Of a stretch of DNA of 64,000 nucleotides, positions 1 through 64,000 are shown piece after piece. A program made the position numbers and the translations under genes. Numbering within the stretch: position 1 is the first letter of the stretch; every line of letters begins with the position of its first letter. The notes beneath the pieces are model-generated. The model ran no database searches. It was not told the origin of the DNA and was given only the letters and a program-made list of their open reading frames with translations. The DNA comes from Centroscyllium fabricii (lineage: Eukaryota). The stretch lies in NCBI GenBank assembly GCA_051313645.2, contig JBNRSN020000007.1, positions 253,084,001-253,148,000 of the forward strand, given 5' to 3'.

Positions 1-590
1 TGGGATGGGGGTATTGTCCTATGAGGCGCGATTGAGTAGACTAGACCTATATTCTCTATAGAGTTTAGAAGAATGAGAGGTGATCTCAGTGAAACGTATA
101 AAATTCTTACATGGCTTGGCAAGGTAGATGCTAAGAGGATGTTTCCCCTGGTTGGGGAGTCTAGAACTAGGGGTCACAGTCTCAGAATAAGGGATCAGCC
201 ATTTAGGACCGAGATGAGGAGAAATTTCTTCACTCAGGGTTGTGAACAATGTTCTCATTAAACTGCGCAGCCACACAGCGGTCTGGAGGTCCCATGCAGG
301 CCACTCACCGCTTTTATATGGGAGAAACCGTGCATGCGCGACAATTTGAATGGACCGCACAGCCAATTAAAAGGCCCACACGCAAACAAAAATGAGGGAA
401 CATTGGTTGGGAATCTTTGGAGTTCTCTTCCCCAGAGGGCTGTGGAGGCTCAGTCATTGCGTATATTCAAGGCAGAGGTCGATAGATTTTTTGATACTAA
501 GGGATATGGGGATAGTGCGGGAAGGTGGAGTTGAGGTAGGAGATCAGTCATGATCTTATTGGGCCTACTGCTGCCTCCTATGTCCTTCTC
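1..590 (+). mobile_element. CR1-clade LINE 3' fragment
   Basis: RMRGDLxETYKIL...RTRGHSLRIR...RRNFFTQ RT C-terminal motifs plus 3' UTR; split by a small MITE. Confidence 0.85.
247..405. mobile_element. hAT-type MITE, 159 bp
   Basis: TIRs CAATGTTCTCATT / AATGAGGGAACATTG; 8-bp TSD GTTGTGAA (239-246) / GTTGGGAA (406-413). Confidence 0.75.
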
Positions 591-1575
591 TGCTCTAAGG
601 TGAGCAACTCCGTTTCTCTCGTCTCTCCACGTAACTGAAGTCGCTCATCCCTGGTACCATTCTAGTAAGTTCCTCTGTGTCCCCTCTAAGACCTTGACAT
701 ACTTCCTAAAGCGTGGTGCCCAGAATTGGCTACAATACTCCTGCTGGGGCCTCACCGCTTTTATAAAGATTTTGTATAACTTCCTTGCTGTTGTGTTCTA
801 TGACTCTATTTATAAAACCAAGATTCCCAAATGCCTTTTTAACAGTCTTCTCAACTTGTCCTACCACCTTCGAAGACTTGTGTACATAAGGCCCGGGGCT
901 CGCGTTCCTGCACCCCTTTAAAATTGTACAATTTGGTTTATGCTTGCTCTGCTCATTTTCTTTCTACTAAAATGCATCACTTCTCTGTGTTAAATTTCAT
1001 CTGCCATGTGTCCTTCTCAAGTATTGTTACTATCCTCCTCGCAGTTACCATATTTGTGTTTTGTGTCATCTGCAAACTTCAAAATTTGTGCCCTGCCATT
1101 CAAGTCCAGGTCATTAATATATATCAAAAAAGCAGTGGTCCCAACACCGACCCCTGGGGCACACCACTGCACACTTCCCTCCAGTCTGAAAAACAACAGC
1201 TTAAGACTATTATGTGGTACTTTATCAAACAGCTTTTGAAAATCCATATGCATCAACTGCACGGCCCTCATCAGCCGTCCGTTACTTCATCAAAGAACTC
1301 AATCAAGTTAGTCAAACACAATTTTGCTTCAACAAATTCATGCTGGCTTCCATTTATAAACCCATATTTTTTCCAAGTGCCAATTAATTTTGTCCCTGAT
1401 GATTGCCTCTGAAAGTTACCCACCATTGCCGCCTGGCTGACTGGTCTGTAGTTGCCGGGTCATCACTCTCGCCTTTTTTGAACAGAGGTGTAACAGTTAC
1501 AACCCTACAGTCCTTTGGCACCACTCCCATATTGAAGGAGGATTGAAAGAGTTTGGCCAGAGCTTCCGCAATTTC
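590..1575 (-). mobile_element. CR1 LINE RT fragment
   Basis: Minus-strand peptides EIAEALAKLFQSS..VTPLFKKG, MDFQKLFDKVPH, FLIYINDLD..KFADDTK. Confidence 0.85.
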
Positions 1576-1659
1576 CATCCTGCTCCGCTCACGCTCCGTC
1601 TGGTCTCTGGCCTCCTCACTGGTGCCGTTTTTATCCTGCTCTGCCCCACTCCTCCTGGT

Positions 1660-2617
1660 GATTTGGATTTATATGTAGGAAGTATGATTAAGAAGTTTGC
1701 AGATGATGCAAAAATTGTCCGTGTGGTTGATAATGAAGAGGAAGAAAGCTGCCGACTGCAGGAAGATATCAATGGACTGGTCAGGTGGACAGAACAGTGG
1801 CAAATGGAATTCAGTCTGGAGAAGTGTGAGGCAGTGCATTTGGAGGGCAAACAAGGCAAAGGAATACACAATAAATGGTAGGACACTGAGAAGTGCAGAT
1901 GATCAGAGGGACCTTGGAGTGCATGTCCACAGATCCCTGAAGGCAGCAGGACGGGTAGATAAGATGGTTAAGAAGACATACGGGATACTTGCCTTTATTA
2001 GCCGAGGCATAGATTATAAGAGTAGGGAAGTTATGCTTGAACTGTGTAAAACAGTAGTTAGGCCGCAGCTAGAATACTGCGTGCAGTTCTGGTCACCACA
2101 TTACAGGAAGGATGTGATTGCACTAGAGAGGGTACAGAGGAGATTTACAAGGATGTTGCCTGGGCTGGGGAATTTTAGCTATGAGGAAAGATTGGAGAGG
2201 CTGGGGTTGTTTTATTTGGAACAGAGGAGGCTGAGGAGAGACCTAATTGAGGTGTATAAAATTGAGGGGCCGAGATAGAGTGGATAGGAAGGAACTATTT
2301 CCCTTCGCAGAAGGGTCGATAACCAGGGGGCATAGATTTAAAGTAATTGGTAGGAGGTTTAGAGGGGATTTGAGGAGAAATTTTTTCACCAAGGGTGGTG
2401 GGGATCTGGAACTCACTGCCTGAAAGGGTGGTAGAGGCAGAAACCCTCATCACATTTTTTTAAGTATTTGGATATGCACTTGAAGTGCCGTAACCTACAA
2501 GGCTCCGGACCAAGAGCTGGGAAGTGGGATTAGGGTGGATAGGCCTTTGTCGGCCAGCACGGATAAGATGGGCCGAATGGCCTCCTTCTGTGCTGTAAAT
2601 TTCTATGATTCTATGAT
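1660..2617 (+). mobile_element. CR1 LINE 3' half with tail
   Basis: [44 protein letters not shown]; ends in TTCTATGATTCTATGA tail. Confidence 0.9.
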
Positions 2618-2669
2618 GATTCCTTCCTCATTGGGCTGGAAGCGTACTGATCACGAAAGTTCTCTTGTA

Positions 2670-3147
2670 CAGGTTGAGCACCGTTATGGCACGGGCGGGA
2701 ATAGGCCCGTGCTGGTAGAGCGAAAAAACCGGTCGAATGAAGTCGGTCAGCGCACACCATTCAAAATGGCCGCGCGCATGTGCACAGCATTGGAAATGGC
2801 CGCCGAACGTCCTTGCTGAGTCTCAGCTGCGGTTTGTGCCTCCTGATGACGGTCTGCAGGCTGCTCTGGGGAACCGCGCGCTTCACCATGGTGGGCGCTC
2901 GGGACCCGCACATTCAAAACACGGCGCGAGCCACCGTGCCCTGACATCACGGAAGGCCCGGCTCGTCCGGCGGCCGTTTTCAATGATCTGCGCATGCGCT
3001 CGCCGTTTGTCGGCGCATGCGCAGATCATTCGCCGAAGCAGCGATCGCGGTGGCCATTTTGCGCATGCACAGGGCAGTCAGGGCGATTTATACCGGACGA
3101 CTGAAGTTGCCGGCGTTTCGGGTAACGGATTAACGGTGCTCAACCTG
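2670..3147. mobile_element. Tc1/mariner (Tigger/pogo-like) MITE, copy 1
   Basis: TIR CAGGTTGAGCACCGTTA / TAACGGTGCTCAACCTG, TA on both sides; CpG-rich interior. Confidence 0.85.
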
Positions 3148-3329
3148 TACTCCTTTCAGGAATACTGCCCCCTCTTTGCCCTTTACACTGTTATTTTCTC
3201 AGTCTGTATTAGGATAAGTCTACATTTAGCAGTGTAATAGCTCCTCTATTGTACCTTAATTCTAACCAAATAGATTCTGTCTTTGAACCCTCAAGTACAT
3301 CATCACTCATTAATGCTGGAGCAATAACT

Positions 3330-4160
3330 GCCCTCAACTCAAACCTCCCTTTTAACTCTTAAACCTTGCGTGTCACCCCTCAAATCCATGCCCATCATTC
3401 TTGCAACTCCTTGTTTGAACTCCTCCAGTCATGTTTCCATCTATCTCCTCACTGAAATGGTCTAAACCAAAGTCAAAAATGATGACCTCTGACTGACCTT
3501 GGTGGGGTCTCCCTCCATGTCCACCACAACTACTCTGCAGCCTTTGACGCAGTCGACCACACCATCCTTCTCCGGCACCTCTCCTCCACTTGCCCGACTG
3601 AATGGGTCAGCACTCGGCTTCGTTCCACTCTTGCCTATCCAGACATAGCCAGAGAATCTCCAGCAATATCATTTCCTGTCGTCACACCATTCCCTCTGGA
3701 GTCTCCCAAGGATCTATCCTTGGGGGGGCCCCCTCTTTGTTCAAATTCAGCATCATTTCCTGTTCACGCATCAGCCCTGTACTTGTTGACCTACATTGGC
3801 TCCTGGTCCACAAACACCTCAAATTTTAAATTATTTTGCTCCTTTTCAACACCTTTCTCACTCCTCCCAACTCTGTAACCTTCTCCAGCCCTGCAACTGT
3901 CTGAAAACTCTCACCTTCCTGCACCTCTGGCCTCTTGGCATCTCCCAATCCCTTTGCCTCACCATTGGCAGCTGTGCCTTCAACCACCTAGGACCGAAAC
4001 TCTGGAATTCCCTCCTGAAACCTCTCAACCTCCCCACCCCTCTCCTTTTTAAGACCCTCCTTAAAACCTGCCACTTTGACCAAGCTTTTAGTCACGGTCT
4101 CGTGTCAATTTTTATCTGATTTATCACCGTGGGACATTTTTCTGTTTAAGGTGCTGTTTA
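3330..4160 (+). mobile_element. L2-like LINE fragment
   Basis: Degenerate AAFDxVDH and SGVSQGSILG RT motifs, LHWL, KLWNSL, LKTxxFDQAF 3' end. Confidence 0.75.
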
Positions 4161-5190
4161 TTCTTCCTATGATCTTTTCAAAATTTGCTTATAAATTTGC
4201 TTGTAAATTGCTAATTAACCTACAACAAATGTTAGCTTACAGACACCTAAACACTTTTAGATCAAAAGAATTTGTTTTATCCAGCAGAGTTTGAATCTGA
4301 TTCTGAAAATTGCAGTTCCAACATTAATCCAAACTATATCTTGATTTACCCTTGTTTAGACCTATATCCTGGATTGCAAAGAATGTGTATTTTGGTACTT
4401 GACATCATAAGAGTTTAGTTTAGTGTACTAATTATCAACAAAGCCACTGGTTTCAGTTTCTTGAGAAAATTGATGGAATCTAGTAAGGAAATCCCAAAAC
4501 ACGATGAGTCTCATAATAAAAATGAAATTTCACTTATTCAGTCGCCATATACCAGTGTTCCTAATCAATGATATTTATATTTTAAGCACATGCTTTTCTT
4601 CTGAAATCTTTGGGGCATGGCTGATTTTAATTGGCTTGTGGGCTGCTCGTTAACTTGTATTCAAGGCCTGAAGGAAAACCCCTGGTAGTTTAGTAAGAAA
4701 ACAGTGGGTTTTAAATGATTCGACTATTTCTCATCAGGCTGTATTGTCAAGGAGAGACATTTGAGGTGTTTTGGGAATCATCTTTGGAGTTTGTTTTTAC
4801 ATTTCTGTATACATTTCATGCAGGATGGGATAAATGCATTTCAATAATTATGAAAGGATCAGTCCAATTTTTAAGAACTGTAGCTTACTGACATGACAGA
4901 GTGGCAGCCTGATAGAGGATTGATGCATTTATCCAGAGAATGGTAGTTGGTTACACAAATTCTGTTTATTTTCATTCTGAGACACCTGGAGCTGGCTGTT
5001 GGATTGTTGGATGTCAGGGAGCAGATCTGCAGTCCATTTTTTCTCCAGGAAAGGTGCCTGGCGCTGGTTGATTTCATGAAAGGAAAAGGGTTGAAATCAA
5101 ATGGAAGCAAATTTTACTAGGAGCCAAGTTTTTAATATCCCATTGCCAGGTTGTGTTTTTGCAGGGATTTTTTTAAATCAATTGTAATAA

Positions 5191-5406
<216 letters not shown>

Positions 5407-5654
5407 TAATACATGACTGTTTGTTTGTTTATTTTAATACACTTCTGTCAAAAGGAAGATGATGCAAGTTGTGATGGGTGAAAAGAGAAGGGCGAGAGAG
5501 ATCGGAAAAAAGTACTTGGCCATCCTTCATTCTAGATGCTAGCTAGTCTGGGGCAGTTTGCAGTGCTTCTGACCATTGTATTGATTGTGAGTGAATGCAG
5601 TATGTTAAGACTCGCTTGCTGCTCTTGGTATAACCAGTTCTTGAATTTTATCTG

Positions 5655-5825
5655 TGGAGAGAGAAACCGAGTTAACATTTCAGGTTGCTGCACTTTCATC
5701 AGGTCATCCACCTGAAGCATTGACTCTGTTTCTCTCTCTCTCCCTCTCTCCCCCTGAGCGTCTGCTGCCTGACCTGCTGAGTGTTTCCAGCATTTTCTGT
5801 TTTCTGTAGTATTTTGCTTTTGTCT
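5655..5825. mobile_element. Decayed Penelope-like terminal remnant (family B)
   Basis: Contains GCTGCCTGACCTGCTGAGTGTTTCCAGCATTTTCTG, shared with the 49270-50079 element, plus a minus-strand CTGATGA...GAAA core at 5670-5705. Confidence 0.55.
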
Positions 5826-5935
5826 TGAATTTTATCTGCAGGCACGAGTTTTTGTTTGTGATCACAATTCCGATTTACTCACTCCAGCCATGTTTATTAA
5901 TGGCATTTGTTGATGAGAATTAGCTTAGGAGTGTA

Positions 5936-6314
5936 CAGGTCCGACACCGTTGATCTGGAACCGGCGGGACCAGGCCAGTGCCGGAATAGTGAAAAATCCA
6001 AACGATTGAAGCTTCGGCGAGCGCATGCGCAGACCATTCAAAATGGCTGCCAGGTGGCCATTTTAAATAGTATGCACACGCTGAAGCATCAATCGTTTGG
6101 GGAGAAGTCCGGGCATGCGCAACCAAGCGTGGCGGCCATTTTGTGCATGCATGGCGGCCATTTTGTGCATGCGCAGAGCAGTCTGGGAGAGGCCCGGGCA
6201 CGCGCAGCCAAGCACGGCGTCGATTTTGCGCATACGCAGACCAGTCGGCCGGATTCGTGCCGGACGACTGTAGTTTCCGGATTACCGGTGTCTTGATTAA
6301 CGGCACCGGACCTG
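5936..6314. mobile_element. Tigger-like MITE, copy 2 (diverged subfamily)
   Basis: CAGGTCCGACACCGTT / AACGGCACCGGACCTG termini with TA flanks; interior homologous to copy 1. Confidence 0.8.
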
Positions 6315-7529
6315 TATTAGCTTTGACTCTTTATAAAAGAATAGTCTACTAATAATTCAGTAATTTTTTTCTCTTGTATTGAATCATCCAATAATTTGAA
6401 CTAAAGCAACGTAACTAAAACCAAGTCGGGAATTTAGGGCGACAAAAATTTTAAATCATCAATTAATTTGTATTGAGCACATTAGGGACTTGATATTTCT
6501 GTGGAAAAGTGCATCCTTGTATTTAACTGAAAACATACTTCAAAATTCACACGGCAATGGTTGACCTCTTGCTAGTGTTTTGGGGTTAGATGCTAAAATG
6601 TTCTACATTGTCACCTAGTTTTGATTTCCAGCACTCCCTGTATAGGTGACTCTGTGTAGAGAGGTTCAGTATAATAGATGTGTAACATTGCTCATCGTTA
6701 CTGAGATTTAGCTGACATGTTTAGAACAGTGTTTCTCCATAAGTGTTTAAGTTCTCAAGTCGTTATTGATGTCCTTTGACCAACATTAATGCTAAATCTG
6801 AGTCTTGTCTGCAGTATACCTTTAGTAGATTGAAATTATTGATTGGACAATCTGAAATATTTGTTCTGGGCATTGCTGAAAGAGTTGTGGCATTGCATTT
6901 TGCAGATGATGTGTTGTCGGCAGAATCACTTGCATATCTAGTAGATTCTATTCGCTATGCAGTATTACGGCTTTGCATGGCTTAAGATCTTGAATATATT
7001 GATTCGAATATACAAGGGGCATCTGTTCCAATTTTTCATTTATATCGTTCCCTGGACGATACCAACTTCACCCCAGAAACTATCCTTCGGATTGCACTGA
7101 GAAGCGAAGGGCACTTTGGGCTGTCTTGTTTTTTGTTGATCGCCACAACATCTCAATGCAAGTTAAACTTGTATAAGATGTGTCTGAACAGTTCTTTCAT
7201 GGATCAGTACATCAAGGCACCCAATAGGAGAGTTTTTTTCTGGTCTATGTTGATTTTTGTGGAAAAGAGGAAACTTGCAGGGAGGAAAGAATCCAGCATA
7301 TTTGTCATTATTTGATGGGCACACTACTATGTCGCAAGCCCTCTTATAAGGACTCTGATTAGCAGTTAGTAATGAGCAAGCCTGGTACATGGCTCTGGAC
7401 TTGAGGTGTTGGTGTGGTTGCAAGCTGCCTTTTGTAAGTACTTTCATATGGAGGCAGATGTCCATCATATAGCTGATGTGGAAACTCTGAAGCCTGTGGT
7501 GACAACTTCTGGAAAGTATGAAGAACAAA

Positions 7530-8545
7530 TTTAGGCTGTTCAGCCCCTCGAATTTCTTCCACCATTCAGTGCGATCATGGCTGATCTGTGTCCTAACTCC
7601 ATCCACCCACCTTGGCTCCATATCCCTTAATACCCGTGGCTAGCAAAGATCTATCGCTCTCGGATTTAAAATTATTAATTGAGCTAGCATCTACTACGTT
7701 TTGTGGGACTGAGTTCCAAGCTTCTTCCACCCTTTTGTGTGAAGAAATGTTTCCTAACTTCTTCTCTGAATGGCCTGGCTCTGCTTTGAAGGTTATGTCC
7801 CCTTGTCCTAGACACCCCCACCAGCGGGAAATGTTTCTCTTGATCTAACCAGATCAATTTCTTTCAAAGGCCTAAAATCCGCAACCAAATCACCCCTTAA
7901 CCTTCCAAATACAACCCTCGATTGTGATCTTTCCTCATAATCTAACCCTTGAAACATTCTGGTGAATCTGCGTTTCCCTCCTTCCAAGGTGCGGTGCCCA
8001 GAACTGTACACAGAACTCCGATGTGGTCTAACCAGGTCTTTGTATAGCTTTAGAATAATTTCTCCCCTTTATATTCCAGCCCTCTAGATATAAAGGCTAA
8101 CACTCCATGAGCCTTTTCGATTAGTTTTTTATACTTGACTACTACATTTTAGTGATATGTGTACACAGACCCTGAAATCTCTTTGGACCTCCACTGTTCT
8201 TAGCTTTTCACTATTTAAAAAAAATAATCATTTGATCTATCCTGTTTTGATCCAAAATGGATGAGCTCACTCTTGCCTGCGTTGAAATTCATCTGCCACA
8301 GTTTTGCCCACTCGCTTAATCTATCAATGTCTCTTTGTAATTTTACTCTCCCACTTACACTACTTACTGCCACCAATCTTTTGTGTCATCGGCAAACTTG
8401 GATATATGGCTCTCTGTTGTGTTATCCAAGTCATCAACAAATATAGTGAAGAGTTGCAGCTACAGCACAAACGCTGTGGGACAATACTAGTCACTTCCTT
8501 CCAATTCAAATACATACCCATTATCCCTACTGTCTGCCTTCTACC
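7530..8545 (-). mobile_element. CR1 LINE 3' fragment
   Basis: Minus-strand KRRFTRM..GLDYEER..RLRGDL; 3' UTR similar to the copy at 55733-56505. Confidence 0.8.
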
Positions 8546-8842
8546 GTGTAATACTTGGAGGCTGTGTATGAGAGCATATACTTGCATATCCAGGGCTCGC
8601 TCCCTTTCAGTCTTTAGTTGAAAAAAGAAGCAGTCACAATTTGATGGGGTGTGTCCATTCTGTGGTCAGAACAATGCAGTCAAAATGTTGTTGCTCCTGC
8701 TCACCTTGATTTTTTTTTTTGAGGGGCATCTGGTACCTGCTGTCTGTCCAGTGAGGGATAAAACCTGCACTTGTTAGTTGTCTAATAACAAGCAAGTGAC
8801 TTGGGGAGAGGGCGAGATGTCAGGTCTCTCTGCGGTCATGAT

Positions 8843-9243
8843 GGTGGCACGGTGGCATAGTGGTTAGCACTGTTGTCTCACAGCACTGGAGACCCGGGTT
8901 CAAATCCAGCCTCGGGTACTATCTGTGTGGAGTTTGCACATTCTCCCCGTGTCTGCGTGGGTTTCCTCCCGGTGCTCCGGTTTCCTCCTACAGTCCAAAG
9001 ATGTGCAGGTTAGGTTGATTGGCCATGATAAATTGACCCTTAGTGTTAGGGGGATTGAATATGTGGGGTTACAGGTTTAGGGTGGGATATGTGTCGATGC
9101 AGGCTCGATAGGGATGTGGGGAGAGGGCAGGGGCCGGGGTACTGGGTTTGGATGATCAGCCATGATCTCACTGAATGGCGGAGCAGGCTCGAAGGGCCGA
9201 ATGGCCTACTCCTGCTCCTAGTTTCTATGTTTCTGTGTTTCTA
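8843..9243 (+). mobile_element. tRNA-derived V-SINE (HE1-like), full length
   Basis: A box TGGCATAGTGG (8853), B box GGTTCAAATCC (8897), V-domain TGTGTGGAGTTTGCACATTCTCCCCGTGTCTGCGTGGGTTTCC, CR1-type tail. Confidence 0.9.
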
Positions 9244-12200
9244 TTGGAAGTTTGGAAATATGCTAACACTCTGTGGCAGACTGATTAATCTGGTTCTGTA
9301 CTCTGGATGCTGCCTGACCCGGCTGAGTGTTTCCAGCATTTTCTGTTGTTTCAGATTTCCAGCATCTGCAGTATTTTTGCTATTGATTTAATCTGGTACC
9401 TGAGCATCCTGTGGGGGCGTTTGATCAGATTCTCTGAAACACATGATTCTTGCCGCAAGGGAAATGAAAATGTTTTCTGCTGGGCAGCTGGCCAGGGTTG
9501 AATGGCGGAGGGTTGGGGACAGGTAGGTAATCGTTCTAGACTGTGTTTAATCATTTTTAGGGACAGTTGCACAGGAATCCATACTGCTCTGATCTAGCGC
9601 CAGACCCGTGCTATTGCCAGATTGGCTGTGGCTGGGAAGACCTTTTCTCTTATTTGAGTCTTCCTGGCCGTTGATTTCGCAAACTGGACAAGTTTTACTT
9701 GGGATTGCTGCTTGATTGTTGCAAGAGATCTGCCCATTGGGAGGTGACTTAACCTAATATAAAAACAGATTCTGATGATGAGATAGATTTGGTATATGAT
9801 CTGCCTACCGATTTTGAAGGTCTGAATGGCCTTTGTTCATTCTGACTTTATGATCTTGTACATAAAATAAATTATCTTGCTGTCTGCTGGATCCTGCACA
9901 GACTGGTGCATCATGAGGTATTTAACAATGTAAATATTTTTCTTTAACGGAGAAAATTTTTCAATAGTAATCCAAGTAAAACGAGAAATGTGCAGGTCTC
10001 TGGGGAAAGGGCAGAGGAGTGTCACTAATTGGAGAGCTCTTTGAACGAGCCGGCGCAGGCACAATGGGCCACACGGCCTCCTTCTGTGCTCTCATTCTAA
10101 TACCTCAAGCTGTAGAGTTCACAGTCCATTTGTATTTAGTGAGATTGAACAAATGAGTTACATTTGTGCGTCGAGGTACCCGAATAAAAGTTAACGTGCC
10201 CAGTCTGTGTAACCTAGCCCAGTTTTAATGTCAGGCACACGTTTTAGTGGCATTTTCTGAATTTGAAAGGCCGCGGTCATTCCAGTTTAACAACATTTTT
10301 GCCATTTAAGTATTTAGATTTACTTTTGAGGAGACAGAGGGAGAAAGCCTTGCAGGACTAGTGCAGAATTGGGGTTATGATGAGATCTTCAGTTTCATCT
10401 TTTTGTGAATGTTAGACAGATGGTGTGAAGTGGGAGCACGTTATAAAAGACGTGAGCTGTTTTAGATGTGAAAGACTGAGTGTTCTTCAGAGACCTTTGA
10501 TTGATAAGATATGTTAATATTATACGTTGGTCTTTTAATTGGCTGCCTACTATGTAAAATTGTCTCGCCGGTTAATTTTCGTAGGATTCAGGTTTTTGCT
10601 TCTGAAATGTATTCTGTTTGGTGATCTGCTTTTTGTGGTTTTTGCTCTTGAGCAGAATGTAAATTTAATCCGGTTCAGCTGTACATGTTGATGCTCTGTG
10701 AAGTGGTGAAGCCAGACTCCTGCCTTTGATATTCCTGAGTAGATGAATTGCCAATCTTGGCCGCACCATGTGAGGCCAGGTTTCTCCATGTAGAAAAAAA
10801 GCAAGTAACATGGGAGGGAAATCACTGCGGGCTGCTTTGTGTCTACCCTTCGGAGTTGGCTGGAACTGCTTATGCAAGGGTTTGGAAACGGGTTATCTAC
10901 ACTTTGCCAGAGAATGAAGGCTGCCTTGCTGCAGAGCACATCAAAAAGGGGGGAGTTTTGATAAGTGAAGCCAAAAAAAACCAATTCTTAGTCTAGTTCT
11001 TGCTTATAAAGTTATATATTGAATAGGACAACTTTATGTAATTACAAAATCGGCCATTGCTCTTGGTTTTAAAATGATTAACTTAAGCATTCAATTTTTC
11101 TGCTGCTAGAGCATTTTATTTTCATCTTATCGACAAGACTATGCTAGAAATGAAATGGGGCAGGTAAGAATAAACTTGAAGCGCCTACTTAATGTTGGTT
11201 GAGTGTATTTAAAAGCTAAACTCCTGAACTTGAAGAAAATCCCTTTTAATATAGAATTTGTGATGTTTCATTTGTTTAATATTTGTTGGTTTTGATGTGG
11301 ATTAGATTGAGTAACGGTGGAAGCTGGTTGCAGTTGTTCTGTGTGTAAGAATCGGGAGTAAAATGGTCGATGGGTAAGGTGATGTGTGATACTCGGACCA
11401 GTGGGTGGCGCTGTGATCTGTGGCGAAATGAAAGCTTCGGATTCATGAATTGTATTAATGGTGAAATCTAAAGTGAATGGGGATTTTATTCCTCCCTTCT
11501 CCACAAGGGGTTTCTGTTCTCCTAGTTATTTGAATAAATGCTCTCTCCTTTCTTGGAGAGCAATTATTTGCTTTCACATTTCCTTGATACAGTAGTAGTT
11601 GAATGTGCTTTATAAATCTGCACTATTGTGTATTTACAATACCAAGATATTCCTCATAATGAATGCCCAGTTATTAGTTTAGATTTGTAAGCATGACACA
11701 TGAACATGAGGGGGATGTAGCTAGGCTGCAGCCTTCAAATGAAATTGTAACAAAAAACTGCATATGGAAAGGAATGGACAATGGTGGAGAGCTTTGTACA
11801 GTACTTCTCAGTTTACTTGAGCAGATGTTTTCCCTATCTGATGCAGATGCTTCAGTGGTATAAGATTAACTATTTATTTCGCTGGTCAAACAGTCCTGTA
11901 ATCTGTTGTTTTCATACACTGTAACTTAAAAACTCTAAATTAATGTTAATTATCCAAATGTGTACAGTATAAAGTCAATACTACCTTTATTTCCCTTTTG
12001 ACCAAACTTGAGTTTCAGTACAGCTGTAGTAACTACTGTAAGGATAGTATAACGTTTTGTTAAGCTTGTCTCTACATTGATATTAAATTACACAGTTTTA
12101 TAAGCTCCACTCCTACACTTACACGTTTAAAATTGTAATCTATTCACGTATAGTGCCGACTGTACATTTAGTGCTCCACCCCACATTTCAACATGCTTTC

Positions 12201-12454
12201 ACAACTGACCCTATCCAAGCCTGATGTCTGCATGCACATCCAGTGGAGGGTAGGTGGATAGCTATCAGGAGTGAGAATCTGTCTCTCTTTTCCCCCCCCC
12301 CCCACCCGCTTCAAAACTGCTGAGGATAGTTGAAGTGCCCTGTCACCAGCCTCGCTAAGTTCGGTTAACTCTGCACAAACAAGGCATCAAACCTGGAACT
12401 TTGGTAGTCATTTAAGGCTCAACAACTAACTGGCTAAATTTTCTGTGCCACTAT

Positions 12455-13285
12455 AGAGTCATAGAGTAATACAGCATGGAAAGATGCCCTTCGGCCCATC
12501 GTGTCCACGCCGGCCATCAAACCCTTTTCTGTTCTAATCCCATCTTCCAGCACTTGGTCCGTAGCCTTGTATGTTATGGCATCTCAAGTGCTCGTCCAAA
12601 TGCCTCTTAAATGTTGAAGGTTCCTGCCTCCACCACCCTTCCAGGCAGTGAGTTCCAGACTCCAACCACCCTCTGGGTGAAAAGGTTCCTCCTCAAATCC
12701 CCCCTAAACCTCCCGCCCCTTACCTTGAAACTATGCCCCCTGGTTATTGACCCCTCTACTAGGGGAAAAAGTTCCTTTCTATCTACCCTATCTATGCCCC
12801 TCATAATTTTGTACACCTCAATCAGGTACCCCCTCAGCCTTCTCTGCTCCAAGGAAACCAAACCCAGCCTGTCCAGTCTTTCTTCATAGCTGAAGCGCTC
12901 CAGCTCAGGTAGCATCCTGGTGAATCTCTTCTAGCAATCACATCCTTCCTATAGTGTGGTGACCAGAACTGCACACAGTATTCCAGCTGTGGCCTTACTA
13001 GCGCTTTGTACAGCTCCAGCGTAACCTCCCTGCTCTTATAGTCTATGCCTCGGCTAATGAAGGCAAGTATCCCATATGCCTTTTTAACCACCTTATCCAC
13101 CTGTCCTGCTGCCTTCAGGGATCTATGTACATGCACACCAAGGTCCCTCTTATCCTCTGTCTTTTTTAGGGTCTTACCATTCATTGTGTATTCCCTTACC
13201 TTGATAGTCCTCCCAAAATGCATCACCTCACACTTTTCATGATGAAATTCCATCTGCCCATCTGACCAACCCATCTATATCGCCC
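12455..13285 (-). mobile_element. CR1 LINE 3' fragment
   Basis: ORFs 12834..13274 and 12607..12915 encode frameshifted CR1 RT C-terminus. Confidence 0.9.
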
Positions 13286-13824
13286 TGCAGATGATTAACT
13301 CTGAATGATCAACAAGATTGTAACGTGTGTTTCGAGTCTTCATTAACCTAACTAGCAGCGGTGGGAGGTTCCCTGTATACTTGTTCTGTTTGCTTTGGGG
13401 GAAGGAACTAAAAATTGTGATTTGAAAGTTCAAAGCTATATCTGAATTTTATGCCCACCTTTGTGGAGGGGAGTAAGAAATCTCCTTGCACCAACAAAAT
13501 TGCACTCACTGACATTGGTTGTATTTGACCCAAAACTTGCACTGGTGCTGATGGTATTTAAATTGATGGCGGCCATTCCAACCTTTGACACAGATTTATC
13601 ACTAATAAAACAAACTTTATGCTGTTGGGTTATCTGATCGTGCTCTATTAATATGTTCCAGGCTAATAAGCATACTATCTGAAGAAGGTCTTTGTAGATT
13701 TGAAAGCCTTTGTTTATCAGTGTTGGGTTTTTAGTACTTGGGTGATGAGAAATCTCAGTTTCTGTATTGATTTTTTTTTTAAATTAGTGTGAAAAAGTGG
13801 AATTGTTTCCTTTTATTCTTCTAG

Positions 13825-13921
13825 GTGGGTACTGATGGTATTATGCGGCTCAGCAGTTCCGCCCTAAATAACGAGTTCTTCACCTCTGCCGCTCAGGGAT
13901 GGAAGGAGCGATTAGCAGAAG
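13825..13921 (+). CDS. ASXL1: ASXL1 internal coding exon (DEUBAD)
   Basis: Not in the ORF track. ttattcttctag acceptor, encodes [32 protein letters not shown](G), donor GTATG; 97 nt, in frame with the neighbouring exons. Confidence 0.95.
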
Positions 13922-15320
13922 GTATGGAGCCCACGAGGAAAAGTTGCACCTTGATTGTTTAGCATGCTCCATAACCTTGTATTAAAGTGGAGCTTTGTTT
14001 TTTGGTCCTCCTGCAAGAGCTGCAGTTGTAGAATTAACACCAGAGGCATGATGAGCTGACTGGCCTCCTCTATGTGCTGTAAATTCAATGACTCTCGGGT
14101 GGAAGCATGGCTTGTTGTCCGTGTACCTATTTCTCCAAATTTCCCTCGAATGTTAGATTTTTAGTTCAGTTTCCAAAGATCTCTCCGACCAACAGAGTGG
14201 GCGGGATACTCTCTAAATTAACGAGGGGAAATGTTCTGCGCTTTAATTCCACATGCTAACTTTAAAAAAAAAAAAAAAATATGAACCATAATTTTGTCTA
14301 TTTGGTTAGTTACCGCTCCTGTTAATTCCAACCCAAATTTATTCACTTTGATGCATGAATATGTGTCTCGTATCACATTTCTTGGATCTTCTGCCACCAT
14401 GTGAGTGTCTTGGGACGGTATTTCTCATATCCTTCTCCTTCAGCTGTGTTGTCTTTTACAGCCGTTCATGTCAACATGAAAAATATCTTGAAAACATGTT
14501 TGAAATATGTGGTGGAGAGGGAGAAGCGGAGAGACGACGGAGCCATGTGCTTTCTCTTTTCAAGTTCTAAGCATCCAAAATTAAGATTAGAGAATGAATA
14601 CCAGAATAAATGATTTAAATAATTTTGTAATCTGATTACAACTGATGTATTATTGAGCACATTTATTCAAACTTAAAATAACACAGAAATGTGTGCTTAG
14701 TAGGATACTTTCTGAAACAACTATTTACAATATGGTGGTTTTTTAATAAGGCTAAAATGTTGGTTCACCTCTTAAGATCTAGGTTTGACTTCAGCCGCTG
14801 CCTAGGATGAAAGTTTCCTATTTTTGCTCACGCTAAAGGTCGTAAATGAAATGCTTGGGCAGTGTCAATCCAAATCTTGGGCATGAGTCACGCCTGAAAA
14901 TCAGCCAAGCATTCACTCTGGTTCAGTGCAGGGAGATGCTGCTTTGAGGCTTGAGTTAAGAACCCCCTGTTAACTGTCCCAGTTTACTCCATTCATGGCT
15001 GATGGGACGGGCTGGAGAAGCGTATCCAGGTCACAGCAATGTCTCTGTATAACTGCTCGGAGAATTGCCACTCGTGGCTTTTTTTCCTCCTCCTTGCTTC
15101 CCCCCCCCTTCTCCCAAAGCAAGCACATGGGCTCTGCCCAGCTACTGTCCTGTACCTTATAGCGGAGACCACCATGTGGCAATAATGGATGCAAATCTGT
15201 GCCATAAGGTTGGGTTTTCTTTGAGCATCCATGAATGACCTTTTTTATTCAGTTTCAACCTCCTCAATGCTTTTTAGATGTGAAATGTGTTGGAATTGAA
15301 ACTTGTGATGTCTTGTGCAG

Positions 15321-15426
15321 GTGAGTTTACGCCTGAAATGCAGCTTCGGCTACGTCAAGAAATGGAGAAGGAAAAGAAAGTGGAGCTGTGGAAAGAGAAC
15401 TTCTTTGAAGATTATTATGGGCAGAA
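15321..15426 (+). CDS. ASXL1: ASXL1 internal coding exon (end of DEUBAD)
   Basis: tcttgtgcag acceptor, encodes (G)[34 protein letters not shown](K), donor GTAAGC; 106 nt. Confidence 0.95.
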
Positions 15427-15569
15427 GTAAGCATGACTTTCTCACCAAATATATCCAGACATGTGAAGATGTAGAAATTAGTTTCTGAAATTGATTTACT
15501 AACTGGTCAATTTTAGAAGTTGAAGAAAAATATTTATTTTGTTGTACTGCTCACAACAAAAGAGAGGGA

Positions 15570-15910
15570 TCCCTGCTCTGTCTGAGGCACCATTCGTTTT
15601 GGTAAGACGGCAAACCGAGGCCCCTTCTGATCTCTTGGGTGAATGTCAAAGATCCTATGACACTATTTGGCCAAGAGCATGGAAGTTCTCCCAGTATCCT
15701 AACCAATATTTATCCCTCAACCACATCACAAAAAAAAACCACTGATTGGGTCATTATCTCATTGCAGTTTGTAGTTCCTTCTTGTGCGAAAATTGGCTGC
15801 TGCATTTCCTACATTACACTAGTGACTACATTTCAAAAGTACTTGATTGGCTGTAAAGCACTTTGGGGTGTCATGAGGTCGTGAAAGGCGCTATGTAAAT
15901 GCAAGTTTGT
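15570..15910 (+). mobile_element. DeuSINE (AmnSINE1/SacSINE1-like)
   Basis: AAACCGAGGCCCC...CAATATTTATCCCTCAA...AAATTGGCTGC...GTGAAAGGCGCTATGTAAATGCAAG; homologous to 39604-39915. Confidence 0.75.
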
Positions 15911-17912
15911 TCTTAAGGCACAAATAGCTGTTCTTCTGCTTCGCTTTGTATGTTTGAGTTTACATCAAAGTACCCTCCATGGAGGAAAATTCATCACGAA
16001 GTTACGATCGAAGGAACATAACTGTAAAAGCAGTAGTAAATCTTGGCTAGTCTGCTTTCATAAAGTCTCCTTCGAGCAAACCGAGAATTAAGTGCCATCT
16101 CCAGAGATTCAGCGCTGCCATTTTTACACCCCGTACACACAATTGTTAAGGTGCTTGCAGGTGTGTTGAAAGCCCCTCCTTTGGTGTATTGCAAGTGAGC
16201 ATGACTTCGTATTATGCTCTCTCTTCAGCCTTCGACCAACCAGTGGATTTTGTTTTTGCTTGCCAAAAGCTGCACTCCTAATAAATTTCCTGTAAAGGGA
16301 AAAGTTTAAGATGCTCTTTTGAGAAATGATAATTTAAGCAGCTATTGGTATTAAAGATGGATATTTTCAAATCCATATAATGGACCGCTACAGGAAGTTT
16401 GTGCTTTTACCTGTGAAGGGATAGGCAAGTGCTGTCTGTATAAAGCACAAGCCTATCTTTCACCTTGAGTTTCTCACTGTCTGATGCTGATGGCTATATA
16501 TCTGCACCCTCTACTTGATGATGGATCCTCCAGGAGCCAATCTTACAGATGGTGAAAGCATTTTCTGATGAGGTTCTTGAGGCTCCTGCAGTTTATATGC
16601 TTGTATGACAATCTTGTATGCGTATCTCCCTTAATATCATCTACTGAGAATGCAACCTGTTATTTGTTGAGATTTCAAAAACTCCGGATTCTCTTGGGTC
16701 TGAAAGAATGTTATCAAAAGGATTTTGTTCCTTGTGACATTTAAACAGACAGTAAACCCACACTTTGTCCAAAGAATGATTTGATTTTTCGATCAACTGC
16801 ATATCACAAGATGACAACTGCTTAACTGGACTGGGTGGGGGCTGTTGTCTATTACCTGGGTTGACTGTGTAAGGGCTTTATGAAGGTTTCTGCAGAGCAG
16901 CTGTGACCGAGTAATCTATAGTCTAAAAAGAGTAGTAAGCCTGAGGATTGGGAGGATTTAAGAATTCAGCAAAGGAGGGCCAAGATTTGGTAAAGAAAGG
17001 GAAAATAGAATATGAGAGTAAACTAGCAAGAGACATAAAACAGACTAAAAGCTTGTATAAGTATGTAAACAGGAAAAGATTAGCGAAAGTAAACGTGAGA
17101 CCCTTACAGGCTGAGACAGGAGAAATTACAATGGGGAATAAGGAAATGGCAGGGGAATACTTTGTCTTCACAGGAGACGATGCAAAAAACCTTCCCGGAA
17201 ATAGTGGAGAGCCAAGGTTCTAGCGAGAATGAGGAACTGAAAGAAATTAGTATTAGTAAAAAAAAAAATTGTACTGGAGAAATTAATGGGACTGAAAGCT
17301 GATAAATCCCCTGGACCTGATGGCCAACATCCCAGAGTTTTGAAAGAGGTGGCTATAGAGATAGTGGATGCATTAGTTGTCATCATCCAAAATTCAATAG
17401 ATTCTAGAATGGTTCCTGCAGATTGGAAGGTAGCAAATGTGTCCCCACTATTTAAGAAAGGAGGGAGAGAGAAAAAGGGGAACCACAGACCAGTTAGCCT
17501 GACATCAGTAGTAGGGAAAATGCTAGAATCTATTAAGGACACAGTAACAGGGCACTTATAAAATAATAGGATTGGGCAGAGTCAACATGGGTTTAATAAA
17601 GGGAAGTCATGTTTGACAAATCTGTTGGGAGTTTTTTGAGGTTGTAACTTGCAGAATAGATAAGGGGGAACCAGTAGCTATGGGGTATTTGGATTTTCAG
17701 AAGGCATTCATTAAGGTGCCATGTAGGAGGTTATTGAACAAAATTAGGGGTTATGAGATTGGAGGTAACAGACAGAAGACAGAGATTAAGAATAAATGGG
17801 TCATTTTCGGGTTGGCAGGCTGTAACTTGTGGGTTACCGCAAGGATCACTGCTTGGGCTTCAGCTATTCACAATCTATATCGATGATTTGGATGAGGAGA
17901 CCAAATGTAATA

Positions 17913-18289
17913 CAGGTTGAACACCGTTAATCCGGCACGGGTGGGACCAGGCCCGCGCCGGTACAGTGAAAAAGCCGGAAGAATGAAGCCGTCCAGTGTG
18001 CGGACCATTCAAAATGGCCGCGTGCATGCGCAGAACATTGGAAATGGCCGCCGCAAAATTTTGAATGATCTGCGCATGCGCCGGCGAGCGCATGCACAGA
18101 TCATGCGAAATGGCCACCGCAAAGTTTTGAATGGTCTGCGCATGCGCTCGCCATTCGGCGTCACATGCGCAGATCATTCGCCGAAGCATCAATCGCGGCG
18201 GCCATTTCGCGCAGGGCAGTTGGGGCAATTTATGCTGGACGACTGAAGTTGCCGGCTTTTCGGTTACCGGATTAATGGTCTTCAACCTA
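17913..18289. mobile_element. Tigger-like MITE, copy 3
   Basis: CAGGTTGAACACCGTTAATCCGG / CCGGATTAATGGTCTTCAACCTA, inserted at a TA within CR1. Confidence 0.85.
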
Positions 18290-18821
18290 TATATCCAAGT
18301 TTGCTGATGATACAAAGCTAGGTGGGAATTAGGAACTAGAAGCTAGGATGTAAAGAGGCTTCAAGGGGATGTAGACAGGCTAGGTGAGTGGGCAAGGACA
18401 TGACAAATGGAATATAATATGGAGAAACGTAGAGTTATCCACTTTGGTAGGAAAATAGAACAGAGTATTTTTTAAATAGTGAGCGATTGGGAAATGTTGG
18501 TGTTCAAAGGGACCTGGGTGTCCTCGTACACGAATCACTGGAAGTTAACATAAAGGTACAGCAAGCAATTGGGAAAGCAAATGGTATGTTGGCCTTTATT
18601 GGAAGAGGATTTGAGAATAAGAGTAAAGACATCTTACTGCAATTATATAGGGCCCATGTGAGACTACACCTGTAGTATTGTGTACAGTTTTGGTCTCCTC
18701 ACCTAAGGAAGGATATACTTGCCATAGAGGGAGTGCAACGAAGGTTCACCAGACTGATTCCTAGGATGGGGGGATTGTCTTATGAGGAGAGATTGAATAG
18801 ACTTGGCCTATATTATCTAGT

Positions 18822-19500
18822 AAGAAGTCACACAACACCAGGTTATAGAATCATAGAATCCCTACAGTGCAGATAGAGGCCATTTCGGCCCATCGAGCCT
18901 GCACCGACACACATCCCACCCTATCCCCGTAACTCCACATATTCCCACCCTATCCCCGTAACCCCACATATTTAATCCCCCTAACACTAAGGGTCAATTT
19001 ATCATGGCCAATCAACCTAACCCGCACATCTTTGGACTGTGGGAGGAAACCGGAGCACCCGGAGGAAACCCACGCAGACACGGGGAGAATGTGCAAACGC
19101 GAGGCCGGATTTGAACCCGGGCCCCTAGCACTGTGAGGCAACAGTGCTAACCACTATGCCACCGTCCAACAGTTTTATTTGAAATCTCAAGCTTTCGGAG
19201 CGCTGCTCCTTCCTCAGGTGAAGTGACGAGATTCACATAACACCTCAGCTGAGAGACATCAAAGGTGTTCTAACATATCAGTCAGCCTGAGATCAAAGGG
19301 TGCAGTCACAAAGAGTCAAATGTTACAGTCTGCTGTCTGTGAAAATCCCACAGAATGATTAAAAAAAAAAAAAGGATTTTTCTTACTGAAAATCGCAGAA
19401 CAAGCCAAAGATGATTCGAGTCTGGATGACTCTACGTCAGGCGGGGTCACATGTAGCGCGACATAAATCCAATATCACGGTTGAGGCCGTGCTCATGGGT
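18822..19500 (-). mobile_element. Penelope-like element 3' fragment (family A) with hammerhead motif
   Basis: Minus strand 19497-19447 encodes HEHGLNRDIGFMSRYM*, a Penelope GIY-YIG-type C-terminus. Hammerhead core CTGAGGA..GAAAGCTT at 19185-19221; split by a V-SINE. Confidence 0.8.
18846..19164 (-). mobile_element. V-SINE (HE1-like) with short tail
   Basis: Same head and V-domain as the 8843 copy; tail GGGCCGAAATGGCCTCTATCTGCACTGTAGGGATTCTATGATTCTA. Confidence 0.88.
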
Positions 19501-21454
19501 TTCTCTGGAGTTTAGAAGAATGAGTTCAGGTGATCTCATTGAAACATACAAAATTCTTACAGGGCTTGACAGGGTAGATGCAGGGAGGATGTTTCCCCTG
19601 GCTGGGGAGTCTAGAACCAGGGGTCACAGTCTCAGAATAAGGGGTCGGCCAATTAGGACTGAGATTTCTTCACACAGAAGGTGGTGAATCTTTGGAATTT
19701 TCTACCCCAGAGGGCTGTGGAGGCTCAATCATTGTGTATATTCAAGACAGAGATCGATAGATTTTTGGATATTAAGGGAATCAAGGGATATGGGGATAGT
19801 GCAGGAAAGTGAAGATGAGGTAGAAGATCAGCCATGAACTTAGGGAATGGTGGAGCAGACTCGAGGGACGGAATGGCCTACTACTCCTCCTAGTTCTTAT
19901 GTTCTTGTGTTCATTTAAGCATCAGTGCTCAGACCGAACTATCTATTAAGAAAAATGAACACAACTTGAACTTCCCTTGATTTCAGGAATGCCAGTCGCC
20001 CCACCTCCCTGTGAGTTAGTATTGCGGCTGAATTATAGATGATGTGTAGAGTGGCTACCAAAGCAGAAAAGTAGATTGCCCCTCCTAGAAGTGACGAGTC
20101 ATATTAAAAAATAAAAAATTCTAAACTGCATAATCCCAGTACTGCGTACTGATTTGTGATGGTTGCTTCAGTATATTCAGATATATTTCTGTCACATTAT
20201 CTTTTGTCAGAATCTCTGTGCATAACCACTTAATGCACAATAGGGTAAGTGTTGCGACACTGCGCTCCCAGGATGGAACCTCACTTGATGGGAGTGCAGA
20301 TCGAATAATTGGGCGTGCAGATCAGCATGCCCGATTCACTGGTTCCTTCCGTTCTTTGCTTTGTAAAACGTTTGGGGCCAGTTTTCAGTATTAGAGCAAA
20401 TTTTGCAAATTGACTTTTATGCATGCTTAATGTGTGTCCATGTCACACAGCAAGTCATGCTGACTTCTGTACGCGATCTTCTGATATATATCCCTGTCAA
20501 GCAAGGCTTCATGCACCCTGCTTCAGTTACTTTAAGCATCACTTATTAGTGAATTTTACCCCACTTTCAACCTTGATGCTTTTAGACATAAAATGAAAGA
20601 ATCTCTGAAATATTTTATAAGAAGTTTTATAAAATGCACTACCCTCTGACCCAAGTTCCTATCAAACTAGACTCTCTATTGGGAAGGTAGCTTTGCAAAA
20701 ATGTATCAATATGTTCCAAATTGATATTTGTTTCTTGCCCCTAATGTGTGCCCATTTCATAGCAACATCATAGACTTAAATCAATCTACCAGCTCAAGTT
20801 CACTAACCTAGGAAGGGAGGTCAGGCATGTGAGTAGGTAAGCCAGTTTCACGATCCACTTTTTGGCTTGTTTCTGTGTGCAGTTTTGGCTCACGTTATGC
20901 TTGTCCTAGCATGGTGCTACTGTGAGTCAGAGCACCTACTAGTCATCCAGATTGTGTGTGATTTATCCCTGCTGTTTTTAATGCAGCTTCATGCTGCTGA
21001 AAATAAATTTAGCACAAAACCCATAATATAACCTCGTTGCATATGGTTTGCGCACCTAAAAGTGCATAGTCTACCCATTTTGCAAAACTGTAAGTAAGTG
21101 AGCTACACTCTCTACCAATGACTATCGATTAAAATTTGTTTTTATCTAACTTCAGTTCAATCGTGTCTTTCGTAAATTGATTAAAAATGGCTCTTGTTAA
21201 AAAGTCCCATTTTTCTATCGAATCTTTGCCTCCTGTCCAACGATGTTCACGAACGCATCAAATAGACTTGGCTTAAACTGCAGAAGTTATCTCCTTTCAG
21301 GGTAGAGGTAGCGCAGATGGAATAAAATCCGATTAATGGAATCCAAACTGAACATAAAATCTAAATAAGGAAAATTGAACTTTAACATTGTAAGATATTG
21401 CTGTACAATGCAATCCAGTATGTCTGAGTATATTTGTTTTGGTTATGTTGACAG

Positions 21455-22205
21455 ACTGGGCTTGTCTAAAGAAGAATCAGAACAGCAGACATCAGTACAA
21501 GTGGAAATAGAAAATGAAGCCAGTTCACCTGTATTAGCAGGACCATCTAAACAACCCAGTCCGGTTAAAAAGCAGGATGAGAGACTAAGGAAATGCACTA
21601 GAAGTTCAAAGGTGGACCTCAAATGTAGAGTGAAGCGGACTCTTATTAAGGAAAGAAAGACTGAACTTCCTGAACAAAGTGAGCAAACAGTTCCGTGCAC
21701 TGTTTCTTCTCAAGATACCAGGAGCCAGAAACAACACAATCACGAGGCCAAGGTGTTTCAGGCTGTTAGCTGTGCAGATGACGATCAAATTAGTTTAATT
21801 AACAATGAAGCTAGACCTGAACAGCTAGAAGAAATTCTTCCAAATAAATCTGCCTTAAACTCCAAACCTATATTGCTCACAGAAAGACCTGCAGGAATAC
21901 AATCTCCAGAACATACCAAATCTGATGGCCGTTTAGAATTGACTGATGTGCAACCCGCTGGAATATCCAAGGATCAGGTCACCTGTCTTACTATAAAGAG
22001 CGCTGTTTTGAAAAGTGAGTTAGAGCACAATTCTGGAGAGTCCAAAGACCAAAAGAGAAAGTCTTCCGAGTACAGTGCCTCCACCTCTGGCCCCGAGAAG
22101 AAGCCACGTCTTGAAGATCATCAGTCCTTTCGGACCGCAATTGATAGCTTTCGGACAGAAAAGGAACATCCTACAAAAGAAGAGCCAAAGGTGCCACCTA
22201 TTAGG
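21455..22205 (+). CDS. ASXL1: ASXL1 penultimate coding exon
   Basis: gttgacag acceptor, encodes (K)LGLSKEES...KDQKRKS...[14 protein letters not shown]...[12 protein letters not shown], donor GTATG; 751 nt, ends in phase 0. Part of ORF 21375..22421. Confidence 0.95.
22125..22133 (+). other. ASXL1: Putative +1 programmed ribosomal frameshift site UCC_UUU_CGG
   Basis: In-frame TCC TTT CGG within EDHQSFR, at the position of the ASXL1 UCC_UUU_CGU motif (influenza PA-X type), followed by a long open +1 frame. Confidence 0.75.
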
Positions 22206-25200
22206 GTATGTGCATTTAAAAATGTTGAATCATTACTTGGAAAGCAAATTTTGGTTTCCCGGAATTTGCGGTCAGCGGCGAAGCAAAGGCGTTCGCCGCT
22301 GGCCCCGAAGTATGCTTCGCGCAAAGATCTCGCGATCTTTGTGGCGAGAAGTTCGGCTTTTTGGATGCATAATTCAAATCGACGGAAGTTAATGGGGATT
22401 CCCAGCGAAGAGCTGCTGTGATGTCAACAAACTGTCTAAGCGGCCAATCAAAACGCAGCATTCTCAGACGGCAAACCAGGAAGTGGGTAACCTCCTAAAA
22501 TTCTAACTTTAATAATGTTGGAGAGAACAGGGAAAAGGCAAACCTGAAATAAAGAGGAACAAACTAAGTTTCTTAATTAGAATTTTTATTAAAATGGATA
22601 AATTTGACACTGCACAAAATTAAAATTAGTTTTTCAGGACCATAACCTCTGTTTTGCAATCAAAACGCTGTTAAAACCCCAGTTACACCTAATCGCTTTG
22701 GGTCTAACTTTTAATGGGGTATTTAACAGCGTAATTACTGTGGAAGAGCCGAGGTTTTCGTCCGTTACCATGATTTGAGTGATTTCACTCGGGGGTGGCT
22801 GGGGGAGCACAGCGCAGTCTGTGAGGAGCAGTGAATGACAGACCGCCACTTCAGGATTTCCGCATTAGGCTGTGCATTTGCTAAATCCTGAAGTTGTGGT
22901 CAGTTTCAAAGGTGAAGTGACAGCGAACGCTGCCAGTTCGCCGGCATTAGGACTGCAAATTCTGGACCACTGTTTTTAGATGGAGATTTAAAGCAATTTG
23001 GGATAGTAGCAATGCTGCTTTGTCTTTCTGCGTTAAAGTTTAGTCTAGGAAATGCCATGGTCTACTAGCCAAACCTTGCTTGCCAAAAATGCATTCTTCC
23101 CCTTTCCTACTTCCCTGTGCCAAATAAGAACTTAATTCCTCAATTCTTAAAATGTACAACCCAGTTTTTAAGTTGAGATTTTCTTAAACGTTTCTTCTTT
23201 CCTTTGTCGGTTGTCCCAGAATCTCTTGTATATGTAGTAACCAATAATGGCAAGGAATACTTAAAAAAAATAATCATCATTTTCTGGCATTGTTCACTGA
23301 ACTGAAGTCTATTTTTGCCTTGAGTTATTGCCGAATTTGTGCTCCTCGAGATGACCGTTGAAACAGTTTTGCGGTCAGTGGTGTTCCCAGGTGAGGTACG
23401 GTACAGGTTAGGTGCCAGGTAAAACTCCTATTTCATTTTCCCACAGCTATGCTAGTGTCCCCTGAGTTGGATTATCAGTTTAGTAACTAGCTAATACGGA
23501 ATTATGAGCAGTCCTTTTACTGTGAATTTGCAATTATGACCTGGAGTGACGCTATTTAGACATTTGCAGTCGTTAGGTATCATTATGTTGGCAAGTTTAC
23601 ACTTAAAGTTATGCACTTGACCGTGTACATGTCAACAGTAGCCTGCATTGTACGAGTAAATCTAGGTGAATGGTTTTTTGTGTGTGGGGGATTCCCTGCA
23701 ACTGTTGCCCTCCCTGGGGTCCCATCCCTAATCTCAGGGGGGACCTGATTGAGGTGTACAAAATTATGAGGGGCATAGATAGGGTAGATAGAAAGGAACT
23801 TTTTCCCTTAGTAGAGGGGTCAATAACAAGGGGGCATAGTTTCAAGGTAAGGGGCAGGAGGTTTAGAGGGGATTTGAGGAAGAACCTTTTCACCCAGAGG
23901 GTGGTTGGAATCTGGAACTCACTGCCTGAAAGGGTGGTAGAGGCAGGAACCCTCACAACATTCAAGAAGCATTTAGATGAGCACGTGAAATGCCGTAGCA
24001 TTCAAGGCTACGAACCAAATGCAGAAAAATGGGATTAGAATAGACCGGGCTTGATGGCCGGCGTGGACGCAATGGGCCGAAGGGCCTCTTTGTGTGCTTT
24101 ATAACTCTGAGAGATACGACTCTGAAAGATACTATCAGCAAGCCAATAGAAAACAGTACCATCATTGCAGAAAGCATTTTTATTGTTATTCAGCAATGGA
24201 AATAACATGCTGGTAAGTCTGCGCACATTGAAAATGCCAGAATTCTGGAGACATTATGCTTCAAGCGCTTGGTTTGCGTGGTCCCAGGCAAATCTGCTGA
24301 ATCCAGATTGAAAACCCATCATCTAGGAAATTCAAAAGGAAAGACATTTTTGGTTCTGAGTCCGAATGTTGGAGGTCCAAGCCCCGCTGTGAACTTGAGT
24401 ACACAAGTACACTGATGTTCCAGTGTAGTAATGAGAGTGCGCTGTCTTTTAGATGAGATGTCCCTGTTGCTTGTTTTGGTGGTTCAGGTAGACCTAAAAG
24501 ATCCCATGATGATACTTAACAAAAGAGCAGAGTTTTCTCCTGGTGTCCTGACCAACGTTCCTCCCTCTGCCAACAGAACCTTAAAAAAAAAATCAAAGGT
24601 CATTCATGTGCTGTTTGTGGTACCTTGGGTTGAAATTGTTCAGTTTGCCAACATAACAAAGTTGTTAAGTGCTTTAGAAACGCAGAGGATAGGAGCAGGA
24701 GTAGGCCATTCGGCCCTTCAAGCCTGCTCTGCCATTTTGATGAGATCACGGCTGATCATCCAAACCCAGCACCCCCTCCCACCCTCTCCCCATATCGCCC
24801 GACACCCCCAGCTCTAAGAATTATTATCTCACACACATACTCATAGGCAATTTTTAGTATCTCCAATTCACCTAACCTGCGTGTCTTTGGTGCTGCTAAG
24901 GATCTGATAAGGTGCTGCATAAATGCAAGTTCTTGCTATCTGGAGCTGGTTTTGTAGTTACCTTGGGTTGTACTGTTGTTGTTTTATTTAGAACAGGAAG
25001 TCTTCCTTTTTATTCCTGCTTTTCTGTTGATGTATATTCTGTTGGTAAACCGCAGTAGCATGGAGAGAGCAGACATCTGTACTTTTGTTCCTGAGTGTAA
25101 ACTACAGGAACATACAGGGATATTAAATTGCAGCTTGCCAGTGATAAAATGAGTTTTGTTTGCGCGTAAAATGTGACTTTGTTTTGAGGAGACGCCTCCA

Positions 25201-25872
25201 AATCATCATAACCTGCCTTTTCTCGTTACTGATGCTGACTGACCTGTTGTGTATTTCCAGCGTTTTCTGTTTTGATTTTAGATGTCCATTCATAGTTTTA
25301 TTCTACTGTGTTAGTGTTTTGAAATTATTGGCAAAAGTACAGAAGGACAAATGTCTCCAGAACCTGGTCCCCATCCCCAAATATTGCACAAAGTATATAA
25401 CAAGGTTGCTGCCTGTGTTGTAAATCCTCTTTCACAAAAGCATTCCATAGTAAATTTGGATTATTCTGCTTACAGATTCAACTCTCAAGAATCAAACCTC
25501 CATGGGTTGTCAAAGGGCAGCCAACCTATCAGATATGCCCCAGGATCGTCACTACGGTTGGAACAGTCAGCAGAGAAAGGACAGGTGCCAGGACACTTGC
25601 AGATATCAAAGCCCGTGCTCAGCAAGCTCGGGCACAAAGGGAGGCTGCAGCAGCTGCAGCTGCCAATGTTACAGTGGAGGGAGGGGGCGGGTGTAGTGGT
25701 GGTAATGGGCCAGGGGGCACTGATTCCCCCGGACAGGCCGACGGAAAGACAAAAGCTTTTGAACAAACTCCGGCAAAACATCAGTACAGAGCACAGCTAT
25801 TCCAAACCTGCGCAGCAGATGAACCAGAAAAATCCAGCGATGGAGAGAATAGTATTAAGCAAGGTGTTATAA
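22132..25872 (+). CDS. ASXL1: Overlapping +1 transframe ORF (ASXL1-TF), spliced 22132-22205 + 25476-25872
   Basis: [25 protein letters not shown] joined to [10 protein letters not shown]...STEHSYSKP...VLSKVL*; 156 codons with no stop across the splice junction; EHSY at 25789-25800. Confidence 0.75.
22253..22968. mobile_element. Non-autonomous TIR element (Harbinger-like)
   Basis: CCGGAATTTGCGGTC near the left end versus GACTGCAAATTCTGG at the right end; GC-rich ends with an AT-rich core. Confidence 0.6.
23733..24112 (+). mobile_element. CR1 LINE 3' end
   Basis: [25 protein letters not shown]..., nearly identical to the 12455-13285 subfamily. Confidence 0.9.
24350..24932 (+). mobile_element. 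Degenerate DeuSINE interrupted by an antisense V-SINE fragment (about 24674-24890)
   Basis: GTCTTTTAGATGAGATG..AAAAGATCCCATG and ATAAATGCAAGT end, flanking a reversed SINE tail. Confidence 0.55.
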
Positions 25873-28808
25873 TCGAGGAATGCGTGGAAAGCAATCTAGT
25901 TGACACAACACAGCAAAGTAAATTGGTGACAGCAGATGATATCCAGCAAACTGAATTGGGAGGTGATGCCGGTTACACTATAATTAGCAGTAAATCACCA
26001 GATTTATTAGTGGATGTGCAAGAGTGCAACCAAGTCACTGTTTCTCAACTGAGTGACACGGTGGTTTCTGATGGACAGGCTAACGGTGGTGAAACTGCAC
26101 TTCTCCAAGATGATTCACCCCCTGAAGCACTGGAATTGCCTGCAGACAGAGACAATAGTTATACAGAATCCAGCAAAAATCTTAAATGTGAAACTGTAAT
26201 CCTTTCAATTGCTGAGACTGACAATCCCCTGCTTCTACCCGGTGATCAAACCCAGAAGTCTGGTCTAAAAGATAAAACCACCAGCATTGAAGAACCTCTT
26301 CCAAAATATGTTTTCTCTGGAACAGTAATTGCAGAAAATAAGGATGCTGCAGTCATCAACACTATGGACATCCCTGTTGTAGAGGTGAAAACTGCAGCAA
26401 CTGATTCATTACCAAGTAATGACAGTGAAACTAAAGCAAACACTACAGATGTTTTGTCAACCCAACTATCAGTTGAATTTCCAGAAACTGATTCTTGTGA
26501 GCAAGAGGTTAATAGATGCACCATAGAGGCAATTGGATCTTCATTGATCCGTAAAGTAACTTGCTCTCCAACTTTGCAGACACATGAGGAAAAGGAGAGT
26601 GACTGTGTTGAATTAAACATACATAATCAGTTAGAAACAAGCACACTGCTGGAGACGTCAAATGAACCACGTGTTGCAGAGAAACAACTGACCTCTGTAA
26701 TAGTGTCGACGTGCTCGAATAAAGATCCCAGCCATTCATTAGCACAAAAACTTTCTCTCAAGTCTGAGAGGCTTGAAAAGCAGCTTGACTGTCCTGCTTC
26801 TGTTGACGCAGAAGAATGTGTGAAAGAACATCTTATAAAACAAGAGCAGGCAATGGCAGATGGCGGGCACCAATCGATGGAAGCTGGCGTTGCTGTATTA
26901 GACGATGCCTTTGAGCAGCTAACCAGCAAAAGGCAGCAAAACTGTGGAAGTGACATTAATAAGAATGGCTTGTATTATAAGACTGAAATAAATAGCCAGC
27001 TGTCTGATGAAAGTTGTGTACAACCCACAAATGAAAGAATATCTAAAGATGACAGAGCCCCTGTTTGTTCTGAAACTGGTGTAATTGTATTAAGTCCTGA
27101 TGCCTGCAAAGGGACTGATAATGGTGATCAGCACAAACAGATACATTTGTCCGAGGACGATCAGCTGCAAAAGGATGAAAGACCGAATGAGTGCCAGAAC
27201 CACAAGCCTGAAATCTTGCATAATTTAAATCAAACTGACTCTTTGCTACATCCAAGTGTTGAGGGGCCGAAAAGGGTTGGTAATTTTAATCGACCACTGT
27301 CATCAGTTGAAGTCAACAACCCACTAGTCACACAGTTACTTCAGGGCAGTCTTCCTTTAGAGAAGGTTTTACCACAATCTCATTCTGGTACCAAATTGGA
27401 GATAACTAGACTGCTTGTGCCACCTCCAATGCCTTCTGAGAGCCCGCCAGCTAAGCAGGAAAGAAATTTCAGTCAGTCGACTATTGATCATCTTGCACAA
27501 ACAACTGATCTCAAAAGCATAATCAGTGGAGTGCACAGTGGAATCAAATTAGCTGATTATCATTTGCATAAAATATTGTCCGGAGATTTTAGAGAGCTGT
27601 CTCAAAAACGACTAGAGCAGATGAAATCAAGCGTTTTGCAATCCAATAAGCATTATGTGGAATCTCAGATGGTCTTGGACAGAGATTGTAAAAGTCTAGG
27701 AGAAGGACCAGTTTTACAGGAGCAGTTAAATAGAACACCAGTTCTTTCTAGGCCTGTTGAAGAGTCTGGGCCAACAACACACAAAATAACCCAGGCTGCT
27801 TGCAGTTTTGAAGATGGCAACAAAGAACTAATGAATATCTCTTCTGGAAATACGCAAAGTCCCAATTTGCACAATCCTGTAATGAGAAGCATGCCTGAAA
27901 CATTAAAGCAAATCAGTAGCTCTACAGTGTCTGGCTATTACATTCCAAACACACCAAGCTTTTGTAAAAGTCTGGAGAGCCAGAACACTATTTTTGGTTC
28001 AGTAATAGCAAAGGCTTGCAGTGGGATGCCAGGGAGGCAGAAGGTGAACCATGGTTATTTGCATAACACTGTAGTTGTGCAAAATGATGGAAGCTGTGGA
28101 ACAACAGAAGTAATTAAGATTCAGTCAAAGGGTTCTGTTATTGAGCATGTACCAGTCATTGCCCAAACTTCACCAGAAAGGAATTTAATTGGTATGGACA
28201 GCATGCCAAATGTAAGAAGGGATTGGTTTCCTAAACTGCATGAAAGCTTTAAAGTAATCAAAACTGAAAATATTCCCACATGCAGGGGAATTAACAAAAA
28301 TCAAGACATCATTGGTATAAAGGACGGTGCATACATTCCATTTGATTCCAAAGACAAATTATACGTTGGACCAATAAAGATGGACTGCAACATTGGAAAG
28401 GTTATGAAAGAGACCGGTCTACAATTTCAGCATTCGTCCGAACATTCTCTCCTCAATTCCCAGCTCAGTATTCAGCAGCAGTTATACGGCAAGCTTCCTA
28501 AACTTTCTTTCAGTACCACAGGATTTAGCCATATCACTAACACATCAGTTTCTGAACTCTCTATGGGCAGCTTTCCAGCATCCCTTGCTGGAAGTATGAT
28601 GTCACTGAGTCAGAAGGCAAACTTTGGTAACCATAATTCTGCAGTTCCTGCTCAGACATTTGCTGAAAGCAGTGGTGTCAATGAAATGACGTTTAAATGT
28701 TCTTGCAGACTAAAGGCCATGATCATGTGCAAAGGATGTGGAGCATTTTGCCATGATGATTGTATAGGCCCATCTAAACTTTGTGTATCATGTCTTGTGG
28801 TGAGATAG
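25476..28808 (+). CDS. ASXL1: ASXL1 terminal coding exon (ASXM1, ASXM2, PHD finger)
   Basis: gcttacag acceptor; [24 protein letters not shown]...[12 protein letters not shown] (ASXM1); [11 protein letters not shown] (ASXM2, LVTQLL at 27324-27341); [36 protein letters not shown] (PHD from 28698). 1110 codons plus stop. Confidence 0.97.
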
Positions 28809-30910
28809 TAAAGAACTGTTGTGAAGAAATTACTGATCTGGACCACTATTATGTGGAGTATTATAGCATGGTAAAAGTGCAACATATATGTATCAGAATT
28901 ATGTATCATTGTGTATAATTTTGCCTTTTTTGAGTCTAGTCTGACCACTGTACATAAATGGAAGGGCAGATGAACTGCATGCAAAAACATTAGGACGTGT
29001 ATGTTAGCAGTTCATAATGAACCATTATAGGACTGCAAATCATGAGGGACCTAGCTATCTGTTGAAAATCCTATTTTATTTCTTGCTGATGTTGATGTCT
29101 TCTTACCAGAAATATGTAAAGATGAAGTTGTCAACTCCACAATAATGCTCTATGCACTGATTTTGTTTGTAAAACCTAAAGCAACATGTTAATACTGTAA
29201 AACTGACCACATGATTAAGCATGTTGAGTTTTTGCTATCTGTTCATGCCCTAATATAAAGCAGTATTCATTTTTGGCAATGTTAAAATGCATATAGTCTC
29301 CTACATTAGTCTGCTCTGCATGTTGGCGATGTTGCTCTTCAGAAAGATTGAAATGGAGGGTACAGTAATTGGTGCTTCCAAAGCATTACTGACACCGTAT
29401 CTTTAAGTTTTGTTTTGCTTGCTTCCACAGTATTTGAAATTGATAGAATACAAGCTATGAACACAGTGTTAGCAATGATGCAAGCTTATTAGGTGGCCTT
29501 AAAAGAAATGGTTTGTTTTTTCCATCTGTAATTGCCAAGAACAATGGGGCAGAAAGTCTTTTACTTCACTGTTTGGCCTGAGTCTCATTCCCTGTTTACC
29601 AAAGACATTCTGCAAATATAAATTTATTTAGAAGTGGCTTTACAAACTCATTCTCAGGGTACATTAATCTCTTTAGCCATCAAGTCTTTCTCCTTCCTAT
29701 TATTTGTCTATCTTAATGCTGTTGTGTTGACTGAGTATATGCTTGGGATTTATTGGTCTTTGATGCGTGGGTGACTTCTGTCTGTATTATGCTGTATTTT
29801 TATTTACACCTTTACACAGTATTGAAAAGTTGTGTAGTAAATTGAATAAAATGCATTCATTATATTGTGATGCAGTACTTTGTTCATATAAATTTGCTAA
29901 GCACTTTCCTCCTTTTCAATTTGCAAATTTTATCCATTTTAAATATTAAAGCTTGTTTTAATTTTTGCGTTAATCGCTACTAAAATGGGGCTAAGAAAGC
30001 TACTTGTATTTTGCTGCTGGACTGGGCATTTCTTTTGGTTATGTATTGGAATGAAAAAAGTGAGCTTTCATTTCATTTCAGTGAGATTTAAATTGTGCCA
30101 TCTTTAGTTTCTCTCAAGAATAGCCTTTTCCTCCTCCTAATTGGCACATCTGCCAGTTGAATTGTACCACTAGCACACACTGTTCACACTAGCACCATAG
30201 CAGAATTGATTCATTTGTCGCTGCTTAAGTACTGCAAAGGCAGTGAGAATTCAAGTATTTTTATGAAGTAAATTCTGGGAGGAACAAAAACCAGATCATC
30301 AAAAAAGATTAGGTAAATTTTGCTAAGTTACTGCTTGATTTCTAAAATTGACAATCATTTAATCCCCCTTGTGTGAATATCATCACACATCAAGGATATG
30401 GCGTCTACAGACAGCTGTTACTGGCACAAGTACTGTGCCAAAAAAATACAACCTTTAATTTAAAATTGAAAGTATATACTTCATAAATAATTGATGTAAG
30501 TGAATGAATTCAGGATTAATCTAATCAGGTAATTTTTTTAATGGTAAGTGAATCCTTGGATGACTTGTCTTTAGAATAAATCACTGTTCTAGGTTTGTGT
30601 TTGCTTAAAAAGTGAGTACCTTCCCATTTTTCTTCTCAATCTCTTGCTCTCACTGGTCACACATTCATTGTGAACTATCCGAGTACATTGCATTTTATTT
30701 GCACAAGCAGAAGCTGGAACAAGAACCATTTTGAAATTTTTGCATTTCCCATTATTATTGGTCCTTATCTGGAAGGTATCAAGGTTGTGCAATGATACTT
30801 ATTCTTCCTTTTTGATTTAACTATACACTGTTTATAGCCAATATGTGCTGGGCAGCAACAACAGTATTAATCTCTCAAAGCAATAAAATTGATTTTGATT
30901 TGATTTTTGA
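28809..30910 (+). promoter_or_regulatory. ASXL1: ASXL1 3' UTR with candidate poly(A) signals
   Basis: AU-rich, no recognisable repeats. Pumilio-type TGTACATA at 28949; AATAAA at 29845, 30575 and 30882 (the last followed by a U/GU-rich tract); ATTAAA at 29945. The true 3' end cannot be determined from sequence. Confidence 0.55.
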
Positions 30911-32264
30911 TAACTAACCTGTGTTCATTTTCTTGTTAGTTATCCTGCAGATAAGCTGTACCTTTTGTGTCATTTATATAGGGGGACAATTTATATGCAG
31001 ATGTAAATTTTATGATGTAGTCTCCAATTTTGTTATTGTACACAGTTTAAATCCGCAAGTCCTCTTATTGCAAATCTCTCCGTGACCTTATCCTGCCCGA
31101 TCTCTCTAATCGCCTTCAGCATTGCATCCCATTCTGTGCCCAACAGTTCTCCGACTCTCATTTTCCGTGCATCTTTCAGCCATCTTGGCTGTGTTCCCCA
31201 GAGCGCTGCATTACTACCTTTCTTCCTACCTTTTTTAAAAGCCACCGTAAAACCTATTTATTTATCACCGGTCGACCCTTCTCACTCCTGCTGTTGCTCA
31301 GCATCTCTGTTTTATGATATTTGCCACTTTAAAAAAAAATTTAAACCATGCTTAAATAAAACTTTGCTCATTCATCATTCAGAAAGACAGATTGATTTCT
31401 TTACGCGGCCTGGACTGCAGAGCCTTGGGCATCAAGTATTTAAAAAGTCTGATCAAATGTCAGGCCCTGTGCTTACATCTAGGTCAGGCACAGACACGGC
31501 TGAAATCAACATTTTAAAACTGCTAATTCTGCAAACAGACGCTGTTGAATCTGTTGAGCCCCACACTCCTAAAATTAGGTTTGCTTTTATTTATTGTTAA
31601 TGGATTGAGGATATCAATCCGTTTGGAGTTGAATAGCAGCTGTGGCATATATAGGTAAACGTACTGTGTCTGTGTGGGAGGGGGATGGCGGGGCCTGGCC
31701 ACATTTCAGGGAGCTCTAATGAGCTAGATCAACATCAGACGGTCTTTCTTTTCAGTCATACCTAATTATCGGTAGAAACCAGATGGTGGTTGATTTTTCT
31801 AATTGTCAGATCTGGGGAAAAAGTGCTTCTAATGACAGACCTGTGAAAGTATTGCGTAGACACTTTTACCAGAGTGTGTTTGTGTGGGTGTTTTTTCAAA
31901 ATAAGCATAGCTGCAAGCATTCCACAGCCTGAGGCCTAGTGTATGTTACAGGGAATGCTGTGAGACGAGAGACACTCGTTACTCTAAAAGCTGTGTTGTC
32001 CATTATATTAGCCTCGAGACACATGTAGCTATTTCAGAATCCAGGTGTAGCTTATTGCATTTCTGATGAAATAAATGATTAATATGCATTTTTGCTGGGC
32101 ATGTGATCTCGATACTCTGGCATGGTATGTTCTTGTGTACTTTAACCTTTTTTGTGTGTGTGTGTTGGTAAAATGGTATGTGTGAGCATTTTCTGATTTA
32201 CTTCCTTGATTAATGAATGGCGATAGATGTTTGTTAGGTAAATATACACAGGTGAAGTACATTA

Positions 32265-32752
32265 TTCACCAGACTGATACCTGGGGTGGCAGGAATGACG
32301 TATGAGGAGTGATTGGGTCGATTGGGCTTATATTCGCTGGAGTTCAGAAGAATGAGAGCGGATCTCATTGAAACTTATAAAATTCTAACAGGACTCGACA
32401 GACTAGATGCAGGAAGGATGTTCCTGATGACGGGGGAGTCCAGAACCAGGGGTCACAGTCTAAGGATAAGGGGTAAGCCATTTAGGACAGAGATGAAGAG
32501 GAATTTCTTCACCCAGAGAGTGGTGAATTTGTGGAATTCTCCACCACCGAAGGCAGTTGAGACCAATTTCTAAAATATATTCAAGAAGGAGTTGGATATA
32601 TTTCTTAAGGCTAAAGTGATCAAGGGATATGGGGAGAAAGCAGGGACAGGGTACTGAATTTGAATGATCAGCCATGATCTCATTAAATGGCGGAACAGGC
32701 TCGAGGGGCAGAATGGCCTACTCCTGCTCCTATCTTCTATGTTTCTATGTTT
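32265..32752 (+). mobile_element. CR1 LINE 3' end (second tail type)
   Basis: RLGLYSLEFRRMRADLIETYKIL...NFFTQRVVNLWNS; tail CTACTCCTGCTCCTATCTTCTATGTTTCTATG. Confidence 0.9.
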
Positions 32753-35687
32753 ATTTACCTGTGTTTCCAAGTGTATGCAAAGCATTTTATACTAAAATTA
32801 ATGCATGTGGCTAGTCACCGATTTCCATCAGACAACACTATTATAAAGTAACAGCCTTGCTCTGCTTGGATAGCACAAGATAATTTTAAAAATGTGTACT
32901 TCTCAATTAACTTTAGAACAGCAGACCCAGATTTGGGTTAAGAAACTTGTTCAAACTCCAGACTGTAACCAACTGCATTTATTTTGTTTAAATTTGATTT
33001 GTTTCTCACAAAGAAAACATCTGCAGGTTTAACAAGGTGGTCACTGAGCAGGGGAATGTGAGGGGAGAAGGTTGAAGACACAACTGCATTGACACTTCTC
33101 ACAGCTTAAATTATAACCCTTTGCAGTTAATATTTTTGTAAATTAACTGGATGCTGTTCAATAAGAGAAAATGTAAGCAGCTTAATAGGTAAAATAACAT
33201 TCAGAATTCTTGGTACCATTCTGTGAATATCCCTCGCTCTGATTATAACCATTCTAGATAATAAATACTTGAAAACTTTGCTCCATTTAGTCTATGCTAT
33301 TATCAATAGGATCAGCAGAAAGTGTGCACATAATACTATGCTCTCCACTGAATTGGTTAACTGAACATGTCTCTGATTAGATAATAATCAAGCCTTTGGT
33401 TGGGGTAGCACTTCACCTTTGAGATTGGCTTTTTTAATACTGCATATTAAATAATTGTTTTGTTTATTCAGTGTGGAACTATGTTTAAAAATAAATGATT
33501 AAATCTATAAGTATAATGAAAAATATAACTTTAGCACTCAAAATTGGTAACTTGACTATTTAGCAACTTAATATTACATCATTCTGAAATAGCAGCATGT
33601 CCAAGTCACAGGTCTTGTCGGAGGTTAAATTAATTTTGTGCAATTTTTCTGTCACTGCACATGTCCAATTAATAGGGCAGTTTTCTTTTGCTGAATTGTA
33701 TCCGAGTCTACACACACTTTTCTTTCAATAAGCTCAATCTTGTTGTAAAGTTCAAGTTATTTCACATTAATTTACTCTCGCAAGATGATAGCTCAACCGC
33801 AGAAATTAGTCGCCACAATTTTGTTTAAAAAAAAAGAAATCCTTGTGCTTAAAGATTCTCTGTAGTTTGAAAGGTGCATGGTGCTTGTATTAGTACTTAT
33901 TATTAGCAGGATACAGAAAGAGGACAACGTTTGAAATTCTCCAACAGTCACATCGCTACCCTTCACTTTAGGACTGAACTCTGCCCTGTTTCCTAGTGGC
34001 AAAAGTCAGATGTGTAACAGTGGGCTGTTGAAGTGCATCAGTATGGGAATACATTCATGCTGCATACTTGTTACCTGAAAACCGCCTACTCCAAAGGATG
34101 ACTCCAGGTCAGCATTTACATGGTGCTGAACAATATTGTCTTTAGCTGAATAACATTTGGTGTTCACACTGAAGTAAGAAGTAGTGTAAAACAAAGCATG
34201 TCTAAAGTTTGAATTCTTATACCTACATTGTCTGCGATCTCCCCAATACACTGTTTATCAAGCCATAAAAAAGCTAAACCTTTGAAGATCATCTTGGCTT
34301 GGCCCTACTTATTTTCACTGGTTCAAAACTTACCAGAATAGTTAGTTTGTTTGTACTGGATTAAAGTTGTATGAATCAGAAATATAGTTAGCTTGTCCAA
34401 ACCATTTTACAATTGGTACAGCTCTGGTTAGGAATTACCTGTGTAACACTTTCTGTGGTGGATAGAAATGTAATTTCACTCATTTTATTCCAAAACTTTG
34501 CACAAATAGAGTTTACTTAAACCTTCATGTTGAATTCCTGATCTTGGCCATGCCATCACCTGGGCTGAAGTACTTCCAATTGGATAGGAACAAATGTACA
34601 GTAAGTCAGCTGTTCTCTGGCACCGCAAATGGTTGATTCCAAATGACATTGAGAGATGCTAGGAATGTGTCACTGTCTTTTAAATTGGTGCCTGCCATTG
34701 GGTGACTTCCTTCCAGAAATGAAAAATTCCATCCATTATTCAATGTGAAACTATATCATGCCGGTGGAGAACACCAACTTTAAGCAATTCCGCTGGTCTA
34801 AACTATATTCAATACTGGAAAAGTGAATAAATAATTGAAGATGTGTGTATAATGAGCATTAAGACTTGATGTGTGTGCGTATATTATTAGGCTATGGTAG
34901 CATTGTACACAGGGAGTTGAGACCAATTGCAGACTTCAGTTGAAGGTTGGTTAGAGGCTGGAGATTATTGGACGACGGCATGCAAATGCAACTCCGTCCT
35001 TTATTTTAAAGCTATGCATTCTGTCCTTGGATTTTAAATAATACTTTGATTTTACATTAATCATTGTCAAATGGAAAAACTTGTGGGAAGTGGGGAAGTA
35101 GTTGGAACAGAGGTACAGGCCAAGGAGATGTGAAATTGAAATACTGCCGCACTATCACTGGCGTGACCAGTGCACGTTTATATAAGCAGTTTCCAAATAT
35201 TTTAAAATGAGTAAAGGTTGGCGTCTTGTGTCTGCATGCATTTCCTGTCTACAAGTTTTATACGTGGAGATTCGTACATGTATGCTGCATATAAAATGTG
35301 TGACCTGAATAGATTCACATGATCAACTGATGGAGTATCCTAGCTCTCAACACATGGGAGCTTCCAATGATTGCCTCTAGGCAAAATCTTCCAGCTAAAC
35401 ACTTGTTGCAATCAAAGTTTGTTTACTTCTGAAAAATGAAAAGCAGTAGTTGTCAATACCTGGTCTAAAGAAAACCACCATCATTATAAGACCTCAACAA
35501 CTTTATTGTGCTTTTAGTTTACATGCGTTGTCTTCCATTTTTTTTCATATTGCATTGTGTTTTGGACTACAGTGCGCACTTGGTTGCTAACCTGAAGGTT
35601 TGACTCTTGAGGCTGCTTGTTATTGTAAGGGTTCAATGTATTTCATTATTTTGATTCATATGGGGGTGAGGGGGCAAAGAAATACAG

Positions 35688-37800
35688 GGTGGGATTTTCC
35701 TTAGCTCAGCTGGTCTGGGGCGGTTGCTGTTGGTGGCAGGTCGTGGCCACTTTGCTGGCTCCATCCTGCTCTGGAAAATGAATTTACATTGATTGGGCTT
35801 GTTAAGCCCGCTCAGCATGTTACCCAGTCCAATTAGAGGAAGCCGGTCTGGTGATGTCATTCATGACGCATCATCATCATCCGATTTACTTAAAGGGACC
35901 ATGGCCAACTTTCTTTTGACATTTGTGCTGTCCGTGTTCGACAGCATTGAGGTGCTGCAAACACTGACAATGACTGCACAGAGGTGCAGGGCTGCACCCA
36001 AATTCTCCCATGACTCCCTCCATAAGCTTATGGAGGGAGCCACAGCACCAAGGGAGGTTCTCTTCCCTTCCCATGGGCGGAAGAGACCTCCCCAGGTGAC
36101 CAACACCACCTCGTTGCACATTGCACAGGATGACACGAGCAGGGATGTTGTCAAGAGGACCAGGCTGCAGATCTCATCAGATCATGATATGTTAGTATTT
36201 GCACTACTCTCGGGAGCGTCGAGTCTTCGTCTCGTTGTATTGTACTAGTACTCTGCAATGACAATAAAACTTGAATTGAATTGAAGCCACACTCAACCTC
36301 CTCCTGCTGTGCCTCTCATCACATCCCCATCACTCTTCCTTTCCTACCCTACTCCTGCGCATTCTTACTCACACCAACTTACCTTGCAGATCCACCCATT
36401 CCTCTACATTATCACATCCCCATCTCACAAGCCACCCTCTCACTCACCCTTATCCTAGTGCAATCATATCAACTAACAACACACAAGGATAGCTACTTGG
36501 GTGCTTTATCCAATGTTCATGTAAAGTTTCTGTTAATGTGATGTCAAACATTGAAACCTTTTATTTTCAACAGGTTATGTTTTTGGGCAGATTTGTGTGC
36601 ACCCTTTGGAAGTGGCTCAGTGCGTTGCAGTGAATGGTGAGTCATAACGGTACGTTCCACAATGGTAATGAGTGAAGAAACATAGAAGATAGGAGGAGTA
36701 GTAGGCCATTTGGCCCTTCGCGCCTGCTCCGCCATTCAATGAGATCATGGCTGATCATCCAAACCCAGTACCCCGCCCCTGCCCTCTCCCCTTATCCCTC
36801 GATCCCTATCGAGCTTGCACCGACACATATCCCACCCTATCCCCGTAACCCCACATATTCAATCCCCCCAACACTAAGGGTCAATTTATCCTGGCCAATC
36901 AACCTAACCCGCACATCTATGGACTGTGGGAGGAAACCGGAGCACCCGGAGGAAACCCACGCAGACACAGGGAGAATGTGCAAACTCCACACAGATAGTC
37001 ACCTGAGGCCGGATTTGAACCCGGGTCTCTAGTGCTGTAAGGCAACAGTGCTAACCACTATGCCACCGTGCCACCCAAAAGAATGGCTTGGGCATTGTAG
37101 GGATGCTTTAATGGTGTTGGTGTGGGGTGGTGCCAACCTGGTGCATCATGTGACAGCTAGGGTGTACAGCGTCCAGTGAAGTAAATCTGGCTATGGTGAG
37201 GGCATCCCAGGCAGCAATGTGGTCGGGTGCTGATGCCCTGTGTCTTGTGTAGCATCAGTTGATTGCAGAGAAGGTTGGTGTTGGGGCTGATCGTGGTGGG
37301 ATTTGGAGGACCAAGGTGAGACAGTAAAGGGCACCCATGTTGATGGAATAGATGGCAGGTGAAGTAGAGATGACCGAATATTCTGTCAATGGTGAGAGAG
37401 CCTGTGCTGGAAATGGACTGAGAACAAGCTTGTGGCTGAGGAAACTGAGGATCAGTCAGGTGGAAACTTTACCTGACAGCTTCAAATGTACAGTAAATCA
37501 GCTGGAGCAATGGTCACTGAACTCCCACCTCAGGTTGGCAGCTGTGGTCCCTGAACAGTGTGGTTCCCGTGGCCATGAAGTTAGTCAAAAGGTAAGTTTT
37601 TAAAAAAGAAGCCTGTTAATCATCTGTCAACTAGATGCTAATGAGCTTAATTTGGTCGCCTGTCTGGTCTGCTCAGCACTGACAGACCCGACATTGGGAA
37701 AGGAGTGTTACGGCGGGTTCCTGACCCGCTGTCAACAACCCATTTTCCCACCTGACCCACCACCATTCCCGCCTGCTGACACCCTGGAAAATCTCAGCCA
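35688..37800 (+). mobile_element. Decayed PIF/Harbinger-type transposon with Myb/SANT-like ORF remnant
   Basis: Termini GGGTGGGATTTTCC / GGAAAATCTCAGCC; ORF 35793..36248 contains RAAPKFSHDSLHKLME...REVLFP..GRKRP...VVKRTRLQ, resembling Harbinger trihelix proteins but missing the conserved Trp residues. Confidence 0.6.
36676..37076 (-). mobile_element. V-SINE (HE1-like)
   Basis: Reverse complement of the 8843-9243 element. Confidence 0.9.
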
Positions 37801-38199
37801 TAGTAACTGAAATGACATTGATGACATGCAGCGTATGTAAAATGTCTCTTCCTCAAGATCTAATGAAAAGTAATTGGAGTTTAAATGTCATTCTCATACT
37901 TTGCATAATATGCTGATTATCTTAATACCTTTATTTTCTTTTAGCATTAAACCTCATTACGCAATGAAACCTTTCCTCCTTCACTGATCATTAGTTGAGC
38001 CTGAATGAAGTTGGTAGACAATTGTTCCTTTTTCTTAATGGTATGTATAGTACTTTTTATTTTGCTTGTATTCATTTAATTTTCCGGTTCTGATCTTTGG
38101 ATATTACTGTAGTTACATTTAGTAATTATTTGCCTGGTAATTGAAGGTTATAATGTTATTTACACTCCATCAAAAAGACTCTCTGTCTACACCTCCCTC

Positions 38200-38600
38200 C
38201 ATAACATAATTCATCTCTGACCCTGCCTCAGCCTATCTGATGTTGAAACCCTCATCAATGCTTTGCCACCTCCAGACTCTGCTATTCCAATACCCCCCCC
38301 CCCCGGATGGCCTCCCATCCTTCACCATCCAGAAACTCTGCTGGTTGGTGCCTAACCTGCACCAAGTCCCATTCACCCATCAACCATGTGCTCACTGACT
38401 TATGTTGGTTCCCGATCTTCAAACACCTCCAATTTAAAATTCTCATTCATGTTTAAAATTCTCATTCTCATGTTCAAATCATTTCATGGCCTTGACCATC
38501 CCTCTCCCTCTAACCTCCTTCAAGCCTACAACCTCCGAGAACTCTGCGTCCCTCAGACTCTGACCTCTTGTACGTTATCCACTTCCTTCGCTCCATCACT
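38200..38600 (+). mobile_element. L2-like LINE fragment
   Basis: Homologous to 43530-43900 (GAAACCCTCATC, TTTAAAATTCTCA, TTCCATGGCCT). Confidence 0.65.
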
Positions 38601-38621
38601 GAGTGTCAGCTGTGACTCAGC

Positions 38622-39915
38622 TGCTTTTCAGTCAGAAGGTTCTGGGTTCAAGTCCCACTCCAAAGACTTGAGCACAAAAATTTAGGCTGACACTCCAGTG
38701 CAGTACTGAGGGAGTGCTGCACTGTCGGAGATGCTGAGCATGATTTTCCTCGGGCCATGAGGCGTGTTTCTGGGCAGGACTGCAGCGAAAATAGCAGAAA
38801 TGGGAGTCTGTGACCCCTCCTGCCGTCTTCCCACCTGCTTGTCAATTTCACCCGGCGGGTCCAGTCAGCCCGCCTCAGTCCTGCCCGGCATCGGCGGGGA
38901 TGCTCGTTAGGCTCATTAGGGGCCTTTAATTGGCATCGGTAATGCCATTTTAAGGGCCCCTTGCTACTTTGACCCTCTTCCCACCTAGAACCCATCTGGT
39001 GGGAACACCGCTGTTGAAAGCTGGTGGACACCCAATCGGCTGGGTGACTGCCACCTTCAAGGTATGGAAACAGCAGCCACACAGTGGCTTGCTGGCCTCC
39101 ACCATGCTGGAGGTGTAACTGGCACCCAAGGGTGCCGAACTTCAGTGCCCAAAGAACTTAAAATCACTTACCTGACAGCTGCGTCCCACTCACTCACAGA
39201 CAGCGTGCTGTGTCTGTGAAGCAAAGTGTCAATCACCCAGTGGATCAGTTTCTGTTTACATTCCACTGAAGCCACAGAGGCAGCCTTCTTAAAGCTGTCA
39301 CTCTTAGATTTGTGGTTTCATATGTTGACATAGCATTATGACATCATAATGCCCTGAAACCACAAAGAGAAAAAACAAGCCTATCAGTACAGCTACCAAT
39401 CATTGGCTCTACTGCAGACACAGGTCAAAGCCAGCCCAGTTTCTAGGCAAAATCCCTCAATTGCTAGCATCTTCCCACACTCGGGGACTTAATTGGCCAA
39501 TTAAGCCAAAATTGCAGGGGGCTTCCACACCCTTCAGAAAGTGGGAAGATCAAGTGATCAGTGGGGATCCCACCCATTTCCCACACCTCAGGAAAATCCT
39601 GCCCGCTGTCTTTCAGATGAGATGTTAAACCGAGGCCCGTCTGCCCTCTGGGGTGGACATAACAGATTCTATGGCACTATTTTGAAGAAGAGCAGGGGAG
39701 TTATTCTGGCCAATATTTATCCTTCAATCAACATCACTAAACCAGATTGTCTGGTCATTATCACATTGCTGTTTCTGGGAGCTTGCTGTGTGCAAATTGG
39801 CTGCCGCGTTTCCGACATTACAACAGTGGCGACACTTCAAAAAGTACTTCATTGGCTGTAAAATGCTTTGGGACGTCCGGTGGTTGTGAAAGGCGCTATA
39901 GAAATACAAGTCTGT
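38622..39915 (+). mobile_element. DeuSINE split by a TIR element (about 38736-39604)
   Basis: tRNA-like head GGGTTCAAGTCCC at about 38644; body resumes at GCTGTCTTTCAGATGAG (39605); the insert ends are GCATGATTTTCCT / AGGAAAATCCTGC. Confidence 0.7.
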
Positions 39916-40233
39916 CTGGCTTTCTATCTTTACCATTGCTAGCTGTGCCATCAGTCATCTAGGCTCTAAGTTCTAATTCCCTCTCTCTTTGACCAAGCTT
40001 TTAGTCTCTTTGATCTCCTCCTTTTGGCTTGGTGGTCGTTTTTGTCTAATTGCACTTCTGTGAAGTGCCTTGGGACCTTTTCCTATGTTAAAAGATGCTA
40101 TATAAATGTAAGTGTTTTTTGTTATCTGCAACCCTTCTCGGAGAAAGGATTTTTGTCTTGAAAAACAGATTTATTGTAGGCTCCAAAATGCCGGAAAATG
40201 CACCAATTCAAGTTTTAAAAATCAGTTTTTGGG

Positions 40234-40627
40234 ATAGAAACTAGGAGCAGGAGTAGGCCATTCGGCCCTTCGAGCCTGCTCCGCCATTCAATGAGATCAT
40301 GGCTGATCACCCAAACACAGTACCCCGCCCCTGCCCTCTCCTCATATCCCTCGATCCCTATCGAGCCTCCATCGACACATATCCCACCCTATCCCCGTAA
40401 CCCCACATATTTAATCCCCCTAACACTAAGGGTCAATTTATCCTGGCCAATCAACCTAACCCGCACATCTTTGGACTGTGGGAGGAAACCGGAGCACCCG
40501 GAGGAAACCCACGCAGACACGGGAGAATGTGCAAACTCCACACAGATAGTACCCGAGGCTGGATTTGAACCCGGGTCTCCAGTGCTGTGAGACAACAGTG
40601 CTAACCGCTGTGCTACCATGCCGCCCT
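40234..40627 (-). mobile_element. V-SINE (HE1-like)
   Basis: Reverse complement of the 8843-9243 element. Confidence 0.9.
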
Positions 40628-41445
40628 GGGATGTCCTCAGAGAGCACTACAAAATAAAACTCGTGCCTTTGCCATTTACATTCCCTTTCAGCAATTTCTA
40701 AATCCACCAGTGCTGCAAACTGTTTGTTCTTCTGCAATAAGTGATCGAACGTTGGGTATCTGCCGCTTAAGTTATGATGAGCCCGTGCCTAAACTGCACT
40801 TTCAGTCTAACTTCTTGCTCTCATGCAGCATAATGCCTATATTCAGGGCTGTGCCAGCATTTGGTTGAAGCTCTTGGTCAACTTTTACTGGTTTCTAGAT
40901 TGACATGCAAGAGCCCATCCTCACCCACTCCTCAGCTACTTCTCCTCCTTACTGGCTCATTCCCCAACCCTGGGAACAAGCAAAAGTTCCAAACTTATCA
41001 ATCCTCCATACAATGCATGAATTGCAAGTAAACTGCAATGACTTGAGTGTGTATAATATTGGGTTCAATAGAAACCTGTCACTTAAAATGTTGCTTTGCC
41101 AATTTAAGTTCAGAATAGCTTTTTTGAAACTAATCCTATTGATGGCTGGAATCTTGTCTCCAGTGCAGCAGGATTGTGTGATTTGTTTACTCCACGCTGG
41201 GGAAGTTGCTTTACAATACAAGGTGAGAAAAGACTGTTTGGTTCATCAAAGCTTATTCCTCTCTGACATTAATTGTCCATTTCCCTTCTCCCAGTCGCTA
41301 TGCACCAATTACATGTAGAATAGAAATATTAAACCAAGGACTGCGGCCTGGCTGAGATCACACTCCAGCTCTGTTTGGGAAGTGCATGTAACTGTTACTG
41401 TACAGTATCCTATGACTTGATAATGTCTAGACCTCTACTTATGCA

Positions 41446-41663
41446 AATGCAAGAAGTCACACAACACCAGGTTATAGTCCAACAGTTTTATTTTAAATCA
41501 CAAGCTTTCGGAGCGCTGCTCCTTCCTCAGGTCACTTCACCTGAGGAAGGAGCTGCGCTCCGAAAGCTTGTGATTTAAACTAAAACTGTTGGACTATAAC
41601 CTGGTGTTGTGTGACTTCTTGCATTTGTCCACCCCAGTCCAACACCGGCACCTCCACATCATG
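41446..41663 (+). mobile_element. Palindromic Penelope-like mini-insertion (family A)
   Basis: 89-bp inverted arms (41444-41532 / 41539-41627), unique 3' tail, 12-bp TSD TCTACTTATGCA (41434, 41664). Confidence 0.85.
41537..41573 (+). ncRNA. Minimal type I hammerhead ribozyme (Penelope-associated)
   Basis: UCAC-CUGAGGA-A-GGAGC(UGC)GCUCC-GAA-AGCU-U-GUGA: intact core, 4-bp stem I, 5-bp stem II, palindromic AGCU in place of stem III. Confidence 0.72.
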
Positions 41664-41719
41664 TCTACTTATGCAGACACAGCCCTAGACACTCAGACTT
41701 GAGGACATTGAAGTCATGG

Positions 41720-41957
41720 CAGTTAGGTTGATTGGCCATGATAAATTGACCCTTGGTGTTTGGGGGATTGAATGTGTGGGGTTACGGGGATGGGGTGGGA
41801 TATGTGTCGGTGCAGGCTCGATAGGGATCGAGGGATAAGGGAAGGGGGCAGGGGCAGGGTGCTGGGTTTGGATGATCAGCCATGATCTCATTGAATGGCG
41901 GAGCAGGCTCGAAGGGCCGAATGCCCTACTCCTGCTCCTATCTTCTATGTTTCTATG
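41720..41957 (+). mobile_element. 5'-truncated V-SINE
   Basis: Matches the 3' half of the 8843-9243 element. Confidence 0.85.
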
Positions 41958-42944
41958 GCAGAAATTAGCGCTACATGAAGTGTGTGTATCTGTATGTGAG
42001 CACAGTTTCATTAGAGAAACAGCTGGGAGATATTGACGGCAATCAAATGAAGAGGAAACTGATTAATGTAATACAAACCATTTTCAGTAACTTGTCCATC
42101 CCTGGACTAGATATTTGCACCAACTTTTCTGTCAGCAAGGACACAAGATTTCAGGCACCTTAGTTCTGCAAGAAATTAAATTTAAGCAACTCCCATGACT
42201 TACAATAACCACGTGAGACTTGGATTACTGCTGCTAAACAAAGCCTTGCTAACAGTGAGCATATACGGCTTTCCCCTCTGCTGAACTATCAAAAAATACA
42301 ATTAGCAACTTGCAGTCATGTGCAGGCAGATATCTGAGCACTTCATGGTGGTCAAAAGGACATAGAAATATGAACAAGATGCTTGCCTCCATCGCTGTCG
42401 GGCATCACAGGACATTGACAGAATTATAATTTTTTTTAAATTGCACTTTATAAACCAAAATATCCCTGCATCACAAATGTCAACTTTACTGCAGACAAAG
42501 GTTAAGGATAAAGCCAAAAATGCATACCCTCTACCTATCTTAAGATGTGCTCCAGAAACATCCTGATTTTAAATTAATTTGGCTTATTGATATATGAAGA
42601 GCTGTGCCCTGAGTCAGCTTAATGCATGACCAAGAATACAAATCAACCCATTATAGCAAACTTATAAAAAGTTCCTGTCAGATTGACATCGGTGGTTAGA
42701 GAATGGACACCTGAAGCTTTGTCCTATTAATTATTTCAACAGTGCGAAATTTGGAAATGTAGGAAGCATGTAATGTAAATAGCATTTTTCTCACTGTTAA
42801 CATTTTTTTTTAAATATCTGTAATGAGATGAAAATAGCAACCTGTAGTGAGATGAGAGTATTTTGGGGCAAATAAATGAGTGGCATGGGGGAGGGGTGTG
42901 AGGGCAGGCGGGGGGCGGAACTATCTATTCCTTTGAAAAAACTA

Positions 42945-44125
42945 ATCCTCATCCTTCTCGACCTGTCTGCAGTCGTTAACATAGTTGACCACACCACCAT
43001 CCTCCAATGTCCCTCCTCCGTTGTCCGGCAGGGTGGGATTGCCCTCGCCTGTTTCCATTCTTATCTGTCCAGTGTTAGCCAGAGAATCTCCTGTAGTGGA
43101 TTCACTTCCTGCTCCCGCACCATTCCCTCGAGTCCCCCAAGGATCTATCCTTGGCTACTTCCTATTTCTCATCTACATGCTGCCCCTCGTTAACATCACT
43201 TGAAAACACATCAGATTCCACATGTACACTGACACCCAGCTTTAGCTCACCGCCACCTCTCGAACCCTCCACTACCCCTGATTTCTCCCATTATTTGTCC
43301 AGCATCCAGTATTGGATGAGCTGAAACTTCCTACAATTAAATATTGGGAAGACCAAAGCCATTGTCTTCAGTCCTTGTCACAGACTCCACTCCTCTCCCT
43401 GGCCATTGTCTGAGGGTAAACCAGACTGTTCACCACTTCAGCATCCTATTTGACCTTGAGCTGAGCTTCAACCCCATATCCTCTCCATCACCGAGACTGC
43501 CTCCTTCCACCTCCTAATACCGCCTATCTCCACCCCTGCTTCAGCCTATCTGCTGCTGAAACCCTCATCCATGCTTTTGTTACCTCCAGACTCGACTATT
43601 CCAATGCTCTCCTGGTCAGCCTCCCACCCTTTATAAACTTCAGCTCATCCCAAAACTCTGTTGCCGTATCCTAACTCACACCAAGTCCCGTTCACTCATC
43701 ACCCCTGTGCTCGCTGACCCTACATTGGCTCCCATCCAGCAATGCCTCAAATTTAAAATTCTCCTCCCCATGTTCAAATCCTTCCATGGCCTCACCCCTC
43801 CTTATCTCTGTAACCTCCTCCAACCCTACAACCCTCTTAAATCTCTGCATTCCTCCAACTCTGGCCTCTTGTGCATCCCTGATTTTCATTGCCCCACCAT
43901 TGGTGGCCGTGCCTTCAGCTGCCTGGGCCCCAAGTTCTGGAATTCCCTCCCTAAACCTCTCCACCCCTCCTCCTTTTAAAATGCTCCTTAAAACTTACCT
44001 CTTTGACCAAGCTTTTGGTCATCTGTCTTGATATCTTTGTGGCTCGGTGTTAAATTTTGTTAACGCTCCTGTGGAGCCCTTTGGGATGTTTTACTAAGTT
44101 AAAGGTGCTATATAAATGCAAGTTG
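42945..44125 (+). mobile_element. L2-like LINE 3' fragment
   Basis: LILLDLSA..VDH, VPQGSILG..FLIYMLPL, FWNSLP, LKTYLFDQAF; AAAGGTGCTATATAAATGCAAGTTGTTGTT tail. Confidence 0.85.
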
Positions 44126-44871
44126 TTGTTGTAATACATTACCAAAAACAAGCAGCTACAGTATTTATTTATAGTCATTAGATTAAAATGCGCAGACTTC
44201 TCTCCAAAGCTTTTATCTCTGCAACCACTTTCGGTCCTATGAGTTAGCCCATGCCCTCTCCTCTGCCGATTCTGGTTACCTCTGTGTAACTGTCTCTCTC
44301 TCACTCCCTTTTGTTCAACTGATGCAGTCTTCAGCCACCTGGGCCCTACACTCTGGAACACTCTTCTCTTAAACCCATCCACCTTGCTACCTTTCTTCCC
44401 AGCTTCAGAAGTTCTTCTCAAATCCTCCTACTTTGACCCTATCTTCAGTGGTCTACCATCATTTTTCTACTACTGCTCAGTCTCTGTTGCACCTCCTGAA
44501 GTGCTTTGGGTATGTACTGAGTTAAAGGTGCTATATAAATGCAAGTTGTTTTCACGAGTTATAGCATATTTCATACACTTACGCTGTGCTGTTTACCTAC
44601 AGCCTTTTAAAATTCGGTCCACTTTTTGTTCCACATTGTGTATCAAATTTTCTTTTTAAGATCCCAATATCTCCTAGTCAGTCTGCATTTATTGGGAAAC
44701 ACACAGATTTTGCTGCCAATGCACTAATTGTCAATGTGGAATTTTCCATAAAAATTTGCTTTCTTTAAAAATAGCTTTTCAGGCTAAAAGCAATCTGCCA
44801 AGTAGTGCACACGACAGGGGGAATCCTGTATGTAAACATAATTTCACACCACGTCTGTTTCAATTTGTCTG

Positions 44872-45048
44872 AATGCAAGAAGTCACACAACACCAGATTA
44901 TAGTCCAACGGTTTTATTTTAAATCATAAGCTTTCGGAGCTTCTGCTCCTTCCTCAGGTGAAAAAGACCTCTACATTAAGGTGAAAAAGAGACTGACTTA
45001 AACAACGCACATGTGCGATGAGGAGAGAAATCTGATATCCCCCCCCCA
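44872..45048 (-). mobile_element. Penelope-like mini-insertion (family A) with hammerhead motif
   Basis: 12-bp TSD TCAATTTGTCTG (44860, 45049); minus-strand CTGAGGAAGGAGCAGAAGCTCCGAAAGCTT within 44924-44961. Confidence 0.75.
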
Positions 45049-45306
45049 TCAATTTGTCTGGTACACTGCCATTTCCCCACTTCTATTCATGAAAGGAAAT
45101 TCTGAACCACTGGAAAAATCACAGTGTACTAAAGACATCTGGTGGTAGTGAAGAGGTACTCCATTTAGGTACAAATCTCCCCACGCGAATGTCGACATCA
45201 GGACAATAGCCTTTAGGAAATTGCAGCATTTATAATTGTAAACCCGAGGTTACACGGCAGATGGAATGAAATGGCTGCATAAACTTGGTTGTTTTAGCCA
45301 GATATT

Positions 45307-46341
45307 GGGCCAGAAATTCAGGTTGGAGGCATCCCGCGAGTGAAAGCCTCCAACCCACACTTACGGAGCGCACAGAAGTTTCTCCTCTTCTGGGATTTGA
45401 AATCCCGATTTCTGGCTGAGCTGTAAGCCCCCTGCGCCGCGCTGAGGCAACTCAACGGCGCAGATAGTGGGGAGTTCCACGCGGGACCACGTGGAGCCAA
45501 TCGGAGCAAAGAATGCTCCATTCATAAGTTTGACAGTGTAGGGGTTATCCAACCTCCTACCTAAAGTTTTTACCAAAGAGAATCAGTGCACCAGAGCACG
45601 GGTAAAACAGGTCTTTAATCTTGAACTCCATACAACGACTGTTGGAAAAGAGCGCGAAAGCGCAAAGCAGTGTGGGAAAAGAGATGGACAGTTCCTTAGG
45701 CCACTCGGGAACCAGGACAGGGACGCCGGCTGCCCAATAGGGAAATGTAGGCGGGACCGACTGTGAAATGATGATTGTGGCTTAAAGGGAAGACCCAGGG
45801 ACTTCCCCGGGTAGCTACGTTGCAACAGACTAGATCTGTCAAACTTATGAAAAACAAGAGCCCCAAAAACACACTAAACATTTTTTTTTTTTTAATTTTA
45901 AACCTCACATTTTTCAAAATTACTATAACATAAAATGGGCTATTTTAAACAAAAAATAAAAATTTTCAAAAAATATTAATAGGCCTAAAAAACTACTTAC
46001 CTGACTTTAAAAAATTTTTAAATCAAAAACCTGTGGGGGAAAAAAACTTAAATTGAATAAAATAGACTTACTTGAAGAAATTGGCTCCTTGCGCTTGTAA
46101 AAAGGAGACGTAAATGCTTCAGTACTGACATGGAAAAAAAACTTTGAAAACTCGGAATTGCACCGCGCACCTCCTGGTGCGCAGGCCAACGCGCTGAAGC
46201 TGGTGACCCCCCCTCCCGGCCTTCATCGCAATTGCAGGTATCCCACGCATGCGCAGGAAATGGCGTCCACCAGCACTTCGGAGGGCTGCACGCATGAGTA
46301 CCCGCTCCGTACTCGCACGCTGCGGCCCTAATTTCTGGGCC
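45307..46341. mobile_element. Non-autonomous TIR element (Harbinger-like)
   Basis: GGGCCAGAAATT / AATTTCTGGGCC termini; interior homologous to 62510-63261. Confidence 0.7.
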
Positions 46342-46669
46342 ATAATGTTTTTTTGTTGTTTACCCAATTCCACTGAGCCACAGCATCAGGTGCCAAGTGA
46401 TGACATGTGGCACACAATGAGCCAGAATTTGCTGAAAATATAAAGGCACTGTATTAATGCGAAAATCAGCCAGCAACTTGTCGTGAGGAAGCGAGATGCT
46501 GTGAAGTGCGAATCGCCACAAGTTACTGGTCAATTTGCGCTGCTCGACCTTTAGCTTTGCGAAAATGGCATCTCCCATTTGACCACCCTGTGATTTTCAT
46601 TTAAGTTGCTGCATTTGCACATTAATTGCCTATTAAACTCGCCACTGAAAGTTAAGTCTAGTAATTAAC

Positions 46670-47219
46670 AACTTGTATTTATATAACGGCTTTAGCGTAA
46701 TAAAATGTCCCAAGACACTTCACAGGAGTGCTATCAAAAATGTTTTTGACACTGAGCCATATAAAGAGATGTTGGGGCAGATGACCAAAAGCTTGGTCGA
46801 AGAGGTAGGTTTTAAGGAGTGTCTTGAGGGAGGAAAGAGAAATAGAGAGGCGGAGAGATTTAGGGAGGGAATTCCACAGCTTAGGACCTAGGCAGCTGAA
46901 GGCACAGCTACCAATGGTGGAGCATTTAAAATCGGGGATGTTCAAAACTGCAGAATAGGTTGAGCGCAGAGGTCTAGGGGAATTATAGGGCTGGAGGAGA
47001 TTCGAGATAAGGAGGGGCGAGACCATGAAGGAATTTGAAAACAAGGATGAGAATTTTAAAATCGAGGTCTTGCTTATCTGGGAGCCAATGTAGGTCAGCA
47101 AGCACAGGGGTGAGCAGGACTTGGTGAGAGTTAGCCCAGGGACGGCAGAGTTTTTGATGACCTCAAGTTTATGGAAGGTAGAACTAGGGAGGCCGGCCAG
47201 GGGTGCATTGGAATAGTCA
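46670..47219 (-). mobile_element. L2-like LINE 3' fragment, probably inside a larger TIR element (about 46419-47842)
   Basis: ORF 46679..47101: CAFSCLGPKLWNSLP...LKTYLFDQAF. Confidence 0.8.
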
Positions 47220-47371
47220 AATGCACGAAGTCACACAACACCAGGTTATAGTCCCAACAGTTTTTGAAATCACAAGCTTTTGATTTCAAATAAAACTGTT
47301 GGAGTATAACCTAGTGTTGTGTGACTTCTTGCATTTGTCCACTCCAGTCCAACACCGGCACCTCCACATCA
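47220..47371 (+). mobile_element. Palindromic Penelope-like mini-insertion (family A), ribozyme core absent
   Basis: Arms of about 55 bp centred on CACAAGCTTTTGA; TSD TGGAATAGTCA (47209, 47372); same tail as the 41446 copy. Confidence 0.8.
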
Positions 47372-48544
47372 TGGAATAGTCAGTCAGTGCCCTTTTAACG
47401 TGATAATTGCCAATCAACCTCCCTTGCCCAGAAAGTGAACAATTATAAATATGGCATCTCATTCCTTCAGGTTGTGAATTTCTTTAGATTTTAAATGTTT
47501 TTTTTCTTTTGTCTCTCTCCTCTCGCAATCCCATCTTTCTCTCCCCCTCTCTATTTCTCTTTCTGCTCCTGATTTTGATGTTGAATTAACCTACGCTAAG
47601 TCACCCTCCTTCTCGGTCCTTTTTCTCTCTCTTTCTCAATCCTTAAATCTCATTAAGGAGCTGCAGTGTGTTTGCCCCATTGTTCACCAAGGTCCCGGAT
47701 GCCCTGGAGCCCTCGCTGCGCTGCTATCAGCTTGCACTTCCAGCAACTTTGTGGACAAAAAATTTGGTAACCTAACTGTGCACAAACAAGTCTAACTAAC
47801 TAATGGAGCATCCTGCGAGATACCCTACTCCAGAAAAATCCCATTATTACTATAGTACATTTCTGAGCTCCAGTATGGTAGCAATATTGATGGGAACAGC
47901 CATTTTAGCTCATTACCTTCTGTACTTCTTTAAGGTCAACTCTCTGTCTAGTTCGGAGTAAAGGGATGAAAATCTCTCAGCTGTAAAGCTCTCAATTGAA
48001 ATGGATTTGGCCATCTCAACCTGGTCTATCGTGACCACGAGTCATCTCAAAATTATTAAATTGGGGCCGGCAATTTCCTTGGTCCTTCTCCCGCTCTGCC
48101 AGTGTAACTTTGGTGCATGTAAATGGAGTTTCTGACTAATTTCCGTCAAAGTTATGGCAGTGGAACAGGAGCGGCCCCAAGAATATTCCCAGCCAATGTC
48201 TCACGCAGAGGCCATACATGTGGCTGGTGCAAGAGGTGGAAATGTCACACTAGGAAAAGGGGTCCTATTCCAAGGTTGTATTGGGGAAGATTGCTGAGGC
48301 AGAATGGTGAGAGCTTTATTCTACATCTGGTCTGTTATACCTGATATTAATGTGCTTTATACTGTGTCCTCTTGCAAAGTACCATGAACATGGTATTCTA
48401 TGACCTGCCACCACCCTCATTTTTCTTGTTGATCGCCTTCCCATCTGCTTTGGTCCGCCTGTCTCTTGTCCCATGGCTGATTTTCTTGGCCCCATCACCT
48501 ATTTTCTATGATCAATCACGTCCCACTTCTTCCTGTACTGAGTC

Positions 48545-48940
48545 ATAGAAACATAGAAGATAGGAGCAGGAGTAGGCCATTCGGCCCATCGAGCCTGCTC
48601 CGCCATTCAATGAGATTATGGCTGATCATCCAAACCCAGCACCCCGTCCCTGCCCCGTCCCCATATCCCTCTCGAACCTGCACCGACCCATATCCCACCC
48701 TATCCCCGTAACCTCACCTATTTAATCCCCCTAACACTAAGGGTCAATTTATCCTGGCCAATCAACCTAACCCGCACATCTTTTGGACTGTGGGAGGAAA
48801 CCGGAGCACCCGGAGGAAACCCACGCAGACACTGGGAGAATGTGCAAACTCCACACAGATAGTACCCGAGGCTGGATTTGAACCCGGGCCCCTGGCGCTG
48901 TGAGGCAACAGTGCTAACCACTATGCCACCGTGCCGCCCA
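48545..48940 (-). mobile_element. V-SINE (HE1-like)
   Basis: Reverse complement of the 8843-9243 element. Confidence 0.9.
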
Positions 48941-49310
48941 TGTCTTAACCTGGTCACCGCTGCTGCTCTACTGACCTCTCCTACTCCTGCCCCATGATTG
49001 AATTATTCCTGGATATACCTGTGACTTTGTTTGACATCTGCACCAATCAGGGCTCTTGCTGGTTCTCCCAGAGCAGTAATCCATCCTGCCCCATTTCCCG
49101 ACCACAGTGCAAAGCCCACCCATCTCTCCCTTCTGGAAACACATTACTCCAATTTTCTCTTTCCTGCCCCATTCCCCAATCACTTCTATTGCCCATCCAA
49201 TCTGCATTGCTTTGCAGAATGTCTGCTCTCTTGCAAATAAGGTTGCCATTATCCACAACTTCATTCTAGGGGTACTCAGCAGGCCAGGCAGCATCGTTGG
49301 AGAGAAATAG

Positions 49311-49346
49311 AGTCGACGTTTCGGGTTCAGACCCTTTATCAAAACT
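49311..49346 (-). ncRNA. Minimal hammerhead ribozyme, U3-A8 core variant
   Basis: AGUU-UUGAUAA-A-GGGU(CUGA)ACCC-GAA-ACGU-C-GACU; GUC cleavage triplet. Confidence 0.62.
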
Positions 49347-49730
49347 AAAGTAGGGGAATGAAACACAAGCAGGAAGACGGGGTGGGGGGAAAGGAGGAAA
49401 GGAACAAGGAAAGACAGCACAAAGAGAAAAGACTTAGACGAGATTCTGTGGACAGGAGACAGTAGTTGATTCAGTGTGAAAAACTCTGGCAGAACAGCGG
49501 TGGCTGCCACGATAGAGAAAAGAAAGGCCAAATAAACATCAGAAAATGCTGGAAAAACTCAGCAGGATAAAGAGGTATATAATGGGAGCCGGAGTTATGA
49601 TCTGAAATTGTTGAACTCGATGTTGAGTCCGGAGGGCTGTAAAGTGCCTAATCGGAAGATGAGGTGCTGTCTTTCCTTGTTCCTCCCGCCCCGTCTTCCT
49701 GCTTGTGTTTCATTCCCCTACTTTAGTTTT

Positions 49731-49943
49731 AATGTGGAGGTGCCGGTGTTGGACTGGGGTGGACAAATGCAAGAAGTCACACAACACCAGATTATAGTCC
49801 AACAGTTTTATTTTAAATCACAAGCTTTCGGAGCTTCTGCCCCTTCGTCAGACTCTCTTTCACCTGACGAAGGGGCAGAAGCTCCGAAAGCTTGTGATTT
49901 AAAATAAAACCGTTGGACTATAATCTGGTGTTGTGTGACTTCT
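49731..49943 (-). mobile_element. Palindromic Penelope-like mini-insertion (family A) nested in family B
   Basis: Inverted arms at about 49771-49851 / 49864-49944; TSD TACTTTAGTTTT (49719, 49944). Confidence 0.85.
49860..49897 (+). ncRNA. Minimal type I hammerhead ribozyme
   Basis: UCAC-CUGACGA-A-GGGGC(AGAA)GCUCC-GAA-AGCU-U-GUGA. Confidence 0.72.
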
Positions 49944-50469
49944 TACTTTAGTTTTGATAAAGGGTCTGAACCCAAAACGTCGACTCTATTTCTCTCCACC
50001 GATGCTGCCTGAACTGCTGAGTTTTTCCAGCATTTTGTTGTTATTTTGGATTTCCAGCATCTGCAGTATTTTGTTATCGTTCATTCTAGAGGAATTCATC
50101 GCTATCCTGGATCTTAACAAAATCTGTGTCTCAGATTTTTTTCCTCTCGTTACTGTGGCTAATCCACGCTACTATAGGTTCACTACATCACTCACCCCAA
50201 CTGCTGTGACCATCAATGCCAGGTCCATCTTATTCCTTTGCTTTACTCTGGCGCCTCATCCTTTTTCAGCAGCTCAACCTCTACCTCCCCTCAAATTTTC
50301 TCCATTTTGTCTATTGCCACTTCTCTCAAGTTGCCCGAGTGTCCTAGCCAGTATCTCCACCCGCCTCTCCACTCAGTGCAGAGATAAAGTGTGAATTCTC
50401 ATCCTCTGTGATTTGAAACTTCACCTACATTTCCCTTGTCCTGACTCCTGTCTGAAGCAACCTCACCCT

Positions 50470-51165
50470 TAACCCAGGTGGAGGGGTTTAGGGAAGGAGG
50501 TGTTGGCTGTAGATGTGGCTGCCAATAGTGGGGTAAAGGAATAAGGGGAAAGCGCAGTTAGAAATTTTTGAGATGGTGGCAAGCTAAGGCTGGAATAGGT
50601 TACAGAGCTGGAGGGGTGATGCCATGAATGGAATTAAATACAAGAATGAGAATTTTAACTTGAAGTCTTTGGGGGACCAGGAGCCAATGTAGCTCAGCAA
50701 AGACCAGGGTAATAGTTGAGCGGGACCTAGTGCCGGATAAGTTATGGGCTGCAGAGTTTTGAATAAGTTGAAGTTTAGAGGGTGGAGGAAGTGAGGCCAA
50801 CCAACAGAGCTCTGGAATAGTCACATGTGGAGGTAACAGACATGGGTGATGGTGAGTATATGGGTTGAGTAAGACAGAGTGTGATCAGTCTAATTCCGCC
50901 AGAGACAATGGTTGCGAGAGGCACTGAATTGATTGTGAGAGTAAGGAGTTTGTGTTGGGGTCTATAGATGATGGCTTCAGTCTTCTCGATTGTTAACTGG
51001 AGGATGTGGTGGCTCATCCACAACTGAATATCAGATCAGCAGTCTGACGACACACAGGCAGATGAGAGGACAAACGAGATAGAGAGCTGGATGTCACCAG
51101 CATACAAGTGGAAGCTGACCGCTTGTCTGATGATGTTGCCAAGGGGCAACATGTAGATGAGAGGG
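50470..51165 (-). mobile_element. L2-like LINE fragment
   Basis: Minus-strand WMS..LQLTIEKTEAI, KLQLIQNSAA, ELHWLLVPQR. Confidence 0.8.
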
Positions 51166-51456
51166 CCACTGATATCCAAAATGTGCATGTAAATAGACAC
51201 ACAAAATAATTTTTTATGGGTTGCTGCACCTATTAGATTTTTTCTTGTCCAGCATAGTGGTACACTTGCATAAAACTCCCCTTTGTCATTGTCTGCCAGA
51301 AGAGATATTAGAGGAAGGGGCTGAAATTGTGCTGTATGACATTACTGCAAGAAAAGTCAAAGAGAGCACCTCTCAAGTGAATGTGGCATATTCTTTGTAA
51401 TTAGTGGTAGTAGAACTCATTAAGTATATTCTGCTGAATTACTCCATATTTCTTAA

Positions 51457-51849
51457 CACAGAAGATAGGAGGAGTAGGCCATTCGGCCCTTCGAGCCTGC
51501 TCCGCCATTCGATGAGATCATGGCTTATCATCCAAACCCAGTACCCTGTCCCTGCCCTCTCCCCATATCCCTCGATCCCTATCGAGCCTGCACCGACACA
51601 TATCCCACACTATCCCCGTAACCCCACATATTCAATCCCCCTAACACTAAGGGTCAATTTATCCTGGCCAATCAACCTAACCCGCACATCTTTGGACTGT
51701 GGGAGGAAACCGGAGCACCTGGAGGAAACCCACGCAGACACGGGGAGAATGTGCAAACTTCACAGATAGTCACCCGAGGCCAGATTTGAACTCGGGGGCC
51801 CCTAGAGCTGTGAGGCAACAGTGCTAACCACTATGCCACCGTGCCGCCC
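51457..51849 (-). mobile_element. V-SINE (HE1-like)
   Basis: Reverse complement of the 8843-9243 element. Confidence 0.9.
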
Positions 51850-52569
51850 TTCAAGAAGAGATGGGGCTGAAATTTTGCAATCAAGCTCCGCTGCTCAGAG
51901 TGTGGCAGAGTGGGAATCATGATCCACTGTGACATACGTCCCAGACCCTCCCAGAATATCTGGGGTTAGGGTGGGATCCTGTAATTAAAGTACTCTGGTG
52001 GATGCCCACATTAGTATGAATGCATCGTGGATGCCAGATTGGGAATGGGGTGGGGGAAATGAAAGAACCAGGAATATGCATCATTGGATGCTGTGTGGGC
52101 CAGTGGCTCAAGCTATCTATGGTAATCTGCTCCCTTTTTATAAGAGGTACCATTCAGAATACAAATGCTGTTATCTTTATGGGGTTTCTAGACCATGACC
52201 TAGATTTGAAACTTCTGCTGCCCAATTAACCTGGAGGCTGGTAATCTGTTGGTGTCCAGGTTTCTGGGGGCAAAGTAGGAAAAAGCCTGGGGAATTCCAG
52301 CAGGTGACCATTCTGTGGCACTGCGTCTTCTTTCATGTCAGGCCATCAATGGGGTGGATGGAACTTTTTCTCACCATACCGGCTCTCCCCTGGTGTTTCT
52401 GGGCTCATCCTATTTCCTGCCTTAGCTGAGCCCCCTTCCTGTTTTACATTGAAATTCTGCCACAGTGGAAGTTCAGTCACGTTTCTTTTTTTACTGATGC
52501 TGCTCAGTCACCCCATGTTGCTGCACTTTATGCTTTAATAGTGGTTGTTATGCGTAGTCTGAAAGACAT

Positions 52570-53377
52570 GGGGGAGATTTTCGGAGGGCCGTGAGGGTGG
52601 GTTTTTGGTGGGGCGGGGCTTAAAATCCCAAAACCGGGGGTGTCCCGACCCTCTCGCTGGATCCCTGCCCCTTTGCAGTTTTCGGCCGGCGTGTCTAGCC
52701 GGCCCGAATCTTTCCCGTCCGCCACCAGCGGGGTTGATCATTCTGCTCGTTAGGGGCCCATAATTGCTATGGGTAATCCAATTTTAAGGGCCCCTCCCTC
52801 ATGATTTTTCAGCCCTTCCACCCATACCCCGCCATCTTGAAATCCTGTCATCGAAACCTAGCGGGATCACAGTCGGCTTGGTAATTTTCACTTTCAAGGC
52901 ATTGATGGACCTGTAGCAGAATGCCTTCCAGGCCTTCAACACCCTGGAGTTGTAAGTGGCTCCCTTGTCTGAGGAGCAGCTGTAGAGAAAACCTTCCACA
53001 AATTTACCTGACCGATGAATGGAAATGCTTCACAGACAGATGGCCCCTAACTATGAGAGCTTTCCAGCCAGTCCTTAGACCTGTCACTCAACCCACTTGG
53101 GCTTTCAGATTGGTTGCACTCCATTGTGATGTCACAATGCACTGTTTCCATAGAAACTAACAACACAGTCCTTACCCCTGTCAATGAAACCTTCGGCTGT
53201 TAACTGCACCGTTTTCTGACTGGAATATGTCAATTGGCAGGGGCTCTGACACACAGGCAATTAATTGGCCAATTAAACCAAAATGGCATGGGGCTCCCAG
53301 GCCCTTGAACATTCGTGTCAGAAACCTGATCCGCCCAAAACTCGCCAGCTTCCCACACCTATGCGAAAATCCCCCCC
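52570..53377. mobile_element. Non-autonomous TIR element (Harbinger-like)
   Basis: GGGGGAGATTTTCG / CGAAAATCCCCCC termini; shares TTAATTGGCCAATTAA with the 38736-39604 insert. Confidence 0.6.
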
Positions 53378-54214
53378 CCACCCACTCCAGTCCCCACCAT
53401 ACAACATTGAGTTTTGGTTCAGTGATAAAAGTGCTGTCCACAGCCCACTAGAACTACTGCAGCAGCAATGACTCCTAATGGCTAAAGCAGAAGAGACACT
53501 TGTGATACCAGTGAGTTCTCTAACCCAAGGAGGTTCTACCTAATACTGGGAGGCACACTTTGAAGGAAAGTGGGTGGAGGGATTGCAGAACAAATGCATA
53601 CAAATTTTCACCAGAAATGCTGGCTCTTTTATAATTAGTTATAGGACGTGGACATTAGTGGCAAGGCAAGCATTTATTGCCCATCCCTAATTGCCCTCAA
53701 AGGTGGTGCTGAGCCACCTTCTACAACGGAGTGGCCTAGCCAGCCAGCGACGCTCACATCCCATCAATGGATTAAAAAAAAAATCGGCCAATTCAGAGGC
53801 GAGTCAACCACATTGCTGTGGGTCTGGAGTCACATATCGGCCAGACGATCTCCTTTCCTAAAGGACATTAGCAAACCAGATGGGTTTTTACAACAACCTG
53901 GTAGTTTCATGGTCAACATCACTGGTGCTAGCTTTTTATTCCAGATTTATTTAATTGAATTTATATTCCCCAGCTGTCGTGGTGGGATTTGAACTTGTGT
54001 CTCTGGATCACTAATCCAGTAACATAACCATTATGCTACCATTGCTATATAATTGCACTACTTGAGGTTTTTGGTAGCCGGTTCCAAAATAAAAGTAGAT
54101 TTGAAGTTGACACTGAGAAGGAAAGGAGTCCATTTCTCTCTTACGCTCACTAAGGTGATCAATTGTAGCCATCAGCAATAGAATAATAAATATTAGCATC
54201 TAAGTATCCTGTCT

Positions 54215-57200
54215 GATACACAGCATATTGGTTTTATTAGTACTCCATCTTATATATGTATATAGTTCAAAGAATATTCCACAGAGTATAATGAAACCAG
54301 TGCATTTTGCTAGTTTGACACCATACCGACAGCTCCAGCAAGATCATTGGTTCATAATTAAAGTGATATGTAAGTAGAACTGCCCATGCTATTCATTTAG
54401 CAAACAGAAAATACAAAGAACTCAGTTGCTTTACGTATATCGACACGAAGAATCAAAATATTAGCCACATGTATTGAAAAACATATTCACTGTGTATATG
54501 CAATAAATATTAAAAGAATTTGGGTTATTTTGTCTTTTTTTTCTACAGCATTAATACAGGATATTGGAGAACACAAGAAAATCGCAAAATCTGTACATGT
54601 AAACAGCCACACTTTCACTGAGTCAACAATCAGAAGGAAATACAAAGTTCACATTGGTATTAGTACAAACAGTTAAGGAACCGAATTCTCCTCTTCCCAG
54701 TCAAAATAAATCGAAAGCACCACTATTTTGTTGTTTGTTAACAACATCCAGTTAATTTGCTGACTGCAACTGTACAACACGTCAAATTCTCCCAGTTAAT
54801 GGTTATTAACCCTCTGAATCCTACAGGAAATATTTCTGCAGCAGTACAGTTAGCATTGTTCAGTGTCACTTGGAATGGTTTCCATTCAGAAAATGTCTTC
54901 CGTGGGTCAGCATTTTCTGCGTAAGGGTGCAATAGTACAGTAGATCAACAAAGTAAACAGCCTAACAACTAGAATTTAAAAAAAAATCAGCACTCCATGA
55001 TGACTGTATAATTACACACAGTCCTCAGAACTACTCATTATCATTGTGCAACAACATTTCAGTGACTTTGTTATGGCTGAAAAATACTTAGTGGTCCCCC
55101 AGTTTTACTCAATAGCTGCACTTAAGAAAAAGTAACTCACAGCATCAAAGGGGGCTAAGATTGTCTTTGCCTATTTTTTAAAAATCTTTTCTGGAACTGC
55201 TAAGGACAACAACCCACACAGAACAAAACTTTGCAACATCCTGTACATAAAAAATATTTACCCCCCCCCCTCCCCTCCACTACGAAGAAAATTAACTCTG
55301 TCATATACAAATCACTCACAAGGACAATTAGCATAAAACAGAGGGCAGAGAACAGACACCTGCTTTTCGGCCTGAAAGAGGTCCCGAAAGTATATGAATG
55401 AGGTTATATTAAGCTTCCATCGCCTTTCAACATAGCTATCACAGTGGTGGAAATAACCACTGTTTCAAAATCCATTCATGCCATTGGCCTACAATTGGGC
55501 TGTTATGAGGATAGTAGCATTTTCAGTATGGATGAAGAAGTGTTTTTTTTGAATTAAAAACGTTCATAAATTTAATGACACCAAAACAAACATTAAAATC
55601 TACCAGATACTAGTGTACATGGGTGAATGCTAATTAGCCCAACAGATGATATAATTGTGAAGACATTTTGATTTAAAGTCTTCAACACAGGATGTGTTTG
55701 TTAAACAGGTCTCAGTATGGCACCAAGATGGCAACATCGGAACAGGAGTCGGCCATTCAGCCCCTCGAGCCTGTCCCTTCATTCAATGAGATCATGGCTG
55801 ATCCTAACTCCATTTACCCGCCTTGCCTTAATACCCTTAGCGAGCAAAGATCTAGCGATCTTGGATTTAAAATCATTAATTGAGCTAGCAGCTACTGCTT
55901 TTTGTGGCCGAAAGTTCCACATTTCTACCACCCTTCTGCATGAAGAAGTGTTACCTAACTTCTCTCCTGCATGGCTTGGCTCTGATTTTAAGGTTATGCC
56001 CCTCCATGTTCAAGTCTTCCTCACCGGCAGAAATGTTTCTCTTTATCTGCCCTATTAATTCCTTTCAAACGCCTAAGAACCTCAATCAAATCACCCCTTA
56101 GCCGCCTATATTCCAGGGACTACAAACCAAGTTTATGTAATCTCTCCTCATAATTTAACCCTTGAAGCCCTGGTAACATTCTGGTGAATCTGCACTGCAC
56201 TCCTTCCAAAGCCAACATATCCTTTCTACGGTGCGATGCACAGAACTGTACACAGTACTCCAGATATGGTCTAACCAGGGCTTTGACTAGCTGTAGCATA
56301 ACTTCCTCCCCATTATATTCTAGCCCTCCAGTTATAAAGGCTAAAATTCCATTAGCCTTTTTGATTATTTTTTTTGTACTTGACTACTAATTTCTAGTGA
56401 TCTGTGTACATGGACCCCTAAATCTCTTTGGGCCTCCACTGTTCCTATCTTTTCACCATTTAAAAAATACTTGGGATCGTTCCTTCTTTGGTCCAGAATG
56501 GATGATGGTCTGGTTGAGGAATGTTTAAGGTTCACATTTGTTTACTTGCTAGTTCTATATTTAAATAAATATTGCTCTACTGTTTTGGTCTTCATTCACA
56601 AGATATTGGATGGTTGGAGTTGGAAAAAAAAGCTGTGTAACTATATATTGTCACACAGTAATGGAGGTGTGCAGTAGCACCTCAACCAGTAATGTCAGCA
56701 AAATCTAGCGTGCATCATTTATTGGTGTAATAATCATTTTGTTCCTGACAAAATTTGTTAGAATGAATAAGCATTACATTTCAAAACTAACATGGACTTT
56801 AAAAGGTTTCCCCATTACATTCCCCATTAAATATCAAATCATTATTGAGGTTTCTTCAATGGGAAATATCCACTCTTTAAAAAAAGACATTTCACTGCAA
56901 GCTTTCAATGCCCTCTTATTCAAATTGTAGCTAAATTCCAGTGTATAGTTTATTCATACTCTCCAGATGTGTTCTAAGAGCTAAGTGAGAGAAGGAAGTT
57001 ATCAACGGGTTGGGGTGGGGGAGAGTGAGCAAGTAACATCTCAAGCTAATTGTTTTCTGGAACAGTCACTGTATAAGGATTGGTATTAAGTTCCAATTCA
57101 AGGTGATGCAGACCTGTGTGTATGATTGATTTTTACTCTACAGTTGATATTTAACATGTACCAATAATGAAGGGAAAACTGAGGTAGAGATATCTCATAG

Positions 57201-59748
57201 ACAGCCTTTTTACAGGAATGGTTTAAGGTTAGTAACCAGCATATTTAATGAGATATGGGTAACATCAGTCCTGAAGCAATCGTTCTACAAAGTGAGGTTT
57301 GTTCCAAAGCTAGAGTAAACTTTAGATGCAGGCAGCAACCTAGGGCACATATATTCTTCACTAGTTAGGTATGGTTAAAAGTTGTAGGAGTTTAATCCTT
57401 TTTTAAAAGATACATCCTTTACTGGGTCCTCAGAGCAAAACTGTGGGCTTTCCACAGTAAGCAGGTTCTAATAGAGTTCTTTGGAAAGCTAACATGTGGC
57501 ATTTGGAAGCAGATTTACCAAACTTTCACACATCATGCTCAGGGCGTCTGTATTTTGTGTGGGGCTGCCCTATTCTACTCTATAAAGGGTTAACTGCTAG
57601 AATGAGCAAAATACTTTTATCTCAGGTAGATATTTCTGCAAAGTTAATGAGTTCACCCTTGAATGTAGAGAACAAGACTTTGTGGTAATCCATGGGTTTT
57701 ATTAGCCTGAAAGAACCCCAAATAATATCATTGCAGTGGAACAAACCTAAATCTAGGTTAATGGCTTCTTGGAGCCATCTTGTTCAAATATTTATACAGC
57801 CACTGCCAGTGAAGAAAGCTGAACCTTTTGAGAACTAAATTTAATTTGAAGCTTTCTAAACAGTTTATTTCTTACAATATAAGACCTACAATAATTATTT
57901 TAAAGTTGCTAATGGTAACTATTAAAAAGCAGAATTAGAGAAAAGTATAAAATAACAAACCATTTCCTGTTTCACAGTATTCACTTTTTAAAAAAATAGT
58001 AAAAATTTTACGTTGGTATAAATTGTTACCTGAGTTCTGAAAGGTTTCATGATGCACTTTCATTTGCTGAAAAGACAAAAACTTAATCTTGCAGGATTTG
58101 AGATCAAGCATTTGATAGTGAATAAAGCGAAAGATATCTGATGTAACTTCATGAGATGACGGACTGCAACTGGGATTTGGGGTTTACCTACAATAATGGA
58201 TAAGTGCTTATCTGGCTGCAAATTATACCCCTTGAGCTGCCTTTATAGCGTCCGTTCGAGCCAGGCAATACCACATTTACATTGACTTGCTGAAACTTTT
58301 TCTCTTGCCCAAGAGAGAGCGTTGCAAGTGTATGCTTACTACAGTGCATAGAGCTCCTCTCCCAGCAGTTAAATTTTAAATGTTTAGAGAGTGTGAGCGT
58401 CAGTGTCTTACACTATCTGAACCCTTTAAAAGGTGCCCAGTAGGCCAGAGGCATGCCAGGGCAGATTTTACACTTGCTTTGATACTGAATGGATTTCCAC
58501 TCCATGTGATGTCAAACCGGTGGGGTGGGACTCTCCCCTCCTGGCAGTCTCACTCTGGTTCTCTTTGGAGTCAAACTGAGTCCTGACTCTGCATTTGTAC
58601 TACAGTCGCTATTTATGTTAAAATATTACACTAATAACATGGAGGCTGATATGAAACTAGCAATGGCTAAAACTGGAGTTTTGTTGTCTTATGGAATGTG
58701 TTTCTAAAGAATGCCTATCCTGCTGACAATATTATAAAATATTATAATTACAGGCTACAAATCCTATATTTTCTATCAGGCACATTCTGACATCAGAACA
58801 TGCATTAGAATTCTTCAGAGCTTATATGTCCAATATTAATAAACTAGCACTCAGCTGTGTCACTCACTCTGATATAGCAATCCATATGTACAGGCAAGCA
58901 CAAAATGGGCTGCATGTCTTATACTTAAAAAGTGCACTCCACTAATTATAGATAAATGTATGTGATCTTTCACCACCTTTGGACTCATATGTACACTCAT
59001 ATCTCTTGTACACAAATTTCACCCCATCATCAATCTACACACCCACCTTTGGGCCTGTATTATGCCATACATGATCAGATTTAATACCAGGACATTTTAT
59101 TGTGTGTGGATCTCCAACAGTTGCCTCCATTAGTTGCAGCAATAATATATTGCAGACCTCACTGCAGATACTATTTAGTGGATAAATGTCCAGATTTCAA
59201 AAGGAGCAAAAAATAGCTAGTACTAAGACAGTTTTTGTAAATTAGTTGAATAATGCATGTACCATTGATGCTACTATCCTCATAATACATCATACTGATG
59301 ACCAGAATGAACGCCAAACCAATAGAGATTAACTCCTCTGCTCTATTGTTCTTCCAGAAGGCCCAGACTAGGTTATTTCTATTAGCAGCGTTACTAGGTA
59401 TTGCACCTGGGAATTGAATGGTATGTGGGTTTTGTATGGCAACTGGCCAGGAACTGCAGCTGCCTGTGAAGGAGCCGAGTCCTTGCACATGTCAAATCTT
59501 TCAGTTTGTGCTGCCAGCTAAGAAAACAAAGATACTCTGGTGAATGAGGTCCTTGGGTTGAAGACATATGCACTCACACACTCGGTCCTGATGAAGGTCT
59601 GAGGTTAAAGGTTGGTGGCATTATCACCTCCATAGCAGCAACGGGTTAATGGCCATCATGTAACAAGAGGAATCTCCTCCCAATTGCCAGTTGTGAACTG
59701 GGTAACTACAGGACGTGGGGTTTTATCACAAGACTGTGCTGACAAGAG
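54215..59748 (-). promoter_or_regulatory. NOL4L: Probable long NOL4L 3' UTR
   Basis: Mostly unique, AU-rich sequence. Minus-strand AATAAA at 54233-54238, close to where repeats resume; two minus-strand TGTACATA elements (58885, 58988). End inferred. Confidence 0.5.
55733..56505 (-). mobile_element. CR1 LINE 3' fragment inside the predicted NOL4L 3' UTR
   Basis: Reverse-complement CR1 RT end and UTR, similar to 7530-8250. Confidence 0.8.
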
Positions 59749-59951
59749 TCAATTCTGTTGTAAAATGAGGTTTTCCAGTTCATCTGCGGAGCGGAGGAGG
59801 AAGGCTGCTGACTCTCTGTAGCCAGCGATGAGCTGCCGGACCGCGTTAATTTCTGTTGGGCTGAGCTGTGCTGCTGGTACACTCCTGCTGTTGTTTGTGT
59901 TGGATGAAGTCGAGTTTGCGGCCAGTGCCTTCATGCTGAGATCAGTTGGAC
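59749..59951 (-). CDS. NOL4L: NOL4L terminal coding exon
   Basis: tttcag acceptor (59952-59954 on the - strand); (G)[66 protein letters not shown], the NOL4/NOL4L C-terminus. SRxVPxAQLSP, RQLIAG and ASXL1 adjacency favour NOL4L. Confidence 0.88.
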
Positions 59952-62509
59952 CTGAAAGGATTAAGAAATTAACCCATTTATCTTTCATGTTAAACATTTT
60001 AACATACTCAGTAGTTTTACTGACCAACGGTGATTTTGATAAGAAACTGGCGGTACAAGCTTCGGGGAGAATCTTAAATGGTAAAAATATGAAACGTGCA
60101 TTTGTATGTGTAATGTTTTTGCAGCAGAACTGGATACTTACTTTTGAAAACACTCCAAAGATGTAATATGTGGGTTACAGACCAGATTCTTATAAATCAT
60201 TGAGTTTTCAGATCTGCTACCTCACAGAGAAGAGGGAAGGGAAGTTGCTTGCTGCTAGACTTCATCAAATTGGTGAAAAAGCTCAGAGTAATAAGCATTT
60301 GTGATGTTTGTAAGTTAACTCCATAGCCTAGGAATTGAGCCTTTAAACTGATAAGTGGGGAAATATGGCAATAAAATTGGGAACTGCTGCAGTCCCAATC
60401 AGTCTATATTGCTGGCCATGCCAGGAGGCTTCTGTGTACTAAGAGTACAGTGTGGGTATTAGGTTAATGAAGGCAATTAATACTAGCATAATAGTCATTT
60501 ACGTGGGGGGGGGGAAGGGGGAAGAGAAACCGGAACCATATTTATCAGCTTCCATAACATGTGTGCTACGTGCTCCTACTATATATAATTCTGGTGTTTG
60601 AGCTGAAGCAGTGTGTGTAGTGAAGATTTACCAGGAAATAGCGGAGTTTCCAAGCAATACTGTTGTCTAAACACAGCACAAAACGAATTGCATTCAGTGC
60701 TCCCCAAGCACTAAATTTGGCTGCGGAGCATCAACAGGTTAAGGAATGAGTTAGCAGAAATGTGAGGTGGCACTACAGGCGTATTATCTGGAACCCCAGG
60801 TCTCCGGAGGTTACAGTTTAGTAGGGAGACAGTGACCAAGCTTGATGTCTCCTACACAAAGGCCTTAAGACAACAACGATATACTGGACAGTAATACCAG
60901 TAGCCATGAAGATCTTTATGCTTCTGACTCCTTCCAGGCTGGCACTGGGGACACCTGCAGTGTCAACCAATTTGCTGCTCACAGATGCAGCAAGGATGGT
61001 GACTGATGATTAGTCCAGGAGGCCAACACTTTCTGAACATTTACCACTCAGCAGAGTTGCACAGTTCCATAGTACAGCTGACTTTCCATGACTTTATAGG
61101 GTAATTGATTGGCTGCACTAATTGCATTGGCTCCTGCCCATAATGATGTGACCTACATGAACAGTAAGTGATTCTACTCTCTCATGTTCAGCTGGTCTGC
61201 AACTACGAGGATAGAATCATCCAGGTCAATGGTTAGATCCTTGCAGTTCTCTTAATGCATTTATTTGACCCCAATTTTCTTTGTTGGCCTTGTTTGAAGT
61301 GCGTGGAACAATGGGTCCAGGGAGACCCATAATACCACTGCACCACCCATGGAGAGAACCTGAATGTTGATGCAATGAGGCCCACCAGGATCATTATTAA
61401 GCATACTGAAACAGTGTTTCAAATGTTTGGATGAACGATAGAACAACCTCCCTCTCCCCTCACCACAGTCATTGTCATGTTCTATAGGCTTCGTAACTTT
61501 GCTCTGACGCAGAGTCCAGATGTGCCAGTGAAATAAAGATGCAGCTTTGTAACATTAATGCATTCTCAAAAACAGTTGTGCTGGGTACCAATACGAGATA
61601 GTTAGCTAGGTGCCTGAGTTATCCCTTTAAAAAAAAAAAAAAAAAAACCTCCTATCCACAAAACAAAGAATTGGCCTAAAACTCCTTCAGCACCACTGTC
61701 CTCTTTCTTTACTACCATCAGTGCCCATCGTTTTCACTGCTGCTGCATTATTCTGCACAACTACATTCTCAGAATAATGTACAAATCAAGTGCACAAAAA
61801 AAAAAATCACTGAATAATTTGCATGATATGTGAATGATGTGTTTAGACACAGTGCTTCTTCCCTTTTGTGCTGGTAAATTGTGTGATGGGTAACGTCTAA
61901 CCTACAATATCTTCTCAAAGATTCCCTAGTGACAGAAGTATGTGTGTTGGTTGGCTGCAGGGTTTCACTGGAGGTTTTCTGGAGTTCTTATGGTCCTAGA
62001 CCGCTTTGGGCTGGTGGACTAGGTGCTTCCGGGCGGGCAGAAAAGAGGCGGCTATTAGTCACAAGAATTGTGTGCCTCCTCTCCCTGACTCCTTACAGTA
62101 GAGTTTACAGTGTCTGGCCAATAAAACTGTATTTTCCTCCACTCTGTAATGTCCAATTTTACAGCAATGTTGCTGAGTAAACATCTGCCTTCCAGTGTTA
62201 TTTCAGGTACTTAACTCATTCCTAGTGCAGTTCACAGCTGGTTTAGAGGATTAGTGCTTCTCCCTTTTCACTGGTAGGATTGTTGCATGAAAGATGTAGC
62301 TCGCATGTCAGCAAAATTTGAGTAAACCAGCAAGCTCTATTGTGCCCCCAAAACCTTTAACAACTCACTGTTTATCCATGAATAGCACATCAAAAGCAAT
62401 TTCCAAGCTTACAAGATCAAGTGTTCTGATAAGCAGAGCAGAGTTATAAACTGAAATCATTTAGAAGTTCCTGTTGGTCAATGATGGTGGCAAAAGTCAC
62501 AAATATTGT

Positions 62510-63261
62510 GGGCCCAGAAATTCGGGTCGGGGGCTTCCCGCAGGTGTAAGCCTCCGACCTGCACTTACCTAGCGCGTCGGCGGTTGTGCTGTGGGCCCGC
62601 GAGGAATTCCGTTCCTGGGCCTCCTCCAACTGCCGGCGCGCAGTGCTTGCGTATCCCAGCGGCGCAGTTAGTGCGATGCGTCCCCTGGGATCACGTGGGC
62701 CAGGGAGAGCCAATCAGAGCAGAAAATGCTCCATTCATAAGTTTGACAGGAAGAGCTGTCAAAACTATGAATACTAGAAGCCCCAAAACATCACTAAAAT
62801 TTAAAATATTTTTTTTTTAAAACATCACATTTTTAAAATAACTATAAATTACATGAAATAACTTTTAAACAATAATTAAAAATTTTGAAAAAATTAATTA
62901 TATTTTCTAACGGGGCTTAAAATAAACTTACCTTTCTTTAAAGTATTTAAAAATAATAAACCCGTGGAAAAAAGGTTTTAATTTGAATTAATTCACCACT
63001 TACCTTGTTAAAAGCAGGCCTTACGCCTGCTCTTTTCATGTGTAAAATATTCACACTTACCCGGACACACAAACCTGGGAAAAAATGTAAGTGCAATGCG
63101 CACGCGCTGCTGCACATCACCTCTTAACCCCTTAGTTCGGGGGAACAGAAGTGCCAGTTTCCTGTGCATACGCAGTGCATGCACGAAACCGGCACTTTAG
63201 TGGGGCCTACGGGTGAGTGCCCCGTGTGTACTCACCCGTGGAGACCCCAATTTCTGAGCCC
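62510..63261. mobile_element. Non-autonomous TIR element (Harbinger-like)
   Basis: GGGCCCAGAAATTCGGGTC / GACCCCAATTTCTGAGCCC; shares AATGCTCCATTCATAAGTTTGACAG with the 45307 copy. Confidence 0.75.
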
Positions 63262-63272
63262 ATCTCTAGATA

Positions 63273-63768
63273 CAGGTTGAGCACCGTTAATCCGGCACGG
63301 GTGGGACCAGGCCCGTGCCGGGAAAGTGAAAATCCAGAATGATTGAAGCTTCGGCGAGCGCATGCGCTGACCATTCAAAATGGCTGCCGCGAAAGGCCGG
63401 CGGCCATTTTGAGTGGTCTGCGCATGCGCTTATTGTTCAGTAAGGCAAGGCCCGGCTCGGTAAGGCAAGGCAAGGCCCAGCTCGGGAAGGCGAGGCCCGG
63501 CTCGGTAAGGCGAGGGCCGGCGAGGCCCGGCTCAGGAAGCCCCGGCCCGGGATCGTTCGGCAGCGCATGCGCAGATCATTAAAAACTTCGGCGACCATTG
63601 TGAATGATCTGCGCATGCGCTCGCCGTTCGGCGGCGCATGCGCAGATCATCCACTGAAGCATCAATCGCGGCGGCCATTTTGCACATGCGCAGGGCAGTC
63701 GGGGCAATTTGTTCCGGAAGACTGAAGTTGCCGGCTTATCGGGTAACAGATTAATGGTGCACAACCTG
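63273..63768. mobile_element. Tigger-like MITE, copy 4, with internal minisatellite
   Basis: CAGGTTGAGCACCGTTAATC / GATTAATGGTGCACAACCTG, TA flanks; TAAGGCAAGGCCCGGCTCGG-like tandem units at about 63440-63550. Confidence 0.88.
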
Positions 63769-64000
63769 TAATGTAATTCTAGTACAATAGAAATCTCTTG
63801 ATTAAAATTATCTCTAGCACTTAAAAAAAAAAAAAAAAAAAAAAGATTTCCAGCACAATGGCAAGCAGGCTATTTCCCCAAGCCCGTGTTCAACGTGGGA
63901 GGTGTGAACAAACTGCAGCAAAAACAAATTCCCTTTCCTCCTCCAGGTATTAACTTCTTGCTGCAATACAGTTCCACAGGCAGCTTTGATACCTCACCCA

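Follow-up and report, generated by a model that had tools for sequence, protein, structure and literature searches.

Does the ASXL1 gene of the shark Centroscyllium fabricii encode a second, shortened protein in an overlapping +1 reading frame, and how would that frame be reached? The window, by which we mean the whole stretch of 64,000 nucleotides that was analysed (contig JBNRSN020000007.1, positions 253,084,001 to 253,148,000), carries a gene identified by homology as ASXL1: the top homologues are named ASXL1, with 94% to chondrichthyan ASXL1 and the rest below. The same genome has two further copies, one matching ASXL3 and the other matching ASXL2. Exons of the gene within the window are listed in Table 1, and earlier ones lie upstream of it; an exon at 59749-59910 on the minus strand returned only 'hypothetical protein' in an atlas look-up. 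The 22205/25476 junction was seen in contigs of all four runs, which come from four organisms and four studies and are marked 'RNA?' as a guess, none being on record as RNA; the stretch compared with these relatives' contigs starts at 21900.

Recomputation bore out what an earlier note on this DNA had described of the +1 frame. It is open from a TAG at 22021-22023 across the junction to a TAA (22024-22205 plus 25476-25872, 579 nt, 192 codons and TAA), its first AUG is at 25666, and TCC TTT CGG at 22125-22133, read in the zero frame, is the sole TCCTTTCG on the plus strand of the window. As many as 157 codons run from the shifted UUC as far as the stop, giving 156 new residues, and the junction peptide given earlier agrees with the computed translations. 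No comparable alternative frame was found in the two last exons, where the runners-up have 63 codons (+1) and 73 codons (+2), and a genomic ORF track does split the frame, into stop-to-stop ORFs at 22024-22392 and 25315-25872. Positions 22094-22204 have no difference in the contig of organism B. The earlier note overlooked EHSY and a second UUU_CGG site, whose SFR is present in every chondrichthyan ASXL1 among those listed; the UCC_UUC_AGA change that it proposed as a control at the first site leaves UUU_CGG 21 nt downstream intact.

Table 1. Features of ASXL1 in the window, and of ASXL3 elsewhere in the same genome (positions are those of the window unless prefixed).
Feature	Position	Strand	Evidence or remark
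ASXL1 exon, start of ASXH/DEUBAD (BAP1-binding) domain	5218..5385	+	PF13919 match at G000:C1266:253089218; tblastn 100% to orthologues; donor read
ASXL1 DEUBAD exon 2	13825..13921	+	tblastn to orthologues
ASXL1 DEUBAD exon 3, phase 2 at its end	15321..15426	+	tblastn to orthologues; frame arithmetic
ASXL1 penultimate exon, 751 nt (3n+1)	21455..22205	+	tblastn to orthologues; frame arithmetic
TF ORF, 5' part (stretch after 22129 predicted to be translated post-slip)	22024..22205	+	
Predicted +1 shift site UCC_UUU_CGG, zero frame	22125..22133	+	81 nt before donor
Second slip-like site AGC_UUU_CGG, in frame, predicted weaker	22146..22154	+	UUU_CGG part 22149-22154
ASXL1 last intron, GT..AG, 3270 nt, contains repeat fragments	22206..25475	+	junction in contigs of relatives
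ASXL1 last coding exon, zero frame	25476..28808	+	PHD at about 28680-28799
TF ORF, 3' part, +1 frame, ends TAA 25870-25872	25476..25872	+	
EHSY, +1 frame, [D/E]HxY HCF-1-binding-type motif of ASXL-TF	25789..25800	+	motif defined in PMC5644247
ASXL3 slip-like site	G000:C822:109762654-62		
ASXL3 EHNY	L002:1808-1819		

The ORF corresponds to the ASXL1-TF of Dinan, Atkins and Firth (2017; PMC5644247), with which it shares the gene, the position of the site, the +1 ORF over the last junction and the C-terminal EH[N/S]Y; with 157 post-site codons it also has a length expected of ASXL1-TF, roughly 125-165 codons. The ASXL1 feature itself is already published, and what is new here is the evolutionary extension to ASXL2 and ASXL3 and a concrete splicing alternative. 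According to that paper, UCC_UUU_CG is codon-exact in 200 species, with CGG only in the ghostshark Callorhinchus milii (UCC_UUU_CGG and a 162-codon TF), synonymous constraint over TF is strong in tetrapods and teleosts, EH[N/S]Y is conserved, and neither an annotated isoform giving access to TF nor a conserved AUG was found. The CGG A-site codon noted earlier in this true shark is indeed present but, being already known from that chimaera, is not new. The ghostshark TF in the supplement is identical to that of C. fabricii in its first ten residues, EHSY and its last four residues; a search of the available supplement with six chondrichthyan terms found Callorhinchus alone, and the available text makes no mention of a second AGC_UUU_CGG site for ASXL1-TF. 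Frameshifting in ASXL1 is a prediction, termed unvalidated in 2025, and a 2026 bioRxiv preprint reports two-frame selection (dN/dS) and a human peptide and favours alternative splicing over frameshifting.

With gene identity, slip-like site, open frame, splice junction and EHSY demonstrated, we consider it probable that shark ASXL1 carries a conserved +1 TF ORF with an HCF-1-type motif and that a few ribosomes slip at UCC_UUU_CGG to give a shortened ASXL1-TF. The P-site tRNA-Phe would leave UUU and pair with UUC instead before the A site, with its CGG codon, is occupied, in about 1% of ribosomes by analogy, and 156 new residues would then be read over the last junction to the stop at 25872; because this stop lies in the last exon, nonsense-mediated decay is not expected. 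The predicted product of about 760 aa (607 residues in the numbering of the orthologue P0123, plus 156) would keep HARE-HTH and DEUBAD and lose most of ASXM1 as well as ASXM2 and PHD, and its EHSY would link BAP1 to HCF-1. The domain content predicted in the earlier note stands for DEUBAD (kept) and for ASXM2 and PHD (lost), but needs qualifying for ASXM1, which it had also counted as lost: the published account (PMC5644247) puts the shift inside ASXM1 and lists no lost domains other than ASXM2 and PHD. The likeness it drew to leukaemia truncations holds as to shortening, but the TF product would gain an HCF-1 motif, unlike most such truncations. The Ribo-seq drop-off suggested as a check is unlikely to reveal a 1% shift.

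The ASXL1 site fits the YCC_UUU_CG zero-frame motif of the PA-X/PLEKHM2 class. PLEKHM2, an unrelated gene in which frameshifting is experimentally shown, slips at about 1.3% on the identical nonamer UCC_UUU_CGG, with shift-site peptides detected by MS and structure unnecessary (PMC12551717); it likewise has an internal overlapping ORF, and ASXL1 shows no structure either (z = 1.1). The new tail is a helix in PLEKHM2, whereas ASXL1-TF ends in a disordered linker that bears a short motif. Influenza A PA-X (UCC_UUU_CGU) shares the UUU_C P-site slip and UCC in the E site but has CGU in the A site in place of the CGG of shark ASXL1; CGG is reported to halve shifting, and changing UCC to AGC lowers PA-X shifting by 40-70% (PMC3498833). 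RNA structure was not detected 3' of the sites of the three shark paralogues (z = 1.12, 0.09 and -0.96). An HMM built from the three last-exon TF peptides gave one match only against 1.84 billion representatives, a result uninformative either way; the match, a repetitive sea-urchin protein, was judged spurious.

Both paralogues carry comparable elements. Shark ASXL3 has UCC_UUU_CGG at the ASXL1-equivalent position, 134 open +1 codons and EHNY, a combination of site, frame and motif that arose in 0 of 20,000 trials of the codon null. Shark ASXL2 has UUA_UUU_CGG at the ASXL1-homologous position, a +1 frame open from there, and EHNY. At the aligned position, TTTCGGAC is identical in all three paralogues, and EH[N/S]Y recurs in them above differing zero-frame residues. 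For ASXL2-TF a -2 site, RG_GUC_UCU, was proposed (PMC5644247); shark ASXL2 also carries AG_GUC_UCU and a long +1 ORF, and its UUA_UUU_CGG with an open +1 frame is unreported in the available parts of that paper. ASXL3 is stated there to be without TF and EHxY; the bony-vertebrate ASXL3 proteins lack both footprints, whereas shark ASXL3 has site, frame and EHNY. Among chondrichthyan ASXL3 proteins, SFR was found in 3 of the 14 readable, F-Q in 6 and no Phe in 5 batoids, and [RG][TA]QL in 13 of 16; most other cartilaginous fish thus have an eroded slip-like site in this paralogue. The DNA of one close relative differs in ASXL3 at 6 positions, and the 5 listed include no +1 stop and 4 that are silent in the zero frame. 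Three runs marked 'RNA?' gave ASXL1 cross-matches or nothing over ASXL3, with no bearing on expression. F-[RQ] is present in ASXL2 of all 12 readable chondrichthyans and of 70 of the 72 scored lobe-finned fish and tetrapods (TF published as present), and is found in none of 23 scored teleosts, as SFR is in only 1 of 103 scored bony ASXL3 proteins (TF published as lost). Only two independent losses lie behind this agreement between site loss and TF loss. A literature search, made mostly among openly available papers, found no account of an ASXL3 TF or of TF being reached by the skipping of exon 12.

Access to TF mainly by splicing, the alternative that the 2026 preprint leans towards with the route unnamed in its available part, can be made concrete: if the 751-nt penultimate exon were skipped, the DEUBAD exon, which ends at 15426 in phase 2, would be spliced to the last exon so that the latter is read in the +1 frame. 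By frame arithmetic the predicted product is open to 25872 and would comprise about 510 aa with DEUBAD, 131 TF residues and EHSY, no slip being required, and since ASXL2 and ASXL3 have penultimate-exon acceptors of the same phase, one splice event would suit all three paralogues. Skipping leaves unexplained, however, the codon-exact UCC_UUU_CG in 200 species (PMC5644247) and in shark ASXL3, and why in ASXL2 the +1 frame is already open ahead of the donor (P = 0.086). Cryptic acceptors in the open stretch are mostly pyrimidine-poor, with 2 of 12 AG sites at or above the 0.62 of true acceptors, and, as stated above, isoforms giving access to TF were not found among those annotated in 2017. We regard this as an unlikely main route.

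Whether the +1 frame means anything at all was addressed by resampling synonymous codons with the protein fixed. The ASXL1 segment after the shift contained no stop in 27 of 20,000 resamplings, site, open frame and motif occurred jointly in 1 of 20,000, and a +1 run of at least 192 codons anywhere in 3 of 2,000 trials. These figures, like the recurrence of EH[N/S]Y over unlike zero-frame residues and the dN/dS and human peptide of the preprint, argue against a TF protein that is irrelevant, its codons being kept for RNA-level or zero-frame reasons (elements for splicing or protein binding, residues of ASXM1) and its open frame a by-product. That view was voiced by a reviewer of the 2017 paper and gains from the overlap of TF with a well-conserved ASXM1 segment and from the absence of a Pfam domain on the three TF peptides (ASXL1, ASXL2 and ASXL3). 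All 120 ASXL1 homologues listed have SFR in the zero frame, which could serve the zero-frame protein instead, and 114 of the 120 have [RG][TA]QL, the zero-frame footprint that EH[N/S]Y leaves; the homologue searches covered longer proteins only, a range that short TF or skip isoforms fall outside. A candidate RNA-level reason is CGGAC, which fits the DRACH m6A consensus. A test of synonymous constraint between paralogues gave 44 of 90 identical codons over TF against 53 of 132 in controls (p = 0.12), a trend only, with p = 0.055 and 0.077 for the other pairs; synonymous sites in the control domains are saturated (53 of 132 identical codons against 48 expected). The 10 TF differences in relatives, among the 40 of 464 differences listed, comprise 5 that alter the +1 residue only, 4 the zero-frame residue only and 1 neither; they introduce no +1 stop and form no clear two-frame pattern. 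Exon gaps in relatives' ASXL1 are of 0 or 3 letters. A forced-stop protein test (Met followed by K/N/T/I/M always yields a +1 TGA) was dropped as non-discriminating, since no group gave any hit, not even bony ASXL3 and teleost ASXL2, which are TF-negative. On the whole, an irrelevant TF protein appears improbable. That TF is a small protein of its own, started at an internal AUG at 25666 in the exon or at 25351 in the intron of a short transcript, is very improbable: the two AUGs precede EHSY and share its +1 frame, but the first leaves two thirds of the TF ORF without explanation, the second is removed by splicing in the contigs examined, and no conserved AUG was found in 2017 (PMC5644247).

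Site, frame and motif common to ASXL1, ASXL2 and ASXL3 suggest that the TF system is older than the paralogue duplications. We lean, if only slightly, towards one +1 system (xxx_UUU_CG, open +1 frame, HCF-1 motif) in a single ancestral ASXL before the vertebrate genome duplications, retained in all three shark paralogues, including the ASXL3-TF that had been denied. Bony vertebrates would have lost it from ASXL3 and teleosts from ASXL2, and in rays and many sharks it would be decaying in ASXL3. ASXL2 would then have shifted ancestrally, and may shift even now, at the homologous UUU_C and not at the -2 RG_GUC_UCU.

ASXL1-TF is among very few candidate conserved frameshifts of vertebrate genes, its expression route is disputed, and its shortened form recalls the truncated ASXL1 proteins seen in myeloid cancer and in Bohring-Opitz syndrome. 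The shark paralogues form a natural test set, with E-site codons UCC, UCC and UUA at the same position; naturally decayed sites (F-Q or no Phe) add to it, as does a specified splice alternative for which different peptides are predicted. If the single origin is true, the objection to ASXL frameshifting that it needs two unrelated mechanisms would fall, ASXL genes would have yielded an HCF-1-binding short form ancestrally, and the site proposed for the shift in human ASXL2 would need re-examination.

The window carries ASXL1, as the earlier note had held, the best matches being chondrichthyan ASXL1, and the note's coordinates for a splice-spanning +1 open reading frame (ORF) all agree with recomputation from the sequence (table). 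The runner-up alternative-frame runs in the two last exons reach only 63 (+1) and 73 (+2) codons, and a UUU-to-UUC slip at its shift site adds a computed 156 new residues. When synonymous codons were redrawn without changing the protein, the segment after the shift was stop-free in 27 of 20,000 resamplings, and a +1 run of at least 192 codons arose anywhere in 3 of 2,000 trials. The ORF is real, correctly read and largely known: Dinan 2017 (PMC5644247), in the text available, describes it across 200 species and gives ghostshark as the one with UCC_UUU_CGG, with a product (TF) of 162 codons. The note's reading of a shark ASXL1 system with CGG is supported, but the CGG variant had been published, and the window feature is therefore a further member of that system.

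Features of the ASXL1 window and of the ASXL3 and ASXL2 copies in the same genome (G000)
Feature	Position	Strand	Remark
Three DEUBAD exons, ASXL1	5218-15426	+	
Penultimate exon, ASXL1	21455-22205	+	
Upstream stop of +1 frame	22021-22023	+	TAG
TCC TTT CGG	22125-22133	+	in frame, zero frame
AGC_UUU_CGG	22146-22154	+	second in-frame site
+1 ORF	to 25870-25872	+	192 codons, spans junction 22205/25476, ends at TAA
First AUG of +1 frame	25666	+	
EHSY in +1 product	25789-25800	+	absent from the earlier note
PHD, ASXL1	end of last exon	+	
Last coding exon of tail-to-tail neighbour	59749-59910	minus	
Repeat fragments	1441-2278, 12607-13274, 17241-17561, 23670-24038		
ASXL3 TF features	L009:5255-5263, L002:1502-1828 (G000:C822)		UCC_UUU_CGG, 134 open +1 codons across last junction, EHNY
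ASXL2 TF features	L011:7256-7264, L003:1496-1960 (G000:C1)		UUA_UUU_CGG, AG_GUC_UCU, EHNY

Within the last intron a further 53 codons (25315-25475, with an AUG at 25351) are free of stops in the TF frame, an extension that is likely due to chance. The minus-strand neighbour exon, which we take to resemble the C-terminus of NOL4/NOL4L, matched only a chordate 'hypothetical protein' cluster in the Atlas (0.97). The translated repeat fragments presumably resemble reverse-transcriptase/LINE-type repeats, and a short repeat family has several members in the last ASXL1 intron and downstream.

The 22205/25476 junction is present in contigs of all four runs, from four related organisms (run type guessed, 'RNA?'), and one relative's contig spanning 22094-22204, including the shift site, shows zero differences. 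Among the 40 of 464 differences listed for the relatives (11 intronic left out, 29 classed), none of the ten in TF creates a +1 stop or hits EHSY.

This shark's genome has three ASXL copies, the others being ASXL3 (95% to a named ASXL3) and ASXL2 (96%). In ASXL3, the last junction of which was placed from splice signals and annotated orthologues, TCC TTT CGG sits 81 nt before the donor, exactly the same spacing as in ASXL1. The site, open +1 frame and EHNY contrast with the available text of Dinan 2017 (PMC5644247), which states that ASXL3 lacks a long +1 ORF and EHxY. Under a codon null that assumes independent codons, making P values guides rather than exact probabilities, the individual features give P = 0.023, 0.016 and 0.068, and all three occur together in 0 of 20,000 trials (3 of 20,000 if only TTT_CG is required). 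Because control-domain codons are saturated between paralogues (53 of 132 identical in PHD, ASXH and ASXM2 versus 48 expected), shared ancestry alone does not explain them. ASXL2 has both the published AG_GUC_UCU (-2) site and EHNY; its TTA TTT CGG falls at the aligned ASXL1-homologous position (P = 0.18 for TTT_CG), from which the +1 frame is open to the -2 site (P = 0.056, codon null) and, over 178 codons, past EHNY. Region-wide synonymous constraint over TF was not significant in any paralogue pair. Further long +1 runs in the two last exons of ASXL3 (184 and 106 codons; stretch L008, last exon, G000:C822) and a second in ASXL2 (155 codons) are probably compositional.

Footprints of these elements, read from proteins, which cannot reveal codons, were counted in the best 120 of 687, 532 and 289 matches, with groups assigned from organism names. 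ASXL1 has SFR (shift site) in 120/120 and [RG][TA]QL (EH[N/S]Y) in 114/120. In ASXL2, xFR occurs in all 12 readable of 14 listed chondrichthyans (SFR in Callorhinchus), and F-[RQ] in 70/72 scored lobe-finned fish and tetrapods (76 listed) and 0/23 scored teleosts (26 listed), 20 of these 23 retaining QVS under the proposed -2 site. Tuatara ASXL2 (homologue P0330) has SFR at the upstream site, without QVS or [RG][TA]QL, recalling the lizard exception in Dinan 2017 (PMC5644247). Bony-vertebrate ASXL3 has [RG][TA]QL in 0/103 and SFR in 1/103 scored (104 listed), which excludes EH[N/S]Y only, as RAHL still permits EH[T/I]Y. Thus the site Phe tracks the published presence of TF, but with only two independent losses behind the match. 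Chondrichthyan ASXL3 (14 readable of 16 listed) has SFR in three (sawshark, catshark, ghostshark), F-Q, which could retain UUU_C but not CG, in six, and no Phe in five batoids; [RG][TA]QL is kept in 13/16. Against one close relative's DNA, 4/5 listed ASXL3-TF differences alter the residue in the +1 frame and leave the zero-frame protein unchanged.

A low-level +1 P-site slip at UCC_UUU_CGG probably yields ASXL1-TF with no aid from RNA structure, no stimulatory structure having been found at the site; the product, of roughly 760 aa, would retain the BAP1-binding DEUBAD, lose ASXM2 and PHD, and gain an HCF-1 motif. The sequence features of ASXL1-TF are observed directly; slipping, TF abundance and HCF-1 binding are predicted by analogy with PA-X, PLEKHM2 and Dinan 2017. 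PLEKHM2 has a nonamer identical to the shark site, with ~1.3% shifting measured and shift-site peptides demonstrated, in a paper that, in the sections available, describes ASXL1 frameshifting as unvalidated (PMC11451614, PMC12551717). With AGC, the E-site codon of the second in-frame shark site, PA-X shifting is reduced, not abolished (PMC3498833). A 2026 preprint (10.64898/2026.05.28.727796), in its accessible part, confirms two-frame selection for ASXL1 and ASXL2 and cites a peptide, and takes splicing to be the more parsimonious explanation, since frameshifting would require two unrelated mechanisms. Skipping of the 751-nt penultimate exon (phase 2 in, phase 0 out) would place the last exon directly after DEUBAD in the TF frame, stop-free past EHSY up to 25872, and the ASXL2 and ASXL3 acceptors share the ASXL1 phase; this route ranks second because it leaves the codon-exact shift site unexplained. 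It is not named in the available text of Dinan 2017 (PMC5644247), nor was it found by literature search. Frameshifting and exon skipping may both operate.

The scarcity of SFR in chondrichthyan ASXL3, the relative's ASXL3-TF differences and the non-significant synonymous test all count against the paralogue reading. This shark may still make functional ASXL3-TF, or the frame may be a remnant in slow decay; in both cases it informs the ancestral state. Evidence from the paralogues, together with the defined splicing alternative, neither found in print by literature search, makes the disputed route to TF testable.

Follow-up and report, generated by a model that had tools for sequence, protein, structure and literature searches.

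Positions 49311 to 49346 of the window (the whole 64,000-nucleotide stretch of DNA analysed here) carry, on the minus strand, what is very probably the minimal hammerhead that a Penelope-like retrotransposon family has in its 3' pseudo-LTR. U3-A8 is the consensus core of this family, whose source elements likely cut their RNA after GUC as a protein-assisted dimer. The window copy itself is truncated at its 5' end, no partner of its family lies on the same strand of the window, and it is therefore likely inert. Counts of core states across the source genome, a tree of the family and a second Penelope-type lineage with the same swap allowed us to assess how this tertiary pair has changed.

A minimal hammerhead motif with a U3-A8 core

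The letters and coordinates of the motif, re-read from the window, are those given in the initial annotation of this DNA. Its parts are listed below; the GUC cleavage site is predicted by applying hammerhead numbering to the sequence.

49311..49346 (-): minimal type I hammerhead motif whose core is U3-A8, with stems I and II of 4 bp each and palindromic ACGU replacing stem III
49346-49343 (-): stem I, 5' strand
49337..49342 (-): the two core nucleotides that form the swapped tertiary pair, U3 at 49342 and A8 at 49337
49336 (-): A9
49335 (-): extra A between A9 and stem II
49334-49323 (-): stem II, 4 bp with a 4-nt loop
49322-49320 (-): G12-A14
49319-49316 (-): palindromic ACGU
49314..49317 (-): GUC triplet (49317-49315), with the predicted cut between C17 (49315) and 49314 in hammerhead numbering
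49314-49311 (-): stem I, 3' strand

The motif has the features of Penelope-like minimal type I hammerheads, namely the core boxes (C/U)3-UGAN-(G/A)8-A, GAAA and UH with a pairable 3-8 (here U3-A8, with GUC), a palindromic 15.2-16.2 segment with no stem III loop (ACGU, 49319-49316), a short stem I (4 bp, where 4-5 bp are usual) and a pseudo-LTR position downstream of an RT and GIY-YIG ORF. It also has the unpaired nucleotide between 9 and 10.1 (A 49335) and the G10.1-C11.1 pair (G 49334/C 49323), both of which are listed as minimal-hammerhead features in PMC4209133. The core-adjacent pair of stem I is U·G in the window motif; this U·G closes stem I in the window's subfamily and is weaker than the C-G of older subfamilies, and every one of the 56 pattern-selected rows of an alignment closes stem I with U·G, C-G or U-A. 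A descriptor of U3-A8 minimal hammerheads finds one site in the window and none in 300 simulated windows (first-order Markov, of equal length), and reversed-pattern controls gave 0 matches in each genome-wide pattern search.

It had been proposed that searches requiring CUGANGA would miss this family, which is true by definition. An Rfam scan of the window (E up to 10) returned 11 matches with no hammerhead family among them, but it also missed six minimal hammerheads of the window that have a canonical core, so that the Rfam miss stems from the minimal architecture. Rfam matches to microRNA families at 49771-49944 were rejected as arising from a long inverted repeat.

In nearest-neighbour folding the hammerhead fold is not the lowest in energy, neither as a monomer (-5.8 vs -6.9 kcal/mol) nor as a dimer (-9.9 vs -20.7 kcal/mol). 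The same holds for the C3-G8 relatives folded, and the energies do not separate the variants from their canonical relatives. A 6-nt palindrome, GUCGAC (49312-49317), spans the predicted cleavage site in the U3-A8 family and adds to the lowest-energy two-strand fold, which is an alternative to the hammerhead dimer.

The host element and its surroundings

The motif sits 3'-terminally in a Penelope-like element, the tail of a GIY-YIG frame preceding it by about 250 nt, in a region where two Penelope-type families have inserted.

49595..49675 (-): last 26 codons and stop (49597-49595) of a Penelope-type GIY-YIG endonuclease, 5'-truncated ORF; the tail matches longer RT/GIY-YIG frames
49347..49594 (-): 3' untranslated or pseudo-LTR stretch, from the stop codon to the hammerhead, covered by the single-piece alignment 49274-49670
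49274..49310 (-): the element past its predicted cleavage site, as far as similarity with other copies extends
49664..49730 (+): start of the inverted arm of the U3-A8 insertion, interrupted by another element until 49944
49731..49943 (unstranded): inverted insertion belonging to the C3-G8 Penelope-type family, with a 12-nt direct repeat on either side
49950..49985 (+): inverted second motif copy, which shares the U3-A8 core and has A for G12 (49974); predicted to be inactive
19185-19221 (-), 41498-41534 (-), 41537-41573 (+): copies of the C3-G8 family
44924-44961 (-), 49818-49855 (-), 49860-49897 (+): further copies of the C3-G8 family

The same GIY-YIG tail ends longer RT/GIY-YIG frames at loci L049, L223 and L226, and 49274-49670 aligns in one piece with the closest other genomic copies at 89-94% identity. 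At L223, a 541-codon open frame with Pfam matches to RT (E 9e-5) and GIY-YIG (E 0.004), both below the curated cut-offs, is followed after 262 nt on the same strand by a U3-A8 motif; locus L224 has the same layout, with an RT and GIY-YIG frame and then a U3·G8 motif. In L049, a U3-A8 copy 90% like that of the window, GIY-YIG is preceded by a CX4CX2C linker, which corresponds to the zinc-finger-like CX2-5CxxC linker between RT and GIY-YIG that is a feature of the Neptune clade. As this type of linker is described as common to Neptune and Nematis (PMC8557442), the linker of the window's family is, judged by its residues, of the Neptune/Nematis type.

The inverted copy at 49950-49985 was initially described as sharing the UUGAUAA core and carrying a G12-to-A change in keeping with CpG decay, and we confirmed both, 49974 lying inside a CpG. 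G12 is the general base of the hammerhead and is A here, so this copy is predicted to be inactive. Its use as separate support for the U3-A8 core was not borne out: the two U3-A8 copies form the arms of a single head-to-head insertion (87% complementary over 98 nt, 591 nt apart), and their agreement is therefore not independent evidence and counts once. Such a head-to-head arrangement is described as typical of Penelope-like elements (PMC8557442), and in a read-through transcript the inverted arm would pair with the window copy.

The U3-A8 motif does belong to a second Penelope-type family in the window, as had been suggested, the other family being represented by six minimal hammerheads with a canonical C3-G8 core, an AGCU palindrome and a CUU triplet, four of which form two tight head-to-head pairs. 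The direct repeat around the inverted C3-G8 insertion (49719-49730 and 49944-49955) looks like a target-site duplication left by one Penelope-type element inserted at the hammerhead of another, the point of entry being where stem I and U3 of the inverted U3-A8 copy lie. Elsewhere, the window has stop-free frames of 350 codons (21369-22418, +) and 1135 codons (25401-28805, +).

Core states across the genome

An initial similarity search (30 loci) was biased to the core of the query, hence we counted exact patterns throughout the 7.2-Gb source genome, whose repeats suggest a cartilaginous fish; exact matching favours young copies, and inverted arms and segmental duplicates are counted separately. 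A narrow family, defined by 1605 exact matches to the part downstream of the core, contains 1384 copies that could be classified (the other 221 fall outside the core classification), with an intact core that is U3-A8 in 1066 and U3·G8 in 286. The remaining 32 have another base at position 3 and sort by eye into 4 C-G, 13 C·A, 10 A3 and 5 G3. When any 4-nt loop is allowed (the broad family), the exact matches comprise 4147 U3-A8, 364 U3·G8 and 108 C3 copies, U3-A8 making up about 90% of those classified. The first 100 of the broad-family C3 matches listed, again sorted by eye, divide into 51 C3·A8 copies with loops of the window's family, which is about 1.3% of the A8 copies and the level expected of single back-mutations, and 49 C3-G8 copies, most of which come from a sister family that differs in its loop; the window's family itself has next to no C3-G8. 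U3-A8 is the family consensus and not private decay, and the opposite outcome that the initial annotation had named, a CUGAUGA consensus with private changes in the window copy, does not appear in the genome-wide counts.

Tabulating positions 3 and 8 had been expected to give C-G or U-A, rarely mixed. U-A does dominate, but U3·G8 accounts for 286 of the 1384 classified narrow-family copies and, in the window's own subfamily (272 exact matches), for 30 of the first 100 listed, the other 70 being U-A by eye. This wobble state is common in the youngest subfamilies. UUGAUGA is the core of about 335 broad-family copies, where back-mutation would account for roughly 16 on a rough estimate; source elements with the U3·G8 wobble have thus multiplied, contrary to the expectation that mixed pairs would be rare.

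Two clusters of copies are also seen. Five exact copies of the window motif lie about 50-60 kb apart on G000:C678 (10.46-10.67 Mb) in a probable segmental array, which inflates counts. Four near-identical RT-bearing copies lie about 30-40 kb apart on G000:C113 (L216, L217, L218 and L222; 63.50-63.60 Mb); behind each lies a U3·G8 motif with GUU as its triplet, and the four are probably a segmental array as well.

Direction of change and a parallel swap

The tree of the window's family comprises the window and 75 copies with the motif and a GIY-YIG anchor; it excludes the core, stem II and cleavage-site columns, and its sample was deliberately enriched for U·G (40 U-A, 19 U·G, 12 C-G and 5 C·A among 76 rows). 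All U3 rows are part of a single 63-row clade (100/100), which has U3-A8 in its early grades and the 12 C3-G8 rows as its neighbours. With the root set by us among the more divergent canonical C3-G8 rows, and not inferred by the program, the double change from C3-G8 to U3-A8 maps to a single branch, the stem of the window's family. U3·G8 is confined to the derived part of the tree, where it is found in an 8-row clade with 7 U·G rows (98/90), in the window's 25-row subfamily (99/97) and in three scattered UUGACGA copies; a single origin of all U3·G8 copies (19 of the 76 rows) is rejected by the AU test (p = 0.0003). Within the window's subfamily, no flanking site was convincingly linked to G8 (25 rows; best p = 0.011, uncorrected, in a gappy column). 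We also rejected a C3·A8 intermediate subfamily, as C3·A8 copies stay at about 1.3% of A8 copies and four of five are scattered tips inside the U3 clade.

The initial reading of the core as covariation rather than decay is thus upheld in part: the U3-A8 consensus and the double change on one branch support it, but position 3 is fixed in the family and there is no C-G/U-A covariation among its copies. An alignment of 56 rows, illustrative because its rows were picked by pattern and are related, gives the 3-8 pair as C-G in 24, U-A in 19, U·G in 7 and other in 6.

The expected C-G/U-A pattern is seen in a second Penelope-type lineage with a different stem II, for which there are 11,491 exact matches (e.g. 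L233-L246 and L219); the first 100 listed sort by eye into 77 C-G, 14 U-A, 3 U·G and 6 C·A. The two arms of L219 differ, one being U-A and one U·G. The U-A copies of this lineage are of the form UUGAAAA, with A at position 7, and CpG therefore plays no part in its swap. In a tree of 52 rows, which takes in those 14 of 45 sampled copies of the lineage that have the anchor (the 4 U·G copies sampled lack it), its six U-A rows group together (89/90). They do so inside a 12-row clade (100/100) shared with C-G rows and well separated from that of the window. Position 3 changes 2 times once 5 C·A rows are dropped, and the AU test on the remaining 47 rows rejects one shared origin of U3 (p about 1e-34). 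The second lineage made the U3-A8 swap independently, and two parallel paired swaps are better evidence of selection on 3-8 than any within-family count.

Alternative explanations and proposed mechanism

A reading in which the window copy stems from a CUGAUGA or UUGACGA source and came by its U3 and A8 through private or post-insertion decay has next to no credibility left after the genome-wide counts, which refute it. It draws on the fact that G8 can become A by CpG decay if position 7 is C, and on the CpG decay at G12 of the inverted copy. Against it, C3-G8 is found in 4 of the 1384 classified narrow-family copies, and CG at 7-8 makes up less than 2% of that family (8 of the first 100 listed U3·G8 matches), yet a CpG just downstream is intact in 60 of 72 scorable copies, which excludes post-insertion CpG decay from a CG source. 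Furthermore, in 10 of 11 inverted insertions the two arms have the same state at position 8, and of the six arm pairs containing G, five are G/G (p = 0.011 at a 30% background). This agreement fits inheritance from the template RNA, and conversion between arms could add to it.

It is unlikely, though more plausible than private decay, that the hammerhead is dispensable in the window's family and that drift took U3 and A8 to fixation in source elements, with G8 to A aided by CpG deamination at 7-8 and the apparent compensation a matter of luck. The amplified U3·G8 sublineages (286 narrow and 364 broad matches) speak for drift, as do the four common dinucleotides at 7-8 (CA, TA, TG and CG), which are those that a CpG yields, the lack of effect of hammerhead mutants of an anole element on insertion in vitro (PMC11167929) and the success of Naiad elements without hammerheads (PMC8557442). 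Drift does not readily account, however, for a paired swap that arose twice, the second time with an A at 7 and so beyond CpG action, nor for the G·U wobble being the sole common unpaired-type state, with C3·A8 at back-mutation level; families with untranslated regions only about 65-75% like the window's also keep the core layout, which is partly forced by the search patterns. We give somewhat less weight again to a role other than cleavage, for example as a protein-bound RNA structure or a signal in reverse transcription, that would tolerate any 3-8 pairing. Minimal hammerheads are weakly active in vitro according to PMC4209133, which leaves room for other functions, and PMC11167929 reports no RNA-seq reads that start or end at the site of the anole element. 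However, the 3-8 pair is part of the catalytically active fold (PMC3884650), so that repeated compensation there points to that fold, and the anole motif cleaves with protein and is partly rescued by a 3-8 double mutant (PMC11167929).

We therefore retain a cleaving hammerhead in the source elements as the preferred reading. In the model of PMC4209133, the palindromes of tandem pseudo-LTR motifs pair to give stem III, and the precursor RNA is then cut after C17, dimer cutting being weak and probably assisted, and the anole motif is reported to cut only with protein (PMC11167929). In the window's family, two tandem motifs would pair via the ACGU palindrome to build stem III, and U3-A8 would keep the Watson-Crick geometry of the 3-8 pair. 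Selection on source elements may have favoured a paired 3-8, under a constraint that is probably soft because wobble lineages still amplified.

A broader reading, which we put forward tentatively and as somewhat short of probable, is that this genome records the evolution of a catalytic tertiary pair, in which two independent swaps from C3-G8 to U3-A8 were followed by at least two multiplying U3·G8 lineages, and that G·U at the general-acid position is both a viable natural state and the stepping stone of the swap. One sequence frame exists here in C3-G8, U3-A8 and U3·G8 versions, with hundreds or thousands of amplified copies of each. This natural series makes it possible to ask whether the spread of a Penelope element depends on cleavage by its hammerhead.

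Comparison with known systems

The novelty of a U3-A8 Penelope variant that the initial annotation implied did not survive comparison with the literature. Cervera and De la Peña 2014 (PMC4209133) described U3-A8 minimal hammerheads in Cercyon Penelope-like elements of Schistosoma mansoni and retrieved about 1,300 matches with a U3-A8 descriptor, and their supplement has the cores UUGAUAA and UUGAAAA, both U3-A8 forms of the present genome. Perreault et al. 2011 (PMC3088659) noted that C3-G8 covaries to U3-A8 in several natural ribozymes and, citing their ref. 32, that U3-A8 cores had earlier been shown to be active in vitro; theirs is a survey across all domains of life and not of the window's element family, and its section 8 gives no U3-A8 rates. 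The U3-A8 variant is thus already published, our finding of it adds a host and a family, and the only fresh points are the two parallel swaps and the wobble sublineages.

As to the latter, PMC7151607 mentions a U3·G8 core that occurs naturally and carries a two-base insertion, and U3·G8 is therefore not wholly unreported. The text portions and supplement matches of PMC4209133 report no U3·G8 family, and a literature search of partial coverage turned up neither an amplified U3·G8 lineage of Penelope elements nor Penelope hammerheads of sharks, either of which the hammerhead-variant literature may nevertheless report.

PAc, a Poseidon element of Anolis carolinensis (PMC11167929), resembles the present case in being a vertebrate Penelope-like element with a pseudo-LTR hammerhead. 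In its 3-8 pair, single mutants were dead and a G3-C8 double mutant was partly rescued. Unlike the window's family, with its CX4CX2C linker of Neptune/Nematis type, PAc belongs to the Poseidon clade and has a canonical C3-G8 core. The closest parallel is Cercyon (PMC4209133), which shares the type I minimal architecture, the extra nucleotide after A9, the palindromic 15.2-16.2 segment, the pseudo-LTR location and the U3-A8 core. The two differ in host and element family and in stem II, which has 4 bp here and 7-8 in Cercyon; and beyond what is reported for Cercyon in the portions of that paper cited, the swap is here traced on a tree, is found twice in one genome and is accompanied by U3·G8 sublineages.
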